Origin: Rebecca billardiae RCC1528
Taxonomy: Eukaryota > Protista > Haptophyta
Length of the DNA stretch: 64,000 nucleotides
Assembly: GCA_965240325.2 (NCBI GenBank)
Contig: OZ251225.1
Span: forward strand, 992,001 to 1,056,000
Direction: 5' to 3'
In this document: one piece after another, positions 1-64,000 of the stretch
Position numbering within the stretch: position 1 is the first letter of the stretch
Layout: every line of letters begins with the position of its first letter
Notes under the pieces: model-generated
The model's input: only the letters and a program-made list of their open reading frames with translations
Database searches by the model: none
Told to the model about the DNA's origin: nothing
Made by a program: the position numbers and the translations under genes

Positions 1-2181
1 GCGCCTTCGAGCGGCTCGTGCGCGTCGGGAAGTGCGCCGAAGCGTATCCGGAGCATGCTCCATCGACGCGTCGCACTGCCGGGCCCTCGTATGCGAGCCC
101 ATGCCGACGTCTGAGTGCGCCTCGCTGCGCACGGTACAGCTTGACGGTACACGGCACGATTGGGCCCGCGAGCAGCCTCGTGCGCGCGACCGAGCCAGAG
201 GTGGTCGTCAAGAGTAGCACGAGCGGCGGCACACGAGCGGGGCTGGTCGTTGCCGAATATCTGACGCACCAATCGACCTCGCGCAGACCCGTCTGCTCGT
301 TTGTGCGCGTGTTGGAAAGGATGAGCAGCTGCGTGCAAACGCCGAGCGCACAGATGAGGCGTGGGCGAGCGAAGGGGCGGCGAGGGCCGGCGCGTGCGCG
401 CGCGTAAATTCGAGCCTCCCCATACGCATCGAAACACACCGCGCTCGCTCGTCGAGCTGCGCACGGGTATCGGTGCGCGCGCGCCAACGCGGCGCGCAGT
501 GAACGCGCCCGGCGAATGCACACCTGCTCGCGCGCGCACGCGCACGTGATGGACCGAGGAGGTCGCGCGAGCATGCGCGATGTGTCTGGATGGAGCGTGT
601 AGGAGGTGTAGGCTACGCTCCGCACGCGCTCCGCCACCGTGCACCGCGCTGCCCCTCGTCCACGCGATCGCCGCCGAGCCCAGATTCAAACGCGCGCGAG
701 CCCGCGAGCGCGCCTCCGAGCAGCGCTTGCAGCAATCGTGTCGAAGGCTTGGCGAGAGGCAGATGTGCATGGCAAGTAGCGCCATGGGGGTGCCCATCAC
801 GCACACACACCCGCGCACGCTCGCCGCACCACCTCGTCGTGCCCACGTTCAGCGCGCGGGGCGCACTTTGCGCCTCGAGCAGCTGCCGAGCGGCTCCCGC
901 GCGCGGCGCGCGCAGCGAGTAGAACTCAGCCAATGGTCCGAGGGCGAGCCGGCCGAGCGTCGTGCGTGACGCACATGGACCTGGTGCAACGCCGCGTACC
1001 ACTCGCAGCCACCATCGCGCCCGTACCAGCGAGCTGTGGCCGCCGCCGACACCCCAAAGCAGCCCAGCCGTCAGCGCGCGACAGCCGACGAGCGCGCGAC
1101 GCGCGCGTGCACCACCGTGATGAGCACGGATGAGCGCGCGCGCCCGTGTCGTAGCCCAGGTGGGGTCCCCCGATCGCACGCACCACCGCGCTGCCACGCC
1201 TTCGACCATCTTGTGTCACCACGCGGGCACACGCCGGGCAGGCGGCGGGGGCAGCCCGCTCGGCAAACGGTCAGCGCGCAGCGAGGATGGAGTCCGGCGA
1301 GGGGCGACCGGAGTGTCCGGCGCGACGGAGGTGGTCCACGCCGTGGTCGCCGACGCGTTCCTCACCACCTCCGAGGCCGTGGTGGCCGCACGGGAGAAGG
1401 AATGCTCCCAGTCGCACCCTTTGCAGTGCTCCTTTGCGCGCGCACGCAGCGCCAACGAGCGAAAGCGTTTAGCGGGACCTAGTCCGGGGCTCAAGGGTAC
1501 CATCATCAAAGAATGGAATGCGTGCAAAGGTCCCGCTAAACAAATTTTGTGTCGCCCGTGCCGCGCGCGCGCGAGCACGGCCAATGCGGCTCCTTGCACA
1601 TCTGCTGCAGATCGGCTCGTGCTCGGCGAGCGCGGCGAGGAGGAAGGTGCGCGCTCGCGAGCTGGCGCACCTGGGAGTCCTCGCGGCCTCCGAGCAGAAA
1701 GAGCGCGTCGAGCGCAACGCCGCAGGTCGCACGGTCGCGATCTCGCGAGAGCGGTGGTGCGAGGGCGGGCCTCGCCATCGCGCGTTTCTGCGTCCAAACG
1801 CGGCCTCCGTAAAATCCGGATGGCGGTCAAGGGATTTTGCTGGTGCGCTATCCTCAGAAAAGTTTACACTCATCCTCATCCAGGCGCCCACGCGGGCGCA
1901 CGGGGGCGACAGCCGCGGCTGCCGCTTGCCGGAGCTGCTCGCCGCTAGGTCGGCGGGCGGCGACATCGACTACGACCTCACCCTCATCCAAGTGCTCCGG
2001 AAGGCGCTCGGCCGCGGCGGCATCTGCCGTCGCCGCCGCGTGCCCCAGGCCGAGGCGGTGCTCCATCCCGGCCCCGCTCCCGTACCAGTAGGGGGGCAGT
2101 GCTGCGGGTGGCGCACTGTCTGACCTGGACGGAAGGCGCGGACGCATTCTATGTGTCTGTTGCACTCTGAGCCTGACGCTT

Positions 2182-2596
2182 TGAGAGACTTAGGAGACTC
2201 GAAACGAAGCAGGTGGCTCGCTGCTGCTGGCAGTGTCGACCAGCCCCCGCAAGGGCACTGAAGGATGCTCTCGGCTGTCTGAGCAGGCACTGCCCTGGCC
2301 CCTCGGGTTGAAGCTGGGGCTGTGCCGACGAACCGGTTTAAGGCCGGTTCGGCTCGTCAAGTGGAAGTGTGGCTCCATAGGTATCTCCCACCTTTCAGGC
2401 TGGGAGCCTGTGGAACGCATACCGAAGCGGTAATTAGCAATTACCAATGATGGAGGTAAATAGAGCAGGTCATTGACGATGCAGTAATCAACTGCACGTA
2501 GATCACTTGAGCTGCACCTAGAGCAGAGTAGCGATTGGCTCCTCGAAAGCTCTCGGTGTCATGCGGGTAAATCTGGCTAGCCCAGATTGCCCGACA
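2182..2596 (-). repeat. 3' LTR of the copia element
   Basis: Direct repeat of 7821-8235. Confidence 0.96.
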
Positions 2597-2608
2597 CTCG
2601 TCCTCACC
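2597..2608 (-). promoter_or_regulatory. Polypurine tract
   Basis: GGTGAGGACGAG directly precedes the 3' LTR on the minus strand. Confidence 0.7.
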
Positions 2609-2762
2609 GAGTGCGGCGAGGTGCGAGTGAGCGTGTGCGTGTGTGCCGCGCGCGCGCGCGCGTGTGCGCGCGTGCGCGCGCTTGCGTGCAGCTCGTGTGC
2701 GTGCCCGCGAGCGGCGGGCGAGCGATGCACGCGGACGATCTTCGCCTTCGGGTGACGCTCAC

Positions 2763-4650
2763 CTACTTGAGCCGGGTGAGCGTCGTGGTGGCGCCACAGA
2801 GGTGGTCCACCAAGCGCTTGAACTTGTCGCGAGTGAGGCCCTTCGTGAGAACGTCGGCCACGTTGTCCTGGGAGCTCACGAAGGTCACGTCGATCTCGCC
2901 GGCCGCCACCCAGTCGCGGATGCGGTGGTAGCGGATCTCGATGTGCTTGGTGCGCTTGCGCACGGACGGGTTCACGGCGAGGTTGATCGCGCCGGTGTTG
3001 TCCGCGAGGATCTTGGTCGGGATCTTGGTGTCGATCAGCTTGAGCTCGGACAGCATGTTGCGCATGTACGCGACGGACTTGCCAGTGTCCGACAGCGCCA
3101 TGTACTCGGCCTCGCAGGAGGAGAGGGCGGTGTTCGTCTGGATGTACGAGTTCCAGTGGACCGCGCCCGAGCCGTAGAACAGCACGTTGCCCGTGATCGA
3201 GCGGCGCGAGTCCGGGATGTTGCCCCAGTCCGAGTCCGAGTAAGCCTTGAGACCGCCGGTGTTGCCGTATCGGTAGAGGATGCCGGCGTCCGGCGTGTGC
3301 GAGAGGTAGCGCAGCACGCGCTTTGCGGCGCGCATGTGCGGCTCGCGCGGGTTCTGCACGAAGCGAGAGAGCGTGCTCACCGCGTACGAGATGTCCGGGC
3401 GGCAGGTGATCGAGGCGTAGATGAGCGAGCCGACGATCGAGCGGTAGACAGACTGGTCCGCGGGCTCGTCGTCGTCCGTCGGCGCGCCAAAGTACAGCCG
3501 CGGCTCAGCCGGCACGTCCGCCTTGCGGCAGCCGGTGAAGTCGTAGCGCGAGATGACCTCCTTGATGTACTTCGGCATCGCGAGCAGCATGCCCTCCTCC
3601 TTGTACGTGACCTCCAGGCCGAGGAAGTAGCTGACGCGTCCGAGCTCGCGCATCTTGAACGTGTCGGCGAGCGACTTGAGGATCTCGCCGACCTCGTTCG
3701 GCTTGGTCGAGCCGTTCACGACCAGCAGGTCGTCAACGTAGACGGCGATGATGATGATGCCGCCGGCGGTGAACTTGTAGTACAGGCACGGGTCGACGTG
3801 CGACTGGTTGAAGCCCATCTTCTTCAGCTTCATGTCGAGCAGCAGGTACCAGTTCCTGCCCGACTGCTTCAAGCCGTAGATGGACTTGATGAGATGCAGC
3901 ACCGGCTTCTCGTGCGGCTTGAACGTCTTCTCGAAGACGTAGCCCGGCGGCGCGTGCATGTACACGTCCACGCCCTCCTCGAGCGGCGCGTTGAGGTAGG
4001 CCGTGTGGAAGTCGCACATGGTCGTGGAGTAGTTGTGAGCCGCCGACAGCGCGATGAGCGTGCGCACCGTCGTGTGGTTGACGGTGGGCGAGAAGGTCTC
4101 GTCGTAGTCGATGCCCTTCTGCTGGCGGAAGCCCTGGGCGACGAGCCGCGCCTTGCGCCGCGCGAGCGAGGCGTCGGCGTTCAGCTTGTTCTTGAACACG
4201 TACTTCGAGCCGACCGCCATGCGGCCGGGCGGCAGCGCCGCCTCCTTGTAGGTGCCGTTCACCTTGTGCGAGTCGAGCTCGTCGTCGATGGCCTCGCACC
4301 ATTCGGAAGCCTCGGGCGACTCCATGGCCATCTTGTACGACGTGGGCTCCGGGCCGATCGGCGCGTGCGCGTCGATGATGGCCCGCAGCGCCTGGTAGTG
4401 CATCGTCTTGTCGGTCGCGGTAGCTGCGTCGCGGCGCGCGCGCACGCGCGCTGAGCGGCGCGGTGCCGGGAGCTCCTCCTCGGTGTCAGCGGGCTGAGCA
4501 ATGCCGTACGCGTCGTCGTCGTTCGGCACGATGATGTCGTCGGCGTTGGCCTCGTCGCCGAGCGGTGGATGGATGGAGGGGCTGGCGATCGCGCCCAGCG
4601 AGTCGGCGCCGCCATCGTTGTAGTAATCGATGGGCTCGAGTCCGGGCATC
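2763..4650 (-). pseudogene. pol: Copia reverse transcriptase and RNase H
   Basis: RT motifs KARLVAQGF, SIYGLKQSGRNW and YVDDLL; RNase H motifs YSDSDWG, SSCEAEY, DNTGAI and ADVLTK. Confidence 0.96.
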
Positions 4651-6085
4651 CAGGTCCTTGGGGAGCGGGACGGCGGCAGCGGCAGCGCCGTCGAGAGCAG
4701 CGCCGCGCGATCGCAGCACGCGGTCGGCTCCGAGTGGGGGACGGTCGTGGTGCACGATGTCGTCGCGGTCCTCGTCGTTCTCGAGCATCTCGTTGGCCTG
4801 GCGCTCCTCCTCCTCCTCCTCGGCCGAGTGCTGCTTGCCGCACGTCGGTCGCGCCGTCGGAGCGCCCGCGAACGAGAGCTCATCAAAGAGAACGTGCCGA
4901 GAGATCACGATCTTCTTGGAGGAGGGGATGTAGATCTTGTAGCCGAAGATCTTCCGCGTCGTGTTGCCGATCTGGACGCCGTCGCGCGCGTAGCCCGCGT
5001 GCCAGCCGATGATGCCGCGCGACTTGAGCTTGTACCCGCCGGGGCCGACAGCGGAGTGGTCGTACACGATCGCCTTGCAGCCAAAGGGGCGGAGGTGCGC
5101 GATGTCGGGCTTGTAGCCGTAGAACTTCTCGATGGGCGTCTTGCCGTCGCGCTTGGCGAGGTGGTTGCGGTGGTACGCCGCCACGAGCATCGCCTCCGGC
5201 CAGTACTTGTGCGCGACGCCCGACTGCAGGAGCATCGCGCGCGCGTCCGCAACGAGTGTGCCCCACTTGCGCTCGGCGATCGGGTTCTGCTGCGGCGTGT
5301 GCGGCGCCGAGGTGACGTTGATGAGGATGCCGAACTCGTCGAGCACGTCCTGCCACTCCTGGGAGTTGAGCTCGCCGGCTCCGTCCGGATGGAAATGCCC
5401 GTCCGCCATCGAGGTGCCGAGCGAGATCGAGAGCAGCGACATCGCCCCAACATCACGAATGTACTGCCGGAGCAGCTGAGGCGCGAGGTCGCGCGTGCGG
5501 CACGTGTAGATGCGCGTGTAGTCCGAGTGGTCGTCGATGAAGCTGAGCGCGTTTATGTCCGCCAGCGGCGTGCCGTCGGCCGTGTGCGGCACGCCCTTGC
5601 GGTACGGGCCGAAGAAGTCGACGTGCACGATCTCGAGCCGCCGCGTCGCGCGCGCCATCTTGCCCGGGAATGGGAGCAACTTGATCTTGGAGACCGCGCA
5701 GATGTCGCAGTCGATCGCGTCGGGCTTCGAGGCGCCTATGCCGGTGGCGGCGTGCTTCGTGCGCAAGATCGCCTCCAAGTTGGCGTGTCCGAAGCGGCGA
5801 TGCCAGGTGTCGCGCCACGCGTCCGTCAGCTTGCCGCCGTCGCGCGAGTCGGCGCCGCGCCCGCGGTCGGAATCAGCTCGCGCGCCGTCCGAGTTGAGGT
5901 TTGAGTCGTCGAGGGCGCCGGGCTGCGAGTCCGCGGCGTCGGTCTGGCCGTTTAAAGCAACAGCGCGAGCGTCGTCGTCGCCGACGGAGTCGTCGCCGGA
6001 GCGCGTCGCCGTCTCATCGGCGAGGGAATCGGCGCCCCCCGAGCGGTGGTTGGCCTCCTTGATGATGGAGTGCGACAGTCTGGTG
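4650..6085 (-). pseudogene. pol: Copia GAG-pre-integrase and integrase
   Basis: WHRRFGH...CDIC zinc motif; DDE triad in VHVDFFGP, HPDGAGE and PQQNPIAERK; LRPFGC; GYKIY; ISRHVLFDE. Frameshifted at both ends. Confidence 0.92.
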
Positions 6086-7788
6086 CCGCCATCAGGCCGC
6101 GGCTGAGGCGGAAGAAGTCGCACATGAGGCCGTGGTTGCCGAAGTGGTCGGCGTCGCGGCAGGCAAAGGAGCAGTACACGGCCGCGTTGCACCCGCCGCA
6201 CATGTAGTTGCCGGTGTCGTGGCAGCCCTCGCGCTGGCAGTAGTAGTAGTCTGGGCGCGGGCCCTTGGCCACATAGGGCTCCGGCATCAGCGCGGTCGGC
6301 CGCGGCGTGATCTCCGAGCAGATGATGTCGGCCTCGGAGAGCGGGTTGGCGCTGGAGTTGGCGTAGTACACGCCGGGCGGGCTGGTCTCCGCCGTGGTGA
6401 AGTCGGGCTCCTCCTCCGAGACGATGGCCATGCGCGCGCCGCTTGCCGATCTGGGCACGCCGCGCGTCGACTTGGCCTTGAGATCGAAGGTCACGGCCTG
6501 CGTCTCGGCGGCGCGCGGCTCCTTGTGGATCGCCTTGTCCGAGTGCTGGCGGGGGTGGGGGCGCTCGCGCTGCGGGCACTGGTGGCGCCAATGGCCGTGC
6601 TCGCCGCAGGTGGGGCACGGGCCCGACGGGACGGCGGGGCGCTCGCCGCCGCCGCGGTGAGGGCGCGCCGCGCCGCGCGGCGGCGGGATGGGGCGGTGCT
6701 GCTGCCCGCCGGTCGGGCGCGCGGGCGCGCGCGCCGCCATGGCCGCGCTGGCCGGCCTGGCGAGGTTCGCCGAGGCGGCCGCCGACTTGATCGAGGTGAC
6801 GTACTTCTCGAATGACTCCGACTCGATCGAGCCGGCCTCGGTGAGCGCGACGAGCTGCGGGTAGCGCGGCTGCGTGAGATGGAGCGCGAACACGAGCTTC
6901 AGAATGTTGTGGTTCATGTCCAGGTGAATGAACGCGTTGAAGGTCTGCTCGAAGTTGGCGATCCAGTCGTCGACGTTGGAGTGCGTGCCGAGCGGCTTGA
7001 GCGAGAGGAGCTCGGTCAGCTTGAGCCGCCCGGTCGTCAGCGGCGAGCGCCGCGAGTTGACGACGAGGTAGTTGTGGACGTCCGCGAAGGTCGGGCGGAA
7101 TGAGGTCGTCGCATGAACTGAGTCAATGAGCGACGCGGACATCGACTCGGCGAAGAGGGTCTTCATGAGAATGGCCGAGACGTTGATGAAGACGTACCCG
7201 TGATGGGCCTTGAGGCGGAGCGATACCGCCTTGACGCGCAGCTCGAGCTGCTGGAGCTCGTCCTCCACATCGCCTGCGATGGAGGGGCTGCAAGAGGGGG
7301 CGCGACTGGCTGTGAGTTCGCGCGGGCGCGCGGACGCGCCGTCGTCATGCTCCTCCTCCGAGTCGTCATCGGAGGTAGAGAGCGGGGAGTACGCGTGCGG
7401 AGTGATCGGTTCCGGGGCGTACATCTTGGGCGTGCCGATGGCGGACACGCCGTCTCCAAAGCTCATGCCGCGGCGCGCGCGCGGGCCAAGCGGCGTCACG
7501 AGCACCGCCTCCTCAGCAAGCTCGGTCTCGACGTGGAGCTGGGCGATGCGGTCGAGGGACTCGTCCTGAGTGAGCGCGCGGGAGAGCGGGTCCTTGGGGT
7601 CCTCAAACAGTAGAGCTTCGACGGAAGCCCCCTTGAGCTTGAGGATCGACTTGAGCGCGCGCGAGTCCGACTGCACTTGCGCGATCGCATGATGAATGAA
7701 GCTCTCTTTTGACTGCGCGCGCGGTCAAATCCGAGTGAGAGTTCAGGGTCTTCTTCTTGGGATCCTTCTGGTGCCTTGCGGAGGCCAT
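6085..7788 (-). pseudogene. gag: Copia gag with CCHC zinc knuckle followed by a MYND-type zinc finger
   Basis: ORF 5952-7676 contains CPTCGEHGHWRHQC and CQREGC-x7-CGGC-x4-YCSFAC-x8-H-x3-C. The likely ATG at 7788 is out of frame with it. Confidence 0.85.
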
Positions 7789-7805
7789 GCCGTAAGCAAT
7801 CGAGT

Positions 7806-7820
7806 CGCTCGCCGATACCA
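7806..7820 (-). promoter_or_regulatory. Primer binding site, probably for initiator tRNA-Met
   Basis: TGGTATCGGCGAGCG directly follows the 5' LTR on the minus strand; a TGGTATC start is typical of iMet-primed copia elements. Confidence 0.8.
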
Positions 7821-8235
7821 TGAGAGACTTAGGAGACTCGAAACGAAGCAGGTGGCTCGCTGCTGCTGGCAGTGTCGACCAGCCCCTGCAAGGGCACTGA
7901 AGGATGCTCTCAGCTGTCTGAGCAGGCACTGCCCTGGCCCCTCGGGTTGAAGCTGGGGCTGTGCCGACGAACCGGTTTAAGGCCGGTTCGGCTCGTCAAG
8001 TGGAAGTGTGGCTCCATAGGTATCTCCCACCTTTCAGGCTGGGAGCCTGTGGAACGCATACCGAAGCGGTAATTAGCAATTACCAATGATGGAGGTAAAT
8101 AGAGCAGGTCATTGACGATGCAGTAATCAACTGCACGTAGATCACTTGAGCTGCACCTAGAGCAGAGTAGCGATTGGCTCCTCGAAAGCTCTCGGTGTCA
8201 TGCGGGTAAATCTGGCTAGCCCAGATTGCCCGACA
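7821..8235 (-). repeat. 5' LTR of the copia element
   Basis: Direct repeat of 2182-2596 with only two visible mismatches; minus strand reads TGTCGGG...CTCTCA. Confidence 0.96.
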
Positions 8236-8260
8236 CGCTTGTCCGATGCTGCCACGTCGT

Positions 8261-8263
<3 letters not shown>

Positions 8264-8347
<84 letters not shown>
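8264..8347. repeat. (TA)n microsatellite, about 42 units
   Basis: Seen directly; a shorter (TA)n tract lies at about 8535-8564. Confidence 0.98.
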
Positions 8348-8352
<5 letters not shown>

Positions 8353-8532
8353 GTGCCTATAGAGCATAATATAGTAAACTAAGTAGCGCCGTCAGTCAGT
8401 AATCAGAGTAATCAGTATAACGACGGTAATCCCGCTAGCTACTACTACTAGTACTCGGTTCCAGGCGCGGCAACCGCTGCCACCGTACGAGCCTTACGCA
8501 GTTACGCACGTTTTATAAAAACAAATGTACTG

Positions 8533-8566
<34 letters not shown>

Positions 8567-8580
8567 CTATGAGTAGTATG

Positions 8581-8745
8581 ATGACGACGATATACTTCTT
8601 AAAATACTTGCTTACTTAATGACCTCTTGCAATATAAATGAGCGGGAATACTTATATATATATATGACGATGATATACTTCTTAAAATACTTACTTACTT
8701 AATGACCTCTCGCAATCTAAATGAGCGGGAATACTTATATATATA
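8581..8745 (+). repeat. Tandem duplication of an AT-rich unit of about 83 bp
   Basis: ATGACGA(C/T)GATATACTTCTTAAAATACTT...GAGCGGGAATACTTATATATAT occurs twice. Confidence 0.9.
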
Positions 8746-9722
8746 ACTTCGGCCTGCTCACAAAAACTGTCGACGTTCATTAGTAATAATAGTATCCCGT
8801 CCCCGTCCCCGGGATAACGTGATTCTGAATGAAGTTTCAAAGCAACTTCTGAGTAGACTCGAACTCAGTCTCGTCCGAGACGGGCACTCTTGTCCCTCGT
8901 CCGACCCGCGCCCGCGGGTCTTTTCAATAGCGTAATACTAATAACCGGTAGTACTCTGTGTTGACACTGTGTTGACACTGTGTCGCGGATGACGGACGTA
9001 GACGGTGACCGCGTGTTCACGAATGGTGTTGGTGTGAATGAAGGGTAGTAGTACGTAATCATCGCGTCACATAGCTCACTAAGCTAGTTACAAACTGTCG
9101 GGTTGAGCCGCCACTGCCCTCACAGCCCCCGCGCTCAGAGCAAATATGCAGAGCCTCCGTCCACAAGAGGCCTTGACCGCGTAGCTTAATCCGCATGAGT
9201 CATTGGCTTAATCCGCATGAGTCATTGAGTGGACGTCTGTGGACGAGTCTGCCATACGGGCAGCGCACATGAACCTGATGATCGTGAAAAGAGTGCGGAA
9301 CTACTCGAAGCACTGCGTTTACTATCGCATTTACTGTCTAGGGGCCGCTACTAGTTTGGAGACAAGGCCGAAGGCGTCTGAGTGCTCGCATCACTGAGTT
9401 CATGCCGCATGGCGGGATCACGGCCGCACCGGTCTGCAACGCAGCCGCATGTGTCAGCTGCACGAGTATGAGCGGTGTGGGGCCGGTGGAGGCTTGTGCG
9501 CGCTGCCTGGCACCGGCACGGGAGCGGCAGCTCAAGCCATATCACTCTGCGACCAGCCACCATGCGTGGACGAACTGTGGCTGTGCCGGCCGGGCGAGTG
9601 GAGACGCCATTGCGCGCCTCTGGCGAAAATCCGACGACGAAATCACCCTAATCGCCGCGCGCCTCATCACCCGAAATGGACCGGGCCGAAACCGCTGCTC
9701 TCTTCATCATACTAGTACTACA

Positions 9723-10849
9723 CAAGGGCGTTCCCGGGATCCTGCCACACGCTCCGCGAGGGGTTTTGGCCCCCTGGGGGCCAAAACCCTCCCGGACTGG
9801 CGCTGCGCCAGTGGCGGCCGCCAACCCGGACTGCAGCGCACCAGCGCTTGGCGCGCGCGCGGCGCGGCGCGCTGCGGCCGTCGAGTTGCCGTGCGAAGGC
9901 GGCGCGTTGCTTGCGTGGCATCGGAACACGACCATGCTCCGCACTGCGCCCCGCAGCTCGCTCCTCGTCGACTTTGCCGCGCCTACGATCAGCGCGCATG
10001 CGAGCGTCGCGTCGGAATGAGCAGCCCGCGCCGGCCTCAGCCGTGAGCGCCCGCCTGGCGCGCGATGCGATCAACTCGGGGCACGAGCTGCGGCTGAGCG
10101 AGGAAGCATGTGCCTGCGCGCAAGCCGCGCCGCCTTGAGACACCGATCGTGAGCAGGGCATGCACCTTGCACGCAACGTTTCTTCTTGCCCTTGCGAATG
10201 TCGCGGTGCCCTTGAAAGGACTCCTCATCAGCGCAACTACTCAAGCATGGCATGACGGCAGCCACGCGCGCAGGCGATGCATGGATGTACACGAGTCACT
10301 GCGCGCACACGCAACCCGAAGACTCCTATTCATCGCTTCAGGGCGCTCACGGTCTGTTGTTTCATCTCCACTGCATGCAAGGCTCGTGCAGGCTGATCGG
10401 CATTCGTTGACAGCCGTCTGAAGCTGCATCAACGCGCACGATCGATGTCTCAAGGCGGCGCGGCTTGCGCGCAGGCACATGCTTCCTCGCTCAGCCGCAG
10501 CTCGTGCCCCGAGTTGATCGCATCGCGCGCCAGGCGGGCGCTCACGGCTGAGGCCGGCGCGGGCTGCTCATTCCGACGCGACGCTCGCATGCGCGCTGAT
10601 CGTAGGCGCGGCAAAGTCGACGAGGAGCGAGCTGCGGGGCGCAGTGCGGAGCATGGTCGTGTTCCGATGCCACGCAAGCAACGCGCCGCCTTCGCACGGC
10701 AACTCGACGGCCGCAGCGCGCCGCGCCGCGCGCGCGCCAAGCGCCCATCGACGCCAGCGCGCCTTCGCGCCAAGCGCGTTTTCATTTTCCGCGCTTTGTT
10801 TCGCGCGTGAGTTTTTATTGGCGCATGACCTGTGCGGGGAACGCCCCTG
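9723..10849. mobile_element. Non-autonomous foldback/TIR element
   Basis: Near-identical inverted arms of about 308 bp (9844-10151, 10437-10744). Short termini CAAGGGCGTTCCC...GGGAACGCCCCTG. Perfect 14-bp hairpin at 9761-9789. No clear TSD. Confidence 0.7.
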
Positions 10850-11015
10850 CATCACGATTCACGTCTCAGTCTTCGACGAGTCAGTCGACAGTCGTCTCAC
10901 GATGCAGACTAGGCACTAGCTTAACTAGCTAGCTTATGACTAAGACTCTACGCTACGATAATGGATCCACATCAGTCTGACAACAACATCACTGGATCAT
11001 ATTCATTTCATCGGC

Positions 11016-12316
11016 TCAGACACCCGCTTGCCCACCCGCCGCGGCGCTTTCGGCCTCGAAGAGCCTGGACTCCGCGATGATGAGGTCCTTGAGCGCGTCA
11101 GCGGACGTGTTGGCTGGCGGCTCGAACAGGCGGCCGATCGAGGCGTTCGCCTGCACGTTCTCGCCCTCGATCACCTCGTCGTGGTACGCGGTCAGGTACG
11201 GGTGGCGCAGCGCCTGCGCAGCGGTGTACCGTTTGGACGGGTCGAACTGTAGCAGGTGCCCCAGCAGGTCGAGCGCCGCGGGGTTCGCCGCCGGGTAGAT
11301 GTCCTGCGCGGGTGCGATGGGTCGAGTGGCACGCCGCTGCCTGTGAGCTCACGCGCGCGCAGGCGCAGCGCCGCGAGCGCAGCAGCAGCCGCACCGATAA
11401 CCTCATCTTGTTCCTCGGCGGCAAGCGTCGGATGTACTGCACGGCGCGCTGGTTCTGCAGCGTATTCAGCTCGCTCTCACTCGGCGTGCCAAGCACCTCG
11501 ATAATGAGCCGGATCTGGTCGAGGTAGTCGCGGCCGGGGAAGAGCGCCTTCCGGCCGAGCATCTCTGCGAGGATGCACCCGGCCGACCACATGTCGACGG
11601 CGGTGGTGTACGTCTCGTTGAGGCACAGCAGCTCGGGCGCGCGATACCAGCGCGTCGTCACGTACATCGTGAGCAGCCGCTGGTCCTCCTCCTCCGTCGC
11701 GTTCGCCACCGCCAGGTGGCGCGCGAGCCCAAAGTCGCAGATCCTGAGCTCGCAGTCCTTGTTGAGCAGGATGTTGTGCGGCTTGAGGTCGCGGTGCACG
11801 ACGCCGGCCATGTGGATGTGGTTGAGGCCGAGGAGCAGCTGGAAGAGGAAGTACTGCACGTGGTCGTCGGACAGCGCCTGGCCCGAGGAGATGACGAAGT
11901 GCAGGTCGCAGTCCATCAGCTCAGTCACGATGTAGATGTCCTTGCCGCCGATGCTCAGGTCCTGCGCGCAGCGCGCACGCGTGCATGCCGAGGCGCGGCG
12001 GGTTGAGGCGCGGCGCGGCGCGGAGGGCAGATGGCGCGGTCTCTCCCAACGCGCAGGCACGTACTCGCAAGCGCAGGATGTTCTCATGGTGGAAGTGCCG
12101 CAGCAGCTGCACCTCGCGCAGGAGCCGCTTCGATGCCATCGCGTCCTCAAAGACGTTGCTGACCTTCTTGATCGCCACAGCGGTCGCACCCTCCTCAGCA
12201 AGGCTGTCGTGCGCCGAGCAGATGATGCCCTGCGCACCCTGCCCCACGACCTCGTGCATCGTATACCGTGCACGCACATCGAACGAGTACGAACCCTTCA
12301 CGACCTGGGGCGGCAT
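11016..12316 (-). CDS. Mitogen-activated protein kinase; exons 12316-12065, 11961-11395, 11303-11016
   Basis: [38 protein letters not shown] and [18 protein letters not shown] join in frame after removing two GT-AG introns. Confidence 0.93.
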
Positions 12317-13338
12317 GACGCGGCCTCCGCTTTACGTCTGCTTGTACTTCCGGGCTCCGGCTGGGTGATAATCGATTTTCGCGCGATTCTGGGTGGATGT
12401 CCGGTAGCTCTGGAGGTGGCTCCCGCCTCCCGGCGTGACCAGCATCCGAGAGCACGATGGGGGCGTTCGCTTTACGCCGCTCATCGGGTGAACTTCGTAG
12501 CACAGTAGTACCTCATTTCCCTGCGAAGTGGCGGGCGCGTGGCCCATCTTGGCGTGGCTGACACGCTTAGCACACGCGTTGGAGAGCTCGTGTTACGGAG
12601 CAACGGACTGTGGATAGGCCATGTAGACACTGTGATCCAGACGACTGCAGCGCACGCCAAATGCCAGCATGCATCCTGAGCTGCCTCCAGAGAGTCTCGG
12701 CATGCGCGGCGTGGCCAGTGTGGGACTTTGGCCGACCTGTGCACCATCTTCAGTCAAGCATCTGCCTTTCCGCTGGCGGGACACAAGCCATGACCGGCGG
12801 TGGAATTGCATCCCTCAATCGGCCCACACGGTCGGGAACGACAGAGAACTGCCACGTGGCGCCGATTGAATTTGCGGCATGCGAGAACGAAACGCCCTGG
12901 CACGTTCGCGGATGGTGCGAGGCCTTTTGATTGTGGCGTCGGAACTGTCCACCGCGTGTCACGCGCATCCAAATGGAACTGACTGCGGCTGTCAGCGGCT
13001 GGTGTGATACACTGCCGGCATTGAGTCATATTGATTGACAAAACGCCAAATAAACCGAAAACGGCGCCGCCAGCGACGCCGGTCCGCCGCGGCCGCGGGT
13101 GACGCACGGTCCGTGCTGTCATTCACTGTCTGTTGATGAATCCGGCGCGGCCACGACGCATGACTCACGAAGCGTACGTTGAAGCCTGTCGGCCTGCTCA
13201 CTCAGTGCCTTGTCTGTGGTGTGCCAGCGCAGCCTTCGGCGATCTGCCCGTATCGTGTAGTCAAACTCGCACGAGACTCCAACTCGTTCCGAAGCGCCGC
13301 CGCACCAGAAGCATGTGTGCACCATCTCAAAACGGCAG

Positions 13339-13815
13339 TCAGCCGCTCGCGTCATCGGGTGCGTCGTTGATCCACGTGGCGCGAACACCCTCGGCGTCCG
13401 TCATCGTGGTCACGACCTGGTCGTCCTGCCTGTGGGCATAGTCCTCGATCGTCCCGAACCCAGGGTGCACCCACGCCAGATGATCCGCAATAAGGTGCTT
13501 TGCGTCGCATCCACTGCAGGTGACGACGACGATACCGTTGTGGTAAGCGTCGCGGTTGATAGACTTCTCGTTGCGCGTTTCGCATAAGCGGCACGTGTAG
13601 TGCAGTCTCATCGAACGCCGGACCACCCCGATCGGCTGAGCTGCCGGCGCCTCGGAGTCCGAGTCGCCCCCACTGCCGTCCGCAGGCGGCAGCGCAAAGC
13701 TTGACATGTGCAGCGCACTGCGTGGTCGAAGTGCCACAGGACACGGCCCTGTCGGCGCACGCGCCATCGGCTGCGCGGCAAACGCCTGCACGCACAGCGC
13801 GAAGGAAAGCATCAT
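13339..13815 (-). CDS. DNL zinc-finger protein (Hep1/Zim17-type Hsp70 escort), probably organelle-targeted
   Basis: YTCRLCETRNEKSINRDAYHNGIVVVTCSGCDAKHLIADHL; hydrophobic N-terminus followed by a transit-like segment. Confidence 0.88.
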   Translation of the reverse strand: MMLSFALCVQAFAAQPMARAPTGPCPVALRPRSALHMSSFALPPADGSGGDSDSEAPAAQPIGVVRRSMRLHYTCRLCETRNEKSINRDAYHNGIVVVTCSGCDAKHLIADHLAWVHPGFGTIEDYAHRQDDQVVTTMTDAEGVRATWINDAPDDASG

Positions 13816-14058
13816 CGTCGAAGCGACACTGTTGCTGACCGCGGACCGCCCGGGCCGGCGGCGGCGCGCGCGGCGAGCTCATGATAACCGGCCGCCAGAT
13901 AAGATACGATTTTATTCAGCGGTTCCTGAGCCAACCGTCGTCACATAATGAACAAGCAGCAGGTCTTCGGCCGTGCCGATTCGGCACAGCCTCCTCAGTC
14001 CTGGGTGCGCCGGAATCTTGAATAACAAACAGCAGGCCGCCGTTACAAACGGCGCAGC

Positions 14059-15115
14059 ATGGCGGAGCATCTCGCCAACCAGTCGGAGGAGCACGCTGTC
14101 GCGCTGAAGATGCTCAAGATGTCGGCCCGCTGGGCCGACATCGAGCACCAGACACGAGACACGCGGCGATATCACAAGTATGCGCCCCTGCGGACCGACT
14201 CCAGCATGCGAGGCTGTCCTGCGCGCGCGCTCTGCACGTCATCACGGCTATATCGTACCACACCCACGGTGCCGCCCATGCAGGAAGATCTTGGATGAAA
14301 TGCGCGTGTACCACTCGGCGTACTCCACGTGCGCCGACATCATGCGGAAGTTCATCGAGCGGCCCACGCTGGTCAATGTCTGGGCCATATCGTGCCCCGG
14401 CTTGCTCAAGTCCAAGTCGCGCGAGCTCGAGCTCCAGGAGCCGGGCACGCCCATGTACCTCACGACGCTCGCGGAGAAGATGAGGATAGACATGCTCTAC
14501 GACGCGGTCGCGCACCTGAAAAACATTGAGAACGACCGGCCCATCCGGGCGAGCGACATCGAGGGCAAGCTGGTCGAGGTGGAGAAGCTCGCGAGCGCAG
14601 AGGCGCGCAAGATCCAGGCGCAGGAGGCCGTCCTCACGCAGGAGCTCTCCGACATTGGCGACGGCAGCGACACCGTCGAGATGTGGGTGGGCTCGCTGAA
14701 GAACGCGCAGGCCACCAAGACGCTCATGCTGCGCGGACAGGGCCTTCACTCCGTGCCGCCCGAGCTCTTCGCGCTGGTCGAGGACATGGAGATTGTCGAC
14801 CTGGGGAACAACCACCTCAAGGAGATCCCCAAGGAGATTGACAAGCTGCACTCCGTGAAGAAGCTCTACCTCGACGACAATGAGCTGCGCACACTCCCCG
14901 TGTCGATGGCAAAGATGCACGAGTACCTGACACTTCTCGCACTCGCGAAGAACCCGCTGGATACGGACATCTTCAACGCGTACCTGGGCGGCTTGCCCTA
15001 CCTCTTCCGCTTCCTGCGCGAGAAGCGACGCGGCCTCCGCACCCGCACCAGCGCGAGCAGGCCGAGCAGCCGCGGCAGGGCCGCAGGGGGCACCCTGAGT
15101 TCTGCTGCAACTTGA
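14059..15115 (+). CDS. Leucine-rich repeat protein; intron at about 14179-14284; start uncertain
   Basis: LxxLxLxxN-type repeats (VDLGNNHLKEIPKEI, LYLDDNELRTLP, LALAKNPL); GC3-rich codons. Confidence 0.8.
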
Positions 15116-15543
15116 CGTGTCACTGAAGCACCATCAGCCAGCGTTCCGGCTCAATGCGCGTGGGCTGCAGCTGCTCCTATGCCGAGGCGGTGCGGCGGCC
15201 CCCGCCGCGCTCGGGCTCAGCGCAGCATGATGAGTCCGGTCATGCGACAAGTGCCTCGTCGTCTGCGCGCGGGTCGTGGCAGGCACGTGGGCTGCGACGC
15301 GCAGGCCTCCTTTAGTCATCATTCAGCTGACGACAAGTCGTCATCATATCTCACTCGTCTCTTGACGGATGCATCATCAGCATGATGCGCGCGCTGTGAC
15401 AATAAGATTATTAGTAATAAATAATATTAATAATATATAACTCACTCGTCGTCACGCACACTATGATGACTACTGTATGATGATGACTATAGAGTATAGC
15501 TACTGCTGTAGTGAAGTAGATCATCTGTGAGAATAATCGATCA

Positions 15544-18500
15544 TCAGTACGGCGACTCCTGGCTCTGCTTCGGCATGCTGAACATGACGGAAAGCAGGCT
15601 CTTGGCATGCGTGCAACGGTTGCGCCGCTGCTCAGCGGCATGCGACGCCATCTCGCGGTCGTGCTCGGCGCGCAGCGTTGCCAGGCGCTGCTCGGCGTTG
15701 TGCTTGCACTCCTCGATCGCGGCGCGTGAGTTGGCGATCACCTTTTCGCGCTGGCCCACGAGGACTTGGAGTGCCTTCTTGTGCTCGCTGAGCAGCGCGT
15801 TGACGGGCCCAAGCCAGGACCTCCCGCTCTCGGGAATCTTCTTCAGGACGGCAGATGCGTGCTCGATGACCTCCGAGCTCGCGGTCGTTACCTTCTCAAC
15901 CCGCGCCTCCAAGTTGGTCGTAGCGAGCTCGTGCCGCCGCTTCACGCCCTCGTCGAGGTTGGCGTCGAGTGCCTCGAGCGCGTCGCGCTTGCGCTTGGCG
16001 GCCTGGCGGCCGGCGATGACGAGCTTCTTGATGCAGCCGGACAGCTGATTGGCAATGTCGACATCGCCGACCATACGCGGCAGATGGTGCATGTCCAGGG
16101 CAGGCTTGCCTGTCGCCGCGAGACCGAGCTCGCTGCGCGCGCCGCTGCCTGACGGCTCATAGATCGGCGGCCGAGCTCCTGCTCGTGCCTTGCGCGCAAA
16201 AGCATCGCGTCCGAACATGCGCGGATCGCCGGCGAACACGTTGGCCGGCGTCTCGAACTCCGCCGCCGACACGCACGCACGGAAGCTTGTCTCGGCGTCG
16301 CCGAGAGAGGCATCCACACGCGCCCCCAAATGGTCGTCGTCACCATCATCGACGAGCATGTTGGCCCGGCCCTCGTCGTCGTCGCGGCCATCCAAGTCGC
16401 CCGGATCCGCACCCGACAGCAGCCCAGGCAGCAGCATGCGCGCGAAGTCCCCGAGCGGCTCCGGCGCGAGGGTCGCGTTGGCTGACGGGTGCGCCGACAT
16501 GGGGCGGCGCTGTCCGGTCAGACGCACGTCGTCTGGCCAGTGCACGCTGCGACCACGTCGCTCCGATGCCTCGTCGGCCTTGGGCTGCGCAGTGCACGCT
16601 GCGCGCTGGCCTCCGGTGTGCTGATCGGCAGGCAGACTGCTTGTGCAGGGAATCGGCGAGAGGGGAGGTGGACGACAGCCACCAGCCGCCGGCACGTCGT
16701 GCGGGACGTTTGAGCGCGCGTCTGCCTGCTGGTCGGGATAGCTCGCCTCGGCCGGGCCGAAGCCGAGCGCCTCGACCTCAGGCTCGGCCATCGCCTTGCC
16801 CTGTCGCTCTGCGGCGGGCTGCGCCCGTGCCGTATTGGCCGATCGGCGCTGCGAGCGCTGCTGCTGCTGCTGCTGCTGCTTCGACTGGAGCGAAGGCGTC
16901 TTGCGCTGCGGCCGCTGGTCTGGCTTGGGCGTCGGCGCGATCGAGCTCTCGTCGGCCTCGACGAAGTCGCTGTCGATCGCCTCGTCGTCAGGCTCGGCCG
17001 TCGCCGCCTGCCCTTGGCGCTCCACCGCGGGCTCTCGTGCCGCTTGGCGTCGCCTCTGCTGCTGTTGCTGCTGCAGCGGCGGCGGCGGCCGCTGCGGCCG
17101 CTTCTCCTTGGGCTGCGGCGGGGGCTCAAAATCGCCCGCCTCGTCGACATCGAGCTCCTCGTCCTCAGCCTCGGCCGTCGCCTTCTGGTGCCGCTCTGCA
17201 GGCTCTACAGTGGGCTGCGCCCGCGCTGCGCTTGGCGTTCGGCGCTGCTGCTGCTGCTTCGACTGCGACAGCGGCGCCTGTTGCTGCGGCTGCTGCTCCG
17301 CCTTGGGCGCGGGTACGACGGTGGGCGACGGACGCTTCGACGCCCGCGCCCGAGGCGTGTGCTCGTCGTGCCCATCGAACGTCTGCTTCAACTCCTCGAA
17401 GTGCGCAAAGCCCGCCCCGCCCACACGCTTGGCGCGCCCGGTGGGCGTCGCGGCGGCTGCCGCCTTGCGCACTGACTCGGGAGTCTTCTTGCGCGACGAG
17501 GGTGGCGCGTGGGCGGCGAGCGGCACGCCAGGCGGCGGAGCCGCGCTGCGATCGAGCTTGGCGTGAGCTCCGGTAGCGAGAGCGGCACCCGCCGCGGTGG
17601 CACCGCCGCCCTTCGCCGCGCTCATCTGCAGCGCGGCCGGCCGCGGCTTGGGCGCGACAGGCTTGGCGGGTGAGGGGTCGATGATGCTGTCTTGCGTGTC
17701 CGCATGCGGCATCGCGGCCGGAGCGGCCGTCGCCTCCGCGCCGGCGTCGGCGCACGGCTGCAGCGGCTTGGGAGCAGCACCGCGATGCGGCACACTCGCG
17801 ATCGGCGGCGAGATCGACGAGGTCTTCCCGTGCGGGCGCGGGCACAGCTTGTCGAAGTAGGAGCGGTGCTGGCGGGGCCAGCGCTGCACCTCGAGCACGC
17901 GCTGCGGGCGCGGCGCGCGGCGCGGTGTGTGCGCGCGGGCGGAGGGGCGCGCGCGTCAGATCGAGATCAAGCTCGTGGACGCGCGGGCGCGCTGAATTCA
18001 CGCGCGCGCACCTCGACGGGCAGCTCCAGCGTGAGCGTGTCCGCGTCGTCCACCTCCGCGTGCAGGTCGAGCATGTCCCCGTCGCGGTTCTCGGCGATGG
18101 CCTCGCGCGCTTTGCGCGTGAGCAAGAACGAGATGCGCACGAGCTTCTCCTCCTTCGACTCGTGCACCTCGGGCTCCGCCTCCAGGTCCTCGGGCGTGAC
18201 GTTGATGTTCTTCTCCTGCGGCGCCCCGGCCGGACGCAGCTCGAAGTGGGTCTTGCCGAAGCGCACAGCCGCCTTGAAGCGCGTCAGGCCTGGAGAGAGC
18301 AGGGCAAGCGCATGCGCATGCGCGCGCGCGCGCGCGCGCGCGCGCTGGCCGTGCCGCGTCACGCGACAGTCTTGGCGAGGCGCGCCGTGCGCCGCACGCG
18401 GGCCTCGCGCGGCTCGCGCGCGCAGACTCGCGGCACCCACCGAGCCCAAAGGCCTCGATCTCCTCGAAGGCGACGATGTTCCCGCTGCTCCTGTTGCTGG

Positions 18501-19191
18501 CTTCCAGCTCCGTCCTGAGCGCCTTGAGGGTGGCCGTGCTCGCGTCCGCGCCAGACGTGAGCGCGATCTGCGCGCCAGCCTTGCACAGAGCGCTCACGAG
18601 GTGCCGCAAGCAGACCTGCTCGGCATGCGCGCGCGTAAGCTTCGCCTTCTGCCAAAGCTCGTTCGCCCTGCTCATGAAGAGCTCGCGCACGCTGGGCGAG
18701 CCACCATTGCCGCACGCCTCCCGACCAAAGCGCATCAGAACGTCGGCGGCAAGAGCGCGCTGCGCGATGCGGTCGCCGTCGGCCGGGGCGCTCGCGTCAG
18801 AGTCAGCCAGCATGACCTCCTCGAGCAGCCAGTCCAAATGGCTCGCCTCGAGGTACTCGCCGTGGCCGCCTTGGGTGTGCGCGAGGATGGCGGCGTCAAA
18901 GAGACGCAGCATCTCGCTGCGAAACATGGCGCTGCCCCGGCACAGGCCGCGACCTGCAGGCGCGAGGTTGCGCATGCTGCTCGTCTGAATGAAGCTGCGC
19001 ACGTCATCCGCCGTCTCGAGGCGTGCGATGACCGCGGCAAGCTTGGTGCAGACGATGTCGCTTTCAGAGCCGCTGAGCGCGGCCGCGAGCTCCTTGGATG
19101 CTTCGGCGAGCGAGGCTGCGCCTTGCACGCGCGCGTTGTCCTTCGCCGTGGTGAGATTCGTGCGAGGCTTCCGCCCGCCCTTCGCCGGCAT
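15544..19191 (-). CDS. Large protein (about 1100 aa): helical N-terminus, beta-rich domain, long disordered linker, C-terminal coiled coil; possible meiotic axis core protein
   Basis: Three exons (19191 to about 18440, about 18289-18012, 17901-15544) join in frame across GT-AG introns; Q/P-rich linker; heptad-like C-terminus. The function is inferred. Confidence 0.7.
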
Positions 19192-20268
19192 GGCCTCGAG
19201 AAGTTGCTGCGCGCTCGCGATGAGAGGGGGGCGCCCGCCGCCACGGGGTGCTCCTCCGCCTTGCGTCGAGAGCAAGGCGCGAAAGCACTTGCCGAGCCAG
19301 CGTTTGGCGCGAAACTCCTTTGGCCGGTCCGGAACCACTGTGGGCGGGGTGCAAAGCAGCCTTTCCGGGTGGTTTCAAGGTCGTCGTTTATTTCCAGGTT
19401 AAGACTCAGTATAGCTAGTCAGTCGTCAGTCACAGTCCTGTCACCTGTGCATGCTCGGTCACGGTGAACGAAGGACCATTCCGCGAACGTGTGCAGTCAG
19501 TCAGTTGATCAGTTCGATCCGATGGAGCAACTTGCTGGATATTGCTGCGACCACGACGGGCGCGCCATTATTCGGGCGCCCGCGCGGGGGCTGTCGGCAG
19601 CCTCGCGCGCGGACCGTGCCTGCAGGCTGCAGCGCCGCCGGCGCCGCCGGCGCCGGGCGCCAGCGCCGCGCCGCCCGTGCGCGGGCGGGCCGGGGGCCGC
19701 GGGGCGCCTCACGGGGCGCCGCGCGCAGGACGTGGCGGCCGCCGGCCGGCGGCCGGCTGCGGCGGCCGGCCCTGGTCACACTCTGACTCTCCGGCTGCCG
19801 CGCGCCGGTGCGGACCGGCGCCGCCGGCGCTGCGGCCCGAGGCCGAGCTCGGGCCGCGTGAGCCGTGCCCGTTCCGATGAGTTAGGCCGACTGTTACTAC
19901 TACTAGTGTTACTGTAGGCGCGCGTGCCGCGTCGGCCGCCCGCGAGCGCCGCCGCCCGGGGGCCGCGCGCGGGCCGCGGCGCCCGGACCGCGTTGCGTGA
20001 CGCGGCCGCCGCGCCCGCGCGCGGAGCCCGCGGCCCGCCTTTTCTGAGGCTCACTAGCTTACTATGATAGATGCAAAACTGAGGGGGTCCTAACGCTGCC
20101 ACGAGAATGGGTGCGCGCACGCACGGCGACGACACCCGACAGCGCCTGCGGCCTCCGGCTCGGCGGGGCGACGCTGTGTTACCAGGCGGCTGGCGGCGAC
20201 GGCGGTCGCGGCACACTCGCCGGTGAACTGAGCTCGTTCAGAAGAAATCGCGGCGGTGCGCAGCGGGC

Positions 20269-20931
20269 TCAGCCGTAGACGCAGGTGCCGTCGTCCACCA
20301 TCGCGTACGACGAGAAGTTGACCGCGAGCGTGTCGGTGCATCCCGTCGCCAAGAGGGCGTCGTCGCTCGCTGCTGCGCGGGATGCCTCGTCGTCAATGCT
20401 GGCGCCCTTCCCATCCCAGAGCAGGCGGCCGAGCCACTCGTCGTTCATGGCGTCTCGCAGCTCGCCCGAGCGCACGACAGCCAGCGTGACGTCACCACTC
20501 GGCGTGCCCTCGTCGCGCCGGCGCTGCACGGTGGACTGGACGTACTGCCACACGTCGACAGCCGGCACATACTCCACGGTTGCCGCCTCGCTCTCGTCGT
20601 CAAAGATCTCCTCGCGCTGTGCGTTGATGAGGAGGCATGCCAGTCCCGCCTCGTCCTCGGTCTCGAAGGCCACGACGTACTCGCGATCAGAGCCTGCGCC
20701 ACGCACCGAGAAGAGCCCTTCCCGCCCCATCGCGCGGAGCACTGGCACGAAGACCGAGCCCATCTCCGACATCTTGCGATGCGACGCGATGCGGTGGGCG
20801 AGCACGTCGGTGTCGAGCTGCGGGTCAGACGGAGAGGCGGACATGACGACGCGGGATGAGCTCACGCTGCTCACCACCGGCCGCGTGAGCGAGGCGGCGT
20901 AGCCGAGGGCAAGGACCGGAAGAACGAGCAT
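20269..20931 (-). CDS. Plastid-targeted DUF3110-like protein with a C-terminal GCTD...DDGTC motif
   Basis: Signal plus transit peptide MLVLPVLALGYAASL...; EGLFSV...VVAFETEDEA...LINAQ resembles cyanobacterial DUF3110. Confidence 0.7.
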   Translation of the reverse strand: MLVLPVLALGYAASLTRPVVSSVSSSRVVMSASPSDPQLDTDVLAHRIASHRKMSEMGSVFVPVLRAMGREGLFSVRGAGSDREYVVAFETEDEAGLACLLINAQREEIFDDESEAATVEYVPAVDVWQYVQSTVQRRRDEGTPSGDVTLAVVRSGELRDAMNDEWLGRLLWDGKGASIDDEASRAAASDDALLATGCTDTLAVNFSSYAMVDDGTCVYG

Positions 20932-21251
20932 TGCGCGCGGAGGTTGGCGGCCACCGGTCGGCAGTGCTGCGTGAGCGTTCGGGTCCAAGGTGGCGAGGGC
21001 GGACGGAGGAAATGGGAGGCCCTCATTGGCTGGGAGCCGCTGATGGTCTGGCTGGGAACGGTTCAGTGTGTGACGAATCACTATCATACATAGTCGTACC
21101 GTACATCATCACGCGAATTCACCCGCTCGTAATTACGCCCGCCATTTGCCCATAGAGAGGGGTATTCTCGGTCCCCATCGTCTTGCACTCAAGTACTCAA
21201 GTAGTCTGTCCCGGTTTGTCGTGAGATCGAGCTGCACCGGCGTCCGCACCG

Positions 21252-22017
21252 ATGTTGGCTACCGTCCTCGCCGTCGCGTGCGCCGTTCGGCCGCCGGTCG
21301 CATGCAGCGCCCGGTCGGCGGCGCGCACGATCGTGCGTATGGGCTACGTGCCCGACGGGCTGTCGCCTGCCGAGTGGGAGCGCATGAAGAAGGCTGAGCG
21401 CGAGAAGAACGCCAACCTCGGTCGCGTGGGCGTCGACTCCAAGCGCTTCAAAAGCCGCTCGATGAAGTCGTTCATGGAGGCGCTCGAGAAGGGCGAGGGC
21501 GGGCACCTCTTCCCGGTGAACCCCCAGAAGGTGAAGACTGGCGAGATCCCGCTCGAGAAGGTGCCCTACATGCAGCGCAAGGGCGGCTCTTGGGACAACT
21601 CGGACGTCCGTGGCGCTAAGAAGATGAAGTGGTTCCAGTCGGACAAGGACTATGCGTACGTGCCGTAGCGCGATCCCCCGTTCGCTCGACGCGCTGCCGC
21701 GCGCACGTGTGCGCTTGCCCCGCGCTGACGCAACGCGCCGCCCCACGCGGATTCGTGCACACGCGCGTTCGCGCCGCAGCGCCGGTGGGTACAAGGAGTA
21801 TCAATCAACCTCCATCCTGGGGAAGGGCGCAGGCTTGCCTTGGACGAGCAACGCGGTCAACAAGATGGACTCTCGTGGCGAATCTAAGGCCACTGCTGAC
21901 ATGAAGAAGCAGTGGGCGCGCATGGGTGTCAAGACCGACAAGAACGGCAACCCCATCCAGTCGTCCGCCAAGCAGGTGGTCAACGAGGGCAAGAAGAAGT
22001 TGTTTGGCCTCTTCTGA
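21252..22017 (+). CDS. Conserved algal plastid protein of unknown function; intron 21656-21779
   Basis: Bipartite presequence; GYVPDG...FKSRSM..F.EALE.GE...PYMQR.GGSWDNSDV, a motif pattern I recall from diatom/haptophyte hypothetical proteins; ends KKKLFGLF. Confidence 0.8.
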
Positions 22018-22781
22018 GGTACCGAGTCGTCGGTACCTCAGACGCGCCAGTCCTGCTGCTCAGACGACTTGCGGGTGGAGCCAGCCATGACGTGGCGACG
22101 GCACCCATGATCTGGCCGAGCAGTGCCACGCAATGGATCGCTCGGCGCGGCCCTGCCAGCGTCCGGCGCCGGACCCGACTCACTCACTGTGACATGTGTC
22201 ATGTACGGCTGCCGGCGCCGGTCACTGGTCTGGTCACTAACTAGACTCGAGTAGTACTTACTGCGCACTGTAACTATCCGGGGCGGCCGCTCATCAATCT
22301 GGCCAGTGAAGTGTAACCCGCACTCTACCCATCGATCCCGGCCCGGCCGCCAATCCGCCCGGGTCGCGGCACTCTGACTCCGTGCGAAGTGCGATGCGGG
22401 CATGCCACGGCGGTCCGCGGTGCCAGTGACTACGGTTCGGCGTCCACCCGAGCGGAGTTGGCGAGACGAAGTTTATGCGGACACTCAGCTTAAATGTACG
22501 ACATCCAGGTGCAGCATCCCTCCCGTGTGGTGTCAGAGCGCGCTCTCGAGCGCGTGCCTCCGAGCGCGGGGCCCGGCCGCTTGCTGCAAAGTGCAATGGC
22601 CGCCTCGATGACGGATGAGGTGCGGCAACGCGCCCCTCACCCGCTGCCTGCGCCGGTCTGTTTTGTCACTGTTTTGTGGCGGTGTCTTTGTGCAGTGTTG
22701 GATGGCGTCAATCACGCCTTGAACCACTAGTGTGCACGTTACTGAAACATAGTAAACTGTCGTACGGACTACGGTGCCAGC

Positions 22782-22945
22782 TACAGTTTATTTGTTTTTT
22801 AAACGTGCGTAAGGCTCACGGTGGCAGGTTGCCGCGCCATCCTTCATCGCACGCTCTCCGAAGAGAGACCTGGAAACTGGGGGTTTGAACCCATGACCTC
22901 AGACGCAAGAGCACGCCAGTACTCCCACTCGGCCACAGACCGACA
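22782..22945 (-). mobile_element. tRNA-derived SINE-like element
   Basis: A box TGGCCGAGTGG (22925-22935) and B box GGTTCAAACCC (22881-22891); no complete cloverleaf; A-rich tail; the 3' half recurs at about 8458-8534. Confidence 0.55.
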
Positions 22946-23529
22946 GAAGCTACACTAGTACTGACACTAGATGAGAGACGCCCTTAATAGGCTGTCTGTA
23001 ACTAGTTACTCAACAATTAATACGATTACTTATATTATATATTTATTTATTTGTAAAAATCCGTAAGAAAGTTAGTCCGACGATATTCATTCCGTATACA
23101 GCACTCTCTGAGTCGACTCTCTGACGTGTACTAAATTACTTTGAATCAGTAATTCAGTTGTGATGATGAGTACGTGAGCCGCCGACCGTGGCAACGGTCC
23201 GGTCACGTACTGTCCTGGCGCTGCGGACGACCCTGCTATTGGCATTGCTAAACTGATATGATTCGGACTGGATGAAGTGTCAATGCCGCTGGTCGGCGCA
23301 AATTATGCTTTGGGGGGCCGTGTTGCCAGCTCGAAGGGAGATCAAGCAGCCACGGAAACCACACCCGCGGCGAAGCGTCGACGCGAAGGTCCTCCAGGTT
23401 GGTAGTAGTGATTCGAGCAGCTGGACAGAACCGGCCGCTGGCATAGTCATAGTCTGCCGCCGCTCAGGTAGCGTCGGCGACAAACAGCAGGGCCTGCTCT
23501 GTGTTTCCAGTGCAGGAGTCCAACTCGCA

Positions 23530-25447
23530 TTATGCATGGGCGAGCAGCCCCGTGCTGTCGTCCATGCCCGCGCTCAGCTCGGGTTCGCCCTCGCTGCCCG
23601 CGCTCGCGCCGCCCGCGCCACCTCCGTGGCTGCCTTGGAACATCTTCTTCTCCCACGCGTTGATGTCAAAGAAGACGTACTGACCCTTGCTGCGCGGCAG
23701 CGCCGGCACCGGGCGGGGAGCGCGGGCGCCGGCGGTCGAGGGCGGCCGTGAGGTGCGGCGAGGGGTGCGGCGTTTGGGTGCGCGCGCGCGCGCGCGCGCC
23801 TGTCGTCCGTGCCGCTCTGGGAGCCCGAGCGCGTGAACCACAGCTTGAGGTCCTTGTGATATCGCCACTCGCGGTTGTACAGCTCGGTCGCGGCGTACGC
23901 CTGCAGCGTGTCGCGCGGCATGTTGTAAAAGATGTAGAAGAGCGTCTCCAGCTGGAACTTGCCGAAGTGCGACGTCTTGAGCGCGGGTGGTTGCATGTAG
24001 TAGCACTGCGGGAGGCAGTACTCGGGGTCGGAGCGCACCGGTCCGTCTGCCCACGGACTCGCGAACGTGCCTGCGCGCGCGTGGCGCGGCGCAGAGGCCC
24101 GCGTGCGCGGGTCCCGCGCGGGTGAGCGCTGCGCCGCGAAGGCTCGGCGCCGCAGCGCACGAGGAGGGGCACGCACCGTAGAGGCAGTCGGGCGAGTTGA
24201 GGTTCAGCCCGAGGCTCGTCAGGTCCGTTCCGAGCGCGAGGTAGTTCAGATCCGCGTCCGTCATGCGAATGACGGACAGCAATCCGAGCAGGCTCCACGG
24301 ATCGCCCGAGAGCGCCGATCCCCCTGCGCTGTCCCCCGCGCCGCTCCCCGCCCCGCGCGCCTTCTGCCGCGCGCCGTGCTGGTGGTGGCCGAGCAGGGCG
24401 GCGGTGTCTATCGGCGCCATGTGCTGCGACATGCTGCCTGCCACCCCGTGCCGCAGGTCGAGCCCCGGCTGCTGCTGCGCGTGCAGCCCGCGCCCGGCGC
24501 CATCATGCTCTGCCTGCGACGAGCTCAGGCCGCCGCGAGCGCCGCTCGCCCCCGCTGCGCTGACGGCAGCGCCGAAGCCCTCGCGCCCCTTCGGCGCCGC
24601 GCCGGGCAGCGCGGGGAAGTCCTCGCTCTGGATCGCAAACTCGGGCTCAGGCTGCTGCAGGCCCCCGGGCGCGGCGACGCGGTGCATCCCCGGCGGCGGC
24701 GGGGGCGGCTGCCCCTGCCCCTGCACGCCTGGCCCTTGGCCTGGCTGCTGCAGCCCCATCGCCACGCGGTTGGCGAGCGCGGGGAACTCGGCCATGTCGA
24801 ACTGCGAGCTGCCGACGTCGCCGCCGCCCATCTCGCCCATCCCCGCGGGCATGCCCGACATGCCCCTCTTGTTGATCATGGCGAGCAGGTCGTTGGACGG
24901 GCCGTAGCCGCCGTGCGGCTGCAGCCCGGCCGAGACGCCCATCATGCCCGACATGTATGGGTTGCCCATCGGCATGCCTCCTTGCGCGGGCGGCGTGGAG
25001 CGCATGTTCCCACCCATGCCGCCGAACCCGTTCGACGCGCACGCGTTCCCTCCGCGCAGCACGTTCAGGTTGGCGTTCATGGCCGCGCGGTTGAGCGGAA
25101 AACCGCCCCCCATCGCTGCAAATTGCTGCGGCGCGCCCAGGCGGCTCGTCGCATTGGTTGCGGGAGGCGGCATGCCACCGAAAGGCAGGCCGCCCGGGAG
25201 CATGGGTGTCAGGTTGGGGGGCGTCGCCAACCCCCCTTGCTGTGGCTGCACGCGCGGCATGGGCCGCACGAGCCGCGCGGCGCGCGGGGCGCAAGGCCGG
25301 GCGAGTGGTGAGCGGCGTCGCGAGCCGCCGTGCCCGAGACATCGGCGGCGTGCGGCGGTGGCGGGGTGCGCGGGAGGGGAGGGAGCGTCGACGAGCGCAG
25401 GGGCGCACCTCCTGCATCCCATCTCGTTGGTTCTGGTAGAAGTACAT
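23530..25447 (-). CDS. NOT2: CCR4-NOT complex subunit 2 (multi-exon)
   Basis: EFPAL/DFPAL motifs, LLGLLSVIRM...LALGTDLTSLGLNLNS, TFASPW, and NOT box ETLFYIFYNMPRD..Q..AA.ELYNREWRYHK. Confidence 0.93.
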
Positions 25448-25624
25448 GGCCGCGAGGGCCTCGCCAGCTTGGCCCGGCTCCGGGTCGCTGGCAGCCCTCT
25501 TGCTTGGCTTGGCGACTCTGCCTCTGCGAGGACGCACCGCCCGGACCCGCGCGCACCCGGACCAATGGCGGCCTGGCGCCGATAGGCGGTTAGCTTGAAC
25601 CCTGCCAGCGGACGCCCGGGCGCG

Positions 25625-28600
25625 ATGAGCACGACCATGAAGATGGTCGAGCTCAAGCGCGTCTTCTCGGTGCCGAGCGAGCTGAATGGCCCTGGCCCGG
25701 TCATGTTCGCCTGGCACCCCGATGGCAGCTACTTGGCCTGCGCGGGCGCGAGTCGGATCGTGAACATCTCAAACCGACAGGGCAGCCCCATCGCCGAGAT
25801 CCCACTGTCCGGGTGCGTGCGCCCGCTCGGCGCGAGCACGCACGGCGACTGGATCCATGCACACCCTCGCACCCCGCTGCACGCCTCGCGCCCGAGTCAC
25901 CCTCACGCACCCGCTGCGTCGCCGCGCGCGTCCACGCGCCACGCCCGCCGCGCCGCGCCGCTCGGCCGCAGCGCGTGCCTCGCGCTCGACTGGGACAAGG
26001 ACGGCGAGGTGCTGGCGGTGCTGCAGCGCGACACGGGCATCGTGCCGCTGTGGGACGCGAACCAGCACAAGGTGAACAACCTGGACACCAACATGAAGGA
26101 CCTCACGTTCCTCAAGTGGTCGCTCACGGGGCCACAGGTGCGGCCACCGACCTGCGCGCGCGCTCAGAGAGCACGCGCGCGCGCGCGCGCGCACCGGACT
26201 GACCGACCGAGCGACCGACGGCCGGCTTGGCGCGGCGGCCGTGCCCGTCGCACCCGCGCGCCGCCCGCCCGCGCGCGCAGCTCGCCATCGGCAACGTGAA
26301 GGGCAACCTGCTGCTGTACAACAAGCGCACGCTCAAGAAGGTGCCGATCCTCGGCAAGCACGTCAAGCGGATCACGTGCGGCGCGTGGAACGCGGACAAC
26401 AAGCTCGCGCTCGCGTCGGAGGACAAGCAGGTGACGATCAGCAACGGCGACGGCGACACGCTCACGCAGACGATGCTCAAGTCCGAGCCCTCGCAGATGC
26501 GCTTCTCCGCCACGCGCACCGACCGGCTGGACACGAGCCGGGTCGACGGCGGCGAGAAGTCGGTCGTCGCGGCGGTGATGAACAAGAAGACGCTGCTGCT
26601 GTACGACACGGACGACCCGTCCAACCCGATCGAGCTGGCGTTCCAGGCGAAGTACGGCTCGATCTCCACGTACCGCTGGTTCCAGGCCGTGCACCTCCTC
26701 ATCGGCTTCGAGACCGGGTACATGGTGGTCGTCTCGACCACGCCGGACGAGGTGGGCGAGGAGAAGGTCTCGATCAAGGCGCACCAGGGCCGCCTCGTCG
26801 ACCTGACGTTCGCGCCGACGATCAACCGCGTGGCGACGTGCACGGCGCGGGAGATCATGATCTGCGACATCGTCACCAACAACTGGAGCGAGCTCACCCG
26901 CGAGTACGCCAAGATCGACGACGAGGCGGGCGACCTGCAGTCGCTCGGCTGGACGGCGGACGGCACGATGCTCACGGTCACGGCCGAGTCGGGCAACCTG
27001 CACTGCTTCCTCGCGTCGCTGCCGTGCCTCTCGGCGACGAGCGGCGCGCGGTACGCGCACCTCTCCTCGCTGCAGGAGATCTCCGTCCTCGCCGCGCCGC
27101 GCGCGCTCGAGCCGCCCGGCGCCGTGCCGCTGCCGCGCGTCGTCAAGATATCGCTCGAGCCGACGCTGCTCGCGCTCGGCGCCGAGCACGTGGCGATCGG
27201 CATGAACAACACGGTGATCTACTACTCGCTGCGGACGGGCGAGGCGGTGCTCGAGCGCGAGTACCCGGGGAGCGTCGACGCGATCCGGCTCAACGCGCGC
27301 TTCGCCGCCGTGCTCACCGAGGGCGCGGTGCACCTGCACCCGCTGCCGCAGCACGACGGCGCGGAGGGCTCGGGCGGCTCCGGCTCGTTCCCGGACTCCG
27401 AGGTCCGGGACATCACGTCGATGGCGCTGACGCCGGACTTCTTGCTGTTCGCGACGCGGCGCGGGACGGTGCACTTCTTCGCGCTCACCGACTGGGCCTT
27501 CGTCTCGGAGTACCGGCACAAGGAGGCCGTCGTCGGCGTGTTCCCCAACGAGCTCGGCACGCGCGCCGTGTTTGTGGACGCGTCCAACCAGGCGCACGTG
27601 TACAACCCGGTCAAGGAGGAGGCGATCCTCGTGCCCGACCTGGGCGGCAGCTCGATCGTCGCGGTGATGTGGGACGTGATCGAGCGCGGCGTCTTCGTGC
27701 TGTACGACCGCCGCGCCTTCCACGTCTGCGTCTACTCGCAGGGCACGATGGCGGGCGACCGCATCGAGGTGGTCGCGGCGACGCAGGTGAACTCGGTCGC
27801 CAACACGGTGCTGTGCCACTCCGGGCAGGTGATCTTCCAGAACACGACGGGCGCGATGCAGACGCTCACGCTGCCGTCGCACGACCGCGTGCGCACGGCG
27901 GACGGCTCGCCGCCCACCGCCGCCGTCGGGCGCGACGGCCTCACCGCCGCCATCGAGCAGAACCTCAAGCTGGGCCGGTACGCAGAGGCGTGGCAGGTCG
28001 CGCAGCACCTGGAGTCGGCGCACACGCTCGACGCGATCGCCAAGGCGGCGCTGCGCTCGCTGGACATCCCGCTGGCGACACGGATCTACCGGCAGGCGGG
28101 CGACGTGGGGATGGTGATGTCGCTCAACAAGATCGCGCAGCTCGAGGACACCAAGCTGCTCGCCGGCCACGTCGCGCTCATCTTCGGCGAGTACAACTCC
28201 GCGCAGGATCACTTCCTGGCGTCCACGCAGCCGCTCGGCGCGCTCGAGATGCGCAAGAACCTGCTGCACTGGGAGGAGGCGCTGACGCTCGCGCGCACGC
28301 TGGCGCCGGCGGAGGTGCCGCTCATCTCGAAGGAGCTCGCCGCGCAGCTCGAGGTGCGCGGCGACCACCAGGCCGCGCTCGAGATGTACCAGCGCGGGCA
28401 GACGGGAGAGCCTGACAGCGCGTCCGACCGGCAGTGCGCCGCGGGCATCGCGCGCATGACGCTGCGCCTGGGCGACGTGCAGCGGGGCGTGCAGATGGCG
28501 CAGCAGTCGAACGACCAACAGCTCTGCCGCGACTGCGCGACGATCCTCGAGGGCCTCAAGCAGTGGGCCGACGCGGCGATGCTCTTCGAGCGGGTGCGCG

Positions 28601-29131
28601 CGCACGGCGCCCCGCGCGAGCGCGCGCGCCGCGCCCGCGCGCGCGGCGGCGCGCGGCGCGCCCGCGCGCCGCTCGCCGAGCTCACGGCCACTGCCGCGCG
28701 TGCCTCCGCGGCTCGCAGGGTGGCCTTCCGGACCGGGCGGCGGCGATCTACATCAAGCACAAGAACTGGGCGGCCGCCGGCGCGCTGATGAATCAGATCA
28801 CCTCGCCCAAGCTGCAGCTCGAGTTTGCGCGCGCCAAGGAGTCGGACGGAAAGTTCGAGGAAGCGGCGCGCGCGTACGAAGCGGCCAAGGACATGGACGC
28901 CGTCGTGCGGCTGCTGCTCGAGAAGTGCGCGCGGCGCGGCGCGGGGCGCGCGGGAGGGCGGCGTGGCGGCATGCCTCGCGTGCGCGCGCACGCCTCCCGC
29001 CATCTTTCCCCCCGCCCCGACGCTGCCGCGCGCTCCGTGCCGTGCCGCGCGCGCGCGCTGCCGAGTGCCGCACTCGTTGACCTCGGCGCCGCGCGCGCGC
29101 GCGCCTTCCGCGCGCACGCTGCTGCTGCTGC

Positions 29132-29162
<31 letters not shown>

Positions 29163-30614
29163 GCTACCGCCGCCGCTGCTGCTGCAGACTCAACCAGCCG
29201 CAGCGCGCCTTCCAGATCGTGCGCGAGACGCGCTCCTCCGAGGGCGCCAAGATGGTCGCGCGCTACTGCCAGGAGCAGAAGGACTTCCGCACCGCGATCG
29301 AGTTCCTCATCCTCTCCAAGCAGGCGGAGGACGCGTTCGAGCTCGCGACCGCGCACGGCGAGATGCCCACCTTCACCGCCGCGCTGGGCAAGGGCGGCAC
29401 GCCGCAGCACTACCAGGCGGTCGCGGTGTACTACGAGCAGAAGGGCGAGTTCGGCCGCTCGGGCGACTTTTGGCTCGAGGCGAAGGACTTCTCAAAGGCG
29501 CTGCGGCTCTACCTGCAGTGTGGGGAGAAGGAGATCGACCGCGCGATCGAGGTGGTGGGCAAGGCGCGCACGGACCAGCTCACGCACACGCTGATCGACT
29601 TCTTGATGGGCGAGACGGACGGCGTGCCCAAGGACCCCAACTACATCTTCAGGCTGTACATGGCGCTGGGCAACTACCCGCAGGCGGCCAAGACGGCCGT
29701 GATCATCGCGCGGCAGGAGCAGGAGCTGGGCAACTACCGCGTGGCGCACCAGATCCTGTTTGACACGCACCGCGAGCTCAAGGCGCACAACATCGGCATC
29801 CCGCAGGTGCGGGCGCGCGCGGGCGAGAGGCCGAGCCTCGCGCGCGCGCGTGGGCGGGGCGCCGCCGCGCGCGCTCGCGGCTGAGGCGCCGCGCGGCCTG
29901 TGCGCGCCGCCGCTTCGCGCTGCGCCCGAACGGCCGCCCCTCCCCTCCCGCCCTCAGGACCTCTCCAACGCGCTGATGCTGCTGCACTCGTACATCCTCG
30001 TCAAGGTGCTCATCAAGCTGAACGACCACTCGTCCGCCGCGCGCATGCTGATCCGCGTCGCGAAGTCGATCTCCAAGTTCCCGTCGCACGTCGTGCCCAT
30101 CCTCACGTCGACGGTGATCGAGTGCCACCGCTCCAACCTGCGCAACTCGGCGTTCGAGTACGCGTGCACGCTGATGCGGCCGGAGCACCGCTCGCAGGTG
30201 CAGGCGCAGTACGTGCGCAAGATCGAGCAGATCGTGCGCAGGCCGGACAAGACGGAGGAGGAGGAGGCGAGCTCGCCCTCGCCGTACGACCCGAAGACGA
30301 TGGTGCTCGACACGCAGCTCGAGTGCCCGTCGACGCGCAACATCATCCCGTACTGCATCGCGACGGGGCGGCACGTCGTGCTGCACGACATGTGCGTGTG
30401 CCCGTCGTGCGCCTTCCCCGCGCTGTACACGGCGTTCACGAAGCTGGTCGACCAGTCGGAGGAGCACCTCTGCCCGATGTGCAACCAGCAGATCACGCTC
30501 TCCACCATCCGCAAGATGGAGGAGGACGAGGCCGCGGCCTGGCTCAAAAAGTTCCGCGAGCGGGTGGCGAAGGAGGAGGGCGACAAGGGCGCCAAGAATG
30601 GGGCGAAGCAGTAA
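25625..30614 (+). CDS. WDR19: Intraflagellar transport protein 144; six exons (about 25625-25812, 25972-26137, 26281-28592, 28719-28924, 29188-29806, 29959-30614)
   Basis: LDWDKDGEVLA, KKVPILGKHVKRITCGAW, LIDFLMGETDGVPKD, LMLLHSYILVK, FPSHVVPILTSTVIEC, and C-terminal zinc motifs. Confidence 0.96.
29118..29186 (+). repeat. (GCT)n(GCC)n trinucleotide tract inside an IFT144 intron
   Basis: Seen directly, just upstream of the acceptor at 29187. Confidence 0.85.
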
Positions 30615-31118
30615 GCACTGACGGCGCGACGAGACTACGCGCGTCTAACTAGTAACTACGCGGTAGTACGCCGGTGATGATGCAGATGCGCTGCATTTGG
30701 TGCCGGTAGCGGGTAGACCACCGCCACCGGCCGGGCCGCGTCACACAGACACTGGATCACTGAGCTATGAGTATGACTAGCTAGACCGCCAGCAAAGTTG
30801 GCAGCACTATAATGCTGATGATACGATACTGCTGCTGTGACACACTTCTAAGTAGGAGTGCAGCGGCACGACTGCTGGCCGCGCGGTCTCGGGTCTCACG
30901 TCGGGTGTGGGCTCTGGCCGCGACGGCGCGACGCCGACGGGTCGGACGTACGGCCGCGACGCGACGGCGGCGGACGGACTGGTGCGTCGCATCACCCCTG
31001 CCGCGCAGAAGTCCATCACACTCGTGAACGCCGTCCCGCGCCAGGCAGTGCCGCGCTGCTGTCGAGCGCGACGCCAGGGAGGCCGAGCAGCGCACGCGCC
31101 GGCTGCATAAAGCCTGAA

Positions 31119-32153
31119 TCAGCTGATGCTCCAAACCCCGACGAGGTACATGCACCGGATGAGCAGCAGCTCCTTAGCCATCTGCAGCATCCCCGTCACA
31201 CGCATCTTCGAGCCGGGGATCTCGGTCCAGTTGACGGGCTCCTCGCGCACCTCGATGCCTAGGCGCGAGGCCATGAAGAAAAGCTCCACGTCGAACGCCC
31301 ACCTCCGCACGTGCAGATTGCTGAACAGCCGCTTGCCCGCCTCGCGGCCGAACAGCTTGAAGCCGCACTGCGTGTCCTTGATCGTGCCGCCGATCGCGAG
31401 CGCGACCAAGAAGTGGAAGATCTGCGTGAGTACGCCGCGGTAGAAGCTGCGCTTCACGCTCTGCAGGTGGGCCCGCGAGCCCGCGACGAGTAGCATCGCC
31501 TCGGCGGGCGGCTCGCGCCCGAGAAAGTGGCGCTCGAGCTGCTCAAAGTCTGCAAAGCGGGTCGCGCCGTCGGCGTCGACCATTAGCATCAGCCGGCCGC
31601 GCGCGGCGAGCATGCCCTGCGCATCGCGACGGCCGCGGGGGTACGCGGGACGCGCGCCAGGCGGGAGAGTGCGTGAGAGCACGGCGCGCTCGCTTGGGGG
31701 CGCCGACCCAGCCGGCGCCCAACCACTGCCCCCAAAAGCCCAGTCTGGCGCGGGCCAGTGCGGGCGCCTGCAGGGGCGACGCACCTCGCGCACGGCAACA
31801 CCCTTGCCGCAGTTGGTGTGCAAACGCAGCACGCGAACGCGCTCCTGTGTGAAGTCCTGGGAGAAGCGTAGTCCGACGTCGCTCGTGCGGTCGGCGCTGC
31901 CGTCGTCAACCACGATAATCTCCCACGAGAACGTCGGGTCCGCCTCAGCGCGCCTTTGCAGAAAGTAGGTCGCCTCGCGGAGCATGTTGCCGAGGCGTTT
32001 TTCCTCGTTGAACGCGGGGACCACGACGGAGAGCGAGCACGACGCCGGCTCGATCGGAGCGCGGGCGTTCGCCGCGGCGTGGTCCCCATTGTGCAGCGCC
32101 TGGTTTGGCATCAGCAAGGTCGCATGCTGGTCGTACCGGGTCGGCGGCGCCAT
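31119..32153 (-). CDS. ALG5: Dolichyl-phosphate beta-glucosyltransferase (GT2); intron 31617-31784
   Basis: LSVVVPAFNEEKRL, EIIVVDDGS, N.GKG.AV, MVDADGAT, IKDTQCGFKLF, RWAFDVEL, VNWTEIPGSK. Confidence 0.92.
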   Translation of the reverse strand: MAPPTRYDQHATLLMPNQALHNGDHAAANARAPIEPASCSLSVVVPAFNEEKRLGNMLREATYFLQRRAEADPTFSWEIIVVDDGSADRTSDVGLRFSQDFTQERVRVLRLHTNCGKGVAVREVRRPCRRPHWPAPDWAFGGSGWAPAGSAPPSERAVLSRTLPPGARPAYPRGRRDAQGMLAARGRLMLMVDADGATRFADFEQLERHFLGREPPAEAMLLVAGSRAHLQSVKRSFYRGVLTQIFHFLVALAIGGTIKDTQCGFKLFGREAGKRLFSNLHVRRWAFDVELFFMASRLGIEVREEPVNWTEIPGSKMRVTGMLQMAKELLLIRCMYLVGVWSIS

Positions 32154-32219
32154 CGTGGATTCGTCGCGCCCGACTGCGTGCCTGCGCCGCCAGGCGTCAG
32201 GCGCGCGCCACCGGACGCG

Positions 32220-33548
32220 ATGGCGACCGACGTCGCCGCGGCCGGTGCGCCGGTGGCGGAAGACAAGGAGCCGGAGACCAAGCGCGCTCGCCGGGAGGAG
32301 GGCGCGCCCGAGGGCCGAGGGGTCGTCGACCTTCCCGAGGGCCGAGGGGCAGACGCGCCCTTCAAGCGCGTGCCGAAGCGCAAGGTGGCCATCCTCCTCG
32401 CGTACAACGGCGCGCGCTACCAGGGCATCCAACGCAACGCTGGCGCGTTCACGGTGGAGGACGAGCTCGCCCCTGCGCTCCTGACGGCCCACGCCATCTC
32501 GCGGCAGAATTCGAACGACCTCACCAAGCTGTGGTGGACGCGCGCTGGTCGCACCGACAAGGGCGTGCACGCGCTCGCCAACGTGATTGGCTTCATGTGC
32601 CACCTGGGGGACGACGAGGCGCCGGCCGCGGTGGCGGAGCGGGTCAACGCCGCGCTCCCGCCCCACATCCGCGTGCTCGGGGCGAGGCGCGTAACGAAGG
32701 GCTTCGACGCGCGCTGGCTGTGCACCGAGCGCTCGTACGAGTACCACATGCCGCTGGCCGCGCTGCGCGCACCGGGCAGCAAGGCGGACGCGGCCGGCCT
32801 GAGCGCAGACGAGCTGGAGACGGTCAAAGCGACGCTTCGCGCGTTCCTGGGCTCGCACACGTTCCACAACTACACGACGGGGCTCAAGGTGGGCGCGCCG
32901 CAGGCGTGGCGCTACATCACCAGCGCGCAGCTCACCGAGCCGTACACCTCGGCCGGCGGGGAGCCGTTCGTGTGCCTCAAGCTGCGCGGCAAGTCCTTCC
33001 TGCTGCACCAGATCCGGAAGATGGTCGCGGTGCTGGTCGCGCGCGCGCGCGGACGGCTCGACGCGGAGCTGTTCAAGCGCACGCTCGGCCCTGACCTGGT
33101 CTCGCTGCCGATGGCCCCCGCGGCCGGCCTGCTCATGCACGGCTGCCACTACGAGCAGTACGACAACAAGTGGGGAGGGCAGGACGGGCGCGAGGCGCTG
33201 GCCCTCACGCCGGCGGAGGATGCCGCCCGCCAGGCGTTCTTCCGCGAGCACCTGCTCGGCGCGGTCGCGTCTGCGCCGGTCACGGTCGCCTTCTTCGCGT
33301 GGCTCGAGCGGATCGACCGCTTCGTCTTCTCCGTCACTCAACCACGCGCCAAGGCTCCGGCCGCGGCCGCCGCGCCTTCGGCCAACGCCGACGGTGCCGC
33401 CGCCGGCGATGATGACGACGTGACCGATGTCGTTGCGGCCGGACCATCTCATCCACCGGCGACGGCGACAAGCACTGACGACGATGCGCTCGCGCAAGGT
33501 GGCGCCTCAGAGCAGCCGTGCAACGAGGATGCTGCCGTGGACGAGTAG
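32220..33548 (+). CDS. PUS1: tRNA pseudouridine synthase, TruA/Pus1 family
   Basis: KRKVAILLAYNG..YQGIQ, RAGRTDKGVHA (catalytic Asp), GSHTFHNYT, GKSFLLHQIRKMV. Confidence 0.93.
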   Translation: MATDVAAAGAPVAEDKEPETKRARREEGAPEGRGVVDLPEGRGADAPFKRVPKRKVAILLAYNGARYQGIQRNAGAFTVEDELAPALLTAHAISRQNSNDLTKLWWTRAGRTDKGVHALANVIGFMCHLGDDEAPAAVAERVNAALPPHIRVLGARRVTKGFDARWLCTERSYEYHMPLAALRAPGSKADAAGLSADELETVKATLRAFLGSHTFHNYTTGLKVGAPQAWRYITSAQLTEPYTSAGGEPFVCLKLRGKSFLLHQIRKMVAVLVARARGRLDAELFKRTLGPDLVSLPMAPAAGLLMHGCHYEQYDNKWGGQDGREALALTPAEDAARQAFFREHLLGAVASAPVTVAFFAWLERIDRFVFSVTQPRAKAPAAAAAPSANADGAAAGDDDDVTDVVAAGPSHPPATATSTDDDALAQGGASEQPCNEDAAVDE

Positions 33549-34012
33549 CTGCTGAGTCCGTCGCTGACAGCACTAAGCCGCCCGGAGCCCACGGCCGTAC
33601 GGCGGTCCCACGGACCCAGTCGCGCTTGCTGCCGCTTGCTGCAGACCCGCAGCTGCGAGTGCCGAGTGCGGTCTGCGCAGCAACCGAGCAAGACTTCCAG
33701 AGACTGGAGAGGTGATGTGATGGAGGGAAGCTAGGTGCTCAGATCAGCTCCGCTGCGCGCGTAGCGAGCAGGGCCCCAAGATGCCTTCGAATGAACAGCG
33801 CTGTAGCTTAGTGTGTAGACTCTACTGTCGTACAGTACAGTGCTGTACTACTATACCTGTACTGTACTGGTACAATGCACTACGACAGTATCAGCAGTAC
33901 ACTACTGCTCGGGCGCGGGCACCAGTCCTTGACTCCCTTGTCCGGGCAGTGAAGCGCGCGCTCCAGCGCGCGGGACGGCGCGCGCTCCCCTCTTGCGCCC
34001 GCGGTGGCTGCG

Positions 34013-37000
34013 ATGGCCTCCGACGAGATCCGCACGTGGCTCGACACCGTCGACGAGGGCTATGCCGACCTCTTCGGCCACGTATTCGCCGCCATGTACG
34101 CCCGCCGCCTCGACGACCTCGCCACTTTTGCCTCAGCCGACGACTTCATCGACGCCTGCTTGACCGCGGGTCTGCCCGTGGCCGCAGCCGTGCCGCGCGC
34201 GCGACTCCGCGCGGCGTGGTCCGTGCTGCACAAGGGCGAGACCACAAGCTTAGTGGCCCGCGCGGCTCCGGCATCCGGACCGGAGCCAGAAGCCCACGCG
34301 GCTCCCCCATCCGCACCACCCATGGACATTGTCATCGACAGCGGCGACAGCAGTGCGCCGTCGACCGCGCCGATGGACATGCCCACGAGCGCCGACACGC
34401 CGCGCCTCAAGCTGACCGTGTACGGGTCCTACTTCGACGTCGAGCCGGGCGCGTCCTTCCCCGTGGAGCTGGGTGCCAACTCGACGCTCTTGGACCTCAA
34501 GTTGGCGTGCGCAGAGCATCTCGGCGTCGCCGCCACCTTCGTGCCCGACGCGCCGCTTCCGGGTTCTGACGGGGCGGGTGCGGAGCTGCCGGTCGTGATT
34601 CACTGCCCGAGCAGGTACGGTGGCGACGGGCGGGAGATGTTCGTCCTCGCGCCGCGCACGCTCGATCTCGCTGCGCTGAAGGCGCGTATCGCGCACGCGG
34701 CGGGCGCATGCATCGCTCACGTTGGCTTTGAGCTCGTCGGTGGCCCCGGCGTCGGCACGGAGGGCATGGCATCTGCGGAGGAGGGCCGCCGCGCTGATTG
34801 CACGCGCCCACGCCTCTTGGTGGACCACATGATCACGTGGCAGCCGGATCCGCGCAGCGGCCTGGTCCGCCTCGGGCCACCTGGCGAGGCGCGCACTGGG
34901 CGACTCACGGCGCATGGCGCCGCGCCAGGCCTGTGCGGCGTGCACGCGCTGTCTCAGTGGCAGCTGTGCTTGTGCTTCGGCGGCGGCGTTGTGCTTCGCG
35001 CAACAGTGCCGAACCCGCTCGTTCCGGGTGGCGCGACACACGTCACCCTGGCCGACGCTGCGCGTGCAGCGCTCGGCGACACCTCCGCGCCTGCGGCGTG
35101 CGCCGACGGCGCAGCAGCGGCCGTGGCCACGCCGCCTCCCATCTGCCTGGCCGGTGCGCGCAGCGGCGAGGGCGCGGCGGCCCTGCTGGACGTGCTCGCG
35201 CTCGGCGACTCGGCGCGCCTGGACGTGGAGTGGACGGCCGCCGTGCCCGATGGCGTCGTGGATGTGCTAGTCAAGACGTACACGGGCGGCGCTGCCACCG
35301 TCCGCGCGGCGCTCAGCGACCGCGCAGCGGAGCTGCTGGAGCGCGCGGCCTCCGAGCTCGCCACAGCTGAGCAGCGGCACGGCCGTGTGGCCGAGCTGAG
35401 CGTGTGCGGGTCCGGCCACAGGGCGGTCCACGTGGAGGGCAGCGCGCCAGAGGCGGGGCGCGCGCCGCCGACGGTGTGGTCGCTCGGCTTTGGCCGTGCC
35501 GAGCAGCCCACGGCCTTCCTCCACTTCCGCGCGCCCGCCGCGGCCGCCGCGGCGGGGGCGGCCGCTGCCGCACGCGCCGCCGCCCCCGCTGCTGCCGAGG
35601 CCGCGACAGCGGGCGAGGATGCGGGCGGCCGCGTCGGAGCCGACGCCAACGGCGAGCACGACGAGATTGGCGCGGACGAGGACGCAGCCGGCCGCGCGCG
35701 TGCGCCGCGCGCGCGTCGCGTGACCGTCGACGTCGCCCTCGCCAGCCACCCTCTCCTCTCGACAGCCGCCACGGACCAGCTGCCGCTCTCGGCGTGGGGC
35801 ATCTGCGATGGCGACAGCGTGCACGCGCTCGCGCGCTGGACGCGGACGGCGTGCGGCGAGGGCGACGTCCCGCGCACGGGTGCGCTGCTCGCGGGCAGGC
35901 AGGGCCAATTCGCCGACGGCGACGCGTGGTGGTCGGCCGTCGGCGTGCCGCAGCAGTCGGCGAGCGCTCGCGCCGGCGTGCTCGCCTCCCTGCTCGTGCT
36001 GGCGGACTCGCTGCGCGGCGGGGCGCGCGGCGGCGGCGGGCGCGGTGGCGGAGCCGCGCCGCGCGGGCCCTCGCTCGCGCGTGTGCTGCACGTGCTGCGC
36101 GTGTGGCTGCGCTCGGACCATCCAGCGGTCGCGGCGCTTCGAGAGCTCGCGCTCGGCCACGCCATCGCTCCGAGCGCGCAGGCGTGGCTCGGCTGCGCGG
36201 TGCTGCGCATCGCGCGCCGGCTGGCGCCGGGCGCTCCCCCGCCCCCCGCCTCGCTGGGCGAGCACGTGCGCTCGTCGTGCGCGCAGCTGCTCATCCAGTC
36301 CGAGGCCGAGTTGGGCTGGGGCGCGCGCGACGAGCTCGGCCAGTGGCGCGAGCTGCGCCTGGAGACGGGCGCGGCCGCCCCCGCAGCCGCTGATGACGCC
36401 GACGGCGGCGGCGCTGACGATGGCGAGGGCGAGGGCCTGGCGGGCGTCGACCTGCGCGCGCTCGCACTCGCCGCACCTGGCCGAGACGAGATTCGCATCT
36501 GGGCGCCCTCCTCCGCGGCGGCGTGGGCGGCGGCGCTCAACGCGCGCACGCTGTGCGCGCCGGGTGAGGGCGAGCTCGTGGCTCTGAGTAGCGCGGCGCA
36601 CGCGCGCGCGGCCGCCGCGCAGCCGAGCGCGGCGCGGTGCATGCGCATCATCCCGTCCGCGCTGCTCCCGCACGCGCCGCGCCCGTCGCTCTGCCGCGAC
36701 GAGACGGGCCGCGCGGCCGCGTACGTCGGCACGTGGACCTCCGGAGTGGGCGCGTCGGGCGACGAGCTCGTGTCCCTCTTCCTGCCTCTCGAGGGCAAAG
36801 AGCGTCAGTCTGGCGTGAAGGCGCTGCAGGCCAAGCTGGTCGCGCTCGGGCTGGAGTCGGAGCAGGCCAGCGCGGCCGAGCTCGAGTCGGAGATGGCGGG
36901 CACGCCCGACGAGGCGACGGTGCTCGTGCTCGACGTGAGCGCGTCGATGGCGGGCTCGGCGTCGTTCGGCGGGCACGACGAGCAGGAGGAGCAGCGCCGG

Positions 37001-37176
37001 GAGGAGGAGGCCAGCCGGGCGGCGTGGCGGCATGGGCGTGTGGAGCCGCACGAGTGGCGGTGGGACATGCGGCCCAGCCGCCGCGCGCCGGGCGACCGTG
37101 ACGCTCGCAACTCGCGCAGTAGTGCCGACGAGGACGACGAAGAATCGGAGAGCGATGGCGACGGCGAGTGCGGGCA

Positions 37177-37207
<31 letters not shown>

Positions 37208-40200
37208 TGCCTGTACAATGGCGATGACTACGACGACGCGGCCGCGGTCGCGTGCCTGCGCGCCGTCCCGGGCTACTCGCACGCCCTCAAGCTGGCCAGG
37301 TCGCACTCCCCTGAGGCCGTGCTGCGCGAGCTGTGCCACGTCGAGAGCCCCTTGAAGCCGTACAACTCGGAGCTGTACGCCGCCGCGCGCGACCACTTTG
37401 TGCTGCTCAAGCTCACGCTGGCCGGGGACTCGGTGCTGGCGCCCGATGGCCGCAGCGCCTCACGCGGCAGCCGCAGCGCAGCGGCCGCGCCGCCGCGCGG
37501 CGGCGCAGCCGCAGGCAGCGCCGAGGCGGCCGTCGAGGAGGACGACGAGGGCGACGACGACGTGCCGGAGCCGTTCCGCTGCCCAATCACGTGGACGCTG
37601 CTCGACGACCCGGTCGTGGCCCCCGACGGCAACACCTACTCTCGGGACGCGCTGGGCCGGTGGCTGGCGCACAGCGATCGCTCGCCGCTCACTGGGGCGC
37701 CCATGAACACGCGGCTGCCGCTCACGCCCAACTTCAACCTGCGCTCACAGATCCACGCGTGGCTGGATGGGAGCGGCGCCGGCACGCGCGGCGCGCTCCG
37801 CGGGACGGCGGGCGCGCCGGCCGCCGCGCGTGTGGTCTCGTTCGAGGTTGCAGTACTCGCAGCGCCGTCCGATCGGCCTCGCGCCGCACGCGGCGGCGGC
37901 GCCGCCGAGCGCGCCGCGGCCGTGCGAGTGACCGTGCCGCGCAGCGCGCCGCTCTTTGCCATCGCGGCCGCGGTCGCGCGCGCCACGGACGGCGCAGTGT
38001 GGCCGACGCACGCGGCCGCGCCCAACGGCGCGTGGGCCGACCTTGGCACTGGAGCGCGCGCCGCCGACGCCGCGCCAGTGTCCGTGCGCCAGCTGCACTC
38101 GCTCTGCCCACCGGCTGCGGCTGCGGCCGCGGCTGGCCCGGCGTCGGAGGACTCCGTCGGGGCCGACGGCGGGCCGCCGCGCCGCCTGCTGGTGCAGATG
38201 CGCGCCCCCGTCGGCCGCCGCGTGCGCGTCCGTGACCCTCACAACCAGTCCGCGTTCGCGCGGTGGAGCGACGCGCCTGTCGTCTTTGACGAGCGCGTGG
38301 ACGGCAGTGAGACGGTGGGGGGGCTGCTCGTGCTGCTCTGGGAGCGCCTCGGCATCCGGCCGGGCGGGCGCATGCTGTGGTACGACGTGGTGGAGCAGGG
38401 CGACGACAGGCGCGTTGGGCAGCCCGCGACCCTCACGCACGCCCGGATCCCCGCGCACGTGACCGAGTTGGTGCTGCACTACCCGCCGGCCCCGACCCCG
38501 ACGCGCCGAGGCCCCGAGCCCCTCTCGCGGCTGGCGGCCGCGCAGGCCGTGCTGCACGCCTTCTGCAACCGCGTGCAGGCGTACCGCGCGCCGCACGAGC
38601 TCGGCCTCGTGCTCGTGGGCACGGAGGCGCGCGAGGTGTGCGCGCTCACGCCCGTGCTCTCGCGCTTCCGGGCCGAGCTCGACGGCGCGCACGCGAAGGG
38701 CAACACCGCCCTCCGCGACGGCCTGGCGCTCGCCGCGCAGATGCTGCGAGTGCGCGAGGCGCGCCACCGCGCGAGCGCGGCGGCGGCCGGCGGCGGCGAC
38801 GCGCCGCCGCTCGCGCTGCGCGTGCTGTGCGTGAGTGACGGCGAGGACACGTGCTCGTCCGCCGCCAACTCGACGCCCGCCGTCGAGGCTGCGCTCGGCC
38901 CCGCCGGCGGCACGCGCGCGAGGATCGTCGTGGACTGCGTCGCGGTGGGGCGTGCCGACCACGAGCCGCTGTGCGCCCTCGCCAAGCGCTCGGGCGGGCT
39001 GGCCTTTTGGCCGCAGCAGCTGCGCACCGCGCTGCAGCTGTGCGAGCTCGACCCGGTCATCTCGTGCCTGCAGCGCCCGCCGCCTGCGCCCTTCCGTGGG
39101 CCGGGCAGCCCCGACTTCGACGCCATCGACCGCGTGCCGGGTCGGCCCGTGCCAGAGCTGGGGCGCACCGTGAGGCCGCTGTCGGACGCGCTCGCCGCGC
39201 TTGACGCCGCCGAGCCCAGCGCGGGCGGCGGCGGCGCAGGCAGCGCGTCGCGCGCCGTGCTCCGCGAGCTGCGCGAGCTGCACCGCGCGCCGCACCCGCA
39301 CATCGACGTGTTCCCGTCCGACGACGTGCGCTTCTGGCGCATCGTCATCGCCGGCCCCGAGGGCACGCCGTACGAGCGAGGTACCTGGGCCGGCTTTGTG
39401 CGACTCCCGGCCGAGTACCCGGCCGATCCTCCCGAGGTGCGGCTGGTCACGCCGATCAGGCACTGCAACATCAACGCGCACGGTCGCGTGTGCCACTCGA
39501 TCCTCGACCGCAACTGGACGCCGGCGACGCGGATGCGCACTGTGCTCGACTGCGTGTACAGTGCGCGCGCGCGCCCGCGGCCCCGCGCGTGGCGGCGCCG
39601 GTGCGCGAGCGCACGCGGCGGCGTGTGCACAGCGTTTCGCGCGCACCTCCGATGATGCCCTTGGCGCGGCGCGGCGGCGGCGCGTGCGCAGGCCTGCTGC
39701 TCACGCCGGACACGGCCGACCCTCTCGACTCACACCTGAGCCTCAGCTTCTACGGCGCCGACGGCGGGTACGAGGCGGCCATCATCGAGCACACGCGCAC
39801 GCACGCCTCGGTGAGCCGCGCCGAGTGGGGAGAGGCGCTGCGCGCGAGCAGCCTGACGGCGCAGGAGCGCCTCGCCGCCTGCAGGGGCCACCTGGCGAGC
39901 ATGCGCGAGGCGCGGCTCTCTGGCAGCCTCGCGCAGGCCATCCACGCGGCGCAGCTCGGCGCGGCCGCCGTCTCGCAGTGGCCAGAGCCTCTCGCGAGCG
40001 TCGATGACGTGCAGATCGCGCTGGAGTCGACGCGCTGCCGCTTGCACCTCGTGGAGCTTCGCACCGAGGGCGCGCCACACATGCCAGAGCCCGACGCGCG
40101 CGCCGCGCGCGCGCACTCCACGAGCTCGCTCTCGGCGGCGCGGAAGACTCTCCAGCAGCTCCTCCACACCACGAATACGCCGAGCGATGCCCGCCAGCGG

Positions 40201-40503
40201 CGCGACCACCGGCGCTTTGTGGCGCCGCGAGCGCTGCAGGCAGACATCTACTACGCACTCGCCACGGTCGAGAAGCTCGAGGCACGTCGGGGACGTCGGG
40301 TTGCCTGGCTCCGGGAAGCGCTCGGCGCGGCGTTCGACGGCGGCGTCGCGGCGCGCGTGACCGCCATCGAAGCCGAGCTCACCGACGTGATCGCCGAGCA
40401 TGTCGACCGCACGGGCTCTGCAGCTGGTAGCGAGGAGCCACCGGGTGGACAGGGCGGTGGCAGGAGCGGGCGCCGCAGGGGCGGGCGGCGCCAGCGGCGC
40501 TGA
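34013..40503 (+). CDS. Giant ubiquitin-system fusion protein: SAM-like, Ubl-like, split vWA with inserted U-box, UBC (E2), helical tail; intron 39561-39691
   Basis: VLVLDVSASM (MIDAS DxSxS, about 36920); U-box PEPFRCPITWTLLDDPVVAPDGNTYSR...SPLTG (about 37565-37765); vWA remainder GNTALRDGL and VSDGED; E2 GPEGTPYERG...YPADPP...HCNINAHGRVCHSIL..NW. Confidence 0.9.
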
Positions 40504-40504
40504 G

Positions 40505-40680
40505 TACGGTCATTACATCAGCAGTGTCCAGTACCACAGGAAGCGCCAGCACACCCGCATGGGGACCTCCAAGCTGTTCCTGATGCCCGGCACCGAGAAC
40601 CCAGCCGACATCATGACGAAGCCAATCATCAGGCTGATTCCAGCGTCCCTTCAGCTGCGTCTCTTGCGATCCAGCGCCGA
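40505..40680 (+). pseudogene. Copia-type RNase H C-terminal relic
   Basis: H.ISSVQYH..R...G...L..MPGTENPADIMTKP matches the copia RNase H end (compare HIEIRYHRIR...DNVADVLTK in the element at 2.8 kb). Confidence 0.7.
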
Positions 40681-41220
40681 TCCTCGGCATGTGATCGTAC
40701 TTCCATCACGACGAGTCGTACAGTATGCACGTCATGATGCTTCAAGGTAATCGGTCGCCGAACGTCGGACGCACATTGGCAAGTCACGGCTGATCATCAG
40801 CACCGTCTCTTCTGACTGAATGACGGAGCCACGTTTCGACGGCGGCACGACCTGTGAGTGACCTGACCGCTGACGCGCTCAGGCCGGCCGGCTCGTCATC
40901 CGGTCCACTCGCACCCGATCCAGTCTTCCGTTCTCGGACGCCACCGTTAGCAGCAGCACGCGCGCACATCAGTCATCATCAATCACACTCGTCTGTCAGC
41001 GACCCGGATAGTATTCCTAAGTAGTCGTCTCAGTACCGATTCCACGGACTATCCGGGCCGTGACACTGATCGTCACGGTGGCTCGGTCGACCCGGTTACT
41101 ATACGCGGTTGATACGTCTCTGGACTTACTTTATTCGTATACCGCCCGTTGCGTCGATCAGATTAAGTCGTATACCGTCGAGAGTACAAGCCTATCTACG
41201 ACTATCCGGCGGGTCGACCA

Positions 41221-41813
41221 GGCGCAATCGCGGGCAATAAGAAGTCAGAGATCTCACGGCTAGTCTCGGTTTCTTAGCCGTTCGGTAGCCGCTACCGAAC
41301 GGCTAAGAAACCGACGGGTAGCCCGAGCGCCTACGGAGTCTCAGTTTCTTAGCTAGGTCCGCCCGCCGCGCAGGCGCAGGGGGCGCAGCGGGGCAGACCC
41401 CCCCACTGAGTCTTTAGGCCCGGCCGGCGAGGCCGACGAACGTTTTGGGGCCATTTTGGAGCAGCAATGAGCAAATCTGGCATGATGTTACATGGATGCC
41501 GCGGTGCACTGGCCAGGAGTCAGTCAGACGGAAGTTGGGACTTGGCCTGTACTCGTAGTCGGGCCGCGCGCCGCGTCCCACGGCGTCACACGGCCACTGG
41601 CACTGCGCCTCGGCGGACCCGACGTCAGCCGCGACGACCGAGTAGCTAGCTAGTCCCAGTTTCTTATACGGTGTGACTATGCGTACGTATAGCGAACCAG
41701 CCAAGATCGGAGTGAATCGCTAGTCTCAGTAGTTCTAGGCCAGATCCGCAGATAGCAAGCCCCAGTTTCTCAACGACAGCTCCCGGCCCTTATTGCCCGC
41801 GATTATGCGCGCC
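41221..41813. mobile_element. MITE-like relic containing a perfect internal palindrome
   Basis: Inverted ends AATCGCGGGCAATAAG (41226-41241) and CTTATTGCCCGCGATT (about 41789-41804); 24-bp perfect hairpin at 41266-41314; recurring AGTCTCAGTTTCTTA-like motif. Confidence 0.55.
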
Positions 41814-43518
41814 TCAGTAGCTGTGTCACATTATCTGACCGAGTCCGCCAGTTTACTGCCAGAGCGCCCGTATATATATATATACGAGTAGTCACTCATC
41901 ACTTAGTTAGTAGTAGTTATAGTACTATAGACTAGTTCGGACTATACTGATGGTAGAATTCAGCGGCCGCTGCCTGTGTTATGGCCCGCGGTGCAGGGCG
42001 GAGCGCGCAGCGTGGAGCCCGCACCAGCGGGCCCGAACCACGTTTCAAAAAGATCTTTGATCAAGAAAAAAGGGACGGGGGGCGATTTTTAGGGCTGGCG
42101 GAGACCGAGTTTCGAGTTTTTGAGATCGCATTGAGAGGTCTATCAGGCCAAAAAAAACCGCGCCCAGCTGATTCCCTAAGTAAAGTGCGATCTGGACGTC
42201 AGCTGGACGTGACATTAGTGTAACGGTTCGTTACGAGCGCGATTTTAAGTATGAGATTGCCGCCAACCGCCAACCGATAAAAACGGCAAGGCAAGGGATC
42301 GGGAAACTTGATCACCTCCAACTGTGAATAGTTTAAAAAAGCAGCGCGACGAACCCGGGCGCGCCGGCCCTTGATTGATCAGCCGCGGTCACGGCTTTAT
42401 TCGCTCTGACTGAGTGAGCGAGCTTTGCTCGGGCAGCGCCCACCCCGACCGGGGGACGCCGCAGCAGTGACGGCGCGTGGCGGTGCCGTGGCGGGGGCCG
42501 GCCGGCCGCTGGTCTCGCCCTCGCGCTCTGCTCTCCCCGAGCGCGCCTGTCGCCTCGCAGGCCGCGCGTCTCGCCCTCTCGCTCCGCTCTCCCCGAGGCT
42601 GAGCTCGCGGCCCGCCTGTCACCTCGCAGGCGCGCGCCACGGACACATGCGCGACGACATCGCGGCGGGGGCGGCGAGATCGCGGCGCGGGCGACGGGCA
42701 ACAACCTGCCCGCGGGCGCGTTCGTCACTCGAGGAGCAGCGCGCAAGGGCGAGCCGAGTCCGGAGCACGCGAGCTCGTCGCTCGCCGACCGGAGCAGAGC
42801 GCGCCGCCCGCCGCCGCCGAGCGAGCGGCGCGGCAGAGCTGATGAGCCGGATGCGCCCGGAGCTCGCGCGGCTGAAGGGCGAGCTCGAGCACGCGAGCTC
42901 GCGCCTCGACGCCGAGCGCGAGCTCCTCCTCAACTCGGTCGACGGCGGCGCGGAGGTCCGGCAGCAGCGTGAGGACTCACAGACAGCCGTGAGTGAGCCG
43001 CGCGCAGCTCAGCCTGCCGCTGGCAGCCGCCGTCTTCGAGGCCGACGCGGCGGAGGAGGCGGCGGGCGAGCACGGCGGCGCGGTGGAGCAGGCGCGCACG
43101 CGCGGCGGCAGGCGCGACGCGCCGCTCGCCTCGTTCCACCGCCCCGAGCTCCGCTCGGTCGGTCTCGGTGCGCGGCTGCGCAGCCGGCAGGCCGGCGGGC
43201 CAGCAGTCTGTCTGTCTGTCTGCAGTGGCGCGCGCTCTCGCTCTGCCGGCACGAGGCGTGCCGGCTGAGCGACCAGCGGCCCGTCGTCGAGCGCATGGCG
43301 CAGGGCGAGTACCTCAAGCAGGTGCGCCCGCTCGCGCGCACGCGCCGGCTCGCGCCGCGCCAGCGCCTCTCGCCCTGCCTGCGCGCGCGCGCCGGCCGCT
43401 AGTCCCCGCGGCGGCCCGCGGCGACAGTCCTCGGCCCGCCGGCCCGGTGGGCGGCAGTGACTGAGTTGGCGATGGCAGCTCAGGCGAACTGTTACACATG
43501 TCAGACTGAGACAGCAGC

Positions 43519-44471
43519 CGACGGAGGGTGCACCGCGGGCCCCGAACTACGTTCGTTCTACGGAAAAAGACCGCGGAACGCGGTCATATATATATATACA
43601 GGGGTCTCAACAATTAGCTGTATCTCTGTTTGTGCCACTGGACAGGCATGTGAGCACTTGATTGCCTGGCTAGATGTGGTCTAGCACAGCCCACTACTCC
43701 CTGGCCATTCTGACGAGTGGGTGGCTGCTTGGCCAGCTCTCCATGCTGGGCTGTGGTGCCATCCAGAGTGCGCATGTGCAGCAGCCCAGGTGGGTGCAGC
43801 GAGGGGTGCGGCAGGCAGCAGTGGGTGGTCAGCTTGAAAACCCATGCAGGCCAGCCACCAGCAGCTAGGCTGCAGAGCTCTTGGCTGCACCAGCCCCACT
43901 CCAGCCCCCTCAAGTCGGGTGGCTGGCCACCCTCGGGGTGTGTCAGCGGGTGCTGCTGCTGGCCTCCCAGTGCAGGGGAGCTGACCCGACAGGTCCTTGC
44001 GCAGGTGGGGGTGCGGGATTGGGCACTGTGCCACAGCAGCTGCATCCCATGAGCTCCCCCCAGGTGGCATGCAGCCCACCCTAGGGGGTACCAGATCCAC
44101 TGCCAAGCACAATTCAGGCCTGGTGAGTGGCAGCCTGGTCTGTGTGGGCACACGGCCCGCGACCAGTGACGACAAGCCTGCGGCAGGATCTGGCCAGCTG
44201 CGACAGACTGCACGCCTGCAGCCGTGTGACCTGCTGGTGTGCCCAACTCCAGCCCACGCGCGCTGGGGCTGACGCGCTGCGTCGAAACCGTCGTGCACGG
44301 GCCGTGGGGGGCGCCTGGATCAGCCCAGGGGGGCAGGGTGAGCAGTGGCGTGCAGCTCAGTCAGAATGTGACGTTTAATTGTTGAGACCCCTGTATGACC
44401 GCGCTCCGCGGTCCTTTTCCGTAGCCAACGAACGTAGTTCGGGGCCCGCGGTGGCGGTGCACCCTCCGTCG
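43519..44471. mobile_element. Palindromic MITE (about 70-bp arms) split at its central TA by the inner element
   Basis: 43519-43588 and 44394-44471 are reverse complements with small indels. Confidence 0.75.
43599..44393. mobile_element. Tc1/mariner-type non-autonomous element
   Basis: Perfect 18-bp TIRs CAGGGGTCTCAACAATTA flanked by TA on both sides; no transposase. Confidence 0.88.
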
Positions 44472-45773
44472 CAGTCGTCTATTGACAGACCAGTTGCATG
44501 CCCGTACAACTAGACTCCAGCGGCGCGCCGCTGCGCCCCTGCGCCGGCGCCGCGGGCGCGGGCCCATCGCAGCCGCCGGCGCGGCGCCCGCCGGACGCCG
44601 AGCTAGTCGCGGCTCGCTCGCCACCCCCGCCAACGCACGGGCTTACAAAGGTTTTGAGGCTTTGAGCTCGCCAGCTCGGTGAGTCAGTGACTATGAAATG
44701 GCTGGCAACGAACAGCTGCGGATACTTTTCAGTAAGGCTTGCGGGTACGTAGTTTTTAGACTCTACCAACCGTCGCGAAGCCAAGTTCGTATTCATCAAT
44801 GCGGAGGCAAACTATCAAGACGAAAATAGCCTCGAAAGGGGGAGTGATGTTTGTATCAAACTTGTAACCGTCCAACTTCACACTATTAATCAAGCCCGTT
44901 AGTGAGCTCTCTGCTCTCACGCCCGGCCGTCCACGATTGAATAGGGGAATCTCGTGGGCGCGTCCTTTTCTCCGTAATGCGTGTCTAGAGAGGGTCTCAA
45001 AAATTGAAACTCGGTCTCCGCCAGCCCCCGGTAAAAATCGCCCCCCGTCCCCTTTTCTTGATATCAAAGATCTTTTTCGGAAACGCGGTTAGGGCCCGCG
45101 GAGCGGGCTCCACGCTGCGCGCTCCGCCCTGCACCGCGGGCCATAAGTGCCTATCTCAGCCTGATCAGTACGGCGGCGGACAATAGTCCGGGACTCTCAC
45201 TCTCAGAGTCAGATCGGCCAGCGGTATAGCTGCAGAGCCGTATCAACTATCACTACTACGGCTCAATTATAAGTAGTGAGTTTACTAGTTAGAGCACGGT
45301 GCTTAAGCAGGCGGCGAGTCACGCGGGCACAACGCCCGCCGCGTGCCGGACAGAGAGTTCGATGAGACAGTGCGGACTAACGACGTCGGAGTGTCAGACC
45401 GGATTATCGGACGGCTCGGTCTCACACTGCCTCACTCACCCGTCCCGGCGCGGGCCCCGGGCGCCATCGCGACTCGCGCCCGCGCCGATTCACTTATCAC
45501 TACTAATAGTAATACTCTACGTGTGTCCGATTAGAACGGCGCGGATCACGGTACTGGGCGAGCAGTCAACGGTCAAGTCCCAGAGCGGCGATTACACGTA
45601 CTCATTCTATGATTTAACGACACAGGTAGGACGGCGCAGGTCTCCTGATTCGTCGTCGGCAGTGCCCGATCGTCGACACGAAGTCGGCGCTGGTGGCAGA
45701 GCATAGCCTGAACCGCGATCGAATGGCTTGAGCGCGGCCTTGAGCTGCTGGAGCGCGATCCACCTGCGGCAGG

Positions 45774-46583
45774 TCACTGCCGGGAGCTGGTGTTCTCTTT
45801 TTTGACATCCGCCTTTATTTTGACGTCCTTGGAGTGCGTCTTGTCCCCACTGCTCGCGCGCGACTGCGTGGTGGCGGCCTTCTTGCCTGCGCCCGCAGCT
45901 TTGCGCGCAGTCTTGTGGCCGTTGACCATATCTGGAGAGCCTGCTGCTGCGGCATCAAAGTCGCGCTCGAGCCGCTTCTTGCTGGACTGCACCCCTGAGA
46001 CGCCGACAGGCACACCGCCACGATTCGGGTCGCGGAAGCCCGAGGGCCCCGCCCCCATGCCGTTTGCGACGAGGTCCAGCCCGCCGCCAATGGCCAGGCC
46101 GATGCCCACGGTGCCTGGTGAGATCCCGTGGAAGCACGCCGCGCGGAAGCACGACGCTGCGCTGACGGCGTTCGTTCCATCAGCCCACTTGAAGCCGTCG
46201 ATGCCGCAGTCCACCTCCTCATTGTCTTCCTCTCGATGTTGCCGGCCCATCGGGCCTTTGTACTTGCACGTGTAAAACTGTCGGCCACGATTGTGCACGT
46301 AGCCGTTGCGAGACGTGAACGGGCCGCCCATGGCACAGCGATGCACAGGGCAGATATACGTCCGTTGGGTCTGGCTCTGGCGCGGCGGCGTGTTCAGCGT
46401 GACCGCGGGGGCCTCGTTCTCGCGGGCACGGCAGTACTTGGCAAAGTTCAAGAGCGGGCCAGTTGGATCGCGCACGTTCAACGCCCAGTTCACGTAGCTC
46501 GGGTCGGTCTCGTAGACGTACTTGTAGGTCTCCGTGTAGTGCTTGCCGAAGCCCATGTGCATGTGGTCGTCGGGGTGGCCCAT
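45774..46583 (-). CDS. FGKH-motif (ExoX C-terminal-like) domain plus GRF zinc-finger protein
   Basis: MGFGKHYTETYKYVYETDPSYVNWAL; CPVH...NRGRQFYTC...C..GFKWAD; basic tail; intronless. Confidence 0.78.
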   Translation of the reverse strand: MGHPDDHMHMGFGKHYTETYKYVYETDPSYVNWALNVRDPTGPLLNFAKYCRARENEAPAVTLNTPPRQSQTQRTYICPVHRCAMGGPFTSRNGYVHNRGRQFYTCKYKGPMGRQHREEDNEEVDCGIDGFKWADGTNAVSAASCFRAACFHGISPGTVGIGLAIGGGLDLVANGMGAGPSGFRDPNRGGVPVGVSGVQSSKKRLERDFDAAAAGSPDMVNGHKTARKAAGAGKKAATTQSRASSGDKTHSKDVKIKADVKKENTSSRQ

Positions 46584-48784
46584 GGTCCGCGAATGATGCT
46601 GGTGGTGCCTTGGACGTGGACGGCGCGCTGCCGGCCGTCAGCGTCGGTGTGGATTATGCATATCTCGCCTGCCTGAGCTGTGTGCGTCTCTTATTCTTAG
46701 TAAACTGTATTGGTCGCGTGTTGCTGTTCCCACTTCCCAAAGTTGCGGACGAAGAACATGGGTCAGCCAGGGCAGCGCCGTTGATTGGTCCGATCTCAGG
46801 TAATCTCAGGTATCGCGCGTCGCGCTCCTTCTGGCGATCCGGTGTTTACGATAGGCGGATGCAGGGGTTGCCTGGGGCCGCCAGTCGCCACGGGGGGGGG
46901 CAGGGCGGCGAGGCAGCGCCCGCCCGGCAGCACATCGCCCCCCCCGTGGACGCTGACTCAAGCCGCACCCACCCCAGCGCGGCGATCCCACGCCAGGGAG
47001 GGCGGGCGGGAGGCGGAGGAGCGCCGCTGGCTGTCCGTGAGTGTGCCGGCGCCGCCGCGGCCTGCCGCCCGGGGGCCCCGGGCCCGGGCGGGGCCGCTGT
47101 GCTCAGGCGTCGGCCGGGGCAGGGTGCGCCGGGGGGCAGTCGCGGCGGAAGCGGTCGGCTGCACGACGTGGGCTGCCCTGACCGGCCCCGAAGGTGCGCC
47201 TGTCACGCCGAGGGTCGGCCCGCCTGCAGGTACGCTCACTTTCCGCTTGGTACCCGCGCCGCAAAGGCGAGCTGCTTTCGACTCACATCTCGTCACCGTG
47301 CGGTCACTCCGGCGATGCCGCTGCGAGCGCCGAGCCCGCGTCCGGCCAGGTATACGCCCACCTAGCGGGGAGGGGCACGGGCGGCGGCGGAGCAGCAACG
47401 CGGCAGTCATAACGCGATAACCGCCGCGGACTGCCAAACCCACCACTCCCGTCGCGTCGGCCATCGCCCCATAACCGCGCGCGCGTCGCGCTCCTTCTGG
47501 CGATCCGGTGTTTACGATAGGCGGATGCAGGGGTTGCCTGGGGCCGCCAGTCGCCACGGGGGGGGGCAGGGCGGCGAGGCAGCGCCCGCCCAAAGAGGCG
47601 CAGCGCCAGGCGCCACGCCGGCGTGGCCGGCGTCGGCCGGCGCGGCCGAGGCCAGGCCCGGCCCCGACCCCCAGAGGCGCAGCGCCCTGCCCACCACCAC
47701 GCCGCACGCCGCCGGTGTGAGGCCGCGGAGCGGCGGACTGGGTGCCCCCCCCCCCCCCTCCCCCCCAGCGCTCAGCCCCTGCCAGAGGTCGCCGAGAGCC
47801 CGCAGCGACCGGCGGACCACAGGACCACTGGCGTAACCCGCCCGTCGTCGCGCGCCGGCACGGGCCAGGCGAAGCGCTGCAGGTGACCCGCAGGCCACGC
47901 CGTCCACTTGCCCGACGAAACCGCCCAGCAGCACGCGCGCACCGCCGCCGCCGCCGCCGGCCGGCGAGAGCGCATGCGCCCGAGCCGTCGCGGAACACAC
48001 CCGAGCCGACATGAGGCGCAGGTATCGACGTCGGCTTGCCGACAACGTCGTCAACCACGCGCCTGCAGACCGCACGAGCGCCCGTGAAAGCGCGCCGAAA
48101 AGGGGCGTGCGAGGTGACGCGCACGGTGCGCGAATGGTGATGGCCGTGCGGCGCACGAATGACGATCGGTGCGCGCGCACGATGAGCGGTGCACGCGCGG
48201 GCGGATCGGAGCGCGCGCATGATAAACGGCGCATGATACTCGGCGCGCGCGCATGACGGCGCGCGCGCATGATGATCGGCGCTGGTCGGTGCGCGCGCAT
48301 GATGATCGTCACGCGATGATCGGCGCGCGCGCATGACCATGCGCGCGCGTGACGAATTCGCCGCAACGGCTCGCGCGAGAGGCACAAGGCGATTGACGAT
48401 GAACGCGACCACGTTCGAGCGCTCGAGCGAAGCAGGAGGTGATGAGTGAGGAAGATGGCACAGGAATGGGAGAGGAACGCGTGGCGCGTGGCGGGAAGGG
48501 CCAGGCACGCTCGGCGTGAGGAAAGGAACGCGCGTAGAAACGGAACGGAACGGAAAGCAGCGGTTCGAGCGATAGACAGGAGGTGATTGACGATGATGAG
48601 CGCGTCCGCGCTCGAGCGACGCAGAAGGTGACGAGCGAGGAAGACCAAGGCCAGGCGAAAGCGCCGCAGGTGGCCAGCGGGCCACGTCGCTTTTCGCGCC
48701 CGAAAACGCCCAGCAGCGCGCGCGCCCCGCTGCAGTGGCAGCCGACCGGCGAGAGCTGCATCCGCCAGAGCCGCCACGCGGCGC

Positions 48785-49115
48785 AGGTATCAACGCCGGC
48801 CCGCCGACAACGTCGTCCCCGACACCCCGGCCACAGACACCACGTACACCCATGTAAGCGCGCCGAAAGGTGCGCGCGAGGATGGCGCACTCGGCACCCG
48901 AATGATGATGATGGTTGCGCGGAGCACGAATGATGATCGGCGCGCGCGGGTATCAACGCCAGCCCGCCGACGACGTCGTCCCCCACGCCCCGGCCACAGA
49001 CACCACGTACGCCCATGTAAGCGCGCCGAAAGGTGTGTGCGATGATGGCACGCTCGGCACCCGGATGATGATGCGATGGTTACTCTGAGCACGAAGTGAT
49101 GATCGGCGCGCGCAC
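48785..49115 (+). repeat. Tandem repeat of about 163 bp (two copies; diverged relative at about 48020)
   Basis: GGTATCAACGCC.GCCCGCCGAC.ACGTCGTCCCC...CCATGTAAGCGCGCCGAAAGGTG is repeated. Confidence 0.85.
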
Positions 49116-49204
49116 ATGATGATGATCGGCGCGCGCGCATGAGAAGACAGGTGCGAGTGACGCGCGGAGAAGATGCGCGCGGAGACGATAGGCGCGGAGG
49201 ACAT

Positions 49205-49737
49205 AGGCGCAAGTAACGCGCGGAGGAGATAGGCGCAAGTAACGCGCGGAGAAGATAGGCGCAAGTAACGCGCGGAGAAGATATAGTAGGCGCAAGTAAC
49301 GCGCGGAGACAGGCGCAAGTAACGCGCGGAGAAGATAGGCGCAAGTAAACGCGCGGAGAAGATATAGTAGGCGCAAGTAACGCGCGGAGACAGGCGCAAG
49401 TAACGCGCGGAGAAGTAGATAGTATAGGCGCAAGTAACGCGCGGAGGAGGTATAGGCGCAAGTGACGCGCGGAGACAGGCGCAAGACGGCAAGTAACGCG
49501 CGGAGAAGATAGGCGCAAGTAAACGCGCGGAGAAGATATAGTAGGCGCAAGTAACGCGCGGAGACAGGCGCAAGTAACGCGCGGAGAAGTAGATAGTATA
49601 GGCGCAAGTAACGTGCGGAGGAGGTATAGGCGCAAGTGACGCGCGGAGACAGGCGCAAGTAACGCGCGGAGAAGTAGATAGTAGGCGCAAGTAACGCGCG
49701 GAGATGAGATAGGCGCAAGTGACGCGCGGAGAAGATA
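49205..49737 (+). repeat. Minisatellite: 19 copies of AGGCGCAAGTAACGCGCGGAG with 2-13 bp linkers
   Basis: Counted by eye; higher-order duplication 49337-49476 matches 49511-49650. Confidence 0.95.
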
Positions 49738-49785
49738 GGGTGCGCACACGATGATCGGCGCATGATGATCGGCGCGCGCGCGAGG

Positions 49786-49872
49786 GATAGACAGATAGAC
49801 AGATAGACAGATAGACAGATAGACAGATAGACAGATAGGCAGATAGATAGACAGATAGATAGACAGATAGAC
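49786..49872 (+). repeat. (GATA/GACA)n microsatellite
   Basis: Seen directly. Confidence 0.95.
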
Positions 49873-50189
49873 GCGCGAGTGAGCGACGGCGAGCTGTAGA
49901 GAAGGGTGAGTCGTGCGGCGGCGAGTGGCGGCGGCGTGCTTGCAGCGCGGCAGCGGCGTGCGGCGAGCGCGAACACGCGGAGCGCGCGCGGCTCCGCTGT
50001 TGCGCCCCGAGGGGCCCGCGCCGAAGAAGCGCGCTCGCTCGAGCGGGGGGCAGATCGAAGGTGATGAAGCGCGCGGTTCCGCTCAAGCGAAGTAGAAGGT
50101 GATGAGCGACGAGTGTGCCCGACGGACGACAGCGCAACGACACCTCACGCGCCGCCCCGCCGGCCGCCCAACAGATGGCCGAGAACGGG

Positions 50190-51006
50190 ACGCCGAAGTA
50201 GCATGTGTGCGCTCACTGCCCGCGCCGCCGACATGCGCTCCAGCTCGGACGAAGGGCAGAAGGTGTTGTTGAGCGCGCCCCCGCGAGCGCGCAGCAGCTG
50301 GTGAGGAGCGTGTTGTTGAGCGCACCCCCTCGAGCGCGCAGCAGCTGGTGAGGAGCGTGGAGCGTGCCCGACACACGCCCGCTGGCGCCGCCCCGCCGTG
50401 CGCCCAGCCGCCGGACGCTGCCGATGGACGCAGAAGCAGCATGGATGCGCACGAGTCTCGTCCAGCGCCAAAATGCGCTCGCGCGCGAGCGAGGTAGACA
50501 GCGCCGAGCGCGCCCACGCTCGAGCGAAGCAGGTGGAGATGAGCGAGGAGCGCGCCCGACGGACGGCAGCGCACCGGCACCTCGCTTACCACCCCGACGT
50601 TCCGAAGCAGCATGTGTGCGCTCACTGCCCGCGCCGCCGACATGCGCTCCAGCTCGGACGAAGGGCAGAAGGTGTTGTTGAGCGCGCCCCCGCGAGCGCG
50701 CAGCAGCTGGTGAGGAGCGTGTTGTTGAGCGCGCCCCCGCGAGCGCGCAGCAGCTGGTGAGGAGCGTGGAGCGTGCCCGACACACGCCCGCTGGCGCCGC
50801 CCCGCCGTGCGCCCAGCCGCCGGACGCTGCCGATGGACGCAGAAGCAGCATGGATGCGCACGAGTCTCGTCCAGCGCCAAAATGCGCTCGCGCGCGAGCG
50901 AGGCAGACAGCGCCGAGCGCGCCCACGCTCGAGCGAAGCAGGTGGAGATGAGCGAGGAGCGCGCACGACGGACGGCAGCGCACCGGCACCTCACTTACCA
51001 CCCCGA
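50190..51006 (+). repeat. Tandem duplication with a 409-bp period
   Basis: Identical translated segments begin at 50364 and 50773. Confidence 0.9.
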
Positions 51007-52023
51007 TGTGCGCCCCCGATGTGCGCCCGGCCACCGGACGCCTCAGAAGGACACCCAGCACAAGCGTGGTCGCGCACGAGCGGATGAGAGAAGCAGAAGG
51101 CGCTGAGCGTTCCCACGAGTAAAGCAGTGGGCCATGAGGAGGAGGGAGCACGACGGACGGCAGTGCCCAGCACCTCGCGCTCCGCCTCGCAGTGCGCACG
51201 ACCGTCGGATGCCGCCGCAGACGGACGCCGAAGCAGCATCGTGAGAGTTCGAGCGTGATGCACGCGCACCACGCCAGGGGGGGACAACGAGGAACGGGGA
51301 GCGAAGGAGGCGGAGGAGCGCCGCTGGCTGTCCGTGAGTGTGCCGGCGCCGCCGCGGCCTGCCGCCCGGGGGCCCCGGGCCCGGGCGGGGCCGCTGTGCT
51401 CAGGCGTCGGCCGGGGCAGGGTGCGCCGGGGGGCAGTCGCGGCGGAAGCGGTCGGCTGCACGACGTGGGCTGCCCTGACCGGCCCCGAAGGTGCGCCTGT
51501 CACGCCGAGGGTCGGCCCGCCTGCAGGTACGCTCACTTTCCGCTTGGTACCCGCGCCGCAAAGGCGAGCTGCTTTCGACTCACATCTCGTCACCGTGCGG
51601 TCACTCCGGCGATGCCGCTGCGAGCGCCGAGCCCGCGTCCGGCCAGGTATACGCCCACCTAGCGGGGAGGGGCACGGGCGGCGGCGGAGCAGCAACGCGG
51701 CAGTCATAACGCGATAACCGCCGCGGACTGCCAAACCCACCACTCCCGTCGCGTCGGCCATCGCCCCTAATCTCAGGTATCTGCGCGCTGTTTCATATCA
51801 TTCGGTTTCCAGTCCGTGGAGGAGGAATGCATCCGGGCATGGCACGTCCGGGCGCCCCGCCACAGTCCACACTGCCGGCCGTACGCGGGCCCCAGCCCGG
51901 TGGCTACTTGATGAGGATGCAGAATCTTGCAGAGTGGAGCATCCGTGACGAACCACGGGTCCGCTCACTCCTCCGGCGTTCGAACGCGTATACTTCATCA
52001 GCACTCAGACTTACACATTGGCA

Positions 52024-53840
52024 TCAGGCAGAGAGTGCGCTCCCCGAGGCCGATGCGGCCGAGCCCGAAGTCGTTGCAGCCGCCACGCAGCCCGCGGACG
52101 GCTTTTGCTGCGCAGCAGACGACGGAGCCTTCTGCTTCGCGGGGCCGCTCCACGCCTGCGTGGCGGCTCCCTTGCCGCCCGCTCCTCCGAGCAGCGTGCT
52201 CGTAGCACCCTCCTCATCATCCGAATCGGTGTAGTCGGCCGCGAGGCCGCGCATGCTCGCCGTGAGCGCGATGAGCGCGTTCCGATCAGTGGTGCTCCCA
52301 GTGGGCGTCAGCCGGTACACTGCCGAGCGCCCGGGCCTGAGCCGACGCGAATTGAGGTAAGGCGCGAGCCCGAGCCAGCCACAGCAGCAGCACGTCCACA
52401 GGAGGCCCGCCGCCATGTCGGTGCAGAAGAGGCCGCGGCACGCCTTCCCAAAGGTGAATGCGCGCGAATCGACCGCGGTCGCGCGCAGCTCGCCAATCAC
52501 CTTGCGGTCATCCTCGCACGTGAGCTTGCCCTGGCAGATCGCGAGCACGTGGACGTGCGCAGGGCCGGTGCCGGGGATGAGCCTGACCGGCCCCCACGCC
52601 GCCGCCCCTCGCGCCGTCGCAGCGCGGCGCGGCGCGGCGCACCTGCAGCGGGTCTGGCACTGTGTATCGCTGGTAGGCGACTGCGGCTTGCCGCCGGTGC
52701 TCAAAGCCAGGCCCGACCTGGAAGATCTTGTCGCCCACCGTCATGAACGCGTACGCCATCATCAGCTCAACCTGGCACCACGCGCGCTCGTCGTAGTCCG
52801 ATGTCGCGAAGATCAGCACCTCTGCGCACGCGCTCACGTACGCTGGCAGGGCGGCCATCTGCGGCCCAGGGTTGTCCTGGTCGACTGCACGGCGCACGGC
52901 ACGGCGCACGGCAGTGCGGGCACGGGCGGGGGCTCGCGCTCGCGAGTCAGGTTGTGTCAGCGGCGTGCCAAGGGCCATGGCCGTCGTCAGCCCGGGGTGC
53001 GCGCGTACCGCACACAAAATCGATCCTGCGCGGTCCACCCGGCGCGTGTCGCGGGGCAGCAGAGGGAGGCAGCACGGGCTGGGTAAGTCACCTCGCGCCT
53101 TGAGTGAGCCGCCACCGCGCGCGCGGAGCTGGCTCTCAGGCATGGCGGGTGAGTGGCCGCGCGCGCACCAGAAGAAGATCTGCAGGTCAGGGTCCGTCGT
53201 GATACCCTTCACGAACTCGCGCCCCGAGCCGTAGACGCGCCACCATTTGAACCACTTCGCCCACTGCACCGCGGCATGCGCCTTCACGGCCTCGCGCGAG
53301 TCGGGATGTGCGCGCTTGTTCGGGTCGGGCCAGCGCGGTCGGAGCCACCTGCGCGTCCGCACGGGGTGACGGGCGGGACGCGATTGAGAATCAAAGATGG
53401 CATCTGGCCGGCGGGGAGACCCGGAAACGGGCTGGGGCGATCGGGGCTACGGGCGGCAGGGTAGCCCGGGCGCGACAGGCAACCAACCACGCGCACCTGT
53501 GCGAGAACATCACCAGGACTGCCTTGGGCTTGTTCTCCGCGTCGCGCCCGCAGCTCTTGACCGCCTCGATCGCATCGACGGCGTGGTTCTGGTCCGACCG
53601 CGGGATCTCGCCTAGCCCCTCCAACCGCGAGGCCGGCATGAGCTGCATGGGCGGCATGCCATTCTCACGCATCATCGTGAGCCGCGTGAGCAGTCCGTCG
53701 TAGCTCCAGACGCTCGCGCTCTGCCAGCGCTTCGAGCCCAGGAGCTGCGTCGTCGTCACATTGTTGCCCGTCTCGTACCAGGCGGGTTCGACCGCCTGCG
53801 GCTCCGCGGAGCTGTCCCCGCCGCCGGCATGGCCATACAT
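52024..53840 (-). CDS. HET/TIR-like domain protein; exons 53840-53497, 53348-53169, 53025-53009, 52884-52643, 52530-52024
   Basis: The spliced product reads MFSHRWLRP...HPD...K...FFWIDFVCVDQDN...MAALPAYV..C...YDERAWCQVE, the HET-type SHxW / WID.xC / RAWC..E pattern. Confidence 0.8.
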
Positions 53841-54099
53841 CGGGCCGGGCGGCAACGCCTGCCCGCCGTTCGACGTCAAGCTCGTCGAGAACCGAATTGG
53901 AGGCTAGGACGAGCAGATTTCGCCCAAAATCGTCCAATGGCCAGGGATTATGATAGGGGCATTATGATAATCTCAGAAAGGGCGAAACCGCGAAAGGCCC
54001 TCCGTCGTCGGTTTATCGACGGGTAGTGGCCGCGCCTGGCCGGAACGACGACTGGCTGTCGGGTGGGTGCTCTGCCCGATTTCTCGAGGCCTCGCCGCG

Positions 54100-57098
54100 A
54101 TGGTTCAGCCGCGCGCGAAGCGGTGCGAGAGGCAAGGCATACCGAAGGCGCTGCTGCCATTCTGGAAGTCGCTCGCCAATCGCTTGCCCGTCGTGCGCGA
54201 GCTGGACGAAACGCTCACGCGTGCGCACGTCGCGACCATCAAGGGCGTCGCCGTCATCGACGACCTGGTCTTCACGGGCGCGTGGGACTCGCACGGCAAG
54301 CTGTGGCACGTGGAGTCGGCCGAGCTGCTTCACATCATGTCCGGCCACTCGCAGGACATCATCGGCGTGTGCGGCTCCAAGTCGCGCCTCGGCTCGACGC
54401 GCTTCTTCTCGGCGGCCGACTGCGTCCGCTGCTGGGATCCGCACACGGGGAGGTGCGTGGCGGTGTTCGGCTCGGGCACGTACTACACGGTGCTTGCGAC
54501 GCACCAGCACGTCTTCTGCTGCTCCGCCAAGGGAACCATCGAGATGTACGAGTACGGCGAGAAGGTGGAGGAGGGCGGCACATTTGTCGACGGCGTGCTC
54601 GTCGACGAGGTGAAGGTCAGCACGCCGTTCAAGCTGCTGTCGGGGCACCAGCAGGGCGGGATGGGGCTGGACGTCTCGCTCGCGGACAACATGCTCGTCT
54701 CCGCCTCGCTCGACAAGACGGCGAGGGTGTGGAACCTCGAGACCGGCGCGTGCGTGCACACGCTCACAGGACACAGCAACCAGCTGCGAGACGTGTGCCT
54801 CTACATCGAGGAGGCGCTGCCGTTCGCCACGGCGGATGCGGAGGAGGGCGGCGACGGCGGGCGGCGCGTGCACGTGCTCACGGCCGCGCGGGACAACACC
54901 ATCATGCAGTGGGACGCGCGCACGGGCGAGCGGCTGCGCGTGCTCGTCGGCCACTCGGACGCGGTGCGCGCGCTCGTGATCGTGAACCAGACGCTCTTCT
55001 CCGCCTCGTCCGACCAGACGGTGCGGCAGTGGGACTTGAAGACTGGGCGGGAGATCATGAAGTTCTCGGGGCACGAGGGCGAGGTGTACGGCATCGCCGC
55101 GGCGCACGGCTCGCTCTTCACGTGCTCCGCCGACCGCAAGACCAAGCGGTGGGACCTGGGCGCGGGCCGTGAGCTCGTGCTCGTGCCCAGCCAGGAGTAC
55201 CGAGCGGTCGAGGCGCACGAGCTGCTCTGGCCGGTGCTCTCGCTGCTCGTGCTCGGGCTGCAGGCACGCGCGCGCGCCGGCTCGTGTGCAACGCGCACCG
55301 CACCGGCCGCTTGCTTCGCCGCCCACCGCACAGCGCACCGCGCACCGCCACGCCGCGCGTGCTCACGCGCCTGCGCCGCCCTGCGCCGCGGCGCGCCCGC
55401 CCCACCCCGGCACCGCGTGCGCGCTCTCGGCCGCCCGGCTGCAGGTGCTCTCCTTCACACTCTCGGCGCGGTACCCGTGGCCGGACGTGATGCTGCCCGT
55501 GCGCATCCCCACGCAGCTGCTCGTGCTCTCGCTCGACGTGTTCGACTCGCTCCCGCCGCTCCTCTTCTCCATCTACTTCTGGTCCAAGTGGGCGCTGATG
55601 GTCGTGCTCTGCGTCGGCTTTGTCGGCCTCTTTCTGTCGGACGTGCCGACCGACCTGAGCTACCAGGCGGACCAGGGGCGCGTGCTGCTGGCGACGCTGA
55701 AAGGCGGCGTGTCTCCGGAGAACATGCCGGAGGGCGCGGAGGATGGGCAGGTCTTCTCGATCGAGCTCCTGCGCTCGCTGGGCGTGGACGTGTCCAAGGT
55801 GCGCGCCTCACGAGCTGCACGCGCAGCACCGCGCGCGCCGTGCGCACCGCGGCAACGGATCGCCCACGCTCAAAGCGCTGCGGCACCTCGGCACGCGTGT
55901 GCGCGCGCCGCGCGCGCGCGCACGCATCTGGACCAGATCGACGTCGAGGCGCTGATGCGCGAGCACAAGGCTCGGTTGGAACGTGCGGAGGTCGAGAAGC
56001 GCGAGCTCGACCGGCGTCGCGCCGAGTGGCTCGCCGCGCACGCGCACGAGATCCCCGTCGACCTCCCTGAGGAGGATCCCAACCTCGAGCGCAAGCTCGC
56101 CGACCCTCGGCGGCGCGATCTGCTCGTCTCGCTCAACATGGGCCTGCTCGGCGCCGTGTCGGCCGACGCGCTCGAGAAGAAGCTGACGCGCATCAAGCGG
56201 TACAGGGACGCCGCTCTCTTCTACATGATGTTCGGCTCGCTCTTCGGCATGCTCCCCATGATCACCATCTCGCTCACGGTGCGCCCGCGCGCGCGGCCCT
56301 GTGCGCGCCGTCGCGCGCGCCGCGCCGTCGGCCTGACCGTGCGTGCGCGGCGCCGTCACGCCGCGTGCACCCATGGCGCAGACATTCGAGTGCGAGCGCG
56401 ACCTGGCCACGGGCCGTTGGCACTGGCGCGTCGACTCGGGCGCCACCCAGTGCTTCGCCGGCTTCCACATGCTCGCGTGCCTCGTCTCCGCACTGCTGCT
56501 CGCGATCGTCACACCGATGATGGTGCTGCTAGTGATGAGCGGCGGCGATTTCCGCAACCTGCCGACCGCGCCGACGAGCTCGGGCACGCTGCGCAAGCTG
56601 TGGGCCAAGTTCGCCACGGGGGTGGGCTCGAACGCCGCGTCAATCGACCTGGGCGTGCTCACGCGCCAGCCCACCTCCGCGCGGCTCGACGACCTGCTCA
56701 CCTCCATGCTGCGCATCGCGCTCGTGCTCACCTCGATCGCATCGACTGCGTCCACGCTGGGATGGCCCGGGTACTCGCTGGGCGTGGTCAACTTTGCGCT
56801 GCTCGTGAGCTACCAGTCGACGCTCTTCTTCATCGCGCCGTTCAAGGACCCGCGCATGAACGCGTTCGTGTTCGTGCTGCGCATCCACCTCGTCTGGACG
56901 TCCATGCTCGGAATGGTTGTGCTCGTGGTCGACGACCCGTCGGTGTGGTGGCCGGGCGCCGCCTGGTACGTCGGCACGGCGGTGCTGTGGATCATCGGCT
57001 TTCATGTCGGCCACTTCCTCATGAGCCACTGCCGGTGCGGCTACGAGCTCTCGGGCACGCTCGCGAGCACCAAGCTGTGGCCGCTGCTCGGTCGGTGA
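54100..57098 (+). CDS. WD40-repeat protein fused to a multipass membrane domain (multi-exon)
   Basis: About 7 WD repeats (SASLDKTARVWN, GHSDAVRAL, SASSDQTVRQWD) followed by many hydrophobic helices; GT-AG-type introns at about 55264-55444 and about 56279-56382. Confidence 0.82.
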
Positions 57099-57228
57099 CC
57101 GTCTGTGACGGATAGTCAGGCAAGAGAAAGTGTCTTACTGAGTAGTTGTACTAGTACCGTAGTAACAAGTACCGCCCTTGGCGCAGGGCTCGCCCGGACG
57201 CCCGCGACGGACGCGTCTGGACTCTGGG

Positions 57229-59475
57229 CAAGGGTACCATAGTAAGGGTGAGCAACTCCGCTGGCGACAGCCGCGGAGGTCGGGACAAGGGTAGTAAGGG
57301 TGAGCAACTCCGCTGGCGACAGCCGCGAAGGTCGGCAGCCCTCTGTTTGCCGCGAGCGGAGCGGAGCGAGTGCTATCAGCGGCGGAGGGCGCTGAGGCCG
57401 CGCACGGCGTGAGGCGCGGCGTCGGCCGAGTCGGTCCGCGGAGGATGCGCGGCGCTCGGCCCGCTGCGCAGCGGCAGTGCGCCTCACTTTGCCCCGAGCG
57501 CCGTCCGCCGCGTCGCCTCCTTCCCGCCTTGGAGCAGCACGCATGTGCGCGCCGCCACCTTGAAGGCGGCACGGGCTTGCTCAGACGACCGCGCGCGCGT
57601 GGCGCGCGACTTGGTCGGCTGCGCGCGCGCGCCGCCGCGGTGCAAGGTAGCGCCGCCGCATGCGCGCGCCGTGCCAGCGCGAGAGCGTGTGCGCGGACCT
57701 GAGTGCGACCTCACACACATGTCGAATGCTGCTTGGCATCCGACTTGCGGACTGACGGGAAGCTGGAAAAGACAGCGGCGTGAGTGTTGGTACCATCGAT
57801 GCGGAGCCTTAGCGTCCACTTGCATTCGTGCTGAGAAGGAATAGACAAGACTAGGCCTTCGTCCTGGGTATCCAATGTCACTCAACACCTCGCTGATCGA
57901 CCCGACGAGTGCCAGCGTGAGGCACAGCAAATCATTCGTGAGAGCAAGCAGACAAGCGAGCACTACGCTCATGAGATGGCCGTGAGCAAAGGCTCGCGCG
58001 GGCACGGCGCGCGCATGTGGTGGCGCTACCTTGCACCGCGGCGGCGCGCGCGCGCAGCCGACCAAGTCGCGCGCCACGCGCGCGCGGTCGTCTGAGCAAG
58101 CCCGTGCCGCCTTCAAGGTGGCAGCGCGCACATGCGTGCTGCTCCAAGGCGGGAAGGAGGCCACGCGGAGGACGGCGCTCGGGGCAAAGTGAGGCGCACT
58201 GCCGCTGCGCAGCGGGCCGAGCGCCGCGCATCCTCCGCGGACCGACTCGGCCGACGCCGCGCCTCACGCCGTGCGCGGCCTCAGCGCCCTCCGCCGCTGA
58301 TAGCACTCGCTCCGCTCCGCTCGCGGCAAACAGAGGGCTGCCGACCTTCGCGGCTGTCGCCAGCGGAGTTGCTCACCCTTACTACCCTTGGTCGGGAGGG
58401 CTCTGTTTGCCTCGGCGCCCGGTGCGAGCGGAGCGGAGCGAGTACTATCAGCGGCGGAGGGCGCTGAGGCCGCGCACGGCGTGAGGCGCGGCGTCGGCCG
58501 AGTCGGTCCGCGGAGGATGCGCGGCGCTCGGCCCGCTGCGCAGCGGCAGTGCACCTCACTTTGCCCCGAGCGCCGTCCTCCGCGTCGCCTCCTTCCCGCC
58601 TTGGAGCAGCACGCATGTGCGCGCCGCCGCATCGAATGCGGCACAGGCTTGCTCAGACGACCGCGCGCGCGTGGCGCGCGACTTGGTCGGCTGCGCGCGC
58701 GTGCTGCCGCGGTGCAATGTAGCGCCACAGCATACGCGCCGTGCCCGCGCGAGAGCGTGTGCATGGACGTGAGTGCGAGCTCACACACATGTCAAGAGTG
58801 CTGTCTGCGCAGCACAGTGCTGGCAACTGAAGTAAGCTAGAGAAGACAGCAGCGTGAGTGTTAGTACCATCGATGCGGAGCCTTAGCGTCCGCTTGCGTT
58901 CGTGCTGAGAAGGGATACACAAGACTAGGCCTTCGTCCTGGGTATCCAATGTCACTCAACACCTCGCTGATCGACCCGACGAGCGTCGGCGTGAGGCACA
59001 GCGAAACATTCGTGAGAGCAACAGACAAGCGAGCACTACGCTCATGAGATGGCCGTGAGCAAAGGCTCGCGCGGGCACGGCGCGCGTATACGGTGGCGCT
59101 ACCTTGCCCCGCGGCAGCGCGCGCGTGCGGTCGACCAAGTCGCGCGCCACGCGCGCGCGGTCGTCTGAGCAAGCCCGTGCCGCATTCGATGCGGCGGCGC
59201 GCACATGCGTGCTGCTCCAAGGCGGGAAGAAGGCGACGCGGAGGACGGCGCTTGGGGCAAAGTGAGGTGCACTGCCGCTGCGCAGCGGGCCAAGAGCCGC
59301 GCATCCTCCGCGGACCGACTCGGCCGACGCCGCGCCTCACGCCGTGCGCGGCCTCAGCGCCCTCCGCCGCTGATAGTACTCGCTCCGCTCCGCTCGCACC
59401 GGGCGCCGAGGCAAACAGAGCCCTCCCGACCTCCGCGGCTGTCGCCAGCGGAGTTGCTCACCCTTACTACCCTTG
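57229..59475. mobile_element. P-element-like MITE with long TIRs (outer copy)
   Basis: CAAGGG...CCCTTG termini; 7-bp TSD CTCTGGG at 57222-57228 and 59476-59482; TIRs of about 400 bp. Confidence 0.85.
57286..58390. mobile_element. P-element-like MITE inserted in the left TIR of the outer copy
   Basis: CAAGGGTAGTAAGGGTGAGCAAC...GTTGCTCACCCTTACTACCCTTG; 7-bp TSD GTCGGGA at 57279-57285 and 58391-58397. Confidence 0.9.
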
Positions 59476-59648
59476 CTCTGGGACCCTTCGTGGACCCGTC
59501 GGTGAAGTCCAGGACCGTTCGGTGTGTTTCGGCGAAGATGCGCGAAGCCACGCGTTCACGCCCGACAACTCTAGATGCACGAACACATCGTGCGCGATTC
59601 GCACACAACCCGTTGTCAACCTCGTGTTCTCGTCGTCGTCTAGCCGCA

Positions 59649-60406
59649 ATGTTCTCCGTCGTCACCGCCGCGCTCGCGTTCAACGGCCCGCGCATGGGCG
59701 CGCCGTCGCGCCAGTCGACCTCGATGAAGGCGGCGTCTTCGGACTGTACGCGCACGCGCATGCGCGCCGCGCCTCCCCGCCCTCGGCCGCGTGCGCTCGG
59801 CGCGCCGCAAGCGCGCGTGATGTGCGCCCCTTTGATTGTGCGACACTGACGCGACCGTCGCGCCTGCCTCCGTGCCCTCCCTCGTCAACAGTCGCGTTCG
59901 GCCTCGCCGGCGTGACGGACTTCCCGGGCCCGTTTGACCCGCTCAACCTCCTCGAGAAGGCGTCGGAGGACCAGGTGCGCGTGTGGCGCGAGGCGGAGCT
60001 GACGCACGGCCGCGTCGGCATGCTGGCGGCGCTCGGCTTCCTGGTGCAGGAGAACTTCCACCCGCTCTTCGATGGCAAGGTGACGGGCCCGGCGATCACC
60101 CACATCCCGCAGATCCCGGAGTTCTTCTGGTTCGCGCTCACGCTCGTCATCGGCGCGACGGAGGCGTACCGCGTGGAGCAGGGCTGGCAGGACCCGGGCC
60201 GGGGCACGGAGACGTACAAGCTTAAGGATGCGTCGGAGTACACGCCGGGCGACCTCGGCTTCGACCCGCTCGGCCTCAAGCCGGAGGACCCGGAGGAGTT
60301 CCTCGCCATGCAGAACCGCGAGCTCAACAACGGCCGCCTCGGCATGATCGCCGCCGCGGGCTTCCTCGCGCAGGAGTTGGCCAGCGGCAAGCCGATCTTC
60401 GGTTAA
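59649..60406 (+). CDS. Light-harvesting protein, Lhcx/LHCSR (LI818) type; intron 59746-59891
   Basis: FDPLNL, REAELTHGRVGMLA, VQENFHPLF.G.VTGPAI.H, PGDLGFDPLGLKP, ELNNGRLGMIA. Confidence 0.93.
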
Positions 60407-62361
60407 ATCCCGCCTCACGCCTGCTCAGACCACTGACAAAAGTGTCTACATGCTGAATCAGTGCGTCGTAGCGCAGTAGTACAACAATATCTCCGCAGCA
60501 TCGTCAGTCTTGTTTAAAATTAACTATACACGAGTGAATCACGGACGACTATCAGTATCAGCAGTAGTCAGTAGTCACCGTCACTCGTGGATCATGCCCC
60601 GGCCGCGCCGCCGGCTTAGTTAGTGCTTGATCCCGCCGCCGGAGTCTGAAACTGAAATAAAACCGCCTCCGATCCCACTTGACCCATCCGAGTGTCAGTA
60701 CTCAGTAGTGGAACGTACAACGGTGCGACGGCTCCGCGGGGCTGACGCGGGAACGGGCGGCTCGGCCGCGGCGGCCCGTCTCATCACTAGCTCATTGTCA
60801 CAGCAGTCTGCAGTGCCGTCGCGCCGCGCGCCGCGTGCCCACTGCCCCAGGCCGAGGCGGCCTTCTAGGGCTGAGGCGGTGCTCCGTCGGCTGCCTCTGT
60901 CCCGGCCGCGCTCCCGTAGCTGGGTCAGGCAGGGTCACTAGCTGCGGGTGGCGCACTAGTTAGTGTACTGCGTCGCGGCACTATGCCTAGTAACTCGTAT
61001 GGGCCCCACCCCAGGGAATGTGTACTCACTTGTAGCACGTGCGTCGGCGTTGGATCTGCGGCATAAAAGTATGTGTCGATGCTGCGGTATACGTAAGCTA
61101 GCTAGTAACTAGTAAGTCTCAACGGTATCATCTGATTCGTCTGAGTGCTAATTTCGATCACGATGGCGCCGATGTACATTTATTACGCGCCAGTGTCAAA
61201 CAATGCCGCCAATAACATTTTCGTCTGATTATACTTAAGCATTCGCATAGCGGTCCGCGCGGGCGTTATCTGACACCGTCCGCACCTGCGACTCGCACCA
61301 CCTGTCCGAGCGCGAGTCCGACGCCGCCGGGCATGGCACTGCTGGCTATCACCGCTCAGAATCATTGACTTATCAGGACCGCCGCGCTGAATTCCAGCAG
61401 TCGTCGGACCGCTCAGCGAGAGCTAGTCAATATAGTCAATAAAGTCATGAGTGCCGCGCGGGCAGCGCTGTCTAAGCGGTGTTACAGAAGCCGAAGGTCG
61501 GTGCCAGCCACTCATCAATGACCCTCAGCCTCAGCGGCCCTCAGGCTCAGCCGAGCCAAGGGCGGTAGCCGAGCCGACGATCAAATTTAGCCGGCTAGCT
61601 ACCTAGTATTCTTCACAGTCGACTTCTTAGTAGAAGTTCTTCCTCTTCCAAGTACTGGTACACGACTCACCGTTCATCAATGGCTGGCACAGGAAATGTA
61701 TCACGCGCCGCTGTCACGGATCACTGAAATCGGACTTCTCTGACAAGGTGACTCACTGAGTCAGTGACAAGTACAGGAAACATTAAGAACTAAAGAAGTC
61801 ACGTTACACGTACACGGTCATGTGCAGTGGCATCGTCATTGTAAGTACTAAGTGTGGGCAATGCTGTCTGAATTGAGCTCTGAGTGCTGCATATACAGCC
61901 TACTAGTGCAGTCACTCGGAAATCCGCCGCCTCCGCGGCGCCGCCGCCCGCCCGGACCTCCGGCTCCGCGAGGCTCGAGTGACGAGTCTCACGACTGATG
62001 CCACGGTGTCAATGCCGCGGGCCGGCGCCGGGCGGGCGCGGGGACTGACGTCGTCCCGCTACGACGAGGCTGATATGTCGCGTCTCAGCTGATGACGGCG
62101 AGACCAATTCGTCTGAGTGCTCTTCAAGGTTTCTGACGGTGCCACCTGGCTTAGTTTAACACTTCTGGACTCCAATCAGTAAATTCAACCGGCACTGAAT
62201 CGTCTGACAGTGACAGCCGAATTGGTGGCCGAATGGACGACTCGTCCAGCTTTGCCGGGCTGAGCTTGTCCGTTGACCCACGAACATTGTGATGCCGCGG
62301 CAGCGTCTCCAAAGCCAAGCCAGAGAGCATAGGCGCTGCCACTGATCATCGGATGATGGCT

Positions 62362-62760
62362 TCAGCCCGTGAACTTCGCCTTGGGGTCCTCCTTGCAGAT
62401 CGGCTTGCACTCCTGCAAGCAATCAGTGCGCGTCTTCGTGAATTGGCCCTTGGGCTTCATGCAGTAGTACGCACACAAGCTCAGGCAGTCGTTGTACTCC
62501 TTCTCCTCCTTGCTGCCCTTCGCCGGCTTCGCGAGCGCGGCTCCAGGAACGGCCACGAGAGGTGCGAGCAACGCCGTGCGAAGCGTCGCGCGCCTGGACG
62601 CCTCGTGCGTGCTGACAGCGCCCGCGGGTGCGGCCGCGTGGCACGACCCAGTCGGTGCGTGCGCACTCGTTGGGCTACGGACACTCAGCGCGCCGACGCT
62701 CGCGGGCAGCATGCAACACGCCAGCGCCAACAACATCGCGGTCGCGAGCACCCGCGTCAT
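62362..62760 (-). CDS. Small Cys-rich thylakoid lumen protein
   Basis: Signal peptide, transit peptide, then twin-Arg SRRATL...AALA; mature part CLSLCAYYCMKPKG...CLQECKPIC. Confidence 0.75.
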   Translation of the reverse strand: MTRVLATAMLLALACCMLPASVGALSVRSPTSAHAPTGSCHAAAPAGAVSTHEASRRATLRTALLAPLVAVPGAALAKPAKGSKEEKEYNDCLSLCAYYCMKPKGQFTKTRTDCLQECKPICKEDPKAKFTG

Positions 62761-63016
62761 GATTGCGCTCACGCAAGCCGAGCAAGCGCAACGCCGACCG
62801 AGGACGCTGTTTGGTTGCTCACTACTTGACTCCCTTGGTTTGGTGCACCCGTCCGGAACCAGTGCTTCCCGGACCAAAGCGCCGAGCGAGCGTCCTCACA
62901 AACCTGCGCAGCTGATCCCGTCGCCGGTGCACCTTGACCTGCCCTGCCACGCTCCGTGCGCGCGAGAGACCGGCCGTCAGGACCACGTGCGCGCTGCGAG
63001 CTCGGGGCGGGTTTCG

Positions 63017-64000
63017 ATGGCCGATGCCGCGGATGACGATGATGAGCGCTGGAGCGACTGGGAGGAAGAGGAGGGCGACCGCGAGGAGCTTCGTACGCAG
63101 TCTCTCTTCGAGCCCTCCCGCACCTTTGCCTCGCCCGACGAGTGCCTCAGCAACGCGCGTGACGAGTTCGGCTTGGACATCCTCAAGGTGACCGCTGGTC
63201 GTGGCTTCTATGAGCGCATTCAGCTGGTGAACTACGTGCGCTCGCGCATCGCCAGCGGAGAGGGCGCCACGTCACTCGTCGCGAGCGTGCTTGCGCACGC
63301 GAACTCGACGGATGCGCCGCCATGGCGCGCAGAGGACCACCTCAAGCCGGTTGTCGAGGGCGACCCGCTGCTCTTCTCGTTGGGAAGCGCGGCGGACGAG
63401 TCTGACGACGAGTCTGATACCGAGGGCGCGGATGGCCGGCCAAGCGGTGCCGCTGCGAAGGCCCCGCACGGCGCCGCGCGCGAGAGCTTGAGTGCCGCGC
63501 GAGCAGCCGACGAGGCGGTCATCCGAGCAGGTGGCGTGGTTGCCAGCGACGCTGACCTGGCGGTCGGCTCGGCCGAGGCGACAGGAGGCGCCTCTGGCGC
63601 CTCTAGTGCCGACGGGGGCGTGGAGGCGATGCGCGCGCAGATGGCGGCCATGCACGCGCTGCTGCACGACATGGCGTCTGACGAGGTCGTGCCGGCCGAC
63701 TGCTCGGACGCAGACGAGCACAGCGAGTCGGACGGGGGCAGCGACGGCGGCGAGCACGCGGCTGGCGGGGGCGGCCGCGCAGGCGCCGACGCGCGCGGCT
63801 CGCAGCCGCGGCGTCTCTCCGGCGGCCGCCGTCGCGGGCGGCGCTCGAGGCCGACCACCGGCGAGCGCGTGGACAAGGGCTACTTCGAGTCTTACGACGG
63901 GCTCGGCATCCACCACACAATGCTGTCGGACAAGGTGCGGACGGAGGCGTACCGCGACGCGATCCAGCAGCCGTGGATGCGCGGCAAGCGCGTGCTGGAC
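63017..64000 (+). CDS. PRMT3: Protein arginine N-methyltransferase 3-like, truncated by the window end
   Basis: Frame read by hand: WSDWEEE, FYERIQLVNYVR, LKPVVEGDPLL, DKGYFESYDGLGIHHTMLSDKVRTEAYRDAI...GKRVLD. Confidence 0.9.
   Translation, partial: MADAADDDDERWSDWEEEEGDREELRTQSLFEPSRTFASPDECLSNARDEFGLDILKVTAGRGFYERIQLVNYVRSRIASGEGATSLVASVLAHANSTDAPPWRAEDHLKPVVEGDPLLFSLGSAADESDDESDTEGADGRPSGAAAKAPHGAARESLSAARAADEAVIRAGGVVASDADLAVGSAEATGGASGASSADGGVEAMRAQMAAMHALLHDMASDEVVPADCSDADEHSESDGGSDGGEHAAGGGGRAGADARGSQPRRLSGGRRRGRRSRPTTGERVDKGYFESYDGLGIHHTMLSDKVRTEAYRDAIQQPWMRGKRVLD

What the first reader, a model, noticed from the sequence alone, without database searches (positions are those of the whole stretch)
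34013..40503. Self-contained E2-E3 ubiquitination machine: U-box inserted inside a split vWA domain and fused to an E2
Seen: one protein of about 2100 aa with a SAM-like N-terminus and Ubl-like segments. The first vWA strand (DVSAS) is separated from the rest of the vWA (T and DG MIDAS elements) by about 530 aa containing an acidic tract, a U-box and Ubl-like segments. An E2 follows with the catalytic Cys retained (HCN instead of HPN), then a helical tail. Known: E2 and U-box E3 are normally separate proteins, and vWA-UBC fusions are poorly characterised. Inference: a cis-acting ligase with a metal-dependent substrate sensor, possibly for quality control or antiviral defence. The 5.5-kb first exon is also unusual here.
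Basis: partly seen in the sequence, partly recalled or inferred. Interest (0 to 1): 0.75.

Follow-up and report, generated by a model that had tools for sequence, protein, structure and literature searches.

The report
Ubiquitin E2 fused to U-box inside vWA
This alga has a real 2,119-residue gene that joins a ubiquitin-carrying enzyme (E2), its usual helper (a U-box E3) and a metal-binding vWA domain in one protein. It is one member of a large, unstudied family found across eukaryotes, not a one-off.

Summary
A two-exon gene (34013-39560, 39692-40503) encodes 2,119 aa with a U-box (Pfam 2.8e-15), a UBC/E2 domain (3.8e-25; HCN, catalytic Cys1827) and a vWA domain. The vWA first strand and DxSxS motif (aa 966-979) lie 524 aa before the rest of the domain (aa 1503-1693).

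An AlphaFold model rebuilds one vWA fold from both pieces (Z 23 to TFIIH p44; aligned range spans both). All five MIDAS residues are invariant or nearly so in 101 relatives.

The architecture is not unique. A profile search found 713 cluster representatives at E<=1e-30, from stramenopiles, alveolates, ciliates, ascomycetes, hemichordates and teleosts.
- One clade has an unbroken vWA with the U-box after the E2.
- The other, holding this gene, has Ubl domains and usually a U-box inserted after the DxSxS motif.

A U-box or RING sits beside the E2 in several different positions, which supports a cis E2-E3 enzyme. The roles proposed for the MIDAS site, quality control and antiviral defence are untested. 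The SAM-like N-terminus and the helical tail are unconfirmed. No RNA run was listed and I found no paper on the family.

The scan had already met this family in the same genome, as a VWA-calmodulin-E2 paralogue (s1-371927).

The parts
34013..39560 (+). Exon 1 (aa 1-1849 plus the first base of codon 1850)
   Evidence: ORF and translation; GC3 periodicity in this frame; the upstream + strand pseudouridine-synthase ORF ends by 33548.
39561..39691 (+). Intron, 131 nt, GT..AG, phase 1, inside the E2 domain
   Evidence: Sequence; the spliced CDS is in frame; alignments to P0001 and P0002 run unbroken across the junction.
39692..40503 (+). Exon 2 (aa 1850-2119 and the stop codon)
   Evidence: GC3 support weakens after about 40300, so the last ~200 nt are less certain.
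34013..34237 (+). SAM-like N-terminus (aa 1-75), unconfirmed
   Evidence: No Pfam hit; Atlas feature scores 0.82-0.83 to SAM clusters, a lead only; five helices at pLDDT 52-77 in a poor model.
36602..36892 (+). Conserved alpha/beta module before the vWA first strand (aa 864-960)
   Evidence: Sub-profile matched in 101 sequences including the window protein; pLDDT 74-97 over most of it.
36908..36949 (+). vWA strand beta1 and MIDAS D974-x-S976-x-S978 (aa 966-979)
   Evidence: D and the second S are in 101 of 101 rows, the first S in 100 of 101; strand at pLDDT about 96; included in the vWA structural alignments, model range from 100-105.
37118..37237 (+). Acidic tract (aa 1036-1075), predicted disordered
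   Evidence: Sequence; pLDDT below 50 over model residues 145-206.
37562..37768 (+). U-box (aa 1184-1252)
   Evidence: Pfam PF04564 2.8e-15, profile 1-69 of 73; closest solved sequence is plant PUB12 U-box, 7.2e-14; pLDDT about 95.
37844..38041 (+). Ubl-a, degenerate ubiquitin-like segment (aa 1278-1343)
   Evidence: The family profile matches the C-terminal half of ubiquitin here; relatives have PF00240 at this place; pLDDT in the window protein is only 43-77.
38183..38479 (+). Ubl-b, conserved beta-grasp-like module (aa 1391-1489), with near-invariant Asp1464 at a hairpin tip
   Evidence: jackhmmer hits in 40 relatives at domain E<=1e-5; the profile matches the N-terminal half of ubiquitin; pLDDT 86-95; Asp in 73 of 75 rows with a residue at that column.
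38519..39091 (+). Rest of the vWA domain (aa 1503-1693), with MIDAS Thr1565 and Asp1609
   Evidence: Pfam VWA_2 25 bits; T, D and G invariant in 101 rows; pLDDT above 90; Z 23.0, rmsd 2.1 A to TFIIH p44 vWA 4wfq.
39248..39828 (+). UBC/E2 domain (aa 1746-1895, interrupted by the intron); H1817-C1818-N1819; catalytic Cys1827 at 39491-39493
   Evidence: Pfam PF00179 3.8e-25; closest solved sequences are Ubc13/UBE2N, 3e-22; Cys in 150 of 152 sequences.
39829..40500 (+). C-terminal tail (aa 1896-2119), lineage-specific
   Evidence: No Pfam hit and no similarity to 151 family members; P0001 and P0002 end just after the E2.

Best explanation
The locus is an intact two-exon gene for a 2,119-aa member of a pan-eukaryotic, uncharacterised vWA-E2 family. 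It belongs to the subfamily in which about 520 aa are inserted into the vWA loop directly after the MIDAS DxSxS motif. The insert holds an acidic linker, a helical segment, a U-box and two ubiquitin-like domains.

**Shown here**
- The domains and their order.
- A complete MIDAS site.
- A canonical E2 catalytic Cys with an H-x-N motif.
- A U-box of the PUB/CHIP type.
- Re-assembly of the two vWA pieces into one fold in a model.

**Inferred**
- E1 charges the E2 domain with ubiquitin.
- The U-box on the same chain, or on a partner chain of a dimer, activates that E2~Ub, so the protein is an E2/E3 hybrid.
- The lineage-specific N-terminal 860 aa and the tail choose place or substrate.
- The vWA MIDAS site binds a carboxylate of a constant partner: ubiquitin, a Ubl, or the protein's own Asp1464 or acidic tract. 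Because the insert leaves the domain at the MIDAS face and the last vWA helix leads to the E2, it could couple that binding to the U-box and E2.
For: - **Gene model:**
- **Domains:**
- **Family size and range:** 713 representatives at E<=1e-30, all of the top 150 below 1e-85. Named members come from Chromera, Vitrella, Nemacystus, Amoebophrya, Biecheleria, Paramecium, Blepharisma, ascomycetes, Saccoglossus and teleosts.
- **Two architectures.** The gap between the DxSxS strand and vWA helix 1 is bimodal. It is 2-20 aa in 25 representatives, with the U-box after the E2 in 17. It is 248-681 aa in 72 (4 more have 67-106 aa), with the U-box inside the insert in 60.
- **Pfam agrees.** VWA covers positions 2-172 of 174 in an unbroken form (P0030) but starts at about position 17-19 in split forms.
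- **MIDAS conservation:** D, S, T and D are in 101 of 101 rows, the first Ser in 100 of 101.
- **Model:** pLDDT 74, pTM 0.62, beta1 at about 96. The vWA alignments span model residues 100 to 826, with 183 of 192 residues of 4wfq aligned, Z 23.0.
- **Tree:** two clades at 99% local support; the window protein sits in the split clade.
- **Recurrent E2-E3 pairing:** U-box in the insert, U-box after the E2, RING after the E2, or RING-H2 near the N-terminus.
- **E2:** catalytic Cys in 150 of 152 sequences.
Against: - No transcript evidence: no RNA run was listed. In-frame introns hidden in the low-complexity stretches cannot be excluded.
- No biochemical data exist for any family member that I could find.
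- The loop-4 hydrophobic residue that many E2s use to contact RING or U-box domains (Met64 in Ubc13, from my own knowledge) aligns with Ala here. Cis binding is therefore not guaranteed.
- I could not read inter-domain contacts from the model, so U-box-to-E2 proximity is untested.
- About a fifth of split-clade representatives lack a detectable U-box, so the U-box is not essential to the core.
Confidence: 0.6

Rival explanations
1. The two catalytic modules do not work on each other. The U-box recruits a separate free E2 and the built-in E2 works with another E3 or alone. The protein then carries out two successive steps, such as priming and chain extension in the manner of an E4, or acts only in trans within an oligomer.
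For: The E2 loop-4 position that usually contacts a U-box is Ala. About 500 aa and a whole vWA domain separate the U-box from the E2. Some clade members lack the U-box altogether.
Against: A RING or U-box has been kept beside this E2 in several independent positions across the family. That is easiest to explain by direct cooperation. The helix-1 Arg and the T-P-A loop-7 motif of the E3-binding face are retained.
Confidence: 0.2
2. The vWA MIDAS site is not a substrate sensor but an internal latch. It is occupied by a carboxylate of the protein itself, either the near-invariant Asp1464 at the hairpin tip of the inserted Ubl-b or the acidic tract. This holds the U-box/Ubl module in a fixed, possibly auto-inhibited, position, much as the Rea1/Midasin MIDAS domain binds an acidic residue of the Ubl domains of Rsa4 and Ytm1 (my own knowledge).
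For: Asp1464 is Asp in 73 of 75 rows with a residue at that column, and the column exists only in split forms. The insert leaves the vWA exactly at the MIDAS loop. pTM 0.62, with about a quarter of residues disordered, suggests the ordered modules pack together. MIDAS is invariant while the presumed targeting regions vary freely.
Against: Unbroken-vWA relatives have the same invariant MIDAS site without Ubl-b, so the site must have a ligand that does not depend on the insert. The distance from Asp1464 to the MIDAS site in the model could not be measured with these tools.
Confidence: 0.25
3. The gene model is partly an artefact. The N-terminal ~860 aa, the tail, or some low-complexity stretches are not part of the mature protein, through unrecognised introns, a separate upstream gene, or a 3' end altered by a nearby repeat.
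For: Stop-poor 75% GC DNA gives long chance ORFs: many 600-700-aa ORFs overlap the gene in other frames. The N-terminus and tail match nothing. GC3 periodicity is weak in four windows and after about 40300. No RNA run was listed.
Against: GC3 is highest in the ORF frame in 33 of 37 windows from 34013 on. The upstream + strand gene ends by 33548, and an AT-richer spacer precedes ATG 34013. Relatives also carry 500-1,500 aa of poorly conserved sequence before the conserved core. The conserved core, aa 864-1895, does not depend on this question.
Confidence: 0.15

Closest known systems
Uncharacterised vWA-E2 proteins in public databases, e.g. Chromera velia Cvel_6690 (UniRef A0A0G4HFP5, 'UBC core domain-containing protein', 2,062 aa) and Nemacystus decipiens g11818.t1
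   Same: Same order of modules: conserved pre-module, DxSxS strand, insert with a U-box (and a Ubl sub-profile match in g11818.t1), rest of the vWA, then an E2 (HCN in g11818.t1). The tree places them in the same clade.
   Different: Only 36-38% identity in the core. The N-terminal 860 aa and the 224-aa tail of the window protein have no counterpart.
Sister clade with an unbroken vWA: vWA-E2-U-box proteins of teleosts, hemichordates and ciliates (e.g. Coilia grayii, Blepharisma stoltei representatives)
   Same: Homologous vWA with the same MIDAS site, homologous E2 (HCN in 16 of 17), and a U-box in the same polypeptide.
   Different: The vWA is continuous (Pfam VWA 2-172 of 174 in P0030) and the U-box follows the E2. 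There are no Ubl domains at the MIDAS loop.
Mb_UBOXa of Monosiga brevicollis and relatives in Naegleria, Trimastix and Spironucleus (Marin 2010, PMC3087547)
   Same: The only published description I found of an ancient eukaryotic U-box plus VWA protein class.
   Different: The paper mentions no E2 domain. I could not fetch those sequences, so whether they are the same family is untested.
E2/E3 hybrid enzymes UBE2O and BIRC6 (my own knowledge)
   Same: Large proteins with a built-in UBC domain that ubiquitinate substrates without a separate E3.
   Different: They have no U-box or RING beside the E2 and no vWA. There is no homology outside the UBC fold.
Plant RGLG1/2: MIDAS-bearing vWA plus RING E3s that build Lys63 chains (PMC7155146; Yin et al. 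2007, cited there). That Ubc13 is their partner E2 is my own knowledge.
   Same: A vWA with a working MIDAS site combined with a RING-class E3 module. The E2 domain here is closest to Ubc13 among solved sequences.
   Different: In RGLG the E2 is a separate protein, the vWA is unbroken and copine-like, and the E3 module is a C-terminal RING. RGLG vWA was not among the 50 best structural matches.
TFIIH p44/Ssl1 and proteasome Rpn10 vWA domains
   Same: Best structural matches: Z 23.0 (4wfq) and about 20 (Rpn10). Both are intracellular vWA domains joined to ubiquitin-related modules, RING-like fingers or UIMs (my own knowledge).
   Different: They have no E2, no insertion after beta1, and only 17-19% identity. 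From my own knowledge, they also lack a complete MIDAS site.

Membership tests
UBC/E2 superfamily (PF00179) | Sequence match to the UBC core above the curated cut-off | tested here: met
   88.6 bits against a 27-bit cut-off, E 3.8e-25, on exon 1 alone. Ubc13/UBE2N chains score 3e-22.
UBC/E2 superfamily (PF00179) | Catalytic Cys about 10 residues after an H-P-N motif | tested here: met
   Cys1827 is present and conserved in 150 of 152 sequences. The motif is H-C-N: His and Asn are kept and Pro is replaced. Across the family the middle residue is Cys in 86 and Pro in 40.
UBC/E2 superfamily (PF00179) | Complete fold including the C-terminal helices | tested here: met
   Exon 2 supplies the L-L-L-T-P-D...D-P-L-D segment, which aligns with P0001 and P0002 through aa 1888-1899.
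U-box (PF04564) | Match above the curated cut-off without the zinc-ligand pattern of a RING | tested here: met
   56.7 bits against a 21.4-bit cut-off, profile 1-69 of 73. Only one Cys lies in the segment. Plant PUB12 U-box scores 7.2e-14.
vWA domain (PF00092 / PF13519) | Sequence match above the curated cut-off | tested here: inconclusive
   VWA_2 scores 25.0 bits against a 27-bit cut-off, because the first strand is 524 aa away. Unbroken relatives pass; P0030 scores 46.9 bits on PF00092.
vWA domain (PF00092 / PF13519) | Rossmann-like vWA fold that includes strand beta1 | tested here: met
   In the model, 183 of 192 residues of 4wfq align at rmsd 2.1 A, Z 23.0, over model range 100..826. Rpn10 residues 1-190 align over 101..822. 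This is a predicted structure, not a solved one.
vWA domain (PF00092 / PF13519) | MIDAS motif DxSxS...T...D | tested here: met
   D974, S976, S978, T1565 and D1609 are present. They are invariant in 101 rows, except S976 at 100 of 101. Metal binding itself was not tested.
vWA-E2 family, split-vWA clade (unnamed) | Insert of more than 240 aa between the DxSxS motif and vWA helix 1, and tree placement with other split forms | tested here: met
   The insert is 524 aa. The clade of 76 rows has 99% local support, from FastTree only.
Ubiquitin-like domain (PF00240) in the insert | Sequence or fold match to ubiquitin | tested here: inconclusive
   The window segment alone has no Pfam hit. The family profile matches ubiquitin, about 2e-8 for single chains, and relatives have PF00240 there. 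The model shows a confident beta/alpha unit at aa 1391-1489, but no separate fold search was run on it.
SAM domain | Five-helix SAM fold or a sequence match | tested here: inconclusive
   No Pfam hit. Atlas feature scores are 0.82-0.83, below the 0.9 level. The single-sequence model has pLDDT 38 overall.
E2/E3 hybrid enzymes (functional class) | Substrate or chain ubiquitination with E1, ubiquitin and ATP only | not testable with these tools
   Needs a biochemical assay.

The most novel reading that the evidence does not exclude
The conserved cassette (vWA with Ubl and U-box at its MIDAS loop, then a Ubc13-like E2) is a self-sufficient, metal-gated chain-building machine.
- At rest, the MIDAS ion is ligated by the near-invariant Asp1464 of the inserted Ubl.
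- Binding of a carboxylate from ubiquitin or a target displaces it.
- The movement passes through the MIDAS loop to the U-box and through the last vWA helix to the E2, switching on cis E2~Ub discharge.
- The vWA may also position the acceptor ubiquitin, as UEV proteins do for Ubc13.
Probability: 0.12. Interest if true: 0.8.

Novelty: new variant of a known kind. Interest (0 to 1): 0.55.

Why it matters
E2 and RING or U-box E3 enzymes are almost always separate proteins. The known E2/E3 hybrids, UBE2O and BIRC6, have no RING-class module.

Here a natural E2 plus U-box fusion is built around a metal-binding vWA domain. It is conserved from algae, alveolates and fungi to hemichordates and fish, yet I found no study of it.

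The two clades offer a natural experiment on how the position of an E3 module relative to its E2 matters: U-box after the E2, or U-box and Ubl domains threaded into the MIDAS loop. The family is a compact, directly testable system for cis activation of an E2 and for what an intracellular MIDAS site does in ubiquitination.

The window gene itself adds one divergent haptophyte member, not a new principle.

Tried and rejected
- **RNA evidence.** The look-up of sequencing runs listed no run.
- **N-terminal 863 aa and the tail.**
  - Pfam at E<=10 gave nothing.
  - jackhmmer against 151 family members gave nothing.
  - A single-sequence AlphaFold run of aa 1-500 gave pLDDT 38, so I did not search folds with it.
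  - The Atlas feature search gave only sub-threshold SAM leads.
- **First word search.** It was swamped by low-complexity words and returned only two relatives. The exhaustive profile search was needed to see the family.
- **Literature.** Seven searches on vWA, U-box, UBC and E2 combinations found no paper on this architecture. The PARP-family papers that hold those words concern other proteins.
- **'Unique fusion' reading.** Rejected.
- **Defence-island reading.** Rejected because the neighbours are housekeeping genes.
- **Copia fragment after the stop codon.** The 82-codon ORF at 40502-40747 recalled the end of a copia polyprotein to me. It has no Pfam hit and no similarity elsewhere in the window, so I leave it as an unverified impression.
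- **U-box-to-E2 contact.** Could not be assessed because the tools return no coordinates or inter-domain error estimates.
Full report
**1. What is in the sequence**

The + strand holds an ORF from 34004 to 39655, with its first ATG at 34013. A second ORF in another frame runs to a stop at 40503. The E2 domain breaks off at V-L-D-C-V-Y and resumes at L-L-L-T-P-D.

A GT..AG intron at 39561-39691 (131 nt, phase 1) joins the two pieces. The spliced CDS is 6,360 nt and encodes 2,119 aa with a single terminal stop. BLASTP alignments of the spliced protein to two relatives run without a break through aa 1888 and 1899, so homology validates the junction.

Long ORFs alone mean little in 75% GC DNA, and many 600-700-aa ORFs overlap this one in other frames. 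I therefore checked codon-position GC.
- The third position is the richest in the ORF frame in 33 of 37 150-nt windows of exon 1.
- The preferred position shifts exactly as the splice predicts in exon 2.
- Support becomes ambiguous after about 40300.

The next + strand gene upstream, a pseudouridine synthase, ends by 33548. An AT-richer spacer precedes the ATG. No RNA run was listed for this stretch, so there is no transcript evidence.

**2. Domains**

Pfam on exon 1 gives three hits:

| Domain | Residues | Score |
|---|---|---|
| U-box | aa 1184-1252 | E 2.8e-15, profile 1-69 of 73 |
| UQ_con | aa 1750-1846 | E 3.8e-25 |
| VWA_2 | aa 1505-1582 | 25 bits (cut-off 27), profile 19-93 only |

The missing first vWA strand, with the D-x-S-x-S motif, is at aa 966-979, which is 524 aa upstream. 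An acidic tract occupies aa 1036-1075.

The E2 has H1817-C1818-N1819 and the catalytic Cys1827. Among solved proteins it is closest to Ubc13/UBE2N (3e-22), with UBE2A, UBE2D and UBE2E close behind. The U-box is closest to plant PUB12 (7.2e-14), then LubX, UBE4B and CHIP.

**3. The split vWA is real**

Four lines of evidence agree.
- **Conservation.** In an alignment of the window segment with 100 relatives, the invariant columns are D974, S978, T1565, D1609, G1610 and D1641, and S976 is in 100 of 101 rows. Together these are the full MIDAS set, spread over both pieces.
- **Bimodal spacing.** With sub-profiles for each module, the distance between the DxSxS strand and vWA helix 1 is 2-20 aa in 25 representatives and 248-681 aa in 72, with only four in between.
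- **Pfam coverage.** In unbroken relatives, VWA_2 runs from profile position 1, and the VWA model covers positions 2-172 of 174 in P0030. In split forms the match starts at about position 17-19.
- **Predicted structure.** An AlphaFold model of aa 864-1700 with that alignment has mean pLDDT 74.2 and pTM 0.62. The strand at aa 967-974 scores about 96 and the distal vWA above 90.
  - Structural alignment to solved vWA domains spans model residues 100 to 826.
  - 183 of 192 residues of TFIIH p44 (4wfq) align at rmsd 2.1 A, Z 23.0.
  - Rpn10 residues 1-190 align over 101-822.
  - ESM Atlas matches give the same range.

This is a predicted structure, so the co-folding is strongly indicated rather than proven.

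**4. What fills the insert**

The model shows, in order:
- a disordered acidic stretch;
- a helical segment (aa 1075-1137);
- the U-box, at pLDDT about 95;
- a poorly predicted unit (aa 1278-1343);
- a confident beta/alpha unit (aa 1391-1489).

A profile of the region before vWA helix 1 from 35 family members matches ubiquitin in the PDB. It aligns to the C-terminal half of one ubiquitin followed by the N-terminal half of the next, at about 2e-8 for single ubiquitin chains. The region therefore holds two tandem ubiquitin-like domains.

Split-clade members without a U-box carry a clear PF00240 domain at the same place, for example P0013 at 4.7e-22. The window's own Ubl segments give no Pfam hit.

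One residue stands out. Asp1464, at a hairpin tip of the second Ubl, is Asp in 73 of the 75 rows that have a residue at that column.

**5. The family**

The first word search returned only two relatives with the same Pfam set. They are P0001, a Nemacystus decipiens protein, and P0002, an intronless 1,876-aa ORF on a 14-kb contig.

The exhaustive profile search then found 713 cluster representatives at E<=1e-30, with all of the top 150 below 1e-85. Named members come from many lineages:
- Chromera velia (Cvel_6690), Vitrella, Amoebophrya and Biecheleria;
- Paramecium and Blepharisma;
- Ectocarpus and Nemacystus;
- several ascomycetes;
- Saccoglossus, Glandiceps and many teleosts.

All are annotated as uncharacterised, 'UBC core domain-containing protein', or similar.

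A FastTree tree of the vWA-to-E2 region (101 rows) has two clades, each at 99% local support.
- One clade has 25 rows: unbroken vWA, with the U-box after the E2 in 17.
- The other has 76 rows: split vWA, with the U-box inside the insert in 60. The window protein belongs here, without a well-supported nearest neighbour.

The tree is unrooted and made by the quick method, so I do not say which form is older.

It calls the organism a haptophyte and the family widespread but unstudied. My searches agree on the family. I did not check the organism.

**6. Catalytic features across the family**

The catalytic Cys is present in 150 of 152 sequences. His and Asn of the H-x-N motif are conserved at 90% or more. 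The middle residue varies: Cys in 86, Pro in 40, and Val, Ala, Ser, Thr, Ile or Met in the rest. HCN is therefore the commonest state of the family, not a peculiarity of this gene.

In the alignment to Ubc13, the helix-1 Arg and the loop-7 T-P-A are kept. The position of Ubc13 Met64 is Ala.

**7. How it most likely works**

*Shown:* the parts listed above.

*Inferred:* the E2 domain is charged by E1, and the U-box in the same chain, or in a partner chain, activates E2~Ub. The strongest argument is comparative. This E2 lineage keeps a RING-class module in the same polypeptide in several unrelated positions:
- in the vWA insert;
- directly after the E2;
- as a C3HC4 RING after the E2;
- as a RING-H2 near the N-terminus.

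The N-terminal regions differ freely between members. They include ubiquitin, SP-RING-like, Par3-N-like, WWE, RabGAP and SAP modules, or nothing recognisable as in this gene. The vWA-E2 core and its MIDAS site, by contrast, are invariant.

From this I infer that the variable ends choose place or substrate, and that the MIDAS site binds a constant partner. Candidates are ubiquitin or a Ubl, or in split forms the protein's own Asp1464 or acidic tract.

The insert leaves the vWA at the MIDAS face, and the last vWA helix leads to the E2. Occupancy of the metal site could therefore be passed on to both catalytic modules. This coupling is a hypothesis.

**8. Rivals**
- The U-box and the E2 each work with outside partners.
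- The MIDAS site is an internal latch.
- The ends of the gene model are wrong.

These are set out in the rival explanations, with the tests that would decide them. A pseudo-enzyme reading is unlikely given the conserved Cys, H-x-N and MIDAS residues.

**9. Comparison with what is known**

By function, it resembles the E2/E3 hybrids UBE2O and BIRC6. It also resembles the plant RGLG ligases, which combine a MIDAS vWA with a RING and form Lys63 chains (PMC7155146 and its reference 1). That RGLG ligases use Ubc13 as their partner E2 is my own knowledge. It shares only the individual domain folds with all of these.

The nearest published description I found is Marin's Mb_UBOXa. That is a U-box plus VWA protein of Monosiga with relatives in Naegleria, Trimastix and Spironucleus, and no E2 is mentioned. 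A Chlamydomonas survey lists VWA among the domains found in U-box proteins, without detail. No paper in the searchable library describes the vWA plus U-box plus E2 combination or the split vWA.

**10. Verdict**

The gene is a divergent member of a large family that is visible in databases but unstudied. The interest lies in the family and its two architectures rather than in this locus alone.

Noticed in passing
window 40502-40747 (+): Directly after the stop codon, an 82-codon ORF in another frame contains a T-E-N-P-A-D-I-M-T-K-P-I stretch that reminded me of the C-terminal end of Ty1/copia polyproteins. It has no Pfam hit and no similarity elsewhere in the window, so this is an unverified impression. 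If real, a transposon remnant abuts the 3' end of the gene.
   Followed up: partly
window 33800-33900: The spacer before ATG 34013 is AT-richer than its surroundings and full of short gtac/tgtact-type repeats. It may be a promoter or UTR feature, or a microsatellite.
   Followed up: no
window 26227-28788 (+), about 31790-32030 (-), about 32840-33150 (+): The neighbours are housekeeping genes: WDR19/IFT144 beta-propellers (9e-84 and 1e-69) in a 2.56-kb uninterrupted ORF, a GT2 glycosyltransferase exon on the minus strand, and a pseudouridine synthase exon on the plus strand. Long exons are therefore not rare here.
   Followed up: partly
family-wide (E2 motif; window aa 1818, nt 39464-39466): The middle residue of the E2 H-P-N motif is Cys in 86 and Pro in 40 of 152 sequences. 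In the unbroken-vWA clade with a C-terminal U-box it is Cys in 16 of 17. A second Cys nine residues before the catalytic Cys might matter for redox control or catalysis. This was not tested.
   Followed up: partly
P0001 (Nemacystus decipiens g11818.t1) aa 128-289: The closest named relative carries an N-terminal uracil-DNA glycosylase domain (5.9e-17). It is either a real fusion or a merged gene model.
   Followed up: no
P0013, P0066 (split-clade relatives): After the E2, one relative has a WWE domain (1.1e-17). Another has a C3HC4 RING (6.4e-09) followed by a RabGAP-TBC domain (1.3e-14). The family swaps accessory modules freely around a constant vWA-E2 core.
   Followed up: partly
window aa 1464 (nt 38402-38404): Asp at the hairpin tip of the second inserted Ubl (G-D-G in most relatives) is kept in 73 of 75 rows with a residue at that column. 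It is a candidate internal ligand for the MIDAS metal.
   Followed up: partly
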